From: a bacterium | GTDB lineage: Bacteria; RBG-13-61-14; DATKZS01 | Assembly: GCA_963674965.2 (NCBI GenBank) | Contig: CAXXFL010000006.1 | Span: 128,001-192,000, forward strand | Direction of reading: 5' to 3' | DNA length: 64,000 bases | Shown here: positions 1 through 64,000 of the stretch, one piece after another | Layout of the letters: the number at the start of each line of letters is the position of its first letter | How positions within the stretch are numbered: position 1 is the stretch's first letter | Position numbers and translations under genes: made by a program | Notes under the pieces: generated by a model | What the model saw: only the letters and a program-made list of their open reading frames with translations | Told to the model about the DNA's origin: nothing | Database searches by the model: none

Positions 1-1
1 C

Positions 2-571
2 CTTTCCGAGAAAAGCCTGGCGGTTCCCGAACTCAACCGCATGGTCTTTGCCCGGAAGGGGTTCAACGTCATCGCCACCGCCAACACCCGCGACCGGGGT
101 ATCAACGACATGTCCAGCGCCCTTAAGCGCCGGTTCAATTTCGTTACCGTTCCCGTCGTTTCCGAGATCGAACTCGAGGTCAAGATCGTGACCAACCGAT
201 CGGAGGAACTGATGGCCGACTACGAGTTGTCCACATCCCTGAACAAGGACCTGGTCGAGATGCTGGTCACCGTCTTCCAGGAACTGCGGGAAGGGAAAAC
301 CAAGGACGGCAAAACCAAGGTCAAGCGGCTTTCCACCGTGCTCTCCACCGCCGAGGTAATTTCCGTCATGTTCGCTGGCAACCTGCTCGGGGCCCATTTC
401 GGGAAGGGCGAGGCCGGAGCCGGTGAACTGGCCCGGAGCGTGATCGGGGCCATTGAAAAGGAGAACCCCGACGATAAAAAGCTCTTCCATGAATACCTTG
501 AGAACGTGGTTAAGATCAGGAGAGGCCCACACTGGAAGGACTTCTATAATGAGGCCATAAAACTGGCGTGA
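2..571 (+). CDS. MoxR-type AAA+ ATPase, YehL-like (5' end outside window)
   Basis: Frame is open from position 2 (LSEKSLAVPELNRM...). NVIATANTRDRGINDMSSALKRRFNF is the sensor-1/Arg-finger region typical of YehL-type AAA_5 proteins. Lies upstream of DUF5682, VWA and SWIM genes. Confidence 0.85.
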   Translation, partial: LSEKSLAVPELNRMVFARKGFNVIATANTRDRGINDMSSALKRRFNFVTVPVVSEIELEVKIVTNRSEELMADYELSTSLNKDLVEMLVTVFQELREGKTKDGKTKVKRLSTVLSTAEVISVMFAGNLLGAHFGKGEAGAGELARSVIGAIEKENPDDKKLFHEYLENVVKIRRGPHWKDFYNEAIKLA

Positions 572-598
572 CCGCCCCCGGCCACGTACCGGACCAAG

Positions 599-2815
599 AT
601 GGATAAGTCAATTATCAAAGCCGTATCCCATTTCCCGGCGCGCCATCACTCCCCCGCCTGCAGCCTTGCCCTGGCCGCGAGAATCCAGGAGGACCCGCCC
701 GGCCTGATCTTGATCGAGGGGCCCTCTGACGCCGACGACCTGATCGAGGCGCTGGCCGACTCCGACACCATCCCGCCCGTGGCCATACTGGGCTACCATA
801 TCGGCGAGACTCCCACTAGCGTCCTTTATCCACTGGCCGCTTACTCGCCCGAGTACGTCGCCCTTTCCCTGGCGGTCAAGCTGGAAATCCCGGTCCATTT
901 TATCGATCTTCCCATCCCGGCGATACTCTCGCTAAAAGAGGAACAAGACCATATCGGCCGTCCGGCTTTTAACGAGGCGGCCGTTGCCCTGGGATACGGG
1001 TCCTTCGAGGAATTCTGGGAAGCGGGCTTTGAATGCCGGGGTTACGGCCCGGAGGAGTTCAGGACCGTGATGATGAGTTTCGGGGCCATGGTCAGAGCGC
1101 GGGAACGAGAGGTCATCGATACGCGTAACCGGCTCCGCGAGTCCTATATGGCTTACCAAATATCCAGGCGTCTCGAGGAGGGCGGAGTAGACCCGGCCAA
1201 GGCGCTGGTCGTGACGGGGGCCTTTCACGCGGCCGGCTTCATGGAGGAAGAGTTGGAGGCTTTCGAGGAAACCGTGTGGGATATCCCCTGCGACCGGACC
1301 GTGATCTCCTACAGCTATCCGCGCCTTAGCGAGCAACTGGGATACGGGGCGGGCAACCGGGCGCCCTTCTACTATCAACGCGCTTATGAATGCGGCGGCG
1401 ACTTCAAACGGGCCACCTTGCTCACCCTGATCGACCTCACCGATCACCTGAGGCAGAAAGGCTTCGAGGCCAGCCTGTCCCATACCATCGACGCCTTTAA
1501 CCTGGCCAGGACCCTGGCGGACATGCGGGAAAAGGCGGCCCCCTGCCTGGATGAGATAGCGGAATCCGTCCGCGCCTGCATGTTGAAGGGATCGGCCGAG
1601 GCCGCCGAGGCCATGCTCTGGGACGCGGTAATAGGTCGTAACGTGGGCAGGGTATCCAAGAGCATAGGCCGAGGTCCCCTGCAGGAGGAGTTCTATCAGG
1701 AACTGGGCAGGCGCCGCATACCGGTCACGGACGAGCCCGCTGAATTCACGCTTAACCTCAACGCCGATATCGAGCGCTCCACCAGCGGTTTCCTCCATCG
1801 GCTGAACCTGCTGGAGATTCCTTTCGGCGGATGCGTCACCACCGCCGAGTCCCCCGCCCAGCAGCTCAGGCGACTCCGCGAAAAATGGGAGGTCCGCTGG
1901 AGCCCCGCCACCGACGTGGCCCTGGTGGAGAAAGTCGTTTACGGAAACAACATCGCCCAGGCCTGCGAAAGACTGCTGCGGGAAAAGTTCCTCTCCATCA
2001 CCGACGTGGCCGCCGCCACCGACCTTTTACTCAAGGTCATCATCACCGGCCTGGGCGCATTCCTCGAGGAAGGCCTGTCCCTTTGCGAGTCCCAAAGCGC
2101 GGAGGATGAGGATTTTTATCGGCTGGCCCGGGCCGCCCAGAACCTGATGGCCGTGCACAGCTACGGCTCGGGGCGGGAGATCGAGGAGGACCGGCTGCGA
2201 GCGCTGCTCGATCACGTTATCAATCGGGCCGTGCTGGCCCTGCCTCAGGCCGCCCAGGTGGACGACGGCGGCATAGAAGAGGTATGCACTGGAATCAAGC
2301 TGATCCACGAGGTCGTAACCATTGACAAGGGAGAAGGGCTGAGGCTTTACCTTCGCGTGATCGAGGCCCTGATCGGCTCGGACGTGCCCCATCCCTCGGC
2401 CTGCGGTCTTTGCATGGGTCTGGCTCACGTTTCCGGGTCCATCGGCGAGCAGTTCCTGGTCACCGAGGTCAGCCGCCGCCTCTCGGCCGGAGAGGAACCG
2501 GTCCGGGCGGGACAGTTCCTGGAGGGCTTCCTGTCGGTAAACCGCCTGGCCCTGGTCAAGAACAGGCCCCTTATCAAATGGATAAACGACTTCCTGGCCG
2601 GAATCGAGCCCCGGGCGTTCATCGACCTCCTGCCTGTACTAAGGCGCGCCTTTTCGGACTTCACGCGCTCGGAAATCACCTATCTCATGGAAAACCTGTC
2701 CGCCCTCATCGGAGTCGAGGCCAGGGAGGAGGTCGTTAGCAATATCAACCAGACCGTGCTTGACGACCTCAAGGAAACCGACGAGGACCTGGACGACTTT
2801 GACGACCTCTTCTGA
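599..2815 (+). CDS. DUF5682 family protein (YehM-like)
   Basis: ARHHSPAC, LIEGP, YSPEYVA, RE.YMA, VVTGAFH and GYGAG motifs; yeh-like gene context. Confidence 0.85.
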   Translation: MDKSIIKAVSHFPARHHSPACSLALAARIQEDPPGLILIEGPSDADDLIEALADSDTIPPVAILGYHIGETPTSVLYPLAAYSPEYVALSLAVKLEIPVHFIDLPIPAILSLKEEQDHIGRPAFNEAAVALGYGSFEEFWEAGFECRGYGPEEFRTVMMSFGAMVRAREREVIDTRNRLRESYMAYQISRRLEEGGVDPAKALVVTGAFHAAGFMEEELEAFEETVWDIPCDRTVISYSYPRLSEQLGYGAGNRAPFYYQRAYECGGDFKRATLLTLIDLTDHLRQKGFEASLSHTIDAFNLARTLADMREKAAPCLDEIAESVRACMLKGSAEAAEAMLWDAVIGRNVGRVSKSIGRGPLQEEFYQELGRRRIPVTDEPAEFTLNLNADIERSTSGFLHRLNLLEIPFGGCVTTAESPAQQLRRLREKWEVRWSPATDVALVEKVVYGNNIAQACERLLREKFLSITDVAAATDLLLKVIITGLGAFLEEGLSLCESQSAEDEDFYRLARAAQNLMAVHSYGSGREIEEDRLRALLDHVINRAVLALPQAAQVDDGGIEEVCTGIKLIHEVVTIDKGEGLRLYLRVIEALIGSDVPHPSACGLCMGLAHVSGSIGEQFLVTEVSRRLSAGEEPVRAGQFLEGFLSVNRLALVKNRPLIKWINDFLAGIEPRAFIDLLPVLRRAFSDFTRSEITYLMENLSALIGVEAREEVVSNINQTVLDDLKETDEDLDDFDDLF

Positions 2816-2836
2816 GGCGGCGTAAAGGGAATAATC

Positions 2837-4522
2837 ATGAACGACGAGACGAGACTTCCCACGATAGACGACGTTGAAAAGGTTGATGATAAAACCATGA
2901 TCGAGCGCATGGAGGATTTCTGGGGCAACGCCTCCCTTACCCCGGCCATCGTGGCAAAGCTCAAGGGCCGGCCCAAGGAGGCGCTGAAAATGGTCCGGCT
3001 TGGCAAGGAGCTTGAACACAGGATAACGCACTACACGGCTATCGAGGTCTGCGCCGCCATCGGAAGCAAAGAGGCCTATAAAGTAATGCAAGAGCTCCCA
3101 GTCGGAAGCCCGTACGAATACTTCTTCAACGTGATCGATCTGGTGAGAAAATCGGGCAAAACAATTGGCGCGGCCATCAATGAGGCAATCCCCAAAGGAA
3201 ATAGAAGAATCAACGGATGGGGTTGGATTGCGTGGCATTACTTAAAGAAGGAGGCCGAGGTTTTCAGACCCAATAAAATGGAGAACTACCAGGCCTGCAT
3301 CAAAGCTTTCCTTTCCACCGCGCAAAATCATATTAAAGACTTAAACGCGTCAAAAAACGAACGGCGAAATGGAGCGGCGGAATATATGGCGACAACCGGC
3401 TGCCCCGGTTTTATTCCATTACTTCAAGAAACTCTCGCGCGTGAAAAGTCGAAAAAAACCAAAGTGTGCATTGTTCAAGCCCAGGCGTATTGCGGGGACA
3501 CTTCGATTATAGAACGGGCGTTATCAATCGCAATGAAGCCAAAAGCCGACAACGAGTCGCGACGAGCCTATTGCCGTGTCCTCACCCAGATAGGCGACGT
3601 GAGGGCCAAAGCCCCAATCCAGAGTTTAATAAAAGATGGGCTGAGCACCCAACCCCAGTGGTACGGGAAAACGATTTTTCCTTATATGCTCCAACTTGGC
3701 CTGGACCCGAAAGTGGCAAAAAGCGCGGCCTATAACTCCGCGATTTCATTTAATGAACATTTCTTTCCGCCCGAATATATCTATATGAAGGTGGATGACT
3801 TTTTATCCAACCCATTATCGGGTTATCAGCTTGCGGGAATACTTCCCGTGCTTTTATGGCATTTCCAGGATAAACCCAATGAAAAAAGGATGACTATCAA
3901 ACACGCGATAAGGCATATAAGAACCTACGACCCGGACGCGCAAAAAGACGTCATCAAGTCGTTAATAAGTGCCCGATATTGCATGTCCTTGATAACCGAA
4001 TGCTGGGATGACCTGGCCGACGAGGCCCGCGTGGAAACGGTCAGGCTGATTAGAAATGAAGCTAAATATGCCGATAAGTTTATTTTTTATTGGCCGGAGC
4101 CCATACTCCAGTTCATGCCCGAGGGCGCTGAAATCATCAAGTTGCTCCTTGCATGGAAAAATGATAAGGCGCTTGCGTCTCTTTTTAAGGCGATTGCCGC
4201 GGCCCCCGCGTATTTCTTTGCGCTTGACGATAAACCCATTATCGAGGCCTGTCATGAAGCGTTGGGCAATAAGTCCCAGCCGTTGAAGCTCGCGGCCCTC
4301 TCGGCGCTCTCGGAGCTTGGCTCTAAAGGGTCCATTAAAGTAATCAAAGAAATGGACGACGAAAGACCCAAGGTAAAAGAGGCCGCTAGTAAGGCGTTAG
4401 CCGACATTCCCGGAAATCAAGAACGGCGGGCAAAGCAAAAAAAAGAAATACATAAAGTCAAAACGCGAGTTATCAGGCAAAATTTAATTGAATCGACAAG
4501 GAGCTTGTTATGGAGGCGATAG
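2837..4522 (+). CDS. HEAT/ARM-repeat protein, N-terminally shorter paralog of the next gene
   Basis: Helical repeats (LKLAALSALSELGS, VKEAASKALA). Shares WGNASLTP, YTAIEVC, EAEVFRP, GDVR and ECWDDL with 4510..6531. Confidence 0.75.
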   Translation: MNDETRLPTIDDVEKVDDKTMIERMEDFWGNASLTPAIVAKLKGRPKEALKMVRLGKELEHRITHYTAIEVCAAIGSKEAYKVMQELPVGSPYEYFFNVIDLVRKSGKTIGAAINEAIPKGNRRINGWGWIAWHYLKKEAEVFRPNKMENYQACIKAFLSTAQNHIKDLNASKNERRNGAAEYMATTGCPGFIPLLQETLAREKSKKTKVCIVQAQAYCGDTSIIERALSIAMKPKADNESRRAYCRVLTQIGDVRAKAPIQSLIKDGLSTQPQWYGKTIFPYMLQLGLDPKVAKSAAYNSAISFNEHFFPPEYIYMKVDDFLSNPLSGYQLAGILPVLLWHFQDKPNEKRMTIKHAIRHIRTYDPDAQKDVIKSLISARYCMSLITECWDDLADEARVETVRLIRNEAKYADKFIFYWPEPILQFMPEGAEIIKLLLAWKNDKALASLFKAIAAAPAYFFALDDKPIIEACHEALGNKSQPLKLAALSALSELGSKGSIKVIKEMDDERPKVKEAASKALADIPGNQERRAKQKKEIHKVKTRVIRQNLIESTRSLLWRR

Positions 4523-6531
4523 AACGGATAATCCACATCCGCTCGGACCTGTCCGATTTTTTAAGCGGCGGTCTTGGCAACCTGGACCGCGCCCGCGTCG
4601 AGGAGATAGCCGGCGCCCTTTCAGACCTGAACCTGAAAAAACCCGCCAGGATGGTGTCGGACCTTTTGGAGACGACCGACCCGTCCTCCCGGTTCGAGGG
4701 CTTCGTAAAGGTCATCCAGACCCTTCGCCAGGTGGAACTGCGCTCGCTCAAGCCGGCCAGGGATGAGGCGCCCGACCTCGTTCCCCATCCCATGTACGGC
4801 GGCTTGTATATCGATCGCTCCCGCCTGCCGGACAAGTTTAGTGACGTTTCCGAGGTCATGTCCCTTCCCGACCGGTTCGTTAGGGACTACGCCCTCTTCA
4901 AGTACATGGAGGACGTGGATGACCAAACCATGGCCGAGCAAATGGAATACGTCTGGGGCAACGCGTCGCTGACTCCCATCGTGGCGTCCAAGCTCAGGGA
5001 CCGGCCCGAGGCCGCGCTGAAGCTTGTAAGTCGCGCCCTGACCATCCATCAAAAGATCGTTTATTACACGGCCATCGAGGTATGCTCGGCCTTGGGGGGA
5101 GAAGCGGCCTACAAGGCCATGAAGGAGCTTCCGGCCGAGATGCCGGAGGATTACTTTGAAGAAGTGGACTATGATGCGGTCGCCAGGGAGCACGAGATAA
5201 GCGTCGAGCAGGTCATGATGATTTGCGACGCCGAGCGCCGGATAGACGCCTCGGGCTGGGAATGGCTCGGGTACCATTTTCTGAGGAGGGAGGCCGAGGT
5301 TTTTCGCCCGGACCTCCTTGGTGAATACGAAAAGAAAATCAAGGTGACCCTCGCCGCCAATGAATCGCATATTAACGACCTGATGGCCTCGTCGTCGAAA
5401 AAGCGTTTCCAAGCGGCGGAATACCTCCGCGCCGCCGGCTATCCTGGATTTATCTCCCCCCTGCGGGCCGCCCTGGCCCGCGAAACCGATATAAAGGTGG
5501 AGCGTGAACTGATCATAGCCCTTGGGTCAAGCGGGGACTTCGCCATTATTGAGCAGGCCCTGGCGGCGGCTGACCCGGATGATGAAAAACATTACCTGCG
5601 CGGAGCCTACGCGGAGGCCCTGGCCAAGCTGGGCGACGTTAGAGGCAAAGGATTTATTCTCGATTCATTCAAGGAGGGCCTGTTCCACGAAATCGAGCAA
5701 TATGGATTGTCCATTCTGCCCGACTTCATCCGCGCGTGCGTGGATCCCGAGGTGGTCAAGAAAACCGCCACCCTTGGCGTCCTGGGGCGCAGGGGGGTTA
5801 TCCCCCCCAAGCTGGTTTACAAGGCGGTGGATGAGATCATGACTGAGCCTGTCCCGGCGGAACGCCTCGAGGGCATGCTGTATCTGTTTTCTCAATACTT
5901 CCGGAAGGGCCCGCCCCAGGAAGGTCTCGCGATGATTTTGGGTCACGCCTCAAGCCACGCGCGGGCCTATGAACCCGGGGACCAGGTCAGAGTGGTCAAG
6001 TCCCTTATAAAGTCCAGACCGATGACGCCGCTTGTCGTGGAGTGCTGGGATGACCTTTGCGAGGAGGCCCGCTTGGAATCCATCAAGCTCCTCAAAGCCG
6101 GCGCCAAGGACTTCCTCAAGCTTCAGGAAGGCTCGGCGAAGGACATAGAGGCGATCACTCCCGGCGCGGAGCGAATAGTCGCGCTCTTGTGCGCCTGGAG
6201 AAACGACAAGGCAGCCGCGGCCTTGATGAAGGCGGCCGCCTCCACGCCTTCTTATTTTATCGTCATGGGAGACCAGGCCCTGATCGAGCTTTGTATTGAC
6301 GCCCTTAACTCCGGCGGGCAGGCCCAGGTGATCGCGTCCCTCGGGGCCCTGGCCGAGCTGGCCGCCGAGGAGGCGAAACCCGTAATCGAGGCCCTGGACG
6401 TCTCGAAACCCAAGGTCAAATACGCGGTGGAAAAGGCCAAGATAGGCTACGCCTTGAACGAGGAAAGGCGAAAGAAACTTATACCGGAACCGAAGAAAGG
6501 CCTCATGAACTGGTTAAAGGATAAATTATGA
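4510..6531 (+). CDS. HEAT/ARM-repeat protein
   Basis: AAGGAG RBS; HEAT-like repeats (AAEYLRAAG, LIIALGSSGD, AEALAKLGD); ATGA overlap with the VWA gene. Confidence 0.8.
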   Translation: MEAIERIIHIRSDLSDFLSGGLGNLDRARVEEIAGALSDLNLKKPARMVSDLLETTDPSSRFEGFVKVIQTLRQVELRSLKPARDEAPDLVPHPMYGGLYIDRSRLPDKFSDVSEVMSLPDRFVRDYALFKYMEDVDDQTMAEQMEYVWGNASLTPIVASKLRDRPEAALKLVSRALTIHQKIVYYTAIEVCSALGGEAAYKAMKELPAEMPEDYFEEVDYDAVAREHEISVEQVMMICDAERRIDASGWEWLGYHFLRREAEVFRPDLLGEYEKKIKVTLAANESHINDLMASSSKKRFQAAEYLRAAGYPGFISPLRAALARETDIKVERELIIALGSSGDFAIIEQALAAADPDDEKHYLRGAYAEALAKLGDVRGKGFILDSFKEGLFHEIEQYGLSILPDFIRACVDPEVVKKTATLGVLGRRGVIPPKLVYKAVDEIMTEPVPAERLEGMLYLFSQYFRKGPPQEGLAMILGHASSHARAYEPGDQVRVVKSLIKSRPMTPLVVECWDDLCEEARLESIKLLKAGAKDFLKLQEGSAKDIEAITPGAERIVALLCAWRNDKAAAALMKAAASTPSYFIVMGDQALIELCIDALNSGGQAQVIASLGALAELAAEEAKPVIEALDVSKPKVKYAVEKAKIGYALNEERRKKLIPEPKKGLMNWLKDKL

Positions 6532-7724
6532 GCAAACCGTCGGAGTTCACGCGGGAGCAAAAGGACGCGCTGCTCCGGTGGCGTCTGGTCCTGGGCAAAA
6601 AAGCTCAGGAGACCGATGAAGGCCTTGCCCTTGGCGGCCTGGGCTCGGCCTGGGACGGCTTGCCCGGACTTCCGGGCCTGTCCGGCGTTGACGATTGCCT
6701 GGAGTTCGTTTACGGCGGTGGAGAAAGGAGCGCGGGCCTGGGAAGCGGCTCGCCCTATATCCCCAAGTGGCTCGGAGACCTTCGCGAGTATTTCAGCTCC
6801 GACACGGTGGCCCTGGTCCAAAAGGACGCCATCGAGAAACGGGGACTGACCAGACTCCTTTTCGAGCCCGAGACCATGGTCATGCTGGAGAAGAACGTGG
6901 AGCTCGTCTCCACCCTGGTGGCCATGAAAAACCTCGTGCCCGACGGGGCCAAACAGGCGGCGCGCGACATTATCAAGGAAGTCGTCGAGGACATTAAGAA
7001 GCGCCTGGAAAACGACGCGCGTCAGGCGGTGGTGGGAGCGCTCAGAAGGAACCGCCATTCGCCCCTGGCCGTGGCCAGGAACATCGACTGGAAGCGGACC
7101 ATCAGCCGGAACCTAAAGAACTACGACAAGGAGCGCAAGGTCATCGTGCCCGACCGTTTCTTCTTTTGGGCCAACGAACTGAAAAAACGCGAGTGGAGCG
7201 TGATTATCCTGGTGGACCAGAGCGGCTCCATGGGTCCCTCCGTGGTGTACTCGTCGATCATGGCCGCCATATTCGCGAGCCTGGGCGTTCTTAAAACCCA
7301 TCTGGTCTTTTTCGACACCGAGATAGCGGACGTAAGCGACATGTTACACGACCCGGTTGACGTCATCTTCGGCGCGCAGCTTGGAGGCGGCACGGACATT
7401 GCCCGGGCCGTGGCCTATGGCATGGACAAAATCGAGAGGCCCGACCGGACCATCTTCGTGGTAATCACCGACCTCTACGAGGGTGGAGACCAGGAGACGC
7501 TGTTGAATCATTTCGAGCGCCTGGCCGAGAGCAAGGTCACCTGCCTTTGTCTCCTGGCCCTGAATGAAGGAGGGACGCCGGGCTTTAATCACGATTTGGC
7601 CAAGCGGACCAGGGCCAGGGGCGTTCATACGTTTGGGTGCACGCCGAAAAAACTCACGGACGTCATGGAAAGGATTCTGTCCGGGAAGCCCTTCGACGAC
7701 CTGGCCAGGGAGGATATAAAATGA
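6528..7724 (+). CDS. VWA domain protein (CoxE/YehP-like)
   Basis: RWRLVLG N-terminus, IDWKRTI, MIDAS DQSGSM, GGGTDI, ITDLYEGG. Confidence 0.9.
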   Translation: MSKPSEFTREQKDALLRWRLVLGKKAQETDEGLALGGLGSAWDGLPGLPGLSGVDDCLEFVYGGGERSAGLGSGSPYIPKWLGDLREYFSSDTVALVQKDAIEKRGLTRLLFEPETMVMLEKNVELVSTLVAMKNLVPDGAKQAARDIIKEVVEDIKKRLENDARQAVVGALRRNRHSPLAVARNIDWKRTISRNLKNYDKERKVIVPDRFFFWANELKKREWSVIILVDQSGSMGPSVVYSSIMAAIFASLGVLKTHLVFFDTEIADVSDMLHDPVDVIFGAQLGGGTDIARAVAYGMDKIERPDRTIFVVITDLYEGGDQETLLNHFERLAESKVTCLCLLALNEGGTPGFNHDLAKRTRARGVHTFGCTPKKLTDVMERILSGKPFDDLAREDIK

Positions 7725-9070
7725 GCGGGGAATCCAAGCCCAAAAAGCTGACCATGGATGAGATCGGGAAAATCACCGATCCGGATTATCTGCGCCGGGG
7801 CCTCGAGTATCATGACGGCAAAATGGTGCTCAACCCCGCCAGGCACGGGAACAAGCTCTACGCCGAGGTCAAGGGCGGCGGGAAGAGCAACTACAAGGTA
7901 ACCATCACCTTCGAGGAAAAAATAAGCGCCAAGTGTACGTGTATCTCCGCCCGCCGGACCGCCTACTGCAAGCACGCCATCGCGGTGATGGTGGGATGGA
8001 GCAAAACCCCCGAGGCCTTCGTGGAATCCGAGGCCCCGCCTTTCACCGAGGCGGCCGCGGGCGGAAAAAAGAAGAAGGCGAGCGTGAAAAAGGGCAAGAC
8101 CGAGACCAGGGAAATCCAGGAGAAGGGAATCGTCGCCATCGAGAACCTCTTGACGGACGCGGCCATGGCAGGCCTTTCCGCCATCACCAGGGAGCGCGTC
8201 GAGCTGGTCCGCGAGCTTGCCGAGGAAACCAGGAACTACAAGCTGGTCCGATTATCCGCCGCGCTCCTGAAATTCGCGGACGGGCTTTCCGGGGCGTCCG
8301 GCGGGTCGGACTTTTCATTGTCCCGCTACGCCGAGGACATGACCGATATCCTTTTCACGGCCAAGGCTATTCGCAAATACTGGAAGGAAGGCGCGGAGGA
8401 CGAGAGGGTCCTGGAGGACCTGATCGGAAAGACCTGGCAAAAGAAAAGCCTTCCAATTAAAAAGGGCCTGAAAATGATCGAGGTCGAGTACAAAAGCTAT
8501 GAAACCCCCGATAACTTCCGCATAGATCAAAGCGTCTTCTTCTGCCTTGGCGACGGCTCCTTCTATTCCGAGAAACAGATACTGCCTCCCCATCTGAAAA
8601 ATCGCGAGGCCCCCAAGCAAAGCTACGCCGGAAAGGTGATACGCGCGGGAGCGGCTTACTTTTATCCGGGGTATCCTCCCGCCCGGATAAGGATCGAGGA
8701 GGTGGAGGAAAACCCGGTGGACGACGAAACCATGGCGACCCTGGAGGGAATGGCCGAGAAAGACTGGGACAAGCTGATAGATGATTACATGGAAGGAAGA
8801 CGGGACGTCTTCGCTCCCCTCTTCAGGCCGGCGCTGCTTCGCCCCGCCAGGGTCATATGCAAAGAATCGGGGCTCGCGCTGAGCGATTCAAATGGGACTC
8901 TCCTTCCCATGCCGCTCTCCTCCGAGCGCTCGGCCGGCCTGTGCCGGGAACTTAGCGGTGGAGAACTTATAACGCTGTTCGGGAATATCGTCGTCGGCGA
9001 CCTCGGACTTGAATTCGAACTTATGTCAGCCGCGATCGAAAGTTACTCCGGCCCAAGGATTGCGTATTAA
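7721..9070 (+). CDS. SWIM zinc-finger protein (YehQ-like)
   Basis: CTC...CKH SWIM motif. ATG at 7721 overlaps the VWA stop (ATGA), so it is preferred over the upstream start. Confidence 0.85.
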   Translation: MSGESKPKKLTMDEIGKITDPDYLRRGLEYHDGKMVLNPARHGNKLYAEVKGGGKSNYKVTITFEEKISAKCTCISARRTAYCKHAIAVMVGWSKTPEAFVESEAPPFTEAAAGGKKKKASVKKGKTETREIQEKGIVAIENLLTDAAMAGLSAITRERVELVRELAEETRNYKLVRLSAALLKFADGLSGASGGSDFSLSRYAEDMTDILFTAKAIRKYWKEGAEDERVLEDLIGKTWQKKSLPIKKGLKMIEVEYKSYETPDNFRIDQSVFFCLGDGSFYSEKQILPPHLKNREAPKQSYAGKVIRAGAAYFYPGYPPARIRIEEVEENPVDDETMATLEGMAEKDWDKLIDDYMEGRRDVFAPLFRPALLRPARVICKESGLALSDSNGTLLPMPLSSERSAGLCRELSGGELITLFGNIVVGDLGLEFELMSAAIESYSGPRIAY

Positions 9071-9145
9071 TATCGACAAGGCGCGCGCGTTTGCCGTCAA
9101 CGGGGATCAGGCACGCTATGAAAGAAAAGATTGAGGAGGAATGAG

Positions 9146-9610
9146 ATGGGTATAGATTATCGTATCTACTCGGCGTCTGAAGCGGAGTTGGAGAAAGTGG
9201 TCAAAGGAGAACAAGACATTTATGAATGGTTTCATGAATGGAGAAACCGCCGTGACAAGGAGGATGAGATCGACCTGGACAAGGACGGATGCATAGCTTA
9301 TGAAGTGGTGCGTAACGTTGCCGAGCTTTTCAATATCAAGGCGCTCGACGGTTTTCCCCATAAGGGCTCAATACCGTTGGAAGAATACAACGCGTTGAGA
9401 CCTGAAAAGGTCCGGGAACTGGCCGCTTGTCTCGCCGGGCTCGGCCGGAAGGAATTCGATAGAGGTTTTGCCGCGGCCGATAAGCGTGATGACGATTATT
9501 ATTTCACCGAGGAAGGAAGTGAGGACTTCTATAGATGTTTTTATCGGCCCATGATAGATTTTTACCTGAGGGCCGCCGAGCGGGGCAAAGCCATATTGAT
9601 GTTTCCCTGA
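9146..9610 (+). CDS. YfbM/DUF1877-like protein, copy 1
   Basis: MG-start, DLDK, PEKVRELA and C-terminal FY.RAAERGKAIL pattern; GAGGAGG RBS. Confidence 0.7.
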   Translation: MGIDYRIYSASEAELEKVVKGEQDIYEWFHEWRNRRDKEDEIDLDKDGCIAYEVVRNVAELFNIKALDGFPHKGSIPLEEYNALRPEKVRELAACLAGLGRKEFDRGFAAADKRDDDYYFTEEGSEDFYRCFYRPMIDFYLRAAERGKAILMFP

Positions 9611-9655
9611 AACACGGCGAGGTAGCCATGAATGAGCGAGTCAGTGAGAAAATAA

Positions 9656-10135
9656 ATGGGTATTGATTATGAATTGTATATCATTTCCATGGAAGAATTC
9701 GATAAGATTATGGCCGATCCGGATGATTGGAAGGTATATGGTGAGATTTACCGGGAAAAATGGAGCACGGAATCGCATCTCGACATGGTAAGAGTTATGG
9801 CCCGGACCATGTTCGACGTAATGAACAACTTAAGCGAGTTGTATGGCCTCGATGCCTTAAAGGATTTCCCCCATTTCAAGGAACGAGTCCTTTTGGATAA
9901 GGAAAGCTGCAATTCTTTCTATAAGCCGGACAAGGTCCAGGCGGTGGCGGAAGACCTGAAGCGGGTCACAAGGAACCAGTTCGACAAGGCCTACGCGGAC
10001 GCCGATAAATTCTTTGACGATGACTACACCGAGCAAGGGCGGGAACGTTTCTTTAAATTGTTTTTTTCCGAAGCGGTCCAGTTATTCAAAAGGGCCGCGG
10101 AAAAGGAAGCGGGCGTTATATATTTCCGCGGCTGA
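9656..10135 (+). CDS. YfbM/DUF1877-like protein, copy 2
   Basis: MGIDYELY, PDKVQAVA, LFKRAAEKEAGVI; close paralog of 10595..11074. Confidence 0.7.
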   Translation: MGIDYELYIISMEEFDKIMADPDDWKVYGEIYREKWSTESHLDMVRVMARTMFDVMNNLSELYGLDALKDFPHFKERVLLDKESCNSFYKPDKVQAVAEDLKRVTRNQFDKAYADADKFFDDDYTEQGRERFFKLFFSEAVQLFKRAAEKEAGVIYFRG

Positions 10136-10214
10136 CGATTCTCCCGTTCGGCGTCCGAGTTTCACTCCGGCTTTAAATAGCCTTTTATCAGCCGCCCGAT
10201 CGTCACGAGCCGTT

Positions 10215-10533
10215 ATGGACAAGCCCCATTTGGAGTTGTTTGAAACGGTCGGCGCCTTGGGAGACATGAAGGGCGAGCCGGCCCTTGAACATGCCATATG
10301 AGGGATTGAACGAAAAGATGGCGATGAAAAGCCGGGAGAGTCCATTCTTCCTCACCTTGTAAAGAAGATAGCCGCGACCTTCGCGAACGCGACCGCTGAG
10401 GAATTCGCGCGGGTCCACGAAAAACATGGCCCCAAGGAGTATGAACTGGACAATGACCATCGCGCTTCCTATCTTGATGATCTTTCGAAACGCCGCCGAA
10501 AAAGGTCCCCGTATTATATCTGTGATGGAGTGA
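10215..10533 (+). pseudogene. Degraded DUF1877-like copy
   Basis: Reads MDKPHLELFETV...ALEHAI*GIE...LPHLVKKIAATFANATAEEF...; in-frame TGA at 10299-10301; the ending IFRNAAEKG..II is in a different frame. Confidence 0.55.
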
Positions 10534-10594
10534 GGAAGTATCTCAGGCGAAAAGGAAACGGACCGACGCTAAGCCAAAAGTAAGGAGCGAGGCA

Positions 10595-11074
10595 ATGGGT
10601 ATTGAACACGATTTGTATATCATTTCAATGGAAGAATTCGACAAGATGATGGCCGATCCGGATGATTGGGACGTATATGGTGAGATTGTCGAGATCAAAC
10701 GGAATACTGAATTGCACCTTGACATGGGCAAAAGTTCCGCCCTGACGCTGTTTTGCGTAATGGAAAATTTAAGCGAGTTGTATGGCCTCGACTCCTTGAA
10801 GGATTTCCCCTATTTCAAGGAACGGGTGCTTATGGATAAGGAGCACTACCATTCTTTCTATAAGCCGGACAAGGTCCAAGCGGCGGCGGAAGACCTGAAG
10901 CGGGTGAACGGGAAACGGTTCGACAAGGCCTACGCGGGCGCCGATAAATTCCATGACGACGATTACACCGAGGAAGGGCGCGAACGTTTCTTTGAATACG
11001 ATTTTTCCGGAGCGGTCGAGTTTTTCAAAATGGCCGCCGAAAAGGGAGCGGGCGTCATGTACACCTCGGGATGA
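10595..11074 (+). CDS. YfbM/DUF1877-like protein, copy 3
   Basis: AAGGAG/GAGG RBS; long identical stretches with copy 2 (LYIISMEEFDK, LSELYGLD, SFYKPDKVQA). Confidence 0.7.
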   Translation: MGIEHDLYIISMEEFDKMMADPDDWDVYGEIVEIKRNTELHLDMGKSSALTLFCVMENLSELYGLDSLKDFPYFKERVLMDKEHYHSFYKPDKVQAAAEDLKRVNGKRFDKAYAGADKFHDDDYTEEGRERFFEYDFSGAVEFFKMAAEKGAGVMYTSG

Positions 11075-11096
11075 TGCTCCACTTAGCGTCCGCGAC

Positions 11097-12140
11097 TCAT
11101 GCCGGTTTTAAATATCCTTTTATCAGCCGCCAGATCATGACGTCCCGGTTGTGTTTTTCGTCGCGGGTACGTATGGCCAGGATCGGCTCGGAGGGGTGGA
11201 AGCTTATTCCCACTCCCGGCCAATTGGCCACATAACCGGGAATCGGGGGGAGGGGCTCGAAGTTTTCGCATTCCCACGTCAGGACCTCGTCACCCTTGTC
11301 GGGGTTCGATCGGTCACGCGAACCCGCCGCGAGGAACCCGCCGTCCGAAGAAACGGCCGCGGTCCTTAACGTCACGTTCTCCAGTTCGATATTCCTGATA
11401 CAGTCTCCCGATTCAACGTCCAGAATTTTTATCGCGCCCTTGCTCGAGCAAAAGGCCAACCTCTTGCCGTCCGGAAACCAGTGCAGACAGTTCTCGCCCC
11501 TCGCGTGTCCTTTCAGTTTACATATTTGCTCGCCGGTCTTCGCGTCCCAAAGCCTCGCGTCCACCTCCTGGGAACAAGACGCGATCGTCGCGCCATCGGG
11601 CGACCACTTGACGCATAACGGACCGTCCAGGTGACCTTCCAACTCGCCAAAAAGCTCGCCGCTCAGGGGGGCCTTCAACTTGACGCAGGCGTCTTTATGG
11701 ACGCAGGCAATAACCTTCCCGTCGGGCGACCACTCGATCTCATCAACGCCCTGATGACGGGCGACCGTCTCGCCCGACGCGACGTCATATATGTGGAGAC
11801 TTTCCGCCTTGAAGTCGGACCCGACGGCCGAGGCGGCCACGTATTTTCCGTCCGGGCTCCATTCGACCCATCCTATGGAATCCGCCCAACTGGCGCCCTC
11901 CCGCTCGAGGAATCGAACCAGTCCTCCGATCTCGCAGTCCCAGATACCCACCCTCGCGTCACCCGAGGCCGTTGCCAGCATGACGCCGTCGGGCGACCAG
12001 GAAATGGCGTTCACCCGGGTCCCCGGGGAGAAGAAGACGCCGTCCGGCTCCCATCCGGTCGCGCTTTTATAATTGCCGTGATCGGCCAGGGTCTTGATCA
12101 GCTTATGCCGAATATTCTTTCTTCCTTTGTCAGCGGTCAT
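11097..12140 (-). CDS. WD40-repeat beta-propeller protein
   Basis: Repeated WSPDG...LATAS.D..V.IWD units; GGAG RBS. Confidence 0.9.
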   Translation of the reverse strand: MTADKGRKNIRHKLIKTLADHGNYKSATGWEPDGVFFSPGTRVNAISWSPDGVMLATASGDARVGIWDCEIGGLVRFLEREGASWADSIGWVEWSPDGKYVAASAVGSDFKAESLHIYDVASGETVARHQGVDEIEWSPDGKVIACVHKDACVKLKAPLSGELFGELEGHLDGPLCVKWSPDGATIASCSQEVDARLWDAKTGEQICKLKGHARGENCLHWFPDGKRLAFCSSKGAIKILDVESGDCIRNIELENVTLRTAAVSSDGGFLAAGSRDRSNPDKGDEVLTWECENFEPLPPIPGYVANWPGVGISFHPSEPILAIRTRDEKHNRDVMIWRLIKGYLKPA

Positions 12141-12174
12141 AGTTTGCTCCCGATCGAGTTAAGCAAGCGGCTTG

Positions 12175-12636
12175 TCATGAGATAATATAGCCCATCCCGT
12201 CGCCGCCGTCAGCCGCCTTTATGAACAGGTCCATCATGGGACGGAAGTAATCGTCATAGAGCTGCCGTCCATCGTTTTCCAAAAGGAACCCATAACTGTG
12301 TGGGTCGGCGGTCAATATGGCCTTCTTGTACATGTCGATCGTGATTTTTTTAAAAGCCGCCGCGACCTCCTGGACTTTTTCCGGGCTGAAATAGTAACCG
12401 TCGTTCTTGACATGGATGAAGTCCACGTGGGTAAACAACACAAGCGGTCCCAATCCATACAGTTCGCCTATCTCGTGCGCCACGTTGAAGGCCACGTCTC
12501 CGTACTTGTAAAGGTCGACTTTACGTTCTTCAGGTATGGGGTAAGTGCCCTCCAGATATACAACGGGCTTTTCTCCATCGTATCCCTCGGTGACCTGGTC
12601 CTCACTGACCCTGTAGAACATGTAGGTTATTGACAT
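12175..12636 (-). CDS. YfbM/DUF1877-like protein, copy 4 (divergent, opposite strand)
   Basis: VDLYKYG, ELYGL, SPEKVQEVA and FRPMMDLFIKAA match the + strand copies. Confidence 0.7.
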   Translation of the reverse strand: MSITYMFYRVSEDQVTEGYDGEKPVVYLEGTYPIPEERKVDLYKYGDVAFNVAHEIGELYGLGPLVLFTHVDFIHVKNDGYYFSPEKVQEVAAAFKKITIDMYKKAILTADPHSYGFLLENDGRQLYDDYFRPMMDLFIKAADGGDGMGYIIS

Positions 12637-12790
12637 CTACAATCCCTCGTTAGCAGTATAGTTTATCGAGGAGCATCTTCCAAAGTCCCATATTGCACGG
12701 CCTCCGAATATTTTCACTCTCCCCAGCGAGCATACCGCCTGGACAAATCCGTTATGGTTAGGGTGAGTTCGAATCCCTGATATAAAAGGA

Positions 12791-13222
12791 CTAAATCTTT
12801 CTGTCCAACGTCCGGTACCGCGCGGCCTCGGATAGGTGGGCGACCTGGATATCCTCGGCGCCCTCGAGGTCGGCGATGGTGCGGGCGACTTTGAGGACGC
12901 GGGAGTGGGCGCGGGCGGACATGCCGAGCTTGTCGACGCACCGCTGCAATAGCGCGTGTTCGGCGTCGTCCACTTTGCAGTAGGTCCGTATCTGCCTCGA
13001 GGCCATCTCGGCGTTGCACCTGGCCCGGGAGCGGGCGAAGCGATTCTTCTGGACGTTCCGGGCCGCGTTGACCCTGGCCCGAACCGACTCGGAGGGCTCG
13101 CCGCCTCGCTCGTCCGACAGCTCGCGATAGTTGACGGCCGGGACCTCGACGTGGAGGTCCACCCGGTCGAGCAGAGGCCCCGAGACGCGCGAGTGGTAGC
13201 TCCCGATCCGGCGGGTCGAGCG
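12791..13222 (-). pseudogene. comM: Duplicated 3' fragment of comM/yifB
   Basis: Encodes ...[16 protein letters not shown]...YRTLDRKI; 12961-13171 is identical to 16212-16422. Confidence 0.9.
12961..13171. repeat. 211-bp perfect direct repeat, copy 1 (comM 3' region)
   Basis: Base-by-base match to 16212-16422 (offset 3251); flanks diverge. Confidence 0.9.
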
Positions 13223-13535
13223 GGGGAAATCGCTCTGCTAAGATATTGAAAGAATTTAAAGATTACTTCGATTCGATTTCGCAAGATGAGCCGTAAAGTA
13301 TCTTGAATATGAAACTTGCCCCGCTCGAGATTAATGGAAACCTTGATGGCCTCCAATTGAAGATCATTTGGCAATGAGGTCGTTGCACGAATTTGTTCAA
13401 CGAAAACATTACGGTTATTCTGGTTTTGAGGGTAATATATATTAGAGACTGAATGAACCCAACGGCTGGGGCCAAATTTGTGAACGCGTGGTTAGTCGGA
13501 TCAATTAATAAAAAAGATTGAACTCGGGGTTTTTC

Positions 13536-15896
13536 ATGAATGAAATAAAACCAGTGGTATGTAGCATGTGCGACCTCGCCTGCACTCTGGAGGCCCACGT
13601 GAAGGACGGGAAGCTGGATCGATTGGCCGGCTTCAAGGATCATCCGCTCTGGCCGAACGTATTCTGTATTAAACCCGCGAACGCGCAAGACTGGTTTTAT
13701 AATAAACATCGTCTTCAGCATCCAATGAAGAGGAAAGGAAAAAGGGGCGCTGATAATTGGACCCGGGTAAGCTGGGAGCAGGCGCTCGACGAAATTTCTG
13801 AACGCCTGAAAAAGATAGTTGACGAGCATGGACCTGAATCCTTCGCCTGCGCGACCTCGGAACATAACTGCCAGGTAGCGAGCGGCGCGACGCGTCGTTT
13901 TATGAATCTTCTGGGAAGTCCGAATTACATCAGTGGGACCTCGATGTGCATGGGAAATACGGCCGCCGTCAACGGCATGACCTATGGGGGGTATCCTTTC
14001 TCGGATTTTGAACATACCCGCTGCATCGTGTATTTCGGGCATAATCCCAAGCCGAACGTCTGGGCCGGGGAATATAAGCGGCTCAAGGCCGCCCTTGACC
14101 GGGGCGCGAAACTGATCGTCATGGACCCACGTAAAAGCCACTCCGCGAAAATGGCCCACCTGCACCTTCAGCTAAGGGCGGGCACGGACGCCGCGATGTC
14201 TCTGGGATGGTTGAACGTGATCGTCTCGGAGGAGCTTTATGATAAACGATTTGTCTCGGAGTGGTGTACCGGTTTTGATGATTTAAAGAAACGGGTGGAG
14301 GAGTATCCGCCCCCGCGCGTGGAAAAAATAACGGGCGTTTCCAAAGACCTAATACGTGAAGCCGCCATAATGTACGCCACGAATACCCCGGGAGTCATCC
14401 CCTGGACGTGCATCACCGACCAGCAGAAAAACAGCACCTCCGCGCTTCGTTGCCAGGCCATTTTGAGAGCATTGACCGGAAACCTCAACGCTCCGGGAGG
14501 CGACGTTATCCTTTCGCCCAACCCGTTGATAATCTCCGAGTCGGAACTGGAACTTCACGAAGTACTTCCCCAGGATAAAAAAGACCTGCAACTCGGCGCA
14601 CAGGCTCACCCGGTAATGACTTACCGCGGCCAGAAGGCGCTTAACGATCCTCGTGGCAAAGTTTTCGGCATGCCATATATCAACATCTGCAAAGGACAAT
14701 ACATGGCCCATCCACCCGCGGTATTCAGGGCCATGCGAGAAGGCGATCCCTATCCTGTAAAAGCCTTTTTCTCCGTTGCCAACAACACGCTCATGCAGTT
14801 CGCCAACCAGCGGGGCATTTATGAAGCGCTCAACAATCTCGACTTGTTCGTGGTCAATGAAATATTCATGACGCCCACCGCGCAACTGGCCGATTACGTG
14901 CTTCCTGGAGACAGCTTCCTGGAACGTGACGCTCTATACGGGGCGTGGGACTGGGTCAGCAGTTACATGGTTTCCCGGAAAGCCATTGATCCCCCCGGTG
15001 AATGCAGGGACGTTTATTACTTCTGGCGCGAGATCGCTGTTCGTATGGGGATGGAGGAGCGCTTCCCCTGGAAGAACCTTGAGGAACTCTACGATTACAG
15101 GGTTCACAAAACAGGTTTGACCTGGAAACAGTTGTCCGATAATTTCCCCTTGTTTCCCTCTGTGCCGCCAACTGCGGCTAAATTCGCGCCCCTTGTTTTA
15201 AAAACGCTGAATGGAATGGGCCTACTCGGGAAAATTCAATCCCTGGCCACGTCCGTGATGCGAGGCAAGAGAAAAAAATGGGAAACCTTCGAGCGCGCCG
15301 GCGACAGGAAGCGAGCGGAAAAATATCTGGACAAGGCTTCCTTCGCGCCGTATCCCCACAAGAAGCTCGGCTTTGCCACTCCCAGCGGAAAGGTCGAGTT
15401 ATCTTCCAGCATCCTCGCGGACCTCGGATTCGATCCGCTGCCTTATTGGTCGGATATTGATGATACCGGCGACCCCTCCACCGATGAGTTCCCCTTGCAA
15501 CTCTTTATCGGTTTGCGTGAGGACGGATATTTCAACACCGTGGGACGCCATGTCGATAAATTGCGGGAGCGCAATCCCGAGCCGCGGGCCATTTTGCACG
15601 CCGAGACCGCGCGCAAGTTCGGAATCGAGGACGGCGCCTGGATTTATGTCGAAACCAGTTGGGGCAAGGTGCAGATGAAGGCTAAATTAAGCGATGACAT
15701 TCTGCCGGACCTTGTCAGGGTGCCCCATGGATGGTGGAAACCGGAAGAGGCCAAGGGCGAGCCGGGACTTTCCGGCGCATGGAAATATTCCGACGGCATC
15801 CTCCTCGATGATAACCCCGCCCACCTGGACCCCGAGCAGGGACTGCCGGATTTGCGCGGCGGCAGAAGATGTCGAGTGCGCCTGATGGAACAGTAA
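13536..15896 (+). CDS. Mo/W-bisPGD oxidoreductase family protein, acetylene hydratase-like
   Basis: [4Fe-4S] motif CSMCDLAC...FCIK, RRFMNLLGSPN, MCMGNT, IPW..TD.QKNS, MTPTAQLADYVLPGD, ATPSGKVEL, VPHGWW; no Tat signal. Confidence 0.85.
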   Translation: MNEIKPVVCSMCDLACTLEAHVKDGKLDRLAGFKDHPLWPNVFCIKPANAQDWFYNKHRLQHPMKRKGKRGADNWTRVSWEQALDEISERLKKIVDEHGPESFACATSEHNCQVASGATRRFMNLLGSPNYISGTSMCMGNTAAVNGMTYGGYPFSDFEHTRCIVYFGHNPKPNVWAGEYKRLKAALDRGAKLIVMDPRKSHSAKMAHLHLQLRAGTDAAMSLGWLNVIVSEELYDKRFVSEWCTGFDDLKKRVEEYPPPRVEKITGVSKDLIREAAIMYATNTPGVIPWTCITDQQKNSTSALRCQAILRALTGNLNAPGGDVILSPNPLIISESELELHEVLPQDKKDLQLGAQAHPVMTYRGQKALNDPRGKVFGMPYINICKGQYMAHPPAVFRAMREGDPYPVKAFFSVANNTLMQFANQRGIYEALNNLDLFVVNEIFMTPTAQLADYVLPGDSFLERDALYGAWDWVSSYMVSRKAIDPPGECRDVYYFWREIAVRMGMEERFPWKNLEELYDYRVHKTGLTWKQLSDNFPLFPSVPPTAAKFAPLVLKTLNGMGLLGKIQSLATSVMRGKRKKWETFERAGDRKRAEKYLDKASFAPYPHKKLGFATPSGKVELSSSILADLGFDPLPYWSDIDDTGDPSTDEFPLQLFIGLREDGYFNTVGRHVDKLRERNPEPRAILHAETARKFGIEDGAWIYVETSWGKVQMKAKLSDDILPDLVRVPHGWWKPEEAKGEPGLSGAWKYSDGILLDDNPAHLDPEQGLPDLRGGRRCRVRLMEQ

Positions 15897-16041
15897 GGAC
15901 AATTTTCATAGGAATTACTTTTCTTGCGGAAATAAAGTTGTGAATAAAAATGACGTCTGAAGAAATTTTATGCGGCAACATTGGAAATCGGCCAAGATTC
16001 GGGGAGAGATCATAGATTTCCAGAACCTTGGATAACCGACC

Positions 16042-17571
16042 TTACATTTTCCTGTCCAGCGTTCTGTATTGCACGGCCTCCGACAAATGGGCGACCTGAA
16101 TGCTTTCTGAGGCTTCGAGGTCGGCGATGGTGCGGGCGACTTTGAGAATCCTGGAGTGGGCGCGGGCGCTCATGCCCAGGCGGTCCACGCATTTCTGGAG
16201 GAGGGCGTGTCCGGCGTCGTCCACTTTGCAGTAGGTCCGTATCTGCCTCGAGGCCATCTCGGCGTTGCACCTGGCCCGGGAGCGGGCGAAGCGATTCTTC
16301 TGGACGTTCCGGGCCGCGTTGACCCTGGCCCGAACCGACTCGGAGGGCTCGCCGCCTCGCTCGTCCGACAGCTCGCGATAGTTGACGGCCGGGACCTCGA
16401 CGTGGAGGTCCACCCGGTCGAGGAGAGGCCCCGAGATGCGCGAGCGGTAGTTCTCGATCTGGCGGGTCGAGCAGGTGCAAGAGTGTTTCGGGTCCCCCAG
16501 ATATCCGCAGGGACAGGGGTTCATGGCGGCCACCAGCATGAAGCGGGAGGGATAGGTGATCGAGGCCACGGCCCGGCTGATGGTAACCAGGCCGTCCTCG
16601 AGCGGCTGCCGCATCACCTCGAGCACCTGCTTTTTGAACTCGGGAAGCTCGTCCAGGAAAAGGACGCCGTTGTGGGCGAGGCTTATCTCTCCCGGCTTGG
16701 GTATCTGTCCGCCCCCGATCAGGCCCGCGTCCGAGATGGTATGGTGGGGCGACCGAAAGGCCCTGGTGGCGATAAAGGGCTTGTCCTTCGAGAGGCGCCC
16801 GGCCACCGAGTAAATCTTGGTCGTCTCGAGTGATTCCTCGAAGGACAGGTCGGGCAGGATGGTGGGCAGCCTCTTGGAGAGCATGGTCTTGCCCGAGCCG
16901 GGAGGACCTATCATAAGAAGGTTGTGCCCTCCCGCCGCGGCTATCTCGAGCGCCCTTTTGGCGTGCTCCTGACCCCGCACGTCCGCGAGGTCGTGCTCGT
17001 AAACCCGCGAGGAATCGAACAGGGCGTCCACGTCCACCTTGGCCGGCTCGATTTGTGTCTCACCCCGGAAAAAACCCACCGCCTGGGCCAGGGTCGCGAC
17101 CGGATATACGGCCAGGCCGCCTACCACCGCCGCCTCGCTCGCGTTCTCATGCGGGACTAAAAGGCCCTTGACGTTTCTTTTCTTCGCCTCCACCGCCGCG
17201 GGCAACACCCCGGGAATGGAGCGAACCACGCCGTCAAGCGCCAGCTCGCCCAGCACCCAATAATCATGGAGGGCCGAGGCGTCGATCATGCCGTAGGCCC
17301 CCAAAACCCCGAGGGCGATGGGCAGGTCGTAGGAGGCCCCTTCCTTCTTGACGTCGGCGGGCGCCAGATTGGCCGCAATCTGAAAGGAGGTGGGGAAAGG
17401 ATACTCGCTGTTGGTGATGGCCGAGCGCACGCGGATGCGGCTTTCCTTTACCGCCGCGTCGGGCAGGCCGACGAGCTGGAACAGGAAGTTGCCCGGTACC
17501 AGGTCAACCTCGACGTCCACGGGAATGGCGTCCACCCCTAGGACCGCCGCGCTCTGGACCCGGCTCAGCAC
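16042..17571 (-). CDS. comM: ComM/YifB Mg-chelatase-like AAA ATPase
   Basis: [54 protein letters not shown]. Confidence 0.95.
16212..16422. repeat. 211-bp perfect direct repeat, copy 2 (inside intact comM)
   Basis: Identical to 12961-13171. Confidence 0.9.
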
Positions 17572-17702
17572 GATTTGTATTCCTTGCTCAATATTTCCAA
17601 CCCATACTAATACTTATCACTTTCAGCCGCGTTTGCCAAACGCCCAAAACTTTGGCCGCCGCCTCGGCTTTTCCCGTCCTTGTTAAGGGGGACTCTTCTG
17701 GT

Positions 17703-19466
17703 ATGATCTTGGAAATGGACTTGAATGAAAAAATTGAGTCTATACCCGTCCGCCACCGGGCCGCGCTCACCTCGGCCGGACTGGCGGCCGTGTTTCTGTC
17801 CCTCGTGGCCTGGATATTCCACTACGGAGCGACGCTCATTAACGACGAATACGCGGCCATCGACTATATTTACCGCGTTATGGACCAGGGCTTTTTCCCC
17901 ACGCCTCACAAGCTGCATAAGCCCTTGTCCCTCGTCATGGGCCTCGCCTCGCGAGTAACCGAGTCGCCTTTGGGCTACGAGATACTCGTGGCGGCCTTCG
18001 CGGCCGTCTTCGTCTTTTTTCTTTACCTGGCCGCTAAAGAGACGATCGGGAAATGGCCCGCCCTGGCCGCCGCCATGGCCGTCGCCGCTCATCCCGACCT
18101 CATGTACTACTCATGCCGGGGATCGACCATCCTGCCTTTTTGCGCGCTTTGTTTCGCGGGGCTTTACGCCGCTATATTAAAGGACAAAATTCCGCGGGCG
18201 CTTTTTATTTACGCCGTCTGTTTTTTTCTGGCCGGACTGATACGCCCGGAGGCGTGGCTGTTCGGCGGTCCTCCCGTCATCTGGTGGTGGCCGGGCCTCA
18301 AGGACAAAAAGGGACTCATCCGTCTTTTCGCGGCCCTTTGCATTATCGGCATGGGCCCGGTCATCTGGTTCGGCAAGGACCTCCTGATCAACGGCGACTT
18401 AATGCACGGCATCCACGTGGCCACCAGGGACAAGGCGGTGGGAACGGGCGCGCCTTTCACGGCGCTGACCACGCTGAACTTCTTCCGGGTAAGGATACCC
18501 AACAAGATTTCCTGGCCCTTGGCGTGGGCGGGCCTGGCGGGAGCGGCCTGGTTTTTCCTGGACCTCTGCCGGGAAAGCGGAGGTGGGCTGAAGGGCGCGG
18601 CCAAGGCCGTCCTCCACCCCTTCATCGTCTCGCCCATCGTGGTCAGCTTCTACGTGTGGCTTATCGTCTATATGGGCGTTTATCCGGTCCAGCGTTACTG
18701 GTATTTCGACGCCGTCTTCGCCGTTATTTTCGCGGCCTACCTGGCCGGCAGGCTGCTTCCTCTCGTTTCGGCCGGGTATCCGGCGGCCTTGAAAATGGTC
18801 GTGATCGCCGCCTCCCTGGCCGGCGCCTTCTCCTTCGCCGTTTCCGGCCCCCGGGCGAGCGACCAGGACGGCTACTGGCTTCTCGCGGTGGCCGGGTTCT
18901 TCAGCCTTTTCCTGGCCTCCGCCATGCTCTGGGGCAGGGAAGCCGTCACAAGGTACAAGGAGTTTTCAATCGTCGCCCTGCTCGTGGTCATGGCCGGGTC
19001 CTATCTGGCTTTCCTCGGCATCCTTTACCCCAAGCTTTACACGGAACTTGAAGAGGAGGCCAAAGTGCAAAAAGAGATCACCCGAACGGCCACGTTCCTT
19101 ATGAACGAGATACCGCCGGGGCGCGGCGACAGGGTCCTCATCCCCAGCCGTCGCAACGAGCAGCTCAACTGGGAGTTCAGGGACCGGGAGATACCGGACG
19201 TGGTCATGTTCCGGGAGGCCTTTTATCTTAACGAGTTCAAGGGGGTTGATTTCCTCGACCTTCATCCCGACTGGATCGTCTACATCGACAAGGACTATCA
19301 GTTTTGGGGACCGGACAAGATGTTCAAATGGCTCTCGGTGCAGGACCACGCGAATCTGGGCGGAGTCAAGATCGACCTCGCCACCGAACTGGACCGGGTC
19401 AGGGTGTTCTCGGTCGATTACCCGCCGGGTCATCCGGCCAAGGCCCCTCTTCCCCCGATTCCATGA
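17703..19466 (+). CDS. Polytopic membrane protein, possible GT-C fold glycosyltransferase
   Basis: More than 10 hydrophobic segments, DE after TM1, LIRPEAW and QRYW motifs, soluble C-terminal domain. Start uncertain (17652-17715). Confidence 0.6.
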   Translation: MILEMDLNEKIESIPVRHRAALTSAGLAAVFLSLVAWIFHYGATLINDEYAAIDYIYRVMDQGFFPTPHKLHKPLSLVMGLASRVTESPLGYEILVAAFAAVFVFFLYLAAKETIGKWPALAAAMAVAAHPDLMYYSCRGSTILPFCALCFAGLYAAILKDKIPRALFIYAVCFFLAGLIRPEAWLFGGPPVIWWWPGLKDKKGLIRLFAALCIIGMGPVIWFGKDLLINGDLMHGIHVATRDKAVGTGAPFTALTTLNFFRVRIPNKISWPLAWAGLAGAAWFFLDLCRESGGGLKGAAKAVLHPFIVSPIVVSFYVWLIVYMGVYPVQRYWYFDAVFAVIFAAYLAGRLLPLVSAGYPAALKMVVIAASLAGAFSFAVSGPRASDQDGYWLLAVAGFFSLFLASAMLWGREAVTRYKEFSIVALLVVMAGSYLAFLGILYPKLYTELEEEAKVQKEITRTATFLMNEIPPGRGDRVLIPSRRNEQLNWEFRDREIPDVVMFREAFYLNEFKGVDFLDLHPDWIVYIDKDYQFWGPDKMFKWLSVQDHANLGGVKIDLATELDRVRVFSVDYPPGHPAKAPLPPIP

Positions 19467-19549
19467 GCCTGATTTTCCACCCTCGCCGGCAAAGATTATA
19501 ATAAGACCGGCTATCGTCATTCACCCAACGAAGAAAAAGGAGACGGAGG

Positions 19550-20329
19550 ATGTCCAAAAAGTTTATCGCTTTTGTAATTCTTATACTGGCGGCCGCCGCC
19601 ATGGCCAGGGGCGACGCGCCCGATCCCCGGGCGATACTCGATAAGACCCTTGCCCGCGAGTACAAGGACATGAACATGAAGGTCCACCTGGTCAAGATCA
19701 GCAAAAGCGGCAAGGAGCGCCCCATGGACCTCGAGGTGTGGCTGAAGAAGACGGACGAGGTGACCAAGACCCTGGCCGAGTTCACGGCCCCGGCCGAGGT
19801 GGCGGGCATGAGGAGCCTGTCGTGGGACTACGCCGACCCCGAGAAAAAGTCGGACCGCTGGTTCAAGCTGGCGGGCATGCCCTACACTAAATGCGTGGGC
19901 AAGGCCTGCTCGAGGATGGAGGAGCGTTTCGGGTTCTCGATGGATATTTTCGCCCTTGACGTCAACGACGCGGATCACGCCCTCCTCGGGGAGGACGAGG
20001 TTAACGGCTCCCCCTGCTACAAGATCGAGAGCGTGGCCAAGGACAAGGACAACGCCAACGGCGTCCGCTTCGTCACCCTGGTGGACAAGGAAAAGCTGGT
20101 GGCCCACAAGATCGAGTCCTTTGACAAGGACGGGAACGCCCTGGCCGTCTCGACCTTCACGGAGTTCAAGACGCTGGGAAACCACTGGTGGGAGACCAAG
20201 GGAGAGCTGGACAAGCTCGACTCGGGCAAGAAGCTCAGGTTCGAGATATCGGAGACCAAGGTGGACGAGGGGATAGACGACGCTATGTTCGAGCCGCCCA
20301 AGATTTTCTCGGTGGAGGAAAATGAATGA
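19550..20329 (+). CDS. Outer-membrane lipoprotein-sorting (LolA-like) protein
   Basis: Signal peptide, FTAPAEVAGMRSL, LLGEDEVNGSPCYKIES, GIDDAMF. Confidence 0.75.
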   Translation: MSKKFIAFVILILAAAAMARGDAPDPRAILDKTLAREYKDMNMKVHLVKISKSGKERPMDLEVWLKKTDEVTKTLAEFTAPAEVAGMRSLSWDYADPEKKSDRWFKLAGMPYTKCVGKACSRMEERFGFSMDIFALDVNDADHALLGEDEVNGSPCYKIESVAKDKDNANGVRFVTLVDKEKLVAHKIESFDKDGNALAVSTFTEFKTLGNHWWETKGELDKLDSGKKLRFEISETKVDEGIDDAMFEPPKIFSVEENE

Positions 20330-21476
20330 CCGGAATACCGGCGCCGGGCGGTCGGGTAAGTCTTCTCTGACCCGCCCTCTCCTCCTCGCGGGCCTGGGCC
20401 TTATCATGGCCGCGTCGTTCCATTGCCGCGACAAGGAGAAAACTTCCGCCGCGCCAAAACGGATCAAGGTGCAAAGGGGGCCGCTCGAGCTTTTCATCTC
20501 GGCCCCCGGACGCGTGGTCCCCCGCCGCCAGGTGACGATCAAGACCAGGGCCGCCGGCGAGGTCGCCGAAATACTCGTCAAGGCGGGAGACTCGGTTTCA
20601 ATGGGATCGATACTCCTTCGTCTCGATCCCGAGGCGGAGAAGGCAAGGCTGGCCAAAACCGAGGCCGAGTACAAGGCGGCCGAGGCCCTGGTCAGACAAG
20701 AGCGCGTGAAGCTGGCCCAGGAGCGGGACAACCTGAGCCGGGCCCAGTCTCTTTTTGATGACGGCCTTATAAGCCGGGCCGATTACGACGCGATAAGGCG
20801 AAGTCGCTCGCTGGCTCGGGACAACCTCGAGATAGCCCGAAGCCGCGAGGCGGCGACCGCTCGCGACCTTGACGAGGCTCGAGACCGCTTCTCCTATACC
20901 GAGGTCAAGTCTCCCTTGACCGGTATAGTCATCGGCCTCTCGGTCGAGAAAGGCCAGGTGGTGACCTCGGGCACCAGCGGCCTCGATTCCGGGACCCCCC
21001 TCATGACCGTGGCCGACCTTTCGTCTCTCTTGGTCGAGGCGTATATCGAGGAATCGGACGTGGCCGGCGTGAAAAGCGGCCAGGCGGCCCGCGTGACGGT
21101 GGACGCCTTCCCGGGCCTTCTTCTCGCGGGAGAGGTGAAAGAGGTCTCGCCCCAGGCTGAAAAGGACGGCTCGATTACGGTGGTGCGGGCGCTCATAGCC
21201 ATCAGGGACGACTGGCCCGATTCCCTCCGGCCCGGCATGAGCGCGTCCGTCGAGATCGTGACCCACGAGGTGGAGGACGCCCTGCTCGCTCCCGTTTCGG
21301 CCATACTCGAGAGAAGGGGCAAACCCGGGGCCGTGGTGATAAGGGACGGCGCCACCGCCTGGCGGGAGGTAACCCTGGGTCCGGGCGACTGGGAGAAGGT
21401 GACCATCGAGTCGGGACTGACGGCCGGAGACTATGTAACGCTTCCGCCCGAGGCTATCGGGCCTTATGGTTATTGA
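20322..21476 (+). CDS. Efflux periplasmic adaptor subunit (MacA/HlyD-like)
   Basis: GEVAEILVKAGDSV lipoyl half, coiled coil, VKSPLTGIV, VADLS, LRPGMSA, LLAPVSAI. Confidence 0.9.
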   Translation: MNDRNTGAGRSGKSSLTRPLLLAGLGLIMAASFHCRDKEKTSAAPKRIKVQRGPLELFISAPGRVVPRRQVTIKTRAAGEVAEILVKAGDSVSMGSILLRLDPEAEKARLAKTEAEYKAAEALVRQERVKLAQERDNLSRAQSLFDDGLISRADYDAIRRSRSLARDNLEIARSREAATARDLDEARDRFSYTEVKSPLTGIVIGLSVEKGQVVTSGTSGLDSGTPLMTVADLSSLLVEAYIEESDVAGVKSGQAARVTVDAFPGLLLAGEVKEVSPQAEKDGSITVVRALIAIRDDWPDSLRPGMSASVEIVTHEVEDALLAPVSAILERRGKPGAVVIRDGATAWREVTLGPGDWEKVTIESGLTAGDYVTLPPEAIGPYGY

Positions 21477-22468
21477 TGGCTATGGACTTCCATAATACAA
21501 AGGTCTTATCCGTGCCGCTGGATTCCATTGACGACTCGAGGCGGCTTTTCCGGACTTCCATGTGCCGGGATGAAAAGCCGCTTATAAGGTCGATCGAGAC
21601 GGCGGGGATACTGTGCCCGGTGATCGTGAGAACCCTCGGGAACTCGGACCGCCGAGAGCTTGTTCACGGACACCGCCGAGTCGCGGCCGCGCGGGAGTTG
21701 GGGCTTGCATCCATTCCCGCGGCGGAACTGACGGGCGAAGAGGCCGATGACTCCCGGGCTTTCGACCTGGCCTTCTGGGACAACTGCGTCACCAGGGGCT
21801 TCAACCTTGCCGAGGCCTCGATGGCGGTCCGTAGCCTGATCCTGATCCGGGGCAAGGACGATCAATCCATCATCAAGACATATCTGCCCGCCATGGGGTT
21901 CCAGCCCTCGAAAAAGGTGCTCGACAATCTGGCCGCGCTTATCGAGCTTTCCCCCGGATGGCTCGAATATTTTATCGAGCGGGGCGTGTCGCTTAAGGTT
22001 GCCGGACAGATACTTAAGCTCCCCGAGGATGACGCGGGGGCCCTGTTTATGCTGGTCCAGTCCATCCGGCCCAACCAGAACCATCTTCGCGAGCTGGTTC
22101 TCCTCCTGGCCGAGGTGGCGGCGCGGGAAAAGCTCTCGACGCGGGGATTGATCGAGACTAAAGAAATCTCGGACCTTGTGGACCCGTCATGGGCCGACGC
22201 GAGGGCCCGGCACGACGCGGTCATGTCGCATCTCCGGAAAAGGAGAAACCCCGAGCTTGCGAGGTTCGACACCGGGGCCCGAGAACTGGCCGATCGATCG
22301 GGCCTTCCCTCCTCGGTCAGCATGAATACCCCGGCCCTGACCGACAAGCCCGTTCTTCGCTTTTCCCTCGAGTTAGCCTCGACAAGCGACGCGGCGTCCG
22401 CGGCCAAGGCCCTTTCGGACGAGGACTTTCTCGCACGTCTTCAAGAGTTTCTCGACGAGTGGAGCTGA
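21476..22468 (+). CDS. ParB/Srx N-terminal domain protein
   Basis: LIRSIETAGILCPVIV and LVHGHRRVAAA (GxxRxxA nucleotide box); TGATG coupling at both ends. Confidence 0.8.
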   Translation: MAMDFHNTKVLSVPLDSIDDSRRLFRTSMCRDEKPLIRSIETAGILCPVIVRTLGNSDRRELVHGHRRVAAARELGLASIPAAELTGEEADDSRAFDLAFWDNCVTRGFNLAEASMAVRSLILIRGKDDQSIIKTYLPAMGFQPSKKVLDNLAALIELSPGWLEYFIERGVSLKVAGQILKLPEDDAGALFMLVQSIRPNQNHLRELVLLLAEVAAREKLSTRGLIETKEISDLVDPSWADARARHDAVMSHLRKRRNPELARFDTGARELADRSGLPSSVSMNTPALTDKPVLRFSLELASTSDAASAAKALSDEDFLARLQEFLDEWS

Positions 22469-23535
22469 TGATCGAGCGGGTGTACATCAGTGAGGAGGCC
22501 GCCGCCCTTGATCGGTCTCGAACGGTGGCTGATGCCTTCGAGGCCGCCGGGGCGAAAATATTCGAGGGCCGTCCGGACCCCTCCGAGCTGGAAGGACGGT
22601 CCCTTGGCAAGAAGGCCCTTACCCTCGAGGTCTTCAAGGGCCCGTTTTATAAGCCCTGCCCTTGCTCGCGAGGAGTCTTCGGCTGCGGCTATAAAATTAT
22701 TTCACCACTTATCGGCTGCCCTTTCGACTGCTCCTATTGCGTGCTGAGGGAATATCTTAACGCGCCCACCATCGTGGCCTACGTGAACTACGAGGACATG
22801 CTCCTACGGCTCGAGCGGGAATTAGCACGACGGGGACCCGGACTTATCCGGGTGGGCACGGGAGAGCTTGGCGACAGCCTGGGCCTCGAGCCCGAGCTTG
22901 GCGTGGCCCAGACCTTGGTCTCCTTTTTCGCCGACAAGAAAAACGCGCTGTTCGAGCTGAAGACCAAGAGCGACCGCGTGTCCTCCCTTTTAAAACTGGA
23001 TCACGGCGGCCGGACTGTCATAGGCTTTTCCATCGGTCCCTCCCTGGTCGCCGAGGAGGAGGAAACGGGGTCAGCCCCCTTGTCCAAAAGGATCGAGGCC
23101 GCGTCTCTCTCGGCCCGGTCGGGCTATAAGACGGCCTTCCATTTCGACCCGATCATTGACCTCGATCCCCTGGCCGAGCCCGAGGAGTCGGTCGCCCCCT
23201 ACCTGGAGCCGGTCCGGATGATTTACGAGAGCGTCCCGCCCTCCTCGATCGCATGGATCAGCCTCGGCGCCCTCCGTTTCAGCCGCGGCCTTTATAGCGC
23301 GATCCGGGAGAGGGTCCCCGGCGGAAGGCTGGCCATGGGAGAGTTTTATCCCGGCTTCGACGGCAAGGCGCGCTATACGAGAATAAGAAGAAGACGCATG
23401 CTGGCGGCCGCGGCCGGGATGATTCTCGAGCGCCACCGCGACGCGCCCCTCTACCTTTGCATGGAGGACGCGGAGATGGTCGAAAAAGTCCTGGGCCGCG
23501 CCAGGCTTCCCTTTGACCCTCTGAGGCAAGGATAA
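22468..23535 (+). CDS. Spore photoproduct lyase-like radical SAM protein
   Basis: GCPFDCSYC, YVNYED, GTGELGDS, ELKTKS, FHFDPI, YLCME; ATG at 22468 overlaps the ParB stop. Confidence 0.85.
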   Translation: MIERVYISEEAAALDRSRTVADAFEAAGAKIFEGRPDPSELEGRSLGKKALTLEVFKGPFYKPCPCSRGVFGCGYKIISPLIGCPFDCSYCVLREYLNAPTIVAYVNYEDMLLRLERELARRGPGLIRVGTGELGDSLGLEPELGVAQTLVSFFADKKNALFELKTKSDRVSSLLKLDHGGRTVIGFSIGPSLVAEEEETGSAPLSKRIEAASLSARSGYKTAFHFDPIIDLDPLAEPEESVAPYLEPVRMIYESVPPSSIAWISLGALRFSRGLYSAIRERVPGGRLAMGEFYPGFDGKARYTRIRRRRMLAAAAGMILERHRDAPLYLCMEDAEMVEKVLGRARLPFDPLRQG

Positions 23536-23811
23536 GTAGCTGGGGTGAACACTCGAGTTCCCGCCGCGTGGCCGTTCAGGTTTTTTGGCCCGTCCAGTTT
23601 CGCGGAAACCGCGCGGGTCCCGCGCGGCGGGATGGGTACAGGTTCCCGCATCTCTCGTGACCACGTCTTTTCACCGTTCTCCTTCATACGTATCCCACGA
23701 AAAAATCGAGATGGGGGCCGAAAATGTCCGAATGGGCCAACTCGGCCGAGGCCGGCGACGTAGGCAGGCCAAAGGTTGACGATTAAGGCGGGCGGAGAAG
23801 GGGTTGTCGAG

Positions 23812-24273
23812 CTAACTCGGGGCCGCGAGTTCGAGGATGTTAAGCCTCGCCGACAGAGGTAACGGAAACGAAGGATGGCCCTCGGCCAGGCGCGCTTTCA
23901 GACGGCGGGAGCCGCTCGCCACCCGGCCGGGCAAGTTGATCAGGTGGAAGCGGACGGCCTTCATCCGCCGGCGCCGAAAGCCTTGGCCGAGCGCCAGGCC
24001 CTTCATGGCCGCGTTAAGGTTGTAGGCCAGGATCATGAACATCCACCAGGCCGCGTTCTCGCCGAAATCGCCGGAGGGGAGTTTGCCCCCGGCCAGGTCG
24101 CCTTTCATCACCGAGCGCGCCTGCTCGCCTCGAGCGCCAACGTGACGGTCGAGAGACTCGCGAAGGCCGAACGCCTCGAAAAGATCAAGGTAGACCGGAA
24201 GCCCCGCATGGGAAGTCGAGCCCTCGTCAACTTTTGCCTACTCGTAATGGAAAGGAAGAACGCCTTGTGTCAT
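23812..24273 (-). mobile_element. Internally deleted IS1380-family transposase remnant
   Basis: N-terminus MTQGVLPFHYE*...TSHAGLPVYLDL is joined in frame to C-terminal SVMKGDLAGGKLPSGDFGENAAWW...LAYNL...RFHLINLPGRV; premature TAG; only 154 codons. Confidence 0.8.
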
Positions 24274-24413
24274 AATGGTTTCACCTCCTTAGTGATGGTT
24301 ATTGTGATTGATAACATTATAACGTCCCGTTCTCACGGGACTAACGAGGTTTTTTATTTTTTAGGCGGTGGGTTAGGGGGAAAAGTAACGATTATTATTG
24401 GAATAGGGACCGA

Positions 24414-24845
24414 TCAGACGTCTATGGCCGTCGGCATGCCCTCGCAGGTCACCTCGATGACCGTCTCCCCGCCGGGGTTCACGCCGGTGGTCACGTAAAC
24501 TATCCGGCCGCCCCCCCTGTCCACCTCCGTTACGCGAGCGGTAAAGGTGATCTCCTCCCCCACGTAGACGGGCCTAAGAAATCTCGCGTTGGCGCCAAGG
24601 GCGAGGATGGCGGGACCGGGGAAGAAATCCCCTCCAAAGTGAGTGAAAGCCGAGGCCACCAGCATGCCGTGCACGATGGGCTTTTTGAATCTGCCCTTTT
24701 CGGCGAAACCCGGATGCAGGTGGTAGGGGTTATGGTCCCAGGTCAGGTCGGCGAAGGCCTTGACCTCATCGGCCGTGAATATCCTGGTAAAGACGGCCTC
24801 CTGGCCGACCTCGATCTCGTCTATCGATCGTCCTATAACGGTCAT
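24414..24845 (-). CDS. MaoC-family dehydratase / enoyl-CoA hydratase
   Basis: FADLTWDHNPYH, PIVHGML, FLRPVYVGE. Confidence 0.9.
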   Translation of the reverse strand: MTVIGRSIDEIEVGQEAVFTRIFTADEVKAFADLTWDHNPYHLHPGFAEKGRFKKPIVHGMLVASAFTHFGGDFFPGPAILALGANARFLRPVYVGEEITFTARVTEVDRGGGRIVYVTTGVNPGGETVIEVTCEGMPTAIDV

Positions 24846-24878
24846 TTTACCAGTTCGCCCGGCGGGCCATGACGAGCA

Positions 24879-25322
24879 TTATTCAACCTCGCCAAAACGG
24901 ACCGAGCGAGGACCGGCCAGAAGGTAATAAACGAACAGGACCGTGAAAAGAGAGTCTCCCGAGGCCGCGAAAACGGCGAACCAGGTGGCCTTGCCGATAT
25001 GGAAAAGATAGAACCAGTTCACGGCCACCACCGTCTTGCCGATGATCCCCATCACGATTATGCCCCATTGCCTGGCCGGATCCAGGGCGATGATCAAGTA
25101 GCCGATCCCAAAGAAAAGCACGGCCCACCAAAGGCCGCGATTGAGAAATAAAGTCATGTAATCGGCGCCGGCCAAGCCGTAGAAAAGCCTCAAGTTTATC
25201 TCGGGAAAAATTATCGCCGGTATCGAGCCCAGAAGGTTCCACAGAGCGGCCACGAGAAAGAAACGCCGCCAACCCTCATACGACCATTGGGCCGGGTTCG
25301 GGTTTTTGCCATTCGATTCCAT
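24879..25322 (-). CDS. Hypothetical 4-TM membrane protein
   Basis: Four hydrophobic segments; same orientation as MaoC. Confidence 0.7.
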   Translation of the reverse strand: MESNGKNPNPAQWSYEGWRRFFLVAALWNLLGSIPAIIFPEINLRLFYGLAGADYMTLFLNRGLWWAVLFFGIGYLIIALDPARQWGIIVMGIIGKTVVAVNWFYLFHIGKATWFAVFAASGDSLFTVLFVYYLLAGPRSVRFGEVE

Positions 25323-25386
25323 GGGGAGTATCTTATATCAACGCGATCGCCGAATCAAAGCCCGGTGATCGGACCGGAGAGTAATC

Positions 25387-26178
25387 ATGAAAGCAATTTT
25401 TAAGGTCGTTCTTCTCTTCGTCGTAGTGATAATGGCCTTGCCCGCGGCTTCTTACGCCCTTCCACAGGGCGACCTTCTCGACGGCGTCGCTCCCGGAACG
25501 GACGGCATGATCGACGTGGTGACCGTTTTCGCCCACCCCGACGACGAGGTCGTCTACGGCGGCGGAACGCTTATCAAGCTCAGCCGCGACCCTCGCGTGA
25601 GGATTCACGTGGTTTGCCTCACCTTGGGCGACATGAGCGAGGCCAAGGACAGGCTTAAGATAACGCCCGAGCTACTCGGCCGGATTCGGACTCAAGAGCT
25701 CGAGACGGCGGCCTCGGTGTACGGCGCGGCTGACGTGGTCCAACTCGGCTATCGCGACCAGGGACTCGAGTCCGCCGACCCGAGGGAACTCGCCTCCAGG
25801 ATCGAAGAACAACTGGATGAATTCGGCGCCGAAATCGTGATCACCCACGACCCTCTCGGGATTACCGGCCACCCGGACCACGTCGCGTGCAGCGCGGCGG
25901 CGAAAGAGGCCTTTTCCTCGAGCCGGGCGCGAAGACTCTATTACGTCACCTATCCGAGGCGCCTTTACTGGTTTACTCCCATCCTGGCCTCGGGCGGCAA
26001 AAGGCCGGACCCGGAGTATCCCCGGTTCAAGGTCAACGTGGCCAAGGAACGCAAACTTAAAAAAATGGCCATGTACGCCCATGCCAGCCAGAAGCATTTC
26101 TCCGGGGTGGGCGCGGCCATGACCGTAACGGCCGCCTTCAGGTGGGAATGGTTCGCCCTGGCCGAGGAAAAGGATTGA
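25387..26178 (+). CDS. PIG-L family deacetylase, signal peptide-bearing
   Basis: AHPDDE, LTLGD, R..E, GHPDH, AHASQ. Confidence 0.9.
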   Translation: MKAIFKVVLLFVVVIMALPAASYALPQGDLLDGVAPGTDGMIDVVTVFAHPDDEVVYGGGTLIKLSRDPRVRIHVVCLTLGDMSEAKDRLKITPELLGRIRTQELETAASVYGAADVVQLGYRDQGLESADPRELASRIEEQLDEFGAEIVITHDPLGITGHPDHVACSAAAKEAFSSSRARRLYYVTYPRRLYWFTPILASGGKRPDPEYPRFKVNVAKERKLKKMAMYAHASQKHFSGVGAAMTVTAAFRWEWFALAEEKD

Positions 26179-26331
26179 ACCTTTTTCACCAAGAGGGGCC
26201 GGCGGACATACTTTTGACCGATTTTGATGAAGTTGAATTCCGGGGCCGAGTCATACCAGAGAGGACCAAAAGGCACGAGCCGAGTCGTTCCCATTGTATT
26301 TAATCCAGAATAACCGTATATTGTCCTTGTA

Positions 26332-26518
26332 GGAGCTTCTTGCAAAAGTCCTTTTCTTTGCGGCATAGCCGCTTTGGAGTGCGGTCGCTTGAGACCGCTT
26401 TCGAGGGCCTTGGCTTGACAAGGCCTATTATTACACCGGCTTGCCTCGCGTCAAGCCGCTCGGAAGAAAAGCGGCGTCGAGTGCCGCACTCCAAAGCGGG
26501 AATTTTGCAAGAGGCTCT
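26332..26518. repeat. MITE/REP-like nested palindrome
   Basis: Outer inverted repeat GGAGCTTCTTGCAAAAGTCC / GGAATTTTGCAAGAGGCTCT (17/20), inner perfect 15-bp CGCTTTGGAGTGCGG / CCGCACTCCAAAGCG; GTA on both flanks. Confidence 0.7.
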
Positions 26519-26539
26519 GTAGAATTTTGTTTTTAATCA

Positions 26540-28414
26540 TTGCAAACGGATAAGAAATTGGACCTGGCCTGGAAATACTACCTTAAAGCCCTGGGAAGCA
26601 TCGTCCTGGTTGGAATTCTTCAAATACTGGGCATGCTTTATTACGCCAAACTGGTCATGAACCTGTCGGCCGACGACTTCTCGGAACTCTCCCTGAATCT
26701 GGTGGCGATAGTCATCCTGTTACTGCTCGTTTTCGTCGCTATCTGTCTTTATATTTTCAGGGACCTTATCAGGTTTCTCCGCGCCCTTCCGGAGGAATCT
26801 TCATATTCCGACGAGGAACTTCTTGGTCTGCAGAAAAAACTCGTAAACCTGGGCTACTGGATAGCGGGCGTCTCCTTTCTATTCTATCTTCTCTCCACTC
26901 CGATCATAGTGCAGATATTTTCCGCGCGGGTATCCGAGTGGACGCCGGTCCAGATATCTTACGGCGTCGCCGGGGGATTCATCGCCGGCCTGTTGAACGT
27001 TCCCCTGGCTTTGCTGATCACGAACATGATCGCGAAGCCCGTTCTTTACCGCGCCTTCGAGTTTTCGAGCACCCTGCCCCGGGCGGCGCGGGTGGGCCTG
27101 AGGATGAGCGTCCGGACGAAGCTTATAATCTCCATGTTCATCCTGATCCTGACATCTCTTCTTTACACGTCCATCGTCAGCTACTCGAGGTCGCGGGAGA
27201 TACTCGAGTCGGGCAAGTCCATCGAGTCCGAGTTGTTAAGGCTGGGCGGAGCGGTCAAGGAGGGCGCGAAAAACGAGGACGGCTTCCAGGTCCACTCGAT
27301 GGAATACTTCGAGTCCAAGACGGGAAGCATGCTCGCCTTCCATGGCATAGTTATCGCCGTCTGCGCCGTTCTCGGCCTCATCATCGCCTACATGTCGGCC
27401 GAGGAGATAACCAGGCCCGTCCGGGAACTGGCGGCCAAGACCGAGGGCATAATCCATGGCGACCTGGACCAGGAGATCATGCTGGTCGGCAACGACGAGT
27501 TGGCCAAGCTGGGCGCGGTGTACAACTTGATGCTGAACCGGATCAAGGACCAGGTCTACTCGGTCGAGGTCCTACGCGAGAGCATCACCCAGGCCATCCA
27601 CCAGTTGAACCAGACCTCCAAGCTCATCCTCGAGGTCTCCAAGGAACAATCCACCGGCGCCACCGAGCAGGCCGCCGCCATGCAACAGACCTCATCCATC
27701 TCCGCCGAGATCGTGGCCACGGCCAAGCAAATCGCCGAGCGGGCCAGGCACATGGACGAGGCCGCCGGCTCGACCCTCGGGGCCTGCAAGGACGGGAACT
27801 CCAGACTGGACGGGGCCGTCGGCGGCTACGAGAACGTGCGCTCCCAAATGCTGGCCCTTTCCGTTTTTCTGAAGGGACTTTCCGAGCGCTACCAGGAGAT
27901 GTTCAAGGTCGTGGACATGATCGAGTACATCGTCGAGCAGACCGAGCTGTTGGCCCTTAACGCGTCCCTCGAGGCCGCCGGCGCGGGAGAGGCGGGCAGG
28001 CGCTTCGAGATAGTGGCGTCCGCCACCAGGCGCCTGGCCGCCCGCACGGGGGAGGCCGCCTCCGACATCAGGTCCATCATCGAGTCCATCAAGGTGGACA
28101 CGGATCGGGCCTCGGTCATGGCCGGCGAGGGCGAGCAGGTGGTGGACCAGGGAAGAGGACTCATCAACCAGGTGATCGTAGCCCTGGACGATATCTCAAA
28201 CAAGGCCAGGGACACCTCGACCACGGTGACCGAGATAACCATGAGCACCCGGCAGCAGACCACCGCCAGCGAGCAGATGGCGGCCTCGGTGGGAGAGGTC
28301 AGCGAGGTGGCCGAAAAGATGCTCGAGGGCGCCAGGGAAATCGAGGCATCCATCGCCCAGCTTAACGCCCTGACCGTCGAGCTGACCAGGATGGTCGACG
28401 AAAGATGGGATTGA
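26540..28414 (+). CDS. Methyl-accepting chemotaxis protein
   Basis: Multiple TMs, HAMP domain (ITRPVREL...NDELAKL), signalling tip [28 protein letters not shown]. Confidence 0.92.
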
Positions 28415-28469
28415 GCGCCTTCATCCACTCCGCCCCCCTTCTCCCCTTCGGATTTATCAGAGGCCGTCA

Positions 28470-28979
28470 TTGAGGATAGCCGACTCGATGGATCCGGACC
28501 GGATGGAAATCCGGGCGCAAAGGCAAGGCTGTCAGACCCTTTCGGGATTGCCCCTCCTGGTGGGAGGCGTCTTTATCCTCGCCGCCTCCATCGGGGTCCT
28601 CCGCGTGGAGGTCATGCCTCCCAAGTGGGCCGCCCTGCCCTTCGGCGCCATGGCCGCCGCGGCCGGCTACGTCATCGCCTTCGGCTCCCGTACCGTCACC
28701 ATAAATCGCGCCGACTTTCTTGTCTCGTCCTGGTGGGGGGCCGCTTTTCCCCTCCGGATCAAGTACGACTCCCTCGAGGACTTCAGCGAGGTGGCGGTGG
28801 AGAAGCTTGCCGACCCGCGAGAGTCCAATATCGTCACCTTTTATTTAAACCTTGAAGGCAAAGGCGAAGACGGCGACCCGGCCGTTCTGGAACTGGGCGA
28901 AACCATGAACGAGACCGAGGCCGAGCGAGTGGCCGAGGAAATAGCCGAGTTCCTCGGCTTCCCTGTCCGCTATCGGTAA
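28470..28979 (+). CDS. Hypothetical membrane protein
   Basis: Two TMs plus a soluble C-terminal domain ending AEEIAEFLGFP. Confidence 0.65.
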   Translation: MRIADSMDPDRMEIRAQRQGCQTLSGLPLLVGGVFILAASIGVLRVEVMPPKWAALPFGAMAAAAGYVIAFGSRTVTINRADFLVSSWWGAAFPLRIKYDSLEDFSEVAVEKLADPRESNIVTFYLNLEGKGEDGDPAVLELGETMNETEAERVAEEIAEFLGFPVRYR

Positions 28980-29226
28980 GCTCCCGCCCGGGCGCGGCTT
29001 GAATCAAAGCCCCTTAGAGATTATCATAATGGCAAGTTATTTTATGACGGATCTTGTCTCATAACGCTTTCGAGCGGTCCTTTTCCGGGCGCCAAGCCGG
29101 GGACAATACACGATTGTCCCGACGGTTGACGGCGTTTTCCGGGTCCCGTATCTCTTCAGATATTATCGGTATCGCGTCCCGCCCGCCTCCATGGCAGGCC
29201 GGATCGCTTGTTCGACGGAGTAAATT

Positions 29227-30309
29227 ATGAGCGGATCGAGAATCATTGGATGGAATGAAAGGCTGGAGATGGATTTCATGTCCATTTCCAACGACAACGT
29301 CGAGCCGGGCAGGATAGTCTCGGCCGACCGAGGCAAATACCTCGTCCTGACGGAAGGCGGGACGTTTCAAGCCGCTCCGGCGGGAAAGCTTCTTCACGAG
29401 GCGGCAAGCTCCCTGGACATGCCGGCGGTGGGCGACTGGGCGGCCATAAGACGCGAGGCGGACAAGGCGGTCATCGAGCGCGTAATGCCCCGGACCTCCT
29501 GCTTCACGCGCAAGACCTCGGGCCGCGATTACGAGACCCAGGTGATAGCCGCGAACCTGGACAAGGTCTTCATCGTCACCGCCGCGGGCAGAGACCTGAA
29601 TCCCAGGAGGATTCAAAGATATTTGGCGTCCTCCTACAGCGCGGGCGCGAATCCGGTCGTGGTTATAAACAAGCGGGACTTGGCGCCCAATCCCGAGGAG
29701 ATCATAAAGGAGCTTGACGACGCGTATATCTCCGCGCCCATCATCATGACCAGCACCATCACGGAGGACGGCCTGGAAGAGATGACTCCGCATTTGACTC
29801 CGGGCGAGACGGTGGCCCTGGTCGGCTCCTCGGGCGTGGGCAAATCGAGCATCGTCAATCTTCTGCTTGGACGGGACAGACAGTCCACCAAGTCGGTGAG
29901 AGAGTCGGACCAGAAGGGACGCCACTCGACCACGCGCCGCGAGCTTATCGTCGCGCCCGGGGGTTTTTGCGTCATCGACACGCCGGGCATGAGGGAGTTC
30001 GGTCTTATCGGGATGGAGGACGGCCTGGAGGAGGTCTTTTCCGAGATAGCGGAATTGGCCGCGAGATGCAGGTTCCGCGATTGCTCTCACCGCGAGGAGC
30101 CGGGGTGCGCCGTTGTCCGCGCCGTGGAAAGCGGCCTGTTGCCCCGGACGAGGCTTGAAAGCTACCTCAGGTTGCGGGCCGAGTTGGAGCGAAGCGCCGA
30201 GATGACCATGGAACGCGACGGCAAGAATACGAAAAGATGGAAGCAGATCAGCAAGGAAGTGAAGAGGATGCGCAAGATGAACAAGAAGCTTGGTCTCAAG
30301 CATGATTGA
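29227..30309 (+). CDS. rsgA: Ribosome small subunit-dependent GTPase A
   Basis: PAVGDW, NKRD, GSSGVGKS, GRHSTT, DTPGMRE, CRFRDCSHREEPGC. Confidence 0.95.
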   Translation: MSGSRIIGWNERLEMDFMSISNDNVEPGRIVSADRGKYLVLTEGGTFQAAPAGKLLHEAASSLDMPAVGDWAAIRREADKAVIERVMPRTSCFTRKTSGRDYETQVIAANLDKVFIVTAAGRDLNPRRIQRYLASSYSAGANPVVVINKRDLAPNPEEIIKELDDAYISAPIIMTSTITEDGLEEMTPHLTPGETVALVGSSGVGKSSIVNLLLGRDRQSTKSVRESDQKGRHSTTRRELIVAPGGFCVIDTPGMREFGLIGMEDGLEEVFSEIAELAARCRFRDCSHREEPGCAVVRAVESGLLPRTRLESYLRLRAELERSAEMTMERDGKNTKRWKQISKEVKRMRKMNKKLGLKHD

Positions 30310-30311
30310 CG

Positions 30312-30347
30312 AAAGGCCGAGCCCGTTTGGGCTCGGCCTTTTATTTT
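30312..30347. terminator. Bidirectional intrinsic terminator between rsgA and proX
   Basis: AAAGGCCGAGCCC-GTTT-GGGCTCGGCCTTT followed by a T-rich tail, between convergent genes. Confidence 0.85.
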
Positions 30348-30364
30348 ACAAGCGCGTTATATCT

Positions 30365-31243
30365 TTATTTGGTCTCGAGCCAGGCCTTGACTTTGTCAGG
30401 GTGTTTCTCGATCCATTTTCTCGCGTTCTTGGCCGGGTCGGCGCCCGGCTCCTGATCCCATCCCATCAGTTCCTCGCAGTCCGCCACCGTCCAGTGGAAG
30501 TTGTCCAGGATACGGTATGCCTCGGGCATGTCCTTTTTCAGGCCCTTGCGGACGATGGTATCGACCCTTTCGGAGCCACCGTAAATCTTTTTGGGGTCGT
30601 CCAGGTACTTCAAGTCCCACCTGGAGAACATCCAGTGGGGGGTCCATCCCGTCACCACTATCCACTTCTTGTCGCGGACGGCCCCGGCCAGGGTGGCTAT
30701 CATGGTGGCGTCGCTTCCCTCGACGAGCTCGAGGTCCTTTAGCTTGTATTCCTCCATGACCTTCTCGGTCTTGCTCATGAGACCGGCGCCGGGGTCTATC
30801 CCGATTATTTCCTCGTCGAACTTCCTGGCGTTGGCGTTCAAATCCTCGATGGAGTCGATAGTGACGTAAGTGGGAACCACCAGTCCGATGCGGGTCCCCT
30901 CCAGGTTGGGACCCAGGTCCTCGACCTTGTCCTTGACCGCCTCGAGGTAATGGCCGTGGGTCGTGTCCAGCCAGGCCGCCACCATGCCGTCGGCGTCGCC
31001 CGTCGCCACCGCCTGCCACATGGCCGCGGCGCTCACCGGCGTAATTTCCACCTCGTAACCCGCGTCCTCGAGCACGGCCTTGACCACGTTGGTACTGGCC
31101 ACCTCGGTGGCCCACTCGACGTAGACCAACTCGATCTCGCCTTTTTTCGAGCTCGCCGGAGAAATCGACGCCGCCATGAAAACCATGACGGATATGACGG
31201 CCAGCGCGGCCGCCCGAATCGTTCTTTTCCTATTACCGAACAT
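30365..31243 (-). CDS. proX: Glycine betaine ABC transporter substrate-binding protein (OpuAC/ProX)
   Basis: Signal peptide, YVEWATEVAST, AWLDTTH, IGIDPGAG, GWTPHWMF. Confidence 0.92.
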   Translation of the reverse strand: MFGNRKRTIRAAALAVISVMVFMAASISPASSKKGEIELVYVEWATEVASTNVVKAVLEDAGYEVEITPVSAAAMWQAVATGDADGMVAAWLDTTHGHYLEAVKDKVEDLGPNLEGTRIGLVVPTYVTIDSIEDLNANARKFDEEIIGIDPGAGLMSKTEKVMEEYKLKDLELVEGSDATMIATLAGAVRDKKWIVVTGWTPHWMFSRWDLKYLDDPKKIYGGSERVDTIVRKGLKKDMPEAYRILDNFHWTVADCEELMGWDQEPGADPAKNARKWIEKHPDKVKAWLETK

Positions 31244-31252
31244 TTCAGCCTC

Positions 31253-32095
31253 CTAGTTAGCCTCGCTTTTTCTTCCTATTCTTTGAGTAACCCGGTCCAG
31301 GATCATGGCCAGAACGACCACGGCCAGACCGGCCTCGAAACCCATGCCCGGCTTCAGGCGTTGGATGGCCTTCCACACCTCGCCTCCCAATCCCTTGGCC
31401 CCGATCATGGCCGCGATGACCACCATGGAAAGCGCCAGCATGATGGTCTGGTTGACGCCGGCCATGATGGTCGGCTTGGCCAGCGGCAACTGGACCTTGA
31501 CCAGCTTTTGCCACCTGGTCGAGCCAAAGGCGTCGGCCGCCTCGATCAGGTCCTCCGAGACCTGGGTAATCCCCAGGCAGGTGAGCCGGATGGCGGGTGG
31601 CATGGAAAAGATCACCGTCGAGAAAATGGCCGACACCGGACCCAGCCCGAAAAAGGGGATAGCCGGAATCAGGTAGACGAAGGCGGGCATGGTCTGCATG
31701 AAGTCGAGCACGGGCATGATGACCTTGTTGAAGCGCCTGGACAGGGAAGCCAGTATGCCGAGAGGCATTCCAAGGGAGACGGCGACAAGGGTCGAGATCA
31801 TGACCAGGGTCAGGGTCTGCATGGTCGGCTCCCACAGGCCCAGGTCCCACAATAGGCTCATGCCTGCCATGATAAACAGGGACACGCGCTTCCCGGCCAG
31901 CCTCCACCCCAGGGCCGCGAAGACCAGGATGAGCGCGGGAGGAGGAAGATAGGTCAGCCCGTCGACGATGAGGTCGATGCCGTCGTCGGTCAGGTCGCTC
32001 ACCGCCCTGGTAATGAAGCTGAGGTGCAAGGTCAGCCACTCGAGTCCTTTTTCGATCCCCTCGCCCAGGGGAATTTTAGGCGGCTCCCAGCTCAT
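31253..32095 (-). CDS. proW: Glycine betaine ABC transporter permease
   Basis: LDFMQTMPAFVYLIP, EAADAFG, AGVNQTIMLALSMVV; TGATG coupling to proV. Confidence 0.93.
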   Translation of the reverse strand: MSWEPPKIPLGEGIEKGLEWLTLHLSFITRAVSDLTDDGIDLIVDGLTYLPPPALILVFAALGWRLAGKRVSLFIMAGMSLLWDLGLWEPTMQTLTLVMISTLVAVSLGMPLGILASLSRRFNKVIMPVLDFMQTMPAFVYLIPAIPFFGLGPVSAIFSTVIFSMPPAIRLTCLGITQVSEDLIEAADAFGSTRWQKLVKVQLPLAKPTIMAGVNQTIMLALSMVVIAAMIGAKGLGGEVWKAIQRLKPGMGFEAGLAVVVLAMILDRVTQRIGRKSEAN

Positions 32096-33282
32096 CAGCC
32101 CGAGCCTCCCTCGGCCAGGCATGAAAGGAGCGAACCCTTGATCACCACGCCGAGCAGCTTGTCCTTTCCGTCCACCACGGCCACGGGCAGGCCGGATGCC
32201 GCGACGATGGGGATTAGAGCGCTGACCGGCTCGTCGGGACCGACCTTGTCCCTGACCTCCTCGATGATGCTCGAGATGTTTTTCTCGCCCCGGTCGATGG
32301 CGCTTTTTGCCTCGGCGGCGCTCACGATCCCCAGCAGGGAATCGTCCTTTTTCACCACGAAGATATTCGAGATGCCGGCTTCCTTCATTTTATGGAGAGC
32401 GGTGCGGGGACCGTCGGCAGCGTAGGCCACCGCGCGGGTCGGGATCATGACCGTCCGCGCCGTGAGTACCTTGGTCACGTCCACCTCCTCCACGAAGCGC
32501 TCAACGTAACGGCCGGCCGGATTGGTAAGTATTTCCTCGGCCGTTCCTATCTGGACCACCGCGCCGTCCTTCATAAGGACCACCCGGTCGCCGATCTTGA
32601 TGGCCTCGTCCAGGTCGTGGGTGATGAACACGATGGTCTTTTGCACCCGGTCCTGAAGGGAGATGAGCTCGTGCTGCATGTCGCGCCGGATAAGGGGATC
32701 GAGGGCGCTGAAGGCCTCGTCCATTAAAAGCACGTCCGGGTCCACGGCCAGGGCCCGGGCCAGGCCGACCCGCTGCTGCATGCCGCCGCTGAGCTGGGAG
32801 GGCATGGAGTCCTCCCACCCCCCGAGTCCGACAAGTTCGAGGGCCTCCCTGGCTTTGGCCGTCCTGGTGGAGGGATCGACGCCCTGAACCTCGAGGCCGT
32901 ACTCGACGTTTCTTATCACGCTTCGGTGAGGGAAGAGGGCGAAGTTCTGGAACACCATGCCGAACTTCCGGCGCCTGAAGGCCACGAGCGCCTTTTCCGG
33001 CATTCTCGTCACGTCGGCTCCGTCGACCAGCACCCGGCCGGAGGTGGGCTTGATAAGGCCGTTAAGGCAGCGGATGAGGGTTGACTTGCCGCTTCCGGAC
33101 AGCCCCATCACCACCAGGGTCTCGCCCTCGTTGACGGCAAAGGACACATCCACGAGTCCCACGGCGTGGCGGGTCTCGTCCATGATCTCGCGCTTGGACT
33201 TGCCTTCCCCGAGGAGGGCAAGGGCCCTCTCGGGACGCGGCCCGAAGACCTTGGTGACCTTTTCTATGCTTATCTTATCCAT
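32095..33282 (-). CDS. proV: Glycine betaine ABC transporter ATPase with CBS domains
   Basis: MGLSGSGKST, LSGGMQQRVGLARAL, MDEAFSALDPLIR, C-terminal CBS pair. Confidence 0.95.
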   Translation of the reverse strand: MDKISIEKVTKVFGPRPERALALLGEGKSKREIMDETRHAVGLVDVSFAVNEGETLVVMGLSGSGKSTLIRCLNGLIKPTSGRVLVDGADVTRMPEKALVAFRRRKFGMVFQNFALFPHRSVIRNVEYGLEVQGVDPSTRTAKAREALELVGLGGWEDSMPSQLSGGMQQRVGLARALAVDPDVLLMDEAFSALDPLIRRDMQHELISLQDRVQKTIVFITHDLDEAIKIGDRVVLMKDGAVVQIGTAEEILTNPAGRYVERFVEEVDVTKVLTARTVMIPTRAVAYAADGPRTALHKMKEAGISNIFVVKKDDSLLGIVSAAEAKSAIDRGEKNISSIIEEVRDKVGPDEPVSALIPIVAASGLPVAVVDGKDKLLGVVIKGSLLSCLAEGGSG

Positions 33283-33292
33283 GGGCGGAGCG

Positions 33293-34126
33293 TCATTTAC
33301 TTAGGGAGAAAATCCCCCATCTGAGCCATCCCTTTTTGCCGCCGTCCACCCAGAGGGCAAGGCCTTTTTTCATGCGGCTTATATAGTCGTCCGAGCAGAC
33401 TTTATGTAGTTCCTCCTCGTTCTTCAGGGTTTCCTCGAGGACACGGGCGTAATGCCGGATCAGGTTCGGCGTCTGGTCCTCGAAGGCGACCCGGGCAAAG
33501 CCCGCGTCCTTGGCGGCCTCCGTATAAAAGGCCACCGACCCGAGGGACGTGAGGTGAATCCTCTCATAGATGGGCTCGAGCACTCCCACCGGTACCTCGT
33601 CGGCCTGCATGGGATCGGTGAAGATGAACTCTCCCCCGGACGCGAGTACCCTGGACGTCTCGGCCAGGACCTTGTTCCTGTCCCCGCTGTGGAGGATGGC
33701 GTCCTGGGACCAGACGACGTCGAAGGACCCGTCCTCGAAAGGAAGCTCCTCGAAGTTCCCGTCCACCACGTCGATCAGCGAGTCCAGGCCCTGATCGGCG
33801 TTCATTTTCCTGTTCCTCTCGTTCTCGACCTCGGACAGGTTCAGGCAGGTCACGCGGCACCCGCGCGTTTTCGCCAGGTACCTGGCCGTGCCGCCGAAGC
33901 CGGCCCCCACGTCAAGGACCCTTGTTCCCTTCCCGAGTTTTTTCGACTTCGCGGCCATGAGGTCGATAGTCCTTCTCGAGGCGTCGAAAATGGAGTCGTC
34001 CTCCTTTTCGTACACCCCGAGGTGGAGGTCCTCGCCGCCCCAGATGGTAAAATAAAAGTTGTCCGCGTCATGGGAATTGTAATAATCCCTGGTTACATCG
34101 ACGGCGCTCTTCGCCTTATCGTTCAT
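33293..34126 (-). CDS. SAM-dependent sarcosine/dimethylglycine N-methyltransferase (SDMT-like)
   Basis: YYNS.DADNFY..IWGGEDLHLG, LDVGAGFGG, WSQDAILHSG, FTDPMQAD, RIHL.SLGS; GGAGG RBS before ATG 34126. Confidence 0.85.
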   Translation of the reverse strand: MNDKAKSAVDVTRDYYNSHDADNFYFTIWGGEDLHLGVYEKEDDSIFDASRRTIDLMAAKSKKLGKGTRVLDVGAGFGGTARYLAKTRGCRVTCLNLSEVENERNRKMNADQGLDSLIDVVDGNFEELPFEDGSFDVVWSQDAILHSGDRNKVLAETSRVLASGGEFIFTDPMQADEVPVGVLEPIYERIHLTSLGSVAFYTEAAKDAGFARVAFEDQTPNLIRHYARVLEETLKNEEELHKVCSDDYISRMKKGLALWVDGGKKGWLRWGIFSLSK

Positions 34127-34177
34127 CCAGATGCCTCCCGGTATATTTTGATTATTGTCCCGGCGGGCCAAAGCCCC

Positions 34178-34849
34178 TCAGTCAAGGAAAGGGGCGGCGC
34201 TTACGACCTCGCCTCCTTTAACCTTCACGAAATCATCGTCGTAGGGTCCAAAAAGGACCTTCCTGAAAAAGTCCTTTTTACCCGCCACTTCCTCGTATTC
34301 CTTGTTAAGGAATATGGCGTTTTCCCTGGCCCTCGCCCGGAGGGTGCCCAGGTCCCCGGCGCCCGTGTCTATGAGGGCGATATGGGTGTAGTGCTTGAGT
34401 TCCTCGTTAATGGTCCAAATGGCGTCTTCTCTTCCCACGCGCGGCGTGTAGTCCTTCTCCATGATGCCGATGGGGTCCTTATTCTCCCGAATCCAGCTTG
34501 GAGTGAGATAATAACAACCCGGCCTTTCGCGATGGGCCTTGTAGTAGGCGGCCCTCGAGCCGAGAAACAAGGCTATGCAGTCGTGCACGCGCGGAATGAT
34601 CAGTCCCTGGGGCGGCGCCTCGAGCCCGGCCACCCCGTTCGAGCATAGCCCGTAGCCGAGCACTATTTCCTCCGCCTCTTCTTTACACTCGTCCACCGCC
34701 TCTTGAAGAATTTCCGTCATCAGCTCGGGAGTACGGTGCAGATCCTGGTCTTTATACCTGACGCTCACGCCTCGATACTGGGGATCGTGGCAATCCAGCT
34801 CCGCCTCCATGCAGCCGCAGGCGATGACTATCCGTTTAAACCTCGGCAA
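34178..34849 (-). CDS. DUF1638 domain protein
   Basis: IAC..M..EL, LH..PE, LGYGLCSNG, IPRVHDCIALFLGS, YYLTPSW. Confidence 0.85.
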   Translation of the reverse strand: MPRFKRIVIACGCMEAELDCHDPQYRGVSVRYKDQDLHRTPELMTEILQEAVDECKEEAEEIVLGYGLCSNGVAGLEAPPQGLIIPRVHDCIALFLGSRAAYYKAHRERPGCYYLTPSWIRENKDPIGIMEKDYTPRVGREDAIWTINEELKHYTHIALIDTGAGDLGTLRARARENAIFLNKEYEEVAGKKDFFRKVLFGPYDDDFVKVKGGEVVSAAPFLD

Positions 34850-34867
34850 CCGCTCGCCTCCGCGCCC

Positions 34868-36940
34868 CTAGGCGTGGGCCTTTATGGCCCCGGACGACAA
34901 GTTGGGGTTGCCGTAGGCTCTCGCCCTTATTCTTTGCAGGGCCCCGTCGATCTCGATGAGGGTCTGCACCTGGGGATTGACGGCCCCGGCCCTGACCACG
35001 TCATTCACGGCCAGTTCCGTCACCGTCTCCTCGGCGTATTCCCGGGCTTCCTCGAGTTTCTTGAAGACCCTGCTCACGCCGTCGACCTGGACCTGATACA
35101 CCCTTTTCTCGTCGGTCTCCTTCAGGATGACGATGGCCTCGGCCCCCGCCATGACCGATCCGGCCACGGCGCCCACGGCGTTGGCCACCTCCGCGTAGGG
35201 AGGAAGGATAAACTGGCTTCCCAGTCCCCTGGCGACCTTCCCGACGAAGGCCCAGGCCGGGGCTCCGATGCCGATGACCGGAAAGCGGCATTTGAAATTC
35301 ACGTCGAAAAGACTGTCTTTTCCTCCACCAAGCTCACGCGAGCGGTCGAATAGAAAGCGGACCCATTTCTCGTCCATTCGGTCCGGCAGTCCCTCGGCCC
35401 CCTCTTCCCGAGCCAGGAAGACCAGGCTCTCCTCCACCATCTCGGAAACCAGGCGCTCGATGAAAAGGGCGGGAAACTCCTTGGCGTCCCTCCCGTGCAT
35501 CTTGCAAAGACACTTCACGGCCTGGACGGCCACGCTCTGGTTCCACAGGTCCATGTCGCCCGAGGCGTGCATGACGTCGGTGGGCGTAACCCCGGCCCGG
35601 CCGATCAGTCCTTTTCTGAAAAGGCTCTCGGCGTTCAGTTGGACCGGATGGTGGGCGCTCGCTTTTTTAAGGAGTCCCTTGAGGCTAAGCGGCCCCTTGG
35701 CCAGAATCTCGACCACGCGCCTTTGGGGCACGTTGTCCTGGGGAAGCTCGTCGGGATCGATTTCCTTGTTTGCGAACCAGTACTCGAGGTCGTTCTCGCT
35801 CCAGGTGATTGCCCTTTTCTTATCAAGGCCGAGAATTTCCTTTTCGACCTGGGGATAGAGGAATGCCAGCCGGCATAGGGGCACGACCCTTTCGGGTCCG
35901 ATAAGAATTTCTCCGCCCGGACCGAAGGACACCCTCGAGTCCCCCCCCAGGCAGGCGGTGCGTATGGAGGCGGCCTTGACGGCCGTGGCCACGTCGCCCA
36001 CCCTTGCCCCGTCGTCCGAGATGGTGACCCTCGAGTCCTTGACGTGGGCCATGTCGGTCGTGGTCCCCCCCACGTCGATCATGAGGGCGTCCCGGACGCC
36101 CGTGAGAAATATCCCGCCCATGGCCGAGGCCGCCGGGCCGCTCAGGATGGTCTCGACCGGCTTCTTTACCGCCTCTTTATAGGACATGAGCGACCCGTCG
36201 CCCTTGACGATCATAAGGGGGGCCTTGACGCCCCGCTCCCGTAGCGCTCCTTTCACCGCCTCGATAAACTCGCTCATGATGGCGACCAGAGACGCGTTGA
36301 GGCACGCCGTGGCCGCCCTCTTGACGGAGTCGAGCTTGCTCGAGAGCTGGCTTCCAAGCACCACGGGAATGGGGCAGACCTTGCGGATGGCCTTCATGGC
36401 CCTCTCCTCGTGGGAGGGGTTGAGGGGGCTGAAGTAACTCGAGACGGCGATGGCGTCGAACTTGTGCTTGTGCCGCTTGACCCAGGCCACGATGCTCTCG
36501 ACGTCGAGGGGGGCCCGCTCGTCGCCCTGGGCGTCGTGTCCGCCCCGGAAGTACTCGAAGTGGCGCGTGACGAATTTATCCGCCAGGGAATAGCTCTCGA
36601 CCAGGCCCCTGTCGTATCCGATAAGTATCAGCCCGACCTCGCGCCCCTTGGACTCGGCGATCGAGTTGGTGGCCAGGGTGGATGATATGCCCACCAGCCT
36701 TACCTGAGAGGGCTTGGCTATATCGAGTCCATCCAGGACCTTCTTGACGCCCGCGGCCAGCTCCTGGTGAGTGGTCAGGGTCTTGGCCGAGCTGATCACC
36801 CGCCGGGATGAGTAATCCATGAGCACGCCGTCGGTGTAAGTGCCGCCCGTGTCCATGCCGATGACGTACTCGGGCTTTTTCACCGCCGGCTTCCTGGGAG
36901 CGCTCGCGGCCGTCTTAATATCATTCTTTTTTACGGGCAT
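34868..36940 (-). CDS. Hydantoinase A/oxoprolinase-family (ASKHA) ATPase
   Basis: GMDTGGTYTDGV, STLATN, ETILSGPAAS, DVGGTTTD, GGDS, TPTD, ANAVGA. Confidence 0.88.
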   Translation of the reverse strand: MPVKKNDIKTAASAPRKPAVKKPEYVIGMDTGGTYTDGVLMDYSSRRVISSAKTLTTHQELAAGVKKVLDGLDIAKPSQVRLVGISSTLATNSIAESKGREVGLILIGYDRGLVESYSLADKFVTRHFEYFRGGHDAQGDERAPLDVESIVAWVKRHKHKFDAIAVSSYFSPLNPSHEERAMKAIRKVCPIPVVLGSQLSSKLDSVKRAATACLNASLVAIMSEFIEAVKGALRERGVKAPLMIVKGDGSLMSYKEAVKKPVETILSGPAASAMGGIFLTGVRDALMIDVGGTTTDMAHVKDSRVTISDDGARVGDVATAVKAASIRTACLGGDSRVSFGPGGEILIGPERVVPLCRLAFLYPQVEKEILGLDKKRAITWSENDLEYWFANKEIDPDELPQDNVPQRRVVEILAKGPLSLKGLLKKASAHHPVQLNAESLFRKGLIGRAGVTPTDVMHASGDMDLWNQSVAVQAVKCLCKMHGRDAKEFPALFIERLVSEMVEESLVFLAREEGAEGLPDRMDEKWVRFLFDRSRELGGGKDSLFDVNFKCRFPVIGIGAPAWAFVGKVARGLGSQFILPPYAEVANAVGAVAGSVMAGAEAIVILKETDEKRVYQVQVDGVSRVFKKLEEAREYAEETVTELAVNDVVRAGAVNPQVQTLIEIDGALQRIRARAYGNPNLSSGAIKAHA

Positions 36941-37014
36941 TTTCTTTCCTCGCAATCCATCTCGATCGACGATTATTCCAAACGCTTGTTTCCCACCGCC
37001 GCAAGGACCGTTTC

Positions 37015-38490
37015 CTAGGCGGACTCGGCCATTGCTTTGGCCCTCTCCTCCGCCTGGTCGAGGACTTTCTGGATGTCCTTTTTGACCTCGGGGGGAACGT
37101 TTTTAGAGGGGCCCTCGAAGTTGTCTATCAGGTCCCTCGTCTTCTCGATGACCCTGTCCTTCATGGTGGTCTTGCCTCGGGCCTCCCAGTCCTCGTAGCT
37201 GTTGCGGTCCATGAGGGTGGGACGCCAGTGGTTCCTGAACCACTTCATGGTGTGGTCCTCATACAGGTAGTGGCCGCCGGGACCAACGGCCAGGATAGTA
37301 TCGAGGGCGAGGGTTTCCTCGTTGACCTCGACGCCCCGCTCGATAACGCGGGCCATGCCGATGATCTCGTCGTCGAGCACGGTCTGAAAAATGTCGCCCG
37401 TGATGCCCGACTCGGTGTAGCCGTTGTCGTGGACGAAGTTGGCCCCGCTGAGCATGGCGGCGTGGATCGAGAGGGCGGCCTCGATTCCCGACTGGATCTC
37501 CATCATCTTGGTGTCCGTGCATCCCGAGGTCGAGTACATGGGCAGGCCGCAGAACTTGCACATCTCGGTCATGGCCGCCGAGAGGATCGAAAGCTCGGGC
37601 GCGCCGTACGAGTATATCGAGCGTCTCATGTCGAGGATGGACTGGACCCCGCCGATGATGATGCACGTTCCCGGGCTGATAAGCTGCGAGGCCACCACCC
37701 CCACCATGGACTCGGAAAGGGCCACGATGATCTGTCCCGCGTGGCTGGCGGGCACGGTCCCGCCCCCGATCGAGCATGGGCTGTACACCTGGGGTATGCG
37801 GTGCTCGGCGCAGTACATGCACTTGTCGATGGCGTGGAAGTCGCTGACCAGCGGCGATATGGGCTCGCCGTAAAAAATGTAATTGGGCCGTTCCTTGAAG
37901 GCCTCCTCGCTTCCGGCCATGATGATCCCGATCTTATGCTCGTCCCTGCACCCGTCCCGGGTAAAGGACCAACTCATGACGGGCTTTAAAGTGTTCTGGA
38001 TCATGTCGGCGAACTCGTATATATCGGCCAGGCCGTTGGTCACGTCGTTGATCGAACCGAGCGACTGCACGTAACCGATATTGGGCAGGGCCTCGCACAC
38101 GCGGGCCACCATGGCGGCGTCCTTCCTCAGGTACGGCCTCCTCTCCAGGGTCTCGGTATCGATAAAATTCGGAGGCGTCGGGCCCGGCCCGAAATAGCTC
38201 CGGTTCTTCTCGACGAAGCACATGGGCTGGTTCTCCCACGACCAGATGGTGGTCGAGGGCGGCAGGGTCGAGAGGGCCTCCCTGACCAGCTGCGGGGGAA
38301 TCCTCACCCGGATCCCGTCCACCTTGCAGCCGGCCTTGTGGAAAAGCTCCCGGGCCCCCTCGTGGTGGACGTTGGCCCCCGTGTCGTTAAGCGTTCTTAT
38401 CATGCCGTTAAATATCTCTTCCTTTTGGTCATCCGACATAAGGGAGAAATAAGGCGACTGGTTTGCCGTATAATTAACTCGATCCAACAT
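37015..38490 (-). CDS. Trimethylamine methyltransferase (MttB/MtgB) family protein, no pyrrolysine
   Basis: EPISPL, YGAPE, SGCTDTK, SGANFVHDNGY, VGPGGHYL; no internal stop. Confidence 0.9.
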   Translation of the reverse strand: MLDRVNYTANQSPYFSLMSDDQKEEIFNGMIRTLNDTGANVHHEGARELFHKAGCKVDGIRVRIPPQLVREALSTLPPSTTIWSWENQPMCFVEKNRSYFGPGPTPPNFIDTETLERRPYLRKDAAMVARVCEALPNIGYVQSLGSINDVTNGLADIYEFADMIQNTLKPVMSWSFTRDGCRDEHKIGIIMAGSEEAFKERPNYIFYGEPISPLVSDFHAIDKCMYCAEHRIPQVYSPCSIGGGTVPASHAGQIIVALSESMVGVVASQLISPGTCIIIGGVQSILDMRRSIYSYGAPELSILSAAMTEMCKFCGLPMYSTSGCTDTKMMEIQSGIEAALSIHAAMLSGANFVHDNGYTESGITGDIFQTVLDDEIIGMARVIERGVEVNEETLALDTILAVGPGGHYLYEDHTMKWFRNHWRPTLMDRNSYEDWEARGKTTMKDRVIEKTRDLIDNFEGPSKNVPPEVKKDIQKVLDQAEERAKAMAESA

Positions 38491-38528
38491 TGAGGTTTCT
38501 CCTTTTCGGAAGGGGGAATCGAGGTCCC

Positions 38529-39977
38529 TTATTCCGAGTGCCTTTCGTCCGCGGCGTTAATAATGCTCCAAAGCTCCTTTTCCAGGTCCTCGCCCAGCGG
38601 CTCGGGCTGGTGCGTCTCGAGGATACGGTCGGTCTCCTCGATGACCCGGTCGAGCATGGTCTTCTTTCCCTCCAGGTTCCAGGTGTCCCAGTCGGACCGG
38701 TCCTGGAGCTTGGGCAGGAACCACTCGCGCCAGTGCTCGTAGGTATGGTCGTGGGTCACGAACTCCCCGCCGGGCCCGACTTCCTGGATCACGTCGAGGG
38801 CGAGGTGGGCGTCGTCGGTGTTGATGCCCTTGCCGAACTGCCGGACCATGCCTATGATCTCGTTGTTCATCACCAGGCTGTCGAGCGACCCGTTGGTCCC
38901 GGAGTCGATGTATCCCACGTCGTGGATGAGACTGGCGCCGGACAGGTAGGCGTAAAAAAGGCTGGTGGTGCACTCGGCCGCGGCCTGCTCGTCCACTATC
39001 TTGGCGTCGGTGCATCCTCCCGTCGAGAACATGGGAAGACCGATCCACTTGGATATGTCCGTGTTGGCGGCGGAGGCCAGGCTGAGCTCGGGCGCGCCGT
39101 AGGAATAGGCCGTGGTCAGCATGTCCATGACCGTGGTGACGCCTCCCATAATGAGGGGCATGCCCGGTTTTTTCAGCCAGCAGAGCACCACCGCCATGAG
39201 GGTCTCGGCCAGGGACTGCACCAGCATTCCCGCCATGGTCGCCGGGGCCGTGGCGCCGGAGCTGGGGCAGGGAGTGTACATGGCGGGTATGCCCTTCTCC
39301 GCGGCGAACAGAAGTTTTTCCACCGCCGTCCGGTCGTTCTTAAGGGGAGAGATGGGCTCGATGTAGGCCACGAAAAGAGGATTGAGTCTGAACTCCTCCT
39401 CCCCTCCCTGCACCAGGCAGGCCATCTTCCAGAGGTCCTCGAGGCCCTCGCCGTCAACGCTGGTCAAAACGAAGGGCTTGGTGCAGGTCTCGAGCATGGC
39501 CATAAACTGGCGACGGTCATAAGTAAGGGGGTTGGGAGCGTCGGTAACGATCCCGTGGGACATGTGGAAGTCGTACTGCTCGAGACTATCGACTATGCGG
39601 GCGGCCTCCTTGACGTGGGCGTAATCGGTCCGTATCCTTTTCCCCGTCTTCCGGTCGTGGGTAAAGGGAAGGTCCGAGCCGGTGCCGAAACCCGCGTTGT
39701 CCTTTTGGAGCTGCAGCCTTTTTTTCCCTCTTCCCTTGAGGGATATCTTCCGGGGGTTCGAGCCGAGGGCCAACTCGATCATGGATATGGGCACCTTGAC
39801 CAGGTTGTCCTTCACCACGGCGTCGCTTTTTTTGAAAAGCTCGAGTGCCTCGTCGTGGAAGATCAGGCCGCCGTTCCTTTGCAGGACCTCGCAGGCGGTG
39901 AAGTATATCTGCTCGATCTGGTCGTCCGAAAGCACCCGAAAGACGGGTGACCTTTGCCAGCTTTGATTCATCCTCAT
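38529..39977 (-). CDS. Trimethylamine methyltransferase (MttB/MtgB) family protein, no pyrrolysine
   Basis: LSDDQIEQI, EPISPL, GATAPATMAG, YGAPE, GGCTDAK, IHDVGY, VGPGGEF; GGAG RBS before ATG 39977. Confidence 0.9.
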   Translation of the reverse strand: MRMNQSWQRSPVFRVLSDDQIEQIYFTACEVLQRNGGLIFHDEALELFKKSDAVVKDNLVKVPISMIELALGSNPRKISLKGRGKKRLQLQKDNAGFGTGSDLPFTHDRKTGKRIRTDYAHVKEAARIVDSLEQYDFHMSHGIVTDAPNPLTYDRRQFMAMLETCTKPFVLTSVDGEGLEDLWKMACLVQGGEEEFRLNPLFVAYIEPISPLKNDRTAVEKLLFAAEKGIPAMYTPCPSSGATAPATMAGMLVQSLAETLMAVVLCWLKKPGMPLIMGGVTTVMDMLTTAYSYGAPELSLASAANTDISKWIGLPMFSTGGCTDAKIVDEQAAAECTTSLFYAYLSGASLIHDVGYIDSGTNGSLDSLVMNNEIIGMVRQFGKGINTDDAHLALDVIQEVGPGGEFVTHDHTYEHWREWFLPKLQDRSDWDTWNLEGKKTMLDRVIEETDRILETHQPEPLGEDLEKELWSIINAADERHSE

Positions 39978-39999
39978 TATACAGGCTCCCTCCGGAGGC

Positions 40000-40641
40000 T
40001 CAGGCCATGCCCAGTATCTGCTTGCCCGTGTCCACGGCCATGGCCGCGTTGGCGCCATAGGCGTCGGCCCCTATCTGCTCGGCGTAATCGGCCGTGACGG
40101 GGGCCCCGCCCACCATGACCTTGACCTGGTCCCTGATGCCGGCCTCCTTGAGCGCGTTGATGACCTTGCCCATCTGGGGCATGGTGGTGGTTAAAAGAGC
40201 GGACATGGCCAGGATATCGGGCTTGTGTTCCTTGACTGCGTTGACGAAGACGTCCACCTCGAGGTCGATCCCCAGGTTATGGACCTCGAAGCCCGCTCCC
40301 TCGAACATCATGGAAACCAGGTTCTTGCCGATGTCGTGCAGGTCTCCCTTTACCGTGCCGATGACCATGGTGCCCGCGCTGGGGGCGCCGGTCTCGGCCA
40401 GGAGCGGCCTCAGTATCTCCATGGCCCCGCCCATGGCCTTGGCGCAGCGCATGACCTCGGGGATAAACATCTCGCCCACCTTGAAGCGCTGGCCCACGAC
40501 GCCCATGCCCGCCAGAAGACCGTTGGAAAGTATCTCGGCGGGGTCCTTGCCCTCGTCCACCACTTCCTGGGTGAGTTTCTTAAGCTCGTCAACCTTGCCC
40601 TGTATGAGAGACTCGGCCATGATTCCGTACTTTTCCGACAT
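40000..40641 (-). CDS. Corrinoid (B12-binding) protein, MttC/MtgC-like
   Basis: GEMFIPEV cap domain, GTVKGDLHDIGKNLV (DxHxxG), SALLTTT, MVGGAPV. Confidence 0.95.
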   Translation of the reverse strand: MSEKYGIMAESLIQGKVDELKKLTQEVVDEGKDPAEILSNGLLAGMGVVGQRFKVGEMFIPEVMRCAKAMGGAMEILRPLLAETGAPSAGTMVIGTVKGDLHDIGKNLVSMMFEGAGFEVHNLGIDLEVDVFVNAVKEHKPDILAMSALLTTTMPQMGKVINALKEAGIRDQVKVMVGGAPVTADYAEQIGADAYGANAAMAVDTGKQILGMA

Positions 40642-40905
40642 CGTTTCGTTCCTCCTTGTTGTGCCGTTTAACCACCGCCCGCCTTGAAATGAATTTTCCC
40701 TTTCCCGAGACTTTTTCCGGGAACGCGAAACCGACGGACAACCACGCGTTTATAGTAAATAGATTATACCGTTTAGTGGCCGGGGGCTTTAGAGACAAAG
40801 CGGTCCGCGTGAGCGGGTCGTGAATGGAAAATGTTGGATAAAAATAAAAAACGTTCAGCGACCCGCCCGCTTGACCGCGCCCAAAGCGCAGCCGGCGAAG
40901 TTAAG

Positions 40906-41178
40906 CTACGGGAAGCCGATGTTCCAGAAGTTTTCCATGACGCGGAAACGGGGTTTCGTTATCCGCTCGAGGTTGTCATAGGGGAAAAGGGACACGCTGT
41001 TCTTGGTGGATAGTTTGGAGGCGATCTCCTCCTCGGGAGCGCCAAATCCGGCGGCGATTGAAAAAGACTCGCTTGAAGCCAGCGCCTCAAGCGCGGCTTC
41101 CAAACGACTACTTCGTTCGTGATCGTTAAAGGTCAGGATTAACGGGTCCATATCGTTCGATAGAAAATCTTCCCTCAT
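40906..41178 (-). CDS. Small hypothetical protein
   Basis: ORF with AGGGGG upstream, co-oriented with the betaine operon; no family recognised. Confidence 0.4.
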   Translation of the reverse strand: MREDFLSNDMDPLILTFNDHERSSRLEAALEALASSESFSIAAGFGAPEEEIASKLSTKNSVSLFPYDNLERITKPRFRVMENFWNIGFP

Positions 41179-41654
41179 AACCAACCCCCTTTCTCTAAAT
41201 CGCGGCGGCCAAATTGCTCGTTCAAAACCTTAAGAATAAATCAAACCGCTATTGAATGGTCATACCGCTCAAAAACTCACGCGCTGAAAGCGACTGGAGC
41301 TTAAGATAAGAAGGGCGTCTTAAAAGCCATCAGCTAAGAGAAGACCAAGGCCGAAAAAAAATACAATCGCCCGTTTGGAGGAAGGTTACTCTTTGCGACC
41401 TCAGTCCGAAGCGCCCATGCCTGGAGTACGCCTCCCAATAAGAAACAAGCGATATACTATAAATAGCACATAAGGCGGTTATTGTCAAAAGAAAGTAGCC
41501 ATTTTTAATATTGGAACTCAGTTCGTATCTGGTTTGAATTCTTAATAAATCACGTATTTTCCTATCCAACTTCCTCTAAAAAGTGCTCTTCCCATGACAT
41601 TACGCCGCATTGAACATGAATTTTATTTTAATATCATCGACTGAGACATTATTT

Positions 41655-43088
41655 CTGAACTTTAGAACTTTTTAGCCATGTTCCACCATGTAAAAATAGC
41701 GTTCACCAGTTTTTCCCGTATAATGAGAGGTGTGATCGGCCCTCATAACGCGGGAGTGAACGCTGATGAACGCTCAAGCTCTTATGTTGCCGCTGATGCT
41801 TGTATTTGTCAACTGCTTCTCCAAGCCCGGGTTCGAGCACTTCCAGACCTTCATTATCGCCCACGCGGCGCTGTTCGGTCTCCAGCACTGCGTGACCGAG
41901 GTCATGCGCCTCACCCAAGTCCACCGGGTCATGCACTGGACCACGCCCTACGCTTTCATGCGCAAGGGCCGGTGGTCCTGCCAAAAGGTGAGTCAATGCC
42001 TGCTCGACCTGGTGGCCCAACGACTCAAGATCATGGACGAGATCGTCGTCGCCGTCGACGACACCCTGGTCAAGAAATGGGGCAAGAAGTTCTTCGGTCT
42101 GGGCTATTACCCGGACCCGACGGACAAAAACCCCGGCCATCAAAAGCGCCGGGGGCTCGGCCACTGCTGGGTGGTGATGGCGCTTCTATGGGAGCGCGGG
42201 GGCAAGTGGTTCGCCTTCCCCCTCTCGGCGCTGCTCTTCGTCCAGGAAAAGTTTTGCCCCAAGGGATGGGAGTTCAAAACCAAGATCGAGTTGGCCGCCA
42301 TGATGATAAAAAGGTTCTCCTGGCCCGCTCGGAGACTGGTCCTGGTGGTGGACAACCTCTACGCCAAGGCCAAGTTGGCCGGTCTCGAGTTCGACGGCAA
42401 AGAGGTGGTCCTGATCAGCCGCCTCCGCTCGAACGCGGCGCTCTACGAACTCCCCAAAAGGAAGAATGGTCCGGGAAGGCCGCCCAAGCGCGGCAAGAAG
42501 TTCAGCCCCCAACAACTGTGGTTGAAAAGATCGAAGCGCGAAAAAATCAAGGCCAGGATTTACGGCAAGACCGTTACCATCGAGGCCTTCGTCGGGGTGA
42601 TGGTCCCCAGCGCCACCCTCGGCGACAAGCCGATACTCGTCATCATTTTCCCCCGGCGCTCCGGCAAAAAAATGAACGTGTTTTTCACCACCGACGTCGA
42701 GATGAAGCCGGAGCGGGCGCTGGAAACGTATTCGGGCCGCTGGAAGATCGAGGAGTTGTTCCGGGAGGTGAAGACGGCGGGCGGTTTCGGCGACTATCGC
42801 CAGAGGTCGTTCACGGCCATCAAGCGCCACGCCAACCTCTGCCTGGTCGCCTACGGCCTTTTGGGCCTGCTTGCCCTTTGCGTCCCGGAGGCGGAAAAGA
42901 TCGAGGCCGAACCGTGGTGGGACCCGAGCGGCCCCCCAAGCGTCGGTCGGCTCCGACGCGCTTTCTACAAGGCTTTGCGAATTTCTCCCGCTTTCCATTC
43001 CGACCCCAAACCAGAGGAAATTACGCCCCTCAAGGAGGCTGCTTAATGTCGATACGTGCAAACCAGACTAAAAAGTTCTAAAGTTCAG
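41655..43088 (+). mobile_element. IS701-like insertion sequence (1434 bp)
   Basis: Perfect 21-bp terminal inverted repeats CTGAACTTTAGAACTTTTTAG at 41655-41675 and 43068-43088 enclose a DDE transposase. Confidence 0.9.
41766..43046 (+). CDS. DDE transposase (IS701/IS4-like)
   Basis: AVDDTL, VVDNLY, SRLRSNAALY, GRPPKRG, YSGRWKIEELFREVK. Confidence 0.9.
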   Translation: MNAQALMLPLMLVFVNCFSKPGFEHFQTFIIAHAALFGLQHCVTEVMRLTQVHRVMHWTTPYAFMRKGRWSCQKVSQCLLDLVAQRLKIMDEIVVAVDDTLVKKWGKKFFGLGYYPDPTDKNPGHQKRRGLGHCWVVMALLWERGGKWFAFPLSALLFVQEKFCPKGWEFKTKIELAAMMIKRFSWPARRLVLVVDNLYAKAKLAGLEFDGKEVVLISRLRSNAALYELPKRKNGPGRPPKRGKKFSPQQLWLKRSKREKIKARIYGKTVTIEAFVGVMVPSATLGDKPILVIIFPRRSGKKMNVFFTTDVEMKPERALETYSGRWKIEELFREVKTAGGFGDYRQRSFTAIKRHANLCLVAYGLLGLLALCVPEAEKIEAEPWWDPSGPPSVGRLRRAFYKALRISPAFHSDPKPEEITPLKEAA

Positions 43089-43945
43089 TAAAGGTAAATT
43101 CCAAAAGGGAAATCGATTCGGGCGCGCCGACCAATTCCGAAGCGTTCTCCGGATCGGCCAGGTATTCGTTGAACATGTGATGAATCCAGATATATTTCCC
43201 GATGAATATCCCGGCCAGGCTCGAGACCATCCCGATGACGACCAAAGGTACCCCGCCTCCTCCCGCGACTACGGAAATGGCCATCCCCACCAAAAAGCCC
43301 ACTCCGATGGCGGCGTAGCCGATTTCATAACCGGTGAGGATACCGATAACCGCCCATACAATCCCCGCGATCAGCGCGGCAAACCCGCCCGCTATTACGG
43401 CCTTGATCAGCACGCCGCCGTCGATGTCCGCGGCCTGGCCCGACGCGGCCATGGAATTCGCTTCCATCATCCGCGCGGCGGTCAGGTTGGCGGCCACGTT
43501 CTCGGGAGTCATGGGCAGCGGCGCGCTCCCGGCGCCGTAATCGATAGCGGACGCCGCCTCCCGCTCCGCCTTTCGCGCCATGGCCTTCTCGTACTTGCTC
43601 AGGAATATCCCGCAGCCCGGACACTCATCCTCGCCTTGAGGGACGGCGACGCCGCATTTAGGGCAGGATTTAACGCCGCTCACGGGATCGGCCGCGGCCG
43701 GAGCGGGAGCTTGTCCGGTTTCTCGAATTTTCGCGGCCCCCCCCGATACTTTCCAAAAACGCCTTGGCTTTCTGGGCCGCCTGCATGTCGCCCACCGAGT
43801 AAACCACGCAACCCGGACCGCTGATCTTCGCTCGAGCCTGCTCGGGGCTTATCTTGTACGCGGCCGCGAATTTTTCCACGATTTGTCGTTCATCGTTTCC
43901 GGTCCCGGGCGCCGGTCCGTTGTAAACCACTTCATACTTGGCCAT
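43078..43945 (-). pseudogene. Zn-ribbon membrane protein, frameshifted at a G8 tract and truncated by the IS
   Basis: GAGGAGG RBS and ATG at 43945. G7 instead of G8 (43737-43744) would join MAKYEVV...ESIGG to AAKIRETG...CPKCG...CPGCG plus TM helices. The stop codon lies inside the IS inverted repeat. Confidence 0.75.
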
Positions 43946-44060
43946 GTGTCCTCCTCGGATCAAGAATTAAGACGGACGGTATATTACAAAACTTTGAAAG
44001 GACATGCAAGACGCAATAGATAACGTCCATGGCTTGCCCAGCGTCCGGGCAAAAAGTTTA

Positions 44061-44089
44061 TTGACATTCTCCAATCTCGCCTGTATAAT
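44061..44089 (+). promoter_or_regulatory. Consensus sigma70 promoter upstream of the asd leader
   Basis: TTGACA-17 bp-TATAAT. Confidence 0.85.
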
Positions 44090-44108
44090 TTTTCGCTGGA
44101 AGAACGAA

Positions 44109-44174
44109 ATGGAAGCATATTATTATAGAAAGACCACGAAGAGCGTCGCCCGGGGAGTCGGGCGAAAGCGCTGA
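44109..44174 (+). CDS. Candidate attenuator leader peptide MEAYYYRKTTKSVARGVGRKR
   Basis: 21-codon ORF between the promoter and the leader terminator; overlaps the antiterminator arm. Confidence 0.55.
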   Translation: MEAYYYRKTTKSVARGVGRKR

Positions 44175-44198
44175 GACGCGCTCCTTTTGACTCACCGG

Positions 44199-44225
44199 GC
44201 CGCCTTGAAAGGGCGGCTTTTTTTT
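44199..44225 (+). terminator. Intrinsic terminator (attenuator) in the asd leader
   Basis: GCCGCCT-TGAAA-GGGCGGC followed by T8. Confidence 0.85.
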
Positions 44226-44290
44226 AGGCTTGATTACGCCGGCGCTTGGCGGGCGGTCAATATAGACAAAGTTATTTTAGGAGGCAACAC

Positions 44291-45319
44291 ATGGCGGCGA
44301 AGAGAGGTTACAGGGTAATAGTGGTCGGCATCGGCATGGTCGGCTCGAAGATGGTCGAGGTCTTAAACGAGAGCAGGAAGCTCCCGGTCAAGGAGATCAA
44401 GATACTCGCCACCCGCGAGCGTTACGAGATGGTGGCGGGCAGGAAATACCTCGTCAAGAAGGCCGACGTCAAGGAGTTCGACGGTTTCGACCTGGCTTTC
44501 TTCGCCGGCACGGAGGGGGCCTCGGGCGCCTCGAAGGTCTATGGCTGGGAGGCGGTCAAGCGCGGCGTGGTGGTGATCGACAACGGCAAGGACTATCGCA
44601 TGGACAAGCGGGTCCCGCTGGTGGTCCCCGAGGTCAACGCGGAGCACCTCAAGGACCACAAGGGCTTCATCGCCAACCCCAACTGCTCGACCATCCAGGC
44701 CATGGTGGCCCTGGGTCCCATTCACGAGAAGGCCGTGATTAAGAGGATGGTCTGCTCGACCTACCAGGCCGTGTCCGGCTCGGGGTCCAAGGCGGCGGCG
44801 GAGCTCATCGCCCAGACCAAGGCCTTTGCAGCCGGCCGGAAGCCCAAGGCCGAGGCCTACCCGGTCCAGATAGTGGGCAACGTTATCCCCCAGATATCCA
44901 AGCTGACCGACGAGATGCCGGGCTACTATGAGGAGGAGGTCAAGATGCAGCGGGAATCCCGCAAGATTCTGGGCTCTCCCCGCCTCAAAGTGAGCGCCAC
45001 CTGCATTCGGGTGCCGGTGCTTAACGCCCATACCGAGTCGATCAACGTGCAAACCAGGGACAAGCTCACGGCCGCGGACGTAAGGTCCATCTTGCGCAAG
45101 GCCCCCGGCGTTACGGTCATGGACCAGCCGGAAAAGGGCGTATGGCCCTACCCGCTACTGGTGGACGGCCAGAACGACGTCTACGTGGGCAGGATCAGGG
45201 AGGACCTTTCGGCCAAGAACTGCATCGACATGGTGGTGGTGGGCGACAACATCCGGAAGGGGGCCGCCCTCAACGCGGTGCAGATAGCCGAGAAGATGCG
45301 GCAGATGAAGCTCATCTAG
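44291..45319 (+). CDS. asd: Aspartate-semialdehyde dehydrogenase
   Basis: VPLVVPEVN, IANPNCSTIQ, STYQAVSGSG, SATCIRVPV, GDNIRKGAALNAVQIAE; AGGAGG RBS. Confidence 0.96.
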   Translation: MAAKRGYRVIVVGIGMVGSKMVEVLNESRKLPVKEIKILATRERYEMVAGRKYLVKKADVKEFDGFDLAFFAGTEGASGASKVYGWEAVKRGVVVIDNGKDYRMDKRVPLVVPEVNAEHLKDHKGFIANPNCSTIQAMVALGPIHEKAVIKRMVCSTYQAVSGSGSKAAAELIAQTKAFAAGRKPKAEAYPVQIVGNVIPQISKLTDEMPGYYEEEVKMQRESRKILGSPRLKVSATCIRVPVLNAHTESINVQTRDKLTAADVRSILRKAPGVTVMDQPEKGVWPYPLLVDGQNDVYVGRIREDLSAKNCIDMVVVGDNIRKGAALNAVQIAEKMRQMKLI

Positions 45320-45361
45320 ACGAACTCGCCCGGCAAAGGGGGAGGGCCCGCCCTCCCTCTT

Positions 45362-46588
45362 TTGCCACGTTTGCCTTTCCGATATATTCTGAAGCCGGGT
45401 TTTGTTTTGCGTAAATTAAAAAGAAAGATTCTGGCCCTTTGCCTTTCCACTATCCTTTCGCTTTTTATTTTGGAGGCGGGGCTGAGGCTCTTTACCAACT
45501 TTCCCATGCATAACACCTGGAAGGCGAAGGTCAAGGACGAGCGTCTCCACCACCGGCACAAGCAAAGCATTCCCGGTATCGACGCTAGAGGCTTTCGCAA
45601 CCCCAAGGTCCTGGACAAGGCCTACCTGGTGGCCCTGGGCGACTCCCATACTTATGGCCACATGGTTCAGCCGGAGGACGCCTGGCCCCGGCAACTCGAG
45701 AAAACCATCGGCCGCGACGTGTACAACTTCGGCATAGGCGGCTACGGCGTGTTCCATTATTACGCTCTTATGGACGACGCCCTGGCCATGGACCCGCAGT
45801 GGATAGTGGTCGGCCTTTTTCTGCACAACGATATCAGGGACATGTGCAGGCTGCTTGACGAGGCCGCCCCCTATTGGCGGAAGGTGGCCGCTGAAAAGGG
45901 GTGGAATCTCAAGGCCGTCAATACGTGCTGTGAGAGGAATAAGACGAAAAAGACGGCGAAGTATTACTTCACCCGTACCGCCGTGGGATCGGCCTTCGAT
46001 TACTACGTCCTGATCAGGCTCAAGTTTAAAATTATCTGGGCCCTCCAGCGAAGACATTACGTCAACAGGGACGAGTTGCCCGGCATACACGTGAACGACG
46101 ATAAAAACAAGACCATTATTACCTATAGCCGCATAAAAGGCTCGGCCCCTTACGTGGACCTCACCAATCCCACCATCGCCGAGCTTTACCAGTTCTCGAA
46201 AAAGCTGTTCGAGGAAATGAACGAAAGAAGCGAGAAAGCGCTCGTGAAATTCGGGGTCGTCTTCCTGCCCAGCAAGGAAGTGGTCTTTTACGATTATATG
46301 GTGGAAAGAGGATACGAGCTTCCCCAGGACTTGCACGACACGGTTAAAAACGAGCTGGAAATGAAGCGGGGACTGATCGAGTTCTTCGACTCGAAAAACA
46401 TACGCTACGTGGACGCCACGCCCTACATGATCGACCTTATTCACGACCCGGGCAATATATATCCGGACTGGGCGGACTGCCACCCCCTCGCCGCCGGCCA
46501 GGCCGGTTACGCCCACGCCGTCCTCGATATGATCTCGCGCGACGAGCCCCAGGCTTTGCCCGAGTTGGACGGACCTTCCAATCCCTAA
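45362..46588 (+). CDS. SGNH/GDSL hydrolase-family membrane-anchored protein
   Basis: LEAGLRLF anchor, GFR, LGDSHTYG, NFGIGGYG, ND, DCHP. Start possibly TTG at 45407. Confidence 0.85.
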   Translation: MPRLPFRYILKPGFVLRKLKRKILALCLSTILSLFILEAGLRLFTNFPMHNTWKAKVKDERLHHRHKQSIPGIDARGFRNPKVLDKAYLVALGDSHTYGHMVQPEDAWPRQLEKTIGRDVYNFGIGGYGVFHYYALMDDALAMDPQWIVVGLFLHNDIRDMCRLLDEAAPYWRKVAAEKGWNLKAVNTCCERNKTKKTAKYYFTRTAVGSAFDYYVLIRLKFKIIWALQRRHYVNRDELPGIHVNDDKNKTIITYSRIKGSAPYVDLTNPTIAELYQFSKKLFEEMNERSEKALVKFGVVFLPSKEVVFYDYMVERGYELPQDLHDTVKNELEMKRGLIEFFDSKNIRYVDATPYMIDLIHDPGNIYPDWADCHPLAAGQAGYAHAVLDMISRDEPQALPELDGPSNP

Positions 46589-47559
46589 TTGGGGACCGGA
46601 GCGTCGCGGCCGCTTAACTTATCGTCCGCCTCGCCGGTCCCATCCTCGCCGTCGATCCCCGGCTCCTCGTCCTTTTCGCCCAGCATCAGGGCCAGGCGCT
46701 CGTCCTTGGCTTTCCACAGGTCGTTGATCCAGATTTGGAACTCCCGCCGGTAGTTCTCGTCCTCGAAGTAGTCGCCCATGATTTCCCCGGTCACGGCCAT
46801 GTCCTCGATATGGACCTTGACGTGGGGCACCTCGCCGGCCAGGAAGCCCCATAACCCCTTGACCCCGCAAGGATAGGCGATGGTCACGTTAAGTATGCGG
46901 TTGATCTGGTCGCCCATGGCCGCCAGAACGTAGGCTATGCCCGCGGCCTTGGGCTGGAGAAGGCGGTCGTAGGGAGACTGGGTCTTATTCTTTTTTTCCT
47001 CGCTGAAGCGCGTGCCCTCCACGAAGTTCATCACCGCCACCGGCAGGGTCTTGAATTTCTCGCAGGCCTTCTTGGTCGTGGCCAGGTCCTGGCCCTTCTT
47101 CTCGGGGTGCTTATCGAGGAATTCCTTGCTGTAGCGCTTCATGAAGGGATAATCGAGCGCCCACCAGGCGAAACCCATGACGGGAACGTAAATAAGCTCC
47201 TTTTTGATGAAGAACTTGAGGAACGGGACCTTGCGGTTGAACACCCGTTGCAGCACCAGGATGTCCGTCCAGGACTGGTGGTTGCTCACCACCAGGTACC
47301 ACTCCTTTTTCGCCAGACCCTCGAGACCCTCGACGTCCCAGCGGATTTTGTTGTGCAGCGCGAAGTTGAAGTTGTTATACGAAATCCAGGTTTCGCTGAT
47401 CTGGATCAGGACCCAGGAGAAAAACTTGCGCGTCGGCCCGATGGGAATGAGCTTGAGAATGGCCACCGGGAAAAAGAACATGAAAATAAAAAGCGTCCCC
47501 ACGACGAGCATCAAAAAGGACGATACCATTTTTACCTTGCCGGGAAGGAAATTAAGCAT
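46585..47559 (-). CDS. yihG: Lysophospholipid acyltransferase (YihG-like)
   Basis: NHQSWTDI, LKFFIKKEL, WWALDYPFMKRY, FVEGTRF, PKAAG. Confidence 0.88.
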   Translation of the reverse strand: MLNFLPGKVKMVSSFLMLVVGTLFIFMFFFPVAILKLIPIGPTRKFFSWVLIQISETWISYNNFNFALHNKIRWDVEGLEGLAKKEWYLVVSNHQSWTDILVLQRVFNRKVPFLKFFIKKELIYVPVMGFAWWALDYPFMKRYSKEFLDKHPEKKGQDLATTKKACEKFKTLPVAVMNFVEGTRFSEEKKNKTQSPYDRLLQPKAAGIAYVLAAMGDQINRILNVTIAYPCGVKGLWGFLAGEVPHVKVHIEDMAVTGEIMGDYFEDENYRREFQIWINDLWKAKDERLALMLGEKDEEPGIDGEDGTGEADDKLSGRDAPVPN

Positions 47560-48149
47560 GTTAAAACGTCTCCTTATAGGCGTTGCTTAAGGAAGCCATC
47601 CAGGGCGGCCCCCCAACGCGAAAAACTCCGATCAGACCTGTAATGATATATCAATCTCAGGAATTCGCAACCTCATGACCAAAAGGTAAATTCCGGTCAG
47701 TATGGAAGCTACAAGCCGATGTAATGGCCATATCCGGGCGCCGAAGGCGTGTGAAAGGGGCGACGGCCCACCGAAAACATATATCGCGATCCAACGGCTG
47801 TCGCCGCGCGGATAGCTCCCGTCCGCGCGGCGCGGGCCTATTGGTTGAATTGATAATTATCCATGAGCCGGACCGCCTCCCCTCGAGCATTTGCGCGATA
47901 AATTGCCGACTGAAATTACTCACCCATAGATATATCTTCATAGCCGTGTAATTTTCTTTATACTATATAAACGGCCATGACTTTTCTCGCGGCAATGGAT
48001 TGTGTTTGTTTTCATGACATTACGCCTGGCCATGAGCCCGGCCCGAAAATTGCTCCCATTTGCATGGGACACGTAAAGGTGGAGAATATTTATCGTGAAA
48101 TGATTGTAAAAGGTTTTTCTTCTGATTATTTTCAAGGCGGTGATTATCG

Positions 48150-48770
48150 ATGAAAGAGTTCAATATTATTATTGTGGTGATAGGGTACTTCATATTAATA
48201 GTATTCACGGGCAGGCACTGCTACACTAATTACGTTAACTACAATCACAAATTTTATCAGGGCGTGGGCATGTCCGCCTTGGAGCTATTGCATGAGAAAC
48301 AGCAGGAATATAAGAAAATTAACGGCAAGTACGCGACGGATTTCAAACCCTTCAACCTGGATAAAATATACCTTCCCTATTACTTGTACGTGATCAATAA
48401 CGATTCATTTTATCCTCAAAACCTTTCGCCCGGCTTTGACCTTCCTCCTTTCCTGTCCAAGGACTTCTCTGGAGATTCATATATCATGTACGCCATAAGG
48501 AATACGGATGCAGACCCGTGTCTGGACATATTCGCGATTATCGAGACCGGAGACGTCTACCACGTCTCCAACGACTCGAAGTGCTCCGATCCTTACAAGC
48601 AAAACAGAAGCGCGGCCGCGAAAAAAAACGGCCGTGAAGTCCTTGGAAAAATAAGGACTTACTCTTCCCCCACTTGTCCCGTCAATAACCCACTATCGTC
48701 ACCGCCGGCGCTTTCTCGATTTCCGGACAATACCTCCCCTTCCCCGACTGGTCGCCGCAGGACGGGATAG
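48150..48770 (+). CDS. Hypothetical AT-rich membrane-anchored protein, pilin-like globular domain
   Basis: N-terminal TM, L..L...Q.EY....GKY and AIRNTDADPCLDIFAI; 3' end overlaps the next gene. Confidence 0.5.
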   Translation: MKEFNIIIVVIGYFILIVFTGRHCYTNYVNYNHKFYQGVGMSALELLHEKQQEYKKINGKYATDFKPFNLDKIYLPYYLYVINNDSFYPQNLSPGFDLPPFLSKDFSGDSYIMYAIRNTDADPCLDIFAIIETGDVYHVSNDSKCSDPYKQNRSAAAKKNGREVLGKIRTYSSPTCPVNNPLSSPPALSRFPDNTSPSPTGRRRTG

Positions 48771-51700
48771 TCGCGTTTAGGTAGATTGTGCCGGGGGAAT
48801 CGACCCGGACGACGATGGACGCGAGGCCGCCCGCGTCCATGGCGCCGGACACGTCGTAGCGGCCCGATCCGCTCGGGCCCTCGCCGCCGAGGAGGGTGGC
48901 CGCGCCGGTCGAGCTCGGGTCGATCTCGAAGACCACCCCGAAGGAGGAGGAGTAGCCGATGGCCGAGGAGTTGATAACGCTCACGGTCACCCGCGTGGTC
49001 GAGCCTTCCTCAACGCTTCGAGAAGTGGCGCCGTCCACCACCAGGTCCGTGGGGATGGTTGGGTTCGAGGCCGTGTCGTTTCCGCTTATCATGGCCTGGA
49101 TCAAGCTGAGGTCAAGGGGCGACACTCCCGCCGGGTCGCCCATCAGGCGCTGGCTGTCTCCGTTGGGCGGCAGCACTCCCAAGTAGGACGCGTCGTTGCC
49201 GATGATCCGGTTCTTCAGCGCCGTCATATCCAGCGGAGACACCAACCCGTCGGCCGACACGGTATTCCCCGCGTCGCCCCAGCTAAAACATGACGCCCCG
49301 CCCGTCACGTCCACCTCCCATATATCAGTTCCATTATAGTACTCATGCGCGTTCTCGATCCCGTCCCCGTCGAAGTCCGCCCCCAGCCCGTCGCCCGCCG
49401 ACAACGGGTCCAGTCCCGTATCCCCGTGCCCCACCGAGTTGTCAGCCTCGAACCCATCCGGCAAGCCGTCGCCGTCCGAGTCCCAGTAGTCGGGGTCGGT
49501 GCCCAGGCTCGCCTCCACCGCGTCGGAGAGACCGTCGCCGTCCGTGTCGGGGAGCGCTTCGATAACGTCGATCATGATGCCGCTATCGGTTTTAAGGGTC
49601 TGGTAGTAGAAGTTGACGTATGTGTTCAAGGTCGGGTAGTCGGAGATGGGAAGCGCGATGTCCAGGTAGCAGCCATTCAGGACCGAACCGAAGGAGGGCG
49701 CGGCCGAGGAGGGGCTGATATAGTAGTTGACCACGCTCTCCCACCAGGCGCCGATGGCGTAGTACTTGCCCGCCGTGAGGGTCGCGTGCATGTCGCCGGA
49801 GGAAAACCAGTGGGTCGTGTCGCCGGGGAAGGTTTGGATTACGCGCGAGACCGCCTGCCACGGCCCGTCGGCCGCGTCGGACTCGTACACCAGGAAGTGC
49901 ATGGTGTTCGCGTTCTCGTTGTCCAGGTAGAGGGAGTGCTCGGTCAGGGTGGTCGTGGCGGTCGCGTGATACACGTTACCCCTGAACCTCAAGCCGCCCG
50001 TGGAGTTCGAGTTGTTGGTCGAGATAGCGTCCACCGTGATCTGGGCCGAGGGCATGCTCGCGCCCAGGCCCTCCGTGTCAAGCGCCGTTAGGGTCACCCA
50101 CTCGGCGATCGCGTCGGTCAGGGCGATCGTCACCACGCCGCCCGAAACCTCGGCCACCACCTGGTTGGTCCCGCCCCCGCTTATCACGCTTCCCACCGAG
50201 GCCGAGCTCGCGAATACCGCCGACCCGTCCACCGCCAATGTAAACCGGCTCGAGTCGTCCCCCTCGAAAAACAGCCCCTTCTGATCGTAGACCTCGAAGG
50301 TAACGCCCAGCCACTCGCCGACCTCCACCCACCGCGTCTGGTCCTCCTTCAACCCCACCTCGGCGGCGTAGCGATTAACGTCCGGGTCGAGCGGATCGAG
50401 ATCAAATCCGTCAAGATAGCCGTCATCGTCCGTGTCCGGGTCACAAGGATCGGTCCAGACGTTGTATTCCTCAAGGTTATTCAGACCGTCCGCATCGTAA
50501 TCGGCGGTGGCGTCCGCCGTGTCTCCCATCATGCAGGAATGGGAATTTTCCCAATCGTCGTGCATGCCGTCCCCGTCGCGGTCCATCAAATGAGAATTGA
50601 TATTATAAATATGCAACCCGTACTCTTTATCCGCGACGTAGACGAAGCCGTTCGAATAGTGGACGCTCAAGGCGGTCCCCGGGGTGTCGTAACAAGCTAT
50701 AAGCGTAGGGCTGGTGGGGGATGAGACGTCGATGATCTGCAATCCGGAGTTATAGTCCGCCAGGAAAGCGCAGTTCGAGAAAACGGAGACGTCATAGGAG
50801 GACCCGGACGTGTTGTAGGACCCGGCGAGTGTAGGGTTTGACGGGTTGGACACGTCTATGATTTGCAGACCGGAGCCACTATCGGCCACGTAGGCGTAGC
50901 CGCCGGAGACGGCCACTTTTCTCGCCGTGCCCGCGGTAACGTAGTATCCCGCCAACGAGGGAGTCTCGGGATCGGAGACGTCGATGATCGCCAGGCCCGC
51001 TCCGTCGGCCACGTAGGCGTAACCGCCCGACGCGAAGACGCCGTAGGAAGTCCCCGTCGTGTCATATTGTCCGGCGATGTGTGGATAAGATTGCTCTTCA
51101 GTTACAAAGAGGCCATCAGTGCCCGCCGCTATGTATGCCCTGCTATTTTCAATGTGTAAGTCGTATGCGCGAGGCGGATAAATAAAACCAATTTCATTGG
51201 GGGAATATTTATTCGAAATATCGATTATAATCACCGGGGTTGTAAAAAAGGCATTACATAGCGCGTAGGCGTAATCGCCTGACACAAAAACATCCCATGC
51301 CGATTCATAAGTTTCAAATCCCGCCGTCTGCCTCGGACTATCAGGATATGACACGTCGAATATCGCCAGACCTTCTCCTTTGGCCACGTAGGCATAGTCG
51401 CCCGACGCGTAAACTCCCAATGCCCAGTAAGAGTCGTAGTGTGATCCCACGAGAAAAGCCGCCTGAAATTCAGAGTCGTCTTCCGGGCCGGAGCAATCGT
51501 TGTCTTCCGGAAAGTCGGTGAAGCCGTCTTCATCATCGTCGATTCCGTTGTCGCAAAAAAATAAACTTCCCCGTTCGTCGTTGTCCTTATTGTCATTGCA
51601 TCCGGAGTCGAGAAGGTCCGTCAGCCCATCACCGTCGTTGTCCACCCCGTCGCTGCAGGCCACGACCGAGCATGGATTCATTATATTCTGATACTCCTCC

Positions 51701-52800
51701 ATGTTAGTAAACAAGTCCCCGTCGGGATTGGCCTCGTCGTCGACCGTGTCGGCCATCATGCAGGAATAGGTATTCTCCCAAGCGTCGGCCAATCCATCCC
51801 CATCGTTGTCCGCTTCATCTACAAGGAATATTTTGAGGTCGGAAAAGAAAAACTCGAAGCTAAAAGCAGACTCTATAAAGTAAGCGAAGCCATCGGAGTA
51901 ATAAATTCCCTCAGTTGGCTCCAACGAGTTATATAAACCCACCAACGTTGGATTGGCCGGGTCGGAGACGTCGATCATCAGAAGTCCCGAACCGGTATCC
52001 GCCACGTAGGCGAAGCTTCCAGAGACATGAACGTCACTACTGGATTCTCCGGGGGTATCGTAGTATCCGGCCAAGGTTGGACTGGCGGGGTTCGATACGT
52101 CAATGATTTGAAGACCATAAAATCCATCGGCCACGTATGCGTAGCTTCCGGATACGAAAAGGCCGCTTGAATAACCAGGCGTGTTGTATGATCCCGCCAA
52201 GGCCGGGGACGCGGGATTGGTGACGTCAATGATTTTAAGCCCAGAACCTCCGCCCGCCACGTAAGCGTAATTCCCAATGACTTGGACCTCGGAAGCCGTT
52301 CCAGTTGGTTTGTACGTACCAACGAGACCAGGGGCCGAGGGATTTGTGACGTCAATGATTAAAATGCCCGCGGTATTGTCCGCTATATAGGCGTAATTTC
52401 CCGAGACGTAAACGCCACTGGCATCGTATGTATCGTATGTTCCCGCCAATGATGGAGAGGATGGATCGGAGACGTCTATTATTTTTAGGCCGGCGGCTCT
52501 ATCCGCCACGTATGCATAATTGCCTGAGACATATACATCCAAAGGTCCATCGGTATCATACGAGGCTATCAAATTTGGACTTGAGGGGTCCGAAATATCG
52601 ATTATTTCGATACCGAACCGATACCCCGCCACGTAGGCGTAGTCGCCGGAAACAAAGACACTAGTTGGATATCCCGACGTGTCGTACGATCCCATCAAAA
52701 TAGGGTTCAGTTGCGCCGCCGCGCCGGTCGGTACCGTGAGGGCGAGGGCGATGATGGCCATGATAATGGCGGTTTGAATCCGCGTCCTTTGTTTGGTCAT
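48682..52800 (-). CDS. Large secreted LVIVD-repeat protein with Ca-binding DxDxDG motifs and a dockerin-like C-terminal region
   Basis: Signal peptide; two blocks of VSGNYAYVAD...GL.IIDVS.P..P repeats; repeated D.DGDG..D.WE...EEY modules. Confidence 0.88.
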   Translation of the reverse strand: MTKQRTRIQTAIIMAIIALALTVPTGAAAQLNPILMGSYDTSGYPTSVFVSGDYAYVAGYRFGIEIIDISDPSSPNLIASYDTDGPLDVYVSGNYAYVADRAAGLKIIDVSDPSSPSLAGTYDTYDASGVYVSGNYAYIADNTAGILIIDVTNPSAPGLVGTYKPTGTASEVQVIGNYAYVAGGGSGLKIIDVTNPASPALAGSYNTPGYSSGLFVSGSYAYVADGFYGLQIIDVSNPASPTLAGYYDTPGESSSDVHVSGSFAYVADTGSGLLMIDVSDPANPTLVGLYNSLEPTEGIYYSDGFAYFIESAFSFEFFFSDLKIFLVDEADNDGDGLADAWENTYSCMMADTVDDEANPDGDLFTNMEEYQNIMNPCSVVACSDGVDNDGDGLTDLLDSGCNDNKDNDERGSLFFCDNGIDDDEDGFTDFPEDNDCSGPEDDSEFQAAFLVGSHYDSYWALGVYASGDYAYVAKGEGLAIFDVSYPDSPRQTAGFETYESAWDVFVSGDYAYALCNAFFTTPVIIIDISNKYSPNEIGFIYPPRAYDLHIENSRAYIAAGTDGLFVTEEQSYPHIAGQYDTTGTSYGVFASGGYAYVADGAGLAIIDVSDPETPSLAGYYVTAGTARKVAVSGGYAYVADSGSGLQIIDVSNPSNPTLAGSYNTSGSSYDVSVFSNCAFLADYNSGLQIIDVSSPTSPTLIACYDTPGTALSVHYSNGFVYVADKEYGLHIYNINSHLMDRDGDGMHDDWENSHSCMMGDTADATADYDADGLNNLEEYNVWTDPCDPDTDDDGYLDGFDLDPLDPDVNRYAAEVGLKEDQTRWVEVGEWLGVTFEVYDQKGLFFEGDDSSRFTLAVDGSAVFASSASVGSVISGGGTNQVVAEVSGGVVTIALTDAIAEWVTLTALDTEGLGASMPSAQITVDAISTNNSNSTGGLRFRGNVYHATATTTLTEHSLYLDNENANTMHFLVYESDAADGPWQAVSRVIQTFPGDTTHWFSSGDMHATLTAGKYYAIGAWWESVVNYYISPSSAAPSFGSVLNGCYLDIALPISDYPTLNTYVNFYYQTLKTDSGIMIDVIEALPDTDGDGLSDAVEASLGTDPDYWDSDGDGLPDGFEADNSVGHGDTGLDPLSAGDGLGADFDGDGIENAHEYYNGTDIWEVDVTGGASCFSWGDAGNTVSADGLVSPLDMTALKNRIIGNDASYLGVLPPNGDSQRLMGDPAGVSPLDLSLIQAMISGNDTASNPTIPTDLVVDGATSRSVEEGSTTRVTVSVINSSAIGYSSSFGVVFEIDPSSTGAATLLGGEGPSGSGRYDVSGAMDAGGLASIVVRVDSPGTIYLNATIPSCGDQSGKGRYCPEIEKAPAVTIVGY

Positions 52801-53140
52801 TTGGCTTTCTCCTTTTTGGATGACTAGGCGCCGTATCGTCTTATAATTCGGAGTGCTCGCTAAGAAAACTATAGACTATAACCGATCAAAATACAATCAT
52901 TTTTTTACCCGCCATTTTACTCGTCCCCCGTCGCGGGTTTTTCGTGGGCGGCTTGGGCCGGGACGGTGCGTTTGCGACTCGGGCCTTCATGGCGCCTTGG
53001 CTTCCAATATTTGGCCGACGCGGAATCTTTCACGCGCGGTCGCGGGACCGGGAGGCGGTTTCGCGAATTCGGTTTTGATAAAGTTACCCGCTTGTGATAG
53101 GAATAAGCCGTTAGATTGCAATCGTTATCCGGAGGTGGCC

Positions 53141-53611
53141 ATGGCGGGAAAATCGAAGAAGACCGGGCGGGGCAGAATGATCGTCGACGCGATCGCCGAT
53201 ACCATCATACCGTCAGACGGGCCCGAGCGGCCGGGGGCCCTGGACGTGGAGCTCCCGGACAAGCTGCTCGACTGGCTGGGCCAACTTCCGGGGGCCAGGC
53301 AAGCCTTTGTCGCGTCCTGCTGGTTCTGGGAATTCTCGCCCATATTGACGGGGCGCTTTTGCCGTTTTACCAGTCTTTCCTTCGAGGAGCGCACGGCCCT
53401 GTTCGAGGACTTCGAGAGTTCCCGCTCCTTTACCAGGAGGTGGACCTTTTTCGCGCTCAAGGCGATCATGCTGGCGGTATTTTACAATGACGAGGAAATC
53501 TGGCCGCTTATGGGGTTCAAGCCGGGCTGCCTGTCCGAGCCGCCGGGCAAAGGCGCCCGTCTTTCCATGCGGACCGCCGCAGCCGTTGAAACTTCCGGAG
53601 GGGTGCAATGA
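53141..53611 (+). CDS. Gluconate 2-dehydrogenase subunit 3-like partner of the GMC oxidoreductase
   Basis: GGAGG RBS, AIADTIIP...PGA, F..LS.EER, FY...IW..MG; ATGA overlap with the GMC gene. Confidence 0.7.
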   Translation: MAGKSKKTGRGRMIVDAIADTIIPSDGPERPGALDVELPDKLLDWLGQLPGARQAFVASCWFWEFSPILTGRFCRFTSLSFEERTALFEDFESSRSFTRRWTFFALKAIMLAVFYNDEEIWPLMGFKPGCLSEPPGKGARLSMRTAAAVETSGGVQ

Positions 53612-55119
53612 TCCACGAGGGCAAGGAGTTTGACCGCGAGGTAAACCTCGACGCCGACGTGGTGGTGGTCGGCTCCGGGGCGGGTGGACCGGTGGTGGCC
53701 AAGGAACTCCAGGAAAAGGGCCGATCGGTGATTTTGCTCGAGGAAGGCGGCAACTACCATACGCGCGACTTCGGCAAGGACGTGATCGAGTCTTTCCGGA
53801 CTTTGTATCGAGACTTCGGCAGCACGGCCGCTCTGGGCATACCCTTCGTGCCCTTTCCGCTGGGCCGCTGTCTTGGCGGGACAACGGCCATCAATTCGGG
53901 CACCTGCTTCAGGACACCGGACGTCATTTTAAAAAGATGGGAGCGAGCGTGGAACCTGCCCGATATTTCGCCGGAATTCATGCGGCCTTACTTCGAGCGG
54001 GTGGAAAAGCTCTATTCGGTAAGCGAAGTTCATCCGGGCAACATGGGTAAAAACGGCGAGATATTCCTTCGCGGCGCTCGCGAGCTTGGTTATTCCTGCG
54101 GTCCATTAAAACGGAACATGGACGAGAACTGCACCGGCTGCGGCGTTTGCACTTTAGGCTGTCCTTCCGACGGCAAGCGGCACACGGGGCTTAACTACAT
54201 TCCCATGGCCGTGGAAAAAGGATGCGAGGTATATTGCGACTTTCGGGTCGAGAAGGTACTGACGCGAGGGAACAGGGCGGTCGGCGTTTCGGGAAGCGTG
54301 CTTAACAGGTCGAACAATAAAAGGAAAACCAATTTCAAAGTATCGGCCAAAGTCGTGGTCATGGCGGCGGGGGCCGTTTGTACTCCTCATCTGTTATTGC
54401 AAAACAAGCTGGCCAACTCGAGCGGCCAGATGGGAAAGAATTTACGGCTTCATCCCGGCATCCGGGTGAGCGCGGTTATGAACGAGGAGGTAAAGGGATG
54501 GCTTGGCGTTCCCCAGGGCGTATATGTTGACGAGTTCTGGGACGAGGGTATCATGCTCGAGGGCATTTTCGTTGGCCCTCTTTTATCGGCGCCTTCACTT
54601 CCTTATTTTGGTCGGAAGTCCAAGGATTTAATGTTTAACTATCCGAATATAGCGGCTTTTGGCGCTATGATTCACGACGAGACCAAGGGCCGGATTCGGC
54701 CGGGACCGCTGGGCCGCCCTCTTATCACCTACTGGCTTAACAAGGAGGACCTTCGCAAGGCGGTCAAGTCGATAGCGTACGCGGCTGAAATCTATTTTGC
54801 CGCCGGGGCCAGGAAAGTATTCACCATTCTCCCCTGGATGCCGGAGATCACGAAAAAGAGCCAGATCGGCGATATCTTGACCGGTCCCACCAGGGCCTCG
54901 GAACTGGAGATGATGGCCTTTCATCCCATGGGATCGGCCCGCATGGGCACGGACCCGGCAAAGTCCGTGACCAACCCCTACGGCGAGACGTTCGACGTGA
55001 AAAACCTTTTCATCGCGGACGCCTGCCTTTTCCCCTCCTGCCTGGGGGTCAATCCCATGGAATCGATCATGGCCTTCGCCAACAGGAACGCCGACTATAT
55101 GCATGAGAGGAAACTGTAA
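53608..55119 (+). CDS. GMC-family flavoprotein oxidoreductase
   Basis: VVVGSGAGG, LGGTTAINSG, CTGCGVCTLGC, AAGAVCTP, HPMGSARMG, GVNP. Confidence 0.92.
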   Translation: MIHEGKEFDREVNLDADVVVVGSGAGGPVVAKELQEKGRSVILLEEGGNYHTRDFGKDVIESFRTLYRDFGSTAALGIPFVPFPLGRCLGGTTAINSGTCFRTPDVILKRWERAWNLPDISPEFMRPYFERVEKLYSVSEVHPGNMGKNGEIFLRGARELGYSCGPLKRNMDENCTGCGVCTLGCPSDGKRHTGLNYIPMAVEKGCEVYCDFRVEKVLTRGNRAVGVSGSVLNRSNNKRKTNFKVSAKVVVMAAGAVCTPHLLLQNKLANSSGQMGKNLRLHPGIRVSAVMNEEVKGWLGVPQGVYVDEFWDEGIMLEGIFVGPLLSAPSLPYFGRKSKDLMFNYPNIAAFGAMIHDETKGRIRPGPLGRPLITYWLNKEDLRKAVKSIAYAAEIYFAAGARKVFTILPWMPEITKKSQIGDILTGPTRASELEMMAFHPMGSARMGTDPAKSVTNPYGETFDVKNLFIADACLFPSCLGVNPMESIMAFANRNADYMHERKL

Positions 55120-55187
55120 GCCGGAACACGGCTGGAACGGTAAAGAGTAAACGTGCCTTCCGCCTTACAGGATGGGCTGGGGACGCC

Positions 55188-55673
55188 TCAGGGCCTCGAG
55201 ATGTCCGATCGGTTCTCGATATTTTTATCGGATTTTCTCTTCTTGCATAATTTTGCCAGAAATATTCCCGCTTGTCCTAATAAATAGGATGGTAGGGATA
55301 AAATTGCAAAAGGCAGCCACATCGCGATATAGAAGCCAAGAATGAACATGTACGGCATGGCCTCAATCGCCGACTTCTCTTTCATTTTATCACGCGTCTC
55401 AGGAACGTATTTCCAGAAAAACTGGTTCATCTGGAAAATAAATCCTAGTGGAATAAGCGCGTGTAAAAAGCATAATATCAGGGCCATAAGCGGAGCTGCG
55501 ATCAGGTTGGAAAAGAAATCGGCATTGGAGGTTTTAAATTCCAAGCCGCCAAGGTTCTCAATCATGTCGCTTATAGCCGGCATTATCGGGTTCTTTTCCA
55601 AGTTAAAGGCCATTTGCGCTCCATTATCTCTCTTAGTGAGAAATTTGCATCGATCAGACGCAACTCCAGACAT
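55188..55673 (-). CDS. Hypothetical AT-rich membrane protein
   Basis: Two hydrophobic regions; composition differs from neighbours. Confidence 0.5.
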   Translation of the reverse strand: MSGVASDRCKFLTKRDNGAQMAFNLEKNPIMPAISDMIENLGGLEFKTSNADFFSNLIAAPLMALILCFLHALIPLGFIFQMNQFFWKYVPETRDKMKEKSAIEAMPYMFILGFYIAMWLPFAILSLPSYLLGQAGIFLAKLCKKRKSDKNIENRSDISRP

Positions 55674-55730
55674 CTCTCTTCATTAGATTCAGAAAGGTAG
55701 TTTTTCCATACTGAAATTAAAGGAAGGGTC

Positions 55731-56543
55731 CTACTTCTTCCTTTTAAAAGGCGGCCTTCTCCTGGGGTTTTTGCCGTCCTCTTCCTTGAAGACGTCCCCC
55801 AGTCCGGAGACGACGTAGGTCCCCGACCTGGCGTCCCGATAGAGCATTATCAGGCCCTGGTCCTCTGCGTCCTCGAGGAGTTCCGTGAACATGCGATAGC
55901 CGTAATAACTCTCGTCGAAGCTCGGGTCCTTGCGCTTCATGGTGTCCTTGACCATGGAGGCGTAGATCACGGGCTTGTTCTCCCGCATGAGGGCCGCCGC
56001 CGAGTCCACCAGCAACTTGAAGACGTCGCGCCTCTCGTTGGGTATCTTGGAAATGGCCTTTTCCGCGCCCGCGGGCTGAAGGTCCTCGTAGTAGATGAAC
56101 TCATCGCAGTTGTCCCGAAGTAGGTTCGAGGTCGAGTCGCGCATGCCCAGGCCGATAACGTACTTGCCGTTTTCCTTGAGCTTGCTCACGAGGGGCGAGA
56201 AGTCCGAGTCTCCCGACACGATGACGAACGTATCGATGTGGGCCTTGGCGTAAGCCATGTCCATAACGTCCACCACCAGCCGGATGTCGGCCGAGTTCTT
56301 GCCCGTGATGTCGCGCTTGGGTATCTCGATCAGCTCGATGGCCGACTCGTGCAGCTTGCGCTTGTACTCGTCATAGCGTATCCAGTCCGCGTAGGCCCTC
56401 TTTACTATCAGTTTTCCTTTTTCGACCAGCCGCGCCAGAACGCGCGATATGTCGAATCTTTCCTTGCTTCCCTTGAACCCGAGGGCCAGGTTCTCGAAGT
56501 CAATAAATACGGCCAGCCTTCTTTCGTAATCGTGCTCTTCCAT
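55731..56543 (-). CDS. NYN domain (LabA/DUF88, PIN-like) protein with OST-HTH domain
   Basis: AVFIDFEN, RAYADW, GKNSADIRL.VD, SGDSDF, CDEFIYY, PSFDESYYGY. Confidence 0.92.
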   Translation of the reverse strand: MEEHDYERRLAVFIDFENLALGFKGSKERFDISRVLARLVEKGKLIVKRAYADWIRYDEYKRKLHESAIELIEIPKRDITGKNSADIRLVVDVMDMAYAKAHIDTFVIVSGDSDFSPLVSKLKENGKYVIGLGMRDSTSNLLRDNCDEFIYYEDLQPAGAEKAISKIPNERRDVFKLLVDSAAALMRENKPVIYASMVKDTMKRKDPSFDESYYGYRMFTELLEDAEDQGLIMLYRDARSGTYVVSGLGDVFKEEDGKNPRRRPPFKRKK

Positions 56544-56604
56544 GTCCACTCCCGCTTATCGGATGATTCGCGTCGGGTCCAGTCGAGCCGGCCGAGGCGG
56601 CCCG

Positions 56605-56952
56605 CTAACCCGGCGGCCAGGAAAACTTTCGTCCCCCCAGAAGGTGCAGATGGATATGGAAGACCTCTTGACAGGCGTCCTTGTTGGTGTTGAAGACGCT
56701 CCTGTAACCGGCCCCGCTAACGCCCAGGTCCCGGGCTATCCTGGACGCGGCAACCATTAATTTTCCCATTAACGCCGCGTCTCCTTCCTCGAGCCCGTCC
56801 AGGCTGGGAACGTGCTTCTTCGGTATGATAAGCACGTGTACCGGGGCCTGGGGGTTAATGTCCTTGAAAGCTAGGAGGTCGTCGTCCTCAAAAACCTTGT
56901 CCGCCGGAATGTCTCCGGCCACGATCTTGCAAAACAAGCAATCCTCGGCCAT
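56605..56952 (-). CDS. hinT: Histidine triad nucleotide-binding protein
   Basis: CLFCKI, AFKDINPQAPVH, HIHLHLLGGR. Confidence 0.95.
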   Translation of the reverse strand: MAEDCLFCKIVAGDIPADKVFEDDDLLAFKDINPQAPVHVLIIPKKHVPSLDGLEEGDAALMGKLMVAASRIARDLGVSGAGYRSVFNTNKDACQEVFHIHLHLLGGRKFSWPPG

Positions 56953-57052
56953 CTGCCGCCTCCAGGGGAAGTAGTTTTCCTAGCAACTAATCTAATCCCC
57001 GAGAGGGAGATTTGTCAACACGGGCCCTTTTAGCGGCGTTTACGGGGACATA

Positions 57053-58588
57053 TTAATCGGAGATCTCGAAGAAGACTATCATGCCCTTTTGCGTTTCAGT
57101 TTCGGCGATCGGTTTTAAGCTGTATTTCTTTTTAACCTCCTCCTCCATTTCCTTGAAATAGGGACTGGTAAGAGGGCCAATGTCCGAGAAATATATCCTA
57201 CCCTTTGAAAAGTCCAGAGGCGTTTTCGGGTCGGGCCTGAGGAGCATGTCGGTGGGCGCGCACCTGGCCCCGATGGTGGTGGAAATGGCGGAGGGAAAGG
57301 CGGCGAAATAAAGCGCGTCCTTTGGCAGCTTGTCTTTCATCTCCAGGAGAAACCGGTACTCCCGCTCGCTTTCGGCGCGGAAAGGCTTCTGAGCGTTGGG
57401 TATCCCCGGGATAATGAGAGCGGCCGCGGCCAGCGACAGGGCCACGAGGACGGGGCTGTACTTCCTTTTAAACCCGCCCGCCCAATCGATGGCCGCCGCC
57501 ATGAATCCGGCCAGGCCCGGCGCTAGAAGGAGCTGATATCTTTGCAGGTCGTAGCGGCTCGAGTCGACGTTGATATAAAAGGCGTAGACCAGGAGCATGC
57601 CGAGCATATTGGCGAAGAGGCCGGCCAGCAGGGCTGGTCGCTTTTTCACGAGCACGGCCGCTCCCATAAGGATGAGGGCCGGATAGGCCAGGGGAAGAAG
57701 GTCCCCTCCCATCCAAAAGGACATGCCGCCCAATAGCGGAACGCCGGGGGCCTTCTGGCGAAACGAGCTATAGGCCCCGAACCCCGCCAGGGCCTGCATA
57801 ACCGCCGGCAAAAGGAAGAGACCCAGCCAGAGGTAGTGCTTTCTTTCGAACTTGAAGGGATTTCCCCGCCGCCATTCCTCCAGGGCCCCGAGGATTACGG
57901 GCACGGCCAGGGCCGAGGCCACGCTCTCGAGACGGAACGTCCCGGCCAGGCCCACGGCCGCTCCCCCCGCCAGGAACAGCCCGTCGTTCCTGGTTTTGAC
58001 GAAGGACACGCAAAGGCCCGAGGCCAAAAGCACGGCCGCCATGGCCCCCGGCTCCATGGACGTTCCTCCCGACATGCGAAGATGGAGGGGCCAGGCCGAG
58101 ACCAGCAAGGAGGCTATAAGGGCAGTCGAGCCCCGAAAGCCCAGGGAGCGGACGAAGAACCAGGCCGCCATAACGCCCAGGGCCCCCAGTATGGCGTTCA
58201 GCCCATAGGCGGTTTCCTCCCTTTCCCCCGCCAGGACAAAGCCCGCGGCGAGCAGGGAATGGAAAGCGGGGGGCCACTTGGGCGCTCGGCGTATCCTGGT
58301 ATCATGGTCGCCGGCAACGATGGTCTCACCGAAGCGACCCGTGTGGCGAAGGTTCTCCGCCAGCTCCAGGTGAAGGAACTCGTCGAAGTAAACGTTATGA
58401 GTGTGGTAAACCCAGTATTGCCGGACGGCCCAGGACAAAATAATGATCGCGGCCAGAGCGATAAGCTCGACCCTGCCCGCCTGGATGAACTCCCTCAGGG
58501 CGGCTCGTTCCCGGATGGTAAAATAAATGACCGAGAAAATCAGCGCGGCGATGAAAAAGGGCGCGCCGTGTATGATCAGGGGGGACAA
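57053..58588 (-). CDS. GT-C (ArnT/PMT-like) membrane glycosyltransferase
   Basis: Polytopic; YFDEFLH loop, KWPP, SMEP, FRLE, QRY. Confidence 0.7.
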   Translation of the reverse strand: MSPLIIHGAPFFIAALIFSVIYFTIRERAALREFIQAGRVELIALAAIIILSWAVRQYWVYHTHNVYFDEFLHLELAENLRHTGRFGETIVAGDHDTRIRRAPKWPPAFHSLLAAGFVLAGEREETAYGLNAILGALGVMAAWFFVRSLGFRGSTALIASLLVSAWPLHLRMSGGTSMEPGAMAAVLLASGLCVSFVKTRNDGLFLAGGAAVGLAGTFRLESVASALAVPVILGALEEWRRGNPFKFERKHYLWLGLFLLPAVMQALAGFGAYSSFRQKAPGVPLLGGMSFWMGGDLLPLAYPALILMGAAVLVKKRPALLAGLFANMLGMLLVYAFYINVDSSRYDLQRYQLLLAPGLAGFMAAAIDWAGGFKRKYSPVLVALSLAAAALIIPGIPNAQKPFRAESEREYRFLLEMKDKLPKDALYFAAFPSAISTTIGARCAPTDMLLRPDPKTPLDFSKGRIYFSDIGPLTSPYFKEMEEEVKKKYSLKPIAETETQKGMIVFFEISD

Positions 58589-58600
58589 GCTATCGCCTCG

Positions 58601-60730
58601 TCACTGGATATAGCCCAGGGCCTTAAGCTGCTTGACCATTTGCGGAGACAGGTTCTGCTCCTCCGGGACGGTATAGGGCGTCTCGTCCATCCAGGCCTTG
58701 AGCTTGGCCTCCATTTCCATGGCCAGGCCGGGGTCCTTCGAGATCAGGTCGTCCTCCTCGTTCCAGTCGGCTTCCAGGTCGTATAGCTCGGAGGGATAGT
58801 CTCCGCCGAAGGTCTGCATGAATTTTTTGCCGTCCTCCACCAGGGCGTACTGGGGAAGCGACAAATAGGGGCGAGGAGGGTCCTCCCGATGCGTGGGCAG
58901 CATGCACCGGTCCATGACGGCCCGGCCTTTTCTTTGTCCTCCCTCGATCAGGGCCCGAAGGCTCGAGCCCTGTGAGGGAAGGTCCTTGACGCCGAGAACG
59001 TAATCGTACACGGTGGGGGCCACGTCAACCGCGCTGACCACGTCGTCCACCTCGAGGCCGCCGGGCAACTGGCCGCTCTTGGTATCTCGGCCATAGGATA
59101 CGATCAGGGGCACGTGGACGATGGCGTTATACAGGAGTCCGCCGTGGCCGTAGGCGTAACGGACGGGTCTGTCCTGGTAGTCGGCGAGGGACTCTCCGTG
59201 GTCCGCGATGACCACGTACAAATTGGGCGACTGGGGCCTGGGCTCGAGGGCCTCGGCGTACTCGAGGAGCTTTCCCACGTAGTAGTCGGTATAGAAGATT
59301 TCCCCGTCGTAAAGGTCTATCCGGTCCTGGATTTCCTCCGGGCTATAACCTTTCTGGCCGGGCTCGAGGAAGCCGTTTCCACCCAGGGCCCTGGGAAATT
59401 TCTTGCTCGTAAACTTCTCGGTAAAGCCCTTGTGCGGCATGTAGGGCATATGGGGGTCGAAAAAGTGGACCCAGATAAACAGGTCACGGTCCCGGTATTT
59501 CCTGAGCTGGTTGGCCGCCCGCCTGAAGGCGTCCCGCGCCGAGGTCTGGTCGGCCCGAAAGGCGGTCCTCGCCCCGGCCTCGGGGTCGCGAAACCAGGTC
59601 ATGGCGCCGCTCGACTCGTCGAAGCCCTCGATGCCCATGTCGAAAGGCATCAGCCTCGGCCTCGAGGTGACGGCCGAGGTGGTGAAGCCTCGCTCGCCCA
59701 GTATCTCGGCCATGGACTTGACGTTGCCCGTCACCTTCTGGAAGAGCCGGGCCAGGCCGTGGGTCCTGGGGTAATAGCCGGTCAAGATCGAGGCGTGGGA
59801 CGGGTCGGTTACGCCCATGGGACAAAAGGACTTTTTAAACAATACGCCCGAGGCCGCCAGCGCGTCCAGGTTGGGACTGGTCTTCCTTTCATAGCCGTAG
59901 CAGGAAAGATGGTCGGCCCGGACCGTGTCCAGGGTGATGAGTATCACCCGGTTCCTGACCGGGGCCTTGGGGTTGGACGCCGAATAATCCGAATAATAAC
60001 CCAAAACAGAAGCGGCCAGGGCGATGAGGATCGACGCGTACGTCGAGTAGCGCCGGAATTTTCCCGCGCCGCCGGGCGCGTTCCACTTGGCCAGGATCAG
60101 CCACCACAGCGCCGCGCCCGCTACCAGCCCGATACCAACGTGACGGAACATAGGCTCCGTGATGAATGAATCGACCTGCCTGAGAGGAAACGTGACCAGG
60201 GCCGACGCGATCAATAGATACGCCGACTGCCGCGCCGCGGCGATCGCCTTCTCATCAATAATGGACCCGACCCGCCCGGACAATAAATCGAAGGCCATCC
60301 AGAAGCCGTAATGAAGGCCCCCCGAGATGACCGAGCAAAGAATGGTCAAGGCCAGTCTGGTCCCGAGCCCGGGCACGAGGTAGTAATAGTGAATGGAGAA
60401 TATCACCCCGGCGGTCGCGCCGGCGGCCACGCCCAGTCCCGCCCACCTCCGACCCGGATCGTCCAGGTCCAGGCAGGCCAGGGCCGCAAGGCCGCGGGCT
60501 TTCCCGATGATAAAGGCCAGGAAGGTCGAGGGCTCGCGCCGTACGGCGTCTCTTGCGACCCAAAGTCCCGTGCCGATCCACCAGGGCTTGATCCACTCGC
60601 TAAGAGATATCTTGATCCCCGCCACCACCCATTTGTGATCTCCCGTGAACCAGACGGCCATGGCGGAGAAAAAGAAAAAAAGACCCAGAAGCCTGAGTAT
60701 TATTCCCGCGACTTTTCTTGTTTTATTCAT
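58601..60730 (-). CDS. Membrane-anchored sulfatase-like hydrolase/transferase
   Basis: N-terminal TMs, ITLDTVRADHL, TDPSHASILTG, WVHFFDPHMPY, YDGEI, ADHGE, ELYDL, LKALGYI. Confidence 0.88.
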   Translation of the reverse strand: MNKTRKVAGIILRLLGLFFFFSAMAVWFTGDHKWVVAGIKISLSEWIKPWWIGTGLWVARDAVRREPSTFLAFIIGKARGLAALACLDLDDPGRRWAGLGVAAGATAGVIFSIHYYYLVPGLGTRLALTILCSVISGGLHYGFWMAFDLLSGRVGSIIDEKAIAAARQSAYLLIASALVTFPLRQVDSFITEPMFRHVGIGLVAGAALWWLILAKWNAPGGAGKFRRYSTYASILIALAASVLGYYSDYSASNPKAPVRNRVILITLDTVRADHLSCYGYERKTSPNLDALAASGVLFKKSFCPMGVTDPSHASILTGYYPRTHGLARLFQKVTGNVKSMAEILGERGFTTSAVTSRPRLMPFDMGIEGFDESSGAMTWFRDPEAGARTAFRADQTSARDAFRRAANQLRKYRDRDLFIWVHFFDPHMPYMPHKGFTEKFTSKKFPRALGGNGFLEPGQKGYSPEEIQDRIDLYDGEIFYTDYYVGKLLEYAEALEPRPQSPNLYVVIADHGESLADYQDRPVRYAYGHGGLLYNAIVHVPLIVSYGRDTKSGQLPGGLEVDDVVSAVDVAPTVYDYVLGVKDLPSQGSSLRALIEGGQRKGRAVMDRCMLPTHREDPPRPYLSLPQYALVEDGKKFMQTFGGDYPSELYDLEADWNEEDDLISKDPGLAMEMEAKLKAWMDETPYTVPEEQNLSPQMVKQLKALGYIQ

Positions 60731-60838
60731 CTCGTTAAAAAGGCGGAACCGGTTTTACTCGTCCCGCCGATTAAAAATTTAACACTCGATTCGGGCAATT
60801 ATCAAGCGAGCGCCCGAGCAAGGCCGGGAAAAGCCACG

Positions 60839-62485
60839 CTACTTATCGAACTCCGACTCGGAGAAGACGATGGCCTGGAACCTCTCGAGGACCGCGTCGT
60901 CTCTTTTCCAGCAGTTCGGGTCCATTACCCCGGCCTTGCGGCATAAATTGGAAAGGTAGGCGTCATGGTCCCAGCCCTGCTCGATGGGCACCTGGGGCAG
61001 GAACACGCCCCTGGCCCGGCCCAGCGTGATCAGGACCCCGTCACGGCCCACCTTCACCTCCTCCGGGCTTTGGCATCTCTCGATAGGAGTCAGCACCGAT
61101 ATCTCTATCTCCAGCTTCTTAAGGTCCTCGGGCGTAAGGGGATGCATGAAGAAGCGGGCGTCGTGAATGGCCGCGTCCACCGCGCGTCGCTGAACGCAAA
61201 GATAAAGAGGCTCGTTCGGTATGATAGTGCCGATGCAGCCCCTCAAGTCGCCCTCGGTCTTGAGCGTCACGAAGGCGGCCCCGATCGAGCGAAGGGACTC
61301 GCTTTTAGTTTCCATGGTTGGAAGGTCTACTCTTTTTACGGCGGCCTCGGCGAAGGCCCGGGCCATCTCGAGTAACTCCTTTTTCTCTTCGCCCGTTAAG
61401 TGAAAGCCTTTTGGGGACGGAGCGCTCGCGTCGCTCGCGGGACCAGGCGCGGCTTCACTTTTGTCTTCTTCATCCAGGATAAAAGCCGCCGCCCCGTAGC
61501 CAACCACCCTCGAGCGGTCTCCGGTGGCGTCCCCACTGTCGGCGTAGTGCAGCGTTTTGACCACTCTTCCCCCTCTCTCCTTGAAAAGACGCATGAGGGT
61601 CACCACGGGCAGGCCGCCGCAAATGGGACGGGTCCGGTCCTTCACGCCCCTGGCCACGGCCTCGACGTCCATGGACTCGATCGTCTCGAGGGTCTTAAGG
61701 TCCACGGGCTTCGTCTGCTCGGTCCCCTTATAGGGGGGATAATTGCCGTGGGACATGTCGGTCGAGGCGACGAATACCACGTCGTCGCCGGGAAAGGTCT
61801 CGTCAAGGACCTTGGCGAAATCGGCGGCCCGATCATCGGTGAGACCGCCCATCATCACCACGTTGATTTTGAGTCCGGGGCCGGCGACCGTTTGGATAAA
61901 GGGAATCTGGACCTCGAGCGAATGTTCCTGGCTATAGAAACGGTCGTCCGAGACGATCCAGTCGCGTGAGGCAACGAGCTTTTTGGCCGCCTCCCGGTCC
62001 ATCTCGACCTCGCCCAGAGGAGTGCGGTAGGCGTCCTTGTCCAGCACGAAGACCCCCTCGAGGGGGGAGCGGTGGGAAGGGCCGAGGATGACGAAGCGGG
62101 AGGGACGAGCCGGGACCAGGGCCTTATAGGCGTAAGCCGCCACCGGGCCGGAATAGCGGTATCCAGCGTGAGGGACCATGATCCCGAACACGCGTCCCTT
62201 TATTTCGGGCGCGGGAGCCAGGTCGAGGAAGCCCTTGATCATGGAGCCAAGCTCATCGGGGCCGGCGGGATAAAAAGAACCCGCCACGATGGGAGACTGC
62301 ACCGTCCTGGCGGTGGGAGCTTTTTCCGGTTTCGAGGTCACGGCGGGCGCCTTGGCTTCCATGGCCCGAGAGCTTTCTCCTACGCGTTCCTTGTCCTTGC
62401 ACCCCCCGGGACCGACAAGGGTAGCCAAAAGAAATATCGAGACGATGCCAAACGGTACTTTCTTTGTCATCGATCGAGAGATCAT
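60839..62485 (-). CDS. amrB: AmmeMemoRadiSam protein B (MEMO1) - protein A (AMMECR1) fusion with signal peptide
   Basis: VAGSFYP, PHAGYRYSG, GPSH, EHSLEVQIPF, STDMSH, ICG, VVGY; then AFVTL, LRGCIG, DARF, EISVLT, GVFLPQV, LCRKAG. Confidence 0.92.
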   Translation of the reverse strand: MISRSMTKKVPFGIVSIFLLATLVGPGGCKDKERVGESSRAMEAKAPAVTSKPEKAPTARTVQSPIVAGSFYPAGPDELGSMIKGFLDLAPAPEIKGRVFGIMVPHAGYRYSGPVAAYAYKALVPARPSRFVILGPSHRSPLEGVFVLDKDAYRTPLGEVEMDREAAKKLVASRDWIVSDDRFYSQEHSLEVQIPFIQTVAGPGLKINVVMMGGLTDDRAADFAKVLDETFPGDDVVFVASTDMSHGNYPPYKGTEQTKPVDLKTLETIESMDVEAVARGVKDRTRPICGGLPVVTLMRLFKERGGRVVKTLHYADSGDATGDRSRVVGYGAAAFILDEEDKSEAAPGPASDASAPSPKGFHLTGEEKKELLEMARAFAEAAVKRVDLPTMETKSESLRSIGAAFVTLKTEGDLRGCIGTIIPNEPLYLCVQRRAVDAAIHDARFFMHPLTPEDLKKLEIEISVLTPIERCQSPEEVKVGRDGVLITLGRARGVFLPQVPIEQGWDHDAYLSNLCRKAGVMDPNCWKRDDAVLERFQAIVFSESEFDK

Positions 62486-62682
62486 GCCTCATCCTCCTTG
62501 CCCGGCTCCAGGCGCTCGTAATGGTCGGCCTCCACGAAGGAAACGGTGGAGACGGGCCCCTTCGGAAAGGAGGCCATGTCGGCCGCGATCCCCAAAAGCC
62601 CGACGGCCGTCGCCGCGAAGCCCCTGCGGGACCACCTAAGCCGGCATTTTTCCCCGGAGCCTTCCTTGCGTTTCTTTTCCAT
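62482..62682 (-). CDS. Small protein with twin-arginine-like signal (SRRGF) and EADHYERL motif
   Basis: Fills the amrS-amrB gap exactly: starts 1 nt after the amrS stop and overlaps amrB by ATGA. Confidence 0.65.
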   Translation of the reverse strand: MEKKRKEGSGEKCRLRWSRRGFAATAVGLLGIAADMASFPKGPVSTVSFVEADHYERLEPGKEDEA

Positions 62683-62683
62683 G

Positions 62684-63673
62684 TCAATTCCACCTTCCAG
62701 CGGCCGCCTTTCCGCAATAAGGGCATCGGCCGTTTTTCAGGTTGTACTCGAGTATGGCGTATCCCATCCGTTTTATCAGGAGTTTCCCGCAGCCGGCGCA
62801 GTACGTGTCTCCTCCCCCGGGGACGTCGACGTTGCCGACGTACACGTGTTTCAATCCCTCGCCGAGCGCCGCGTCCCTGGCCTTGACCAGGAAGTCCTTG
62901 GGAGTGGGCGGAAGATCCATGAGCTTGTACTGGGGATGGAACCTCGAGAAGTGAAGAGGAGTTTCAACCCCGGTTTTTTCCGCGATCCAGGCGCACATCT
63001 TTTTGATCATGTCCAGGTCGTCGTTCAAGGTGGGCACGACCAGGTTGGTCAGTTCCACCCATACTCCCTCCTCGGCCATGACCTCGATGGCGCGGAGGAC
63101 CGGATCGAGCCGTCCCGAGCATATTGTCCGGTAATACTCGTCGCTCATGGCCTTTAAGTCCACGTTGGCCGCGTCGGCGTGGCGGCAGAGTTCCCGCAGG
63201 GGCTTCTCGTTGATGAAGCCGGCGGTGACGAGTATGTTTTTAACGCCTTTCTCGGAGGCCAGTTCCTGGCAGTCGCGGGTATACTCGAAAAAGGTGATGG
63301 GCTCGGAATAGGTATAGGCGATCGAGCGGCACCTCGAGCGCTGGGCCGCCTCGACGATTTTCTCGGGCGGGGCGTCGATGACCCGGCCGGGGTCGGCGTC
63401 CTCCGGGTTGAGTTGGCTTATGCTCCAGTTCTGGCAGAACTTGCAGTGCAGGTTGCAGCCCGCCGACGCCACGGAGAAGCACCTGGTCCCGGGAAGGAAA
63501 TGGAAGAGGGGTTTCTTCTCCACCGGATCGTAGGGATGGGCCGACAGGGGCTTGCCGTATACCAGGGTGACCAGTTTGCCCTTGTAATTCAGACGCGATC
63601 GGCAATCCCCCCGCTGGCCCGGGGAAAGGACGCACTCGCGCGGGCACAGAAGACACCTGACCTTGCCGCTCAT
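62684..63673 (-). CDS. amrS: AmmeMemoRadiSam system radical SAM enzyme
   Basis: CLLCPREC, DPVEKKPLFHFLPG, GCNLHCKFCQNW, AYTYSEP, ANVDLK, PLHFSRFHP, YVGNV, CAGC...CPYC. Confidence 0.95.
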   Translation of the reverse strand: MSGKVRCLLCPRECVLSPGQRGDCRSRLNYKGKLVTLVYGKPLSAHPYDPVEKKPLFHFLPGTRCFSVASAGCNLHCKFCQNWSISQLNPEDADPGRVIDAPPEKIVEAAQRSRCRSIAYTYSEPITFFEYTRDCQELASEKGVKNILVTAGFINEKPLRELCRHADAANVDLKAMSDEYYRTICSGRLDPVLRAIEVMAEEGVWVELTNLVVPTLNDDLDMIKKMCAWIAEKTGVETPLHFSRFHPQYKLMDLPPTPKDFLVKARDAALGEGLKHVYVGNVDVPGGGDTYCAGCGKLLIKRMGYAILEYNLKNGRCPYCGKAAAGRWN

Positions 63674-63978
63674 CGGCGGTCCTCCTTAACGGGCTCCCAG
63701 TGGTCCGCCTTGATGAGGCTCAGCCGCCCCTCCCGCTCGAGGGACTCGATCATCTCGATATCAACCTTTCCTCCCGAAGCGACGTCTAGTTCCTCGGGCG
63801 CGGTAAAGACCACGAGGAAGCCAAGAATAATAGCCGCCGCCAGGGCGAGAATAAATTTACAGTCGTCCGCTTTCAATCGGGCCCCCAAGAAAGATATATT
63901 AGCATTCATGGCGGGCGATACAATGGGCCGCTCGCGCTTGGGTGATTTCCGAGAAAAGAGACCGCCGGTCATATTCAA
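63670..63978 (-). CDS. Small single-TM protein ending in a KADHWEPV motif
   Basis: One TM helix; ATGA overlap with amrS. Start uncertain. Confidence 0.6.
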   Translation of the reverse strand: MNMTGGLFSRKSPKRERPIVSPAMNANISFLGARLKADDCKFILALAAAIILGFLVVFTAPEELDVASGGKVDIEMIESLEREGRLSLIKADHWEPVKEDRR

Positions 63979-64000
63979 ACGCCGCTTTCCGGGCTGGAAA

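Follow-up and report, generated by a model that had tools for sequence, protein, structure and literature searches.

A Short Radical SAM Enzyme, AmrS, and Two Flanking Mini-Genes That Appear to Encode Its Missing Front End

Two tiny genes flanking a shortened gene for the radical SAM enzyme AmrS appear to encode the front end that the enzyme lacks, an arrangement that suggests that AmrS is escorted from the cytoplasm and docked at the membrane. The genes lie in a 64,000-nucleotide stretch of bacterial DNA (GenBank assembly GCA_963674965.2, contig CAXXFL010000006.1, positions 128,001 to 192,000), here called the window. AmrS belongs to the AmmeMemoRadiSam trio, for which we know of no function; its Memo and AMMECR1 members extend to humans. 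The best reading of the locus, and a reasonably likely one, is a split AmrS that would bind a separate Tat escort, be exported, and dock on the outer face of the membrane.

Four tightly coupled genes make up the locus on the minus strand: a one-helix mini-protein, the short AmrS, a 66-residue Tat-like mini-protein, and an AmrB-AmrA fusion. The upstream mini-protein open reading frame (ORF) occupies 63978..63670 when read from a TTG (102 residues) or 63909..63670 when read from an ATG (79 residues), and alignment with 16 orthologues makes the ATG at 63909 the likelier start. It is followed by amrS (63673..62684, 329 residues), the 66-residue ORF (62682..62482), and the gene for the AmrB-AmrA (Memo-AMMECR1) fusion (62485..60839). 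The upstream ORF overlaps amrS by ATGA, amrS and the 66-residue ORF are 1 nt apart, and the 66-residue ORF overlaps amrB-amrA by another ATGA; the overlapping stop and start codons suggest coupled translation. AAGGAGG ribosome binding sites, read from the sequence, lie 7 nt 5' of the ATG of amrS (63681..63687, minus strand) and 7 nt 5' of the ATG of amrB-amrA (62493..62499, minus strand). Both the tight junctions and a ribosome site belonging to amrS itself are as the original prediction described them. That prediction also held that each mini-ORF ends in the AmrS N-terminal motif, with a terminal K-E-D included. The strand motif stands, but K-E-D was rejected as a piece of it: in both tails these residues arise from translation of the following gene's AAGGAGG Shine-Dalgarno site (in the downstream protein, K62 to D64 are the amrB-amrA site).

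The window AmrS is recognized by TIGR04337 (377.9 bits, cut-off 220) and by Pfam Radical_SAM (PF04055, 8.9e-20). It has the radical SAM CxxxCxxC motif, with C73, C77, and C80 invariant across 13 orthologues, and its AmmeMemoRadiSam context is provided by the adjacent fused gene for amrA (AMMECR1) and amrB (Memo). The TIGR04337 match extends over profile positions 10-333 of 349 only; positions 1-9, which hold the first strand, are absent, and the first cysteine comes five residues after the protein start. A second AmrS encoded in the same genome (a paralogue on contig C1) spans positions 1-333 and has the motif in cis, so the proposed lack of a segment found in long relatives holds for this enzyme. 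Radical_SAM and Fer4_12 are the only Pfam domains in AmrS. Phylogenetically, the window AmrS falls inside a 37-row clade (SH-aLRT 97), 35 rows of which are short forms. A sulfatase-family gene sits downstream in the region; a role for AmrS as its maturase was dropped as unsupported because AmrS is no anSME-type SPASM enzyme.

The missing segment is found in long relatives, in which the strand motif lies 3-5 residues ahead of the first cysteine (50 of 111 related AmrS frames have it in cis). A long form opens with a leader, which is of either the Tat or the hydrophobic-anchor type; next come a short helix and an L-S-L element, and then the E-A-x-aromatic-aromatic strand and the Cys-rich start. 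L020, a long relative with a Tat signal, was modeled with AlphaFold2 (89-row alignment; mean pLDDT 95.2, pTM 0.92), and its chain is ordered from about residue 20. In this model the motif forms strand 28-31, which pairs in a hairpin with strand 35-38, the latter ending at the first invariant cysteine. The gene break in the window maps to the turn between the two strands. Comparison with long relatives confirms the missing segment, which is a beta-strand of a confidently modeled hairpin, and the locus has the marks of a split protein: its pieces are homologous to a contiguous cis chain, and the break falls between structural elements. The leaders of some cis forms from Omnitrophota are Sec-like and lack RR, a poor fit with export of a folded iron-sulfur enzyme. 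One cis AmrS form is fused to DsbD_2.

The upstream mini-protein has no match in Pfam or NCBIfam. Its single transmembrane helix (63799..63855, minus strand) covers residues 19-37 of the 79-residue form, and the hydropathy of these 19 residues averages 2.81 on the Kyte-Doolittle scale. Three K/R flank the helix on the N side and one K/R and five D/E on the C side; the predicted orientation is N-in, C-out, with the tail outside. In the family as a whole the charge bias is slight (K/R: 47 N-side vs. 41 C-side), which makes this orientation tentative. The tail (63673..63732, minus strand; motif HMM 15.6 bits) consists of the end of a short helix, an L-S-L element, the A-D-H-W-E strand motif, and K-E-D. 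Its motif, which sits 17 nt before amrS and occurs twice within the upstream protein of two relatives, aligns with the rest of the tail to the cis segment that forms the bridge and strand 28-31 in the L020 model. By hhalign profile comparison, the upstream family matches anchor-type cis AmrS N-termini over 64 columns (95.8%, E 8.3e-9). An upstream ORF with one transmembrane helix ahead of the motif had been predicted, and this ORF is homologous to the anchor-type cis leader.

The downstream mini-protein is a detached Tat-type AmrS leader by profile match and a candidate Tat escort. Its twin-arginine motif, S-R-R-G-F (residues 18-22; 62617..62631, minus strand), is joined by an h-region at residues 21-39 that is milder than the upstream anchor helix (mean Kyte-Doolittle 1.49 vs. 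2.81), a combination that fits the definition of a Tat signal as an S/T-R-R-x-F-L-K-like motif plus a moderately hydrophobic stretch. The tail (62497..62544, minus strand; motif HMM 16.1 bits) contains a V-S-F element and then the E-A-D-H-Y-E-R-L strand motif. No variation was seen at R19, A52, or Y55 among 21 orthologues. The Pfam TAT_signal profile (PF10518) matches four of 21 downstream family members (best E 1.5e-5); on the window's own 66-residue protein it gives no match even at E 10. TatC is encoded in this genome (213.5 bits). In hhalign profile comparison, the family matches the N-termini of 18 Tat-bearing cis AmrS proteins (96.9%, E 2e-10) over 51 columns, from the RR motif through the strand motif, so the predicted Tat-like signal ahead of the motif is homologous to the Tat-type cis leader. 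The upstream and downstream families match each other over the 20 motif columns only (85%, E 6e-6). At a threshold of E <= 1e-3 the downstream family profile retrieves 192 cluster representatives, and the 21 matches inspected included two N-terminal fragments of cis AmrS.

Within the window, the motif match is insignificant by itself: when an HMM from 49 cis N-termini was run against 1,883 six-frame segments, the two tails ranked second and sixth (E 1.1 and 3.5). Their significance comes from recurrence across loci and from the profile-profile matches. A motif HMM run over 111 loci produced 63 matches of at least 9 bits: immediately before amrS in 25 cases, immediately after it in 24, in cis in 13, and on the opposite strand in one. 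In many phyla, AmrS genes with a short N-terminus have mini-ORFs in the corresponding places. Among 16 loci (L004-L019), 15 have the upstream ORF and 14 the downstream ORF, the remaining two being masked (L014) or at a contig end (L018). Downstream sequence of 450 nt or more was present at 40 short-AmrS loci, and 34 of these contain a Tat-like mini-ORF (30 sound automatic calls and four by eye). Two of 46 cis loci were flagged, both for unrelated proteins, leaving no genuine case among the 46. The conservation beside other truncated amrS genes on which the original prediction depended is therefore present on both sides. In all 11 mini-ORF pairs compared, pN was lower than pS (0.18 vs. 0.52 for the closest upstream orthologue pair, L007/L008). 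Both mini-ORFs are almost certainly real genes. The members of ten mini-protein clusters that were looked up are "hypothetical protein" or nameless.

Judged from these alignments, both mini-proteins are very probably detached AmrS leaders. The enzyme gene would open at the second strand of the hairpin, with the missing part encoded twice as separate mini-proteins. Each tail would add its own strand to the exposed first strand of the short AmrS, and binding of the mini-proteins at this hairpin site is probable. In the cytoplasm, the 66-residue protein would bind folded, cluster-loaded AmrS, which would then hitchhike with it through the Tat translocase; the balance tips slightly toward such co-export. 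The upstream mini-protein, inserted with its tail outside, would hold AmrS on the outer face of the membrane beside a lipoprotein-like AmrB-AmrA, a tethering role for which the chances seem even. If both tails fit one site, they would compete. A further and rather doubtful possibility is a relay of two detachable front ends on the outer face, in which the Tat mini-protein carries AmrS over and the anchored one takes over. The first strand would then be a portable, exchangeable docking tag, and AmrS would be parked beside Memo-AMMECR1 or, in other lineages, beside an outward-facing electron donor (flavin or iron-sulfur).

Several features of the partners point to an outside location. The AmrB-AmrA fusion (TIGR04336, 248.2 bits; TIGR04335, 159.1 bits; Pfam Memo and AMMECR1) begins with hydrophobic residues 11-29 followed by Cys 30, a signal or lipoprotein-like start. 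The Memo gene has a signal or lipobox-like start in 19 of the 20 short-AmrS loci where it was found. The docking tail also terminates three FMN_bind proteins in Omnitrophota (E 2e-16 to 4e-15) and, behind an extra final helix, one protein with FMN_bind, Fer4_5, and ferredoxin domains. FMN_bind domains lie outside the cytoplasm (e.g., in RnfG, NqrC, and NosR). The presence of the tail on FMN-binding or NosR-like membrane proteins suggests that in other lineages the dock probably also brings AmrS to an electron donor. Counting against export, we know of no SAM supply for a radical SAM enzyme outside the cytoplasm. Radical SAM chemistry depends on SAM, a reductant, and oxygen-sensitive clusters, for which reason, to our knowledge, no enzyme of this kind works in such a location.

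The strongest competing explanation accepts the mini-proteins as real detached leaders but holds that they no longer serve AmrS; the short enzyme would act unaided, either in the cytoplasm or at the membrane's inner face, and the tails would bind another partner (e.g., AmrB-AmrA) or be slowly decaying remnants. Six of the 40 short-AmrS loci have no adjacent Tat mini-ORF (L014, L033, L045, L060, L073, and L092). One of these is masked (L014) and another, scored as short, is really a cis form (L033), so that an adjacent mini-ORF is missing at no fewer than four (L045, L060, L073, and L092), as this explanation would allow. The Planctomycetota-type clade, which has no upstream ORF, also favors it, its downstream proteins having a different tail from which the E-A-aromatic motif has been lost. 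However, two clades covering several phyla, the 37-row one and another of 8 rows, have inherited the split state together with the mini-ORFs, the mini-ORFs are under purifying selection, and the start and stop codon overlaps noted above suggest translation coupled to that of the enzyme. In addition, the two tails of one genome are more alike than orthologous tails: mean motif identity is 0.46 between upstream and downstream tails of one locus, compared with 0.35 across loci and 0.34 between upstream orthologues. One in 5000 shuffles reached the observed value, kin not being independent. Such likeness is expected if both tails fit their cognate AmrS, and abandonment of the enzyme by its leaders seems unlikely.

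A role for the mini-proteins as RiPP-like precursors, with AmrS modifying aromatic or His residues of the tail before or after membrane targeting, is less likely still. Short genes adjoining a radical SAM gene and ending in a conserved C-terminal motif recall such substrates, and the closest solved fold to AmrS, pyruvate formate-lyase activating enzyme (PFL-AE), acts on a peptide loop. Yet the long relatives hold the motif within the enzyme chain, where it is a confident structural strand in the model rather than a free tail, and cis N-termini align with the mini-proteins over their full length, leader as well as tail. The tail is also found at the end of large FMN-binding redox proteins, which would be improbable precursors. 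RiPP maturases are marked by a recognition domain and by a core peptide outside the enzyme fold; Pfam detects no SPASM/twitch or PqqD-like peptide-recognition domain in AmrS, and the tail corresponds to part of the enzyme's own fold. The mini-proteins are probably not substrates.

It is scarcely credible that amrS and the upstream ORF form a single gene divided by an assembly error or a programmed frameshift, with the downstream ORF a chance frame, for although the upstream stop overlaps the amrS start (ATGA) and the region is GC-rich with long open frames, positions 62400-64000 recur with 0 differences and 0 gaps in two independent Logan contigs (from two runs of one sample, possibly of the source DNA), 15 relatives share the split with differing junctions (the motif of L010 ends 65 nt before amrS, vs. 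17 nt here), amrS has its own AAGGAGG site and ATG, no slippery heptamer was seen by eye at the junction, and the downstream family numbers 192 cluster representatives.

For the split, escorted, and docked AmrS, a literature search of main texts found no published account of a split or exported AmrS, and no literature match for AMMECR1, MEMO1, and radical SAM together. The term "AmmeMemoRadiSam" is absent from titles and abstracts and, in the text available, is used once per paper where present. Among the matches listed for radical SAM, twin-arginine, and periplasmic (title and start of abstract), none describes an exported radical SAM enzyme. "Radical SAM" names only a neighbouring gene in PMC10924467 and, by term search, is absent from a 2026 Tat review (PMC13673990). 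A lineage with export or anchor signals on all parts and a detached first strand gives the trio concrete binding partners and a testable location. It also adds two widespread, previously unannotated mini-protein families, and the system would show, in minimal natural form, how strand complementation can serve Tat escort.

The nearest comparison is with long-form TIGR04337 AmrS proteins (L020, L104, L107, L049, and L093), which carry the Tat signal or hydrophobic anchor in cis. The enzyme core is common to both forms (44-60% identity to L020), the order of elements is the same, and the long forms likewise have exported Memo/AMMECR1 partners. In contrast, the window has the leader and first strand as separate genes, with both leader types present, one on each side.

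Known Tat hitchhiker systems include HyaA/HybO, the small subunits that accompany the large subunits of hydrogenases (Rodrigue et al. 1999, cited in PMC10924467), an FAD glucose dehydrogenase with a small hitchhiker subunit (PMC6719666), and PaoABC (PMC4273604). As in these pairs, a signal-less, cofactor-loaded passenger would leave the cytoplasm bound to a partner with a twin-arginine signal, and the genes are arranged accordingly: AmrS has no signal, and a Tat-like carrier gene is co-encoded after the 1-nt gap. Established carriers fold as subunits and have cofactors or functions themselves, whereas the window carrier would be barely larger than a signal peptide, with one or two of the passenger's beta elements attached. 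A further difference from those pairs is that the passenger belongs to the radical SAM enzymes and that its leader exists in a second copy, of the anchor type.

PFL-AE (PDB 3cb8, 3c8f, and 8fo0) is the closest relative of the AmrS core both in solved fold (3cb8_A; Foldseek E 1.9e-13, target-normalised TM 0.81) and in sequence (phmmer E 5.8e-8). Unlike AmrS, it has no four-Cys N-terminal hairpin and no C-terminal Cys pairs, and it is a cytoplasmic single chain. The Omnitrophota tail carriers resemble NosR/NapH-like and RnfG/NqrC-like proteins (FMN_bind at three loci; FMN_bind, Fer4_5, and ferredoxin at one), and the tail on such proteins would link AmrS to an outward-facing electron carrier. 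In contrast to these carriers, the upstream protein of the window consists of a helix, a linker, and the tail, with no redox domain.

The AmmeMemoRadiSam radical SAM enzyme (AmrS) is split, and its mini-genes are conserved and coupled with amrS. The unit lies on the reverse strand at the end of the window and includes an upstream mini-ORF (63978 or 63909..63670), which encodes an anchor-type one-helix protein, amrS itself (63673..62684), a downstream mini-ORF of 66 codons (62682..62482), which encodes a Tat-like protein with an RR motif, and the amrB-amrA fusion (62485..60839). Mini-ORF boundaries are from ORF calling. AmrS, likewise an ORF call, matches TIGR04337 with 377.9 bits (cut-off 220), and the fusion protein scores 248 bits on TIGR04336 and 159 bits on TIGR04335; Pfam and NCBIfam give no match for either mini-ORF. 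As read from the sequence, the first and third junctions in gene order are ATGA overlaps, and the second is a 1-nt gap. An AAGGAGG sequence precedes both the amrS start and the amrB-amrA start by 7 nt. Because each of these ribosome sites falls on K-E-D codons close to the 3' end of the mini-ORF before it, KED is the Shine-Dalgarno sequence of the next gene and not, as the original prediction had it, a piece of a common peptide motif. A sensor-like gene with Tll0287-like, HAMP, and PAS domain matches lies just past the window end (2929-3987 on the forward strand of L004, the collected locus of the window itself). This gene is transcribed divergently from the amrS unit, and the upstream mini-ORF is therefore the first gene of the unit.

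The profile match of the window AmrS begins only at profile position 10, and long relatives carry in cis an N-terminal strand segment, E-A-x-aromatic-aromatic; the proposal that this AmrS is without its usual N-terminal segment is thus borne out. AmrS loci were collected from 41 related genomes (with a match in 35) and from the best 80 public loci by similarity. A simple pattern finds the aromatic motif in frame 5' of the first Cys in 50 of 111 AmrS frames (it missed the motif in L033, which is in fact a cis form). The window AmrS and all 15 of its orthologues (L005-L019, 49-71% identity) start a few residues from the first Cys. The enzyme-core tree is a quick maximum-likelihood tree of 110 rows (LG+G4, SH-aLRT support only) that excludes the N-terminal region, omits L001, L003, and the duplicate L035, and has four rows re-labelled short by hand. 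Short forms cluster on this tree, where the short/cis label changes at least five times; when three labels are counted, the short label changes 6 times versus a shuffled mean of 35.7. The window amrS falls in a 5-row clade (support 99) nested in a 37-row clade (support 97) in which 35 rows are short, and a second short clade comprises eight Omnitrophota rows, all short. The genome's second AmrS (L002, G000:C1:852610-853581, on another contig) covers the profile from position 1, is of the short-leader type with a cis motif, and belongs to a separate 8-row clade whose motif, where found (5/8 rows), is also in cis. The neighbours of this second gene encode a NagZ-like hexosaminidase and an AmiA/AmiC-like amidase; neither amrA nor amrB flanks it. 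In the genome-wide search, the TIGR04337 match at window 62672-62686 overruns the amrS TGA stop by a few residues, reaches profile position 339 across one internal stop, and is taken as alignment overhang.

The mini-ORFs are conserved genes. Their predicted retention beside other amrS genes holds across the window locus and its orthologues (L004-L019): 15 of 16 loci (all but L014) have a one-helix ORF upstream with the motif at its end, and 14 of 16 have an RR-motif ORF downstream that also ends in it (L014 is masked there, and L018 lies at a contig end). A 16-column motif HMM, script-built from the tails of these loci and run for two iterations against six frames of the 111 loci, gives 63 matches of at least 9 bits, of which 25 lie immediately 5' of amrS and 24 immediately 3' of it; 13 more are in cis, and one is on the other strand. 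Forty short-AmrS loci extend 450 nt or more beyond amrS on the 3' side, and in 32 of them an automatic screen flags a small Tat-like ORF. Two of these 32 are discounted (L014, masked; L045, spurious), and with L041, L044, L047, and L105 added by eye, the count is 34/40; the six others are L014, L033 (the cis form), L045, L060 (possibly frameshifted), L073, and L092. Only 2 of 46 cis loci are screen-positive, both from unrelated proteins. In all 11 orthologue pairs compared, pN is lower than pS; for L007/L008, dN/dS is 0.24 in the upstream ORF (pN 0.18, pS 0.52) and 0.10 in amrS. In these same two relatives, which belong to the same family as the source genome (L007 2478-2777, reverse strand; L008 170-469, forward strand), the upstream mini-protein has the module of helix, L-S-L element, and motif twice in tandem. 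A profile of 21 downstream proteins retrieves 192 cluster representatives (E <= 1e-3) among 1.84 billion, and the length is 46-114 residues for all except one among the 150 matches listed. Twenty-one inspected matches comprise 19 mini-proteins of the downstream kind and two N-terminal fragments of cis AmrS, and members of 10 clusters looked up are, where named, "hypothetical protein". The best profile match (P0002) has 2,981 residues with no single matched stretch and is probably an artefact of composition or repeats.

Profile-profile comparisons identify the mini-proteins as AmrS's own leaders, homologous to the leaders of cis forms. The downstream family matches 18 N-termini from long AmrS with a Tat signal (96.9%, E 2e-10), trimmed immediately before the Cys strand, in an alignment that spans the RR motif through the strand motif. 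For the upstream family, the match is to eight N-termini of anchor-type long AmrS (95.8%, E 8.3e-9); its 64 columns take in the helix, linker, L-S-L element, and motif. The claim that both mini-ORFs end in the segment missing from AmrS is upheld by these two matches. Compared with each other, the upstream and downstream families align (85%, E 6e-6) over only 20 motif columns. With a cis-only HMM, the two tails in the window are not significant, ranking 2nd and 6th of 1,883 segments (E 1.1 and 3.5). Upstream and downstream tails of the same locus have a mean identity of 0.46, versus 0.35 across loci and 0.34 for orthologous upstream tails; this likeness is reached in only 1 of 5000 shuffles, among kin that are not independent. 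It is a small supporting sign that the tails add to AmrS, and gene conversion would equally produce it.

In the AlphaFold2 model of L020, a long, Tat-bearing AmrS 50% identical to that of the window (mean pLDDT 95.2, pTM 0.92), order begins at about residue 20, and the motif is modelled as strand 28-31, which pairs with strand 35-38 to form a hairpin. The second of these strands ends at the first invariant Cys, and the split is therefore located in the hairpin turn. Among solved folds, pyruvate formate-lyase activating enzyme is the nearest (3cb8_A, E 1.9e-13), and a PDB sequence search found no AmrS structure. A simple frameshift error at the split is excluded because the junctions differ among relatives; window 62400-64000 is also reproduced exactly by two Logan contigs of a single sample, which may be the one this DNA came from. 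In the split enzyme, each mini-protein tail would add its own strand to AmrS; the Tat-type mini-protein would escort folded AmrS through Tat, and the anchor-type mini-protein would retain AmrS at the outer face. A 2007 paper (PMC2034487) notes that gene neighbourhoods link AMMECR1 to a radical SAM enzyme and a dioxygenase-like protein. In the literature as far as it was searched, no publication was found on the short form of AmrS, the mini-proteins beside it, or export of a radical SAM enzyme.

The evidence, all of it indirect, points to an AmrS system that works outside the cytoplasm. AmrB-AmrA has a hydrophobic N-terminus followed by a Cys, and Memo genes adjoining short AmrS have a hydrophobic start in 19/20 cases, many with a lipobox-like Cys. 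TatC is encoded in the genome. The upstream tail is carried by an FMN_bind-domain protein at three Omnitrophota loci; its carrier at a fourth locus combines FMN_bind, Fer4_5, and ferredoxin domains with an additional final helix that precedes the tail. FMN_bind domains in RnfG, NqrC, and NosR are outward-facing, and the tail and its partner should therefore be outside as well. In two Lentisphaerota AmrS (L098 610-1500 and L112 217-1100, both forward strand), a DsbD_2 (CcdA-like) membrane domain (PF13386, 6e-14 and 1.5e-13) is fused before the L-S-L element and motif. Several long AmrS of Omnitrophota and Elusimicrobiota (L063, L081, L090, L093, L095, L108) have Sec-like leaders with no twin arginine, which are difficult to square with an iron-sulfur enzyme being exported in folded form.

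A different Tat-signal mini-protein follows the short AmrS of Planctomycetota, Verrucomicrobiota, and Lentisphaerota (L044, L046, L047, L050, L055, L057, L059, L069, L076, L078, L079, L097, L099, L105). A Y-P-G box is conserved in this protein, whose tail ends in W-x-G or L-A-G and lacks the E-A-aromatic motif; no upstream mini-ORF was seen at these loci (the Planctomycetota-type clade). In the window, a gene pair that starts about 108 nt 3' of amrB-amrA encodes a membrane protein of 709 aa that has a Sulfatase-family domain (58601-60730, reverse strand; PF00884, 2e-35) and, as the second gene after amrB-amrA, a PMT_2 glycosyltransferase-like membrane protein (57053-58588, reverse strand). These two may be envelope-modifying members of the amrS unit. 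In the sulfatase-family protein, judged by eye, Thr seems to occupy the usual position of the Cys/Ser nucleophile.
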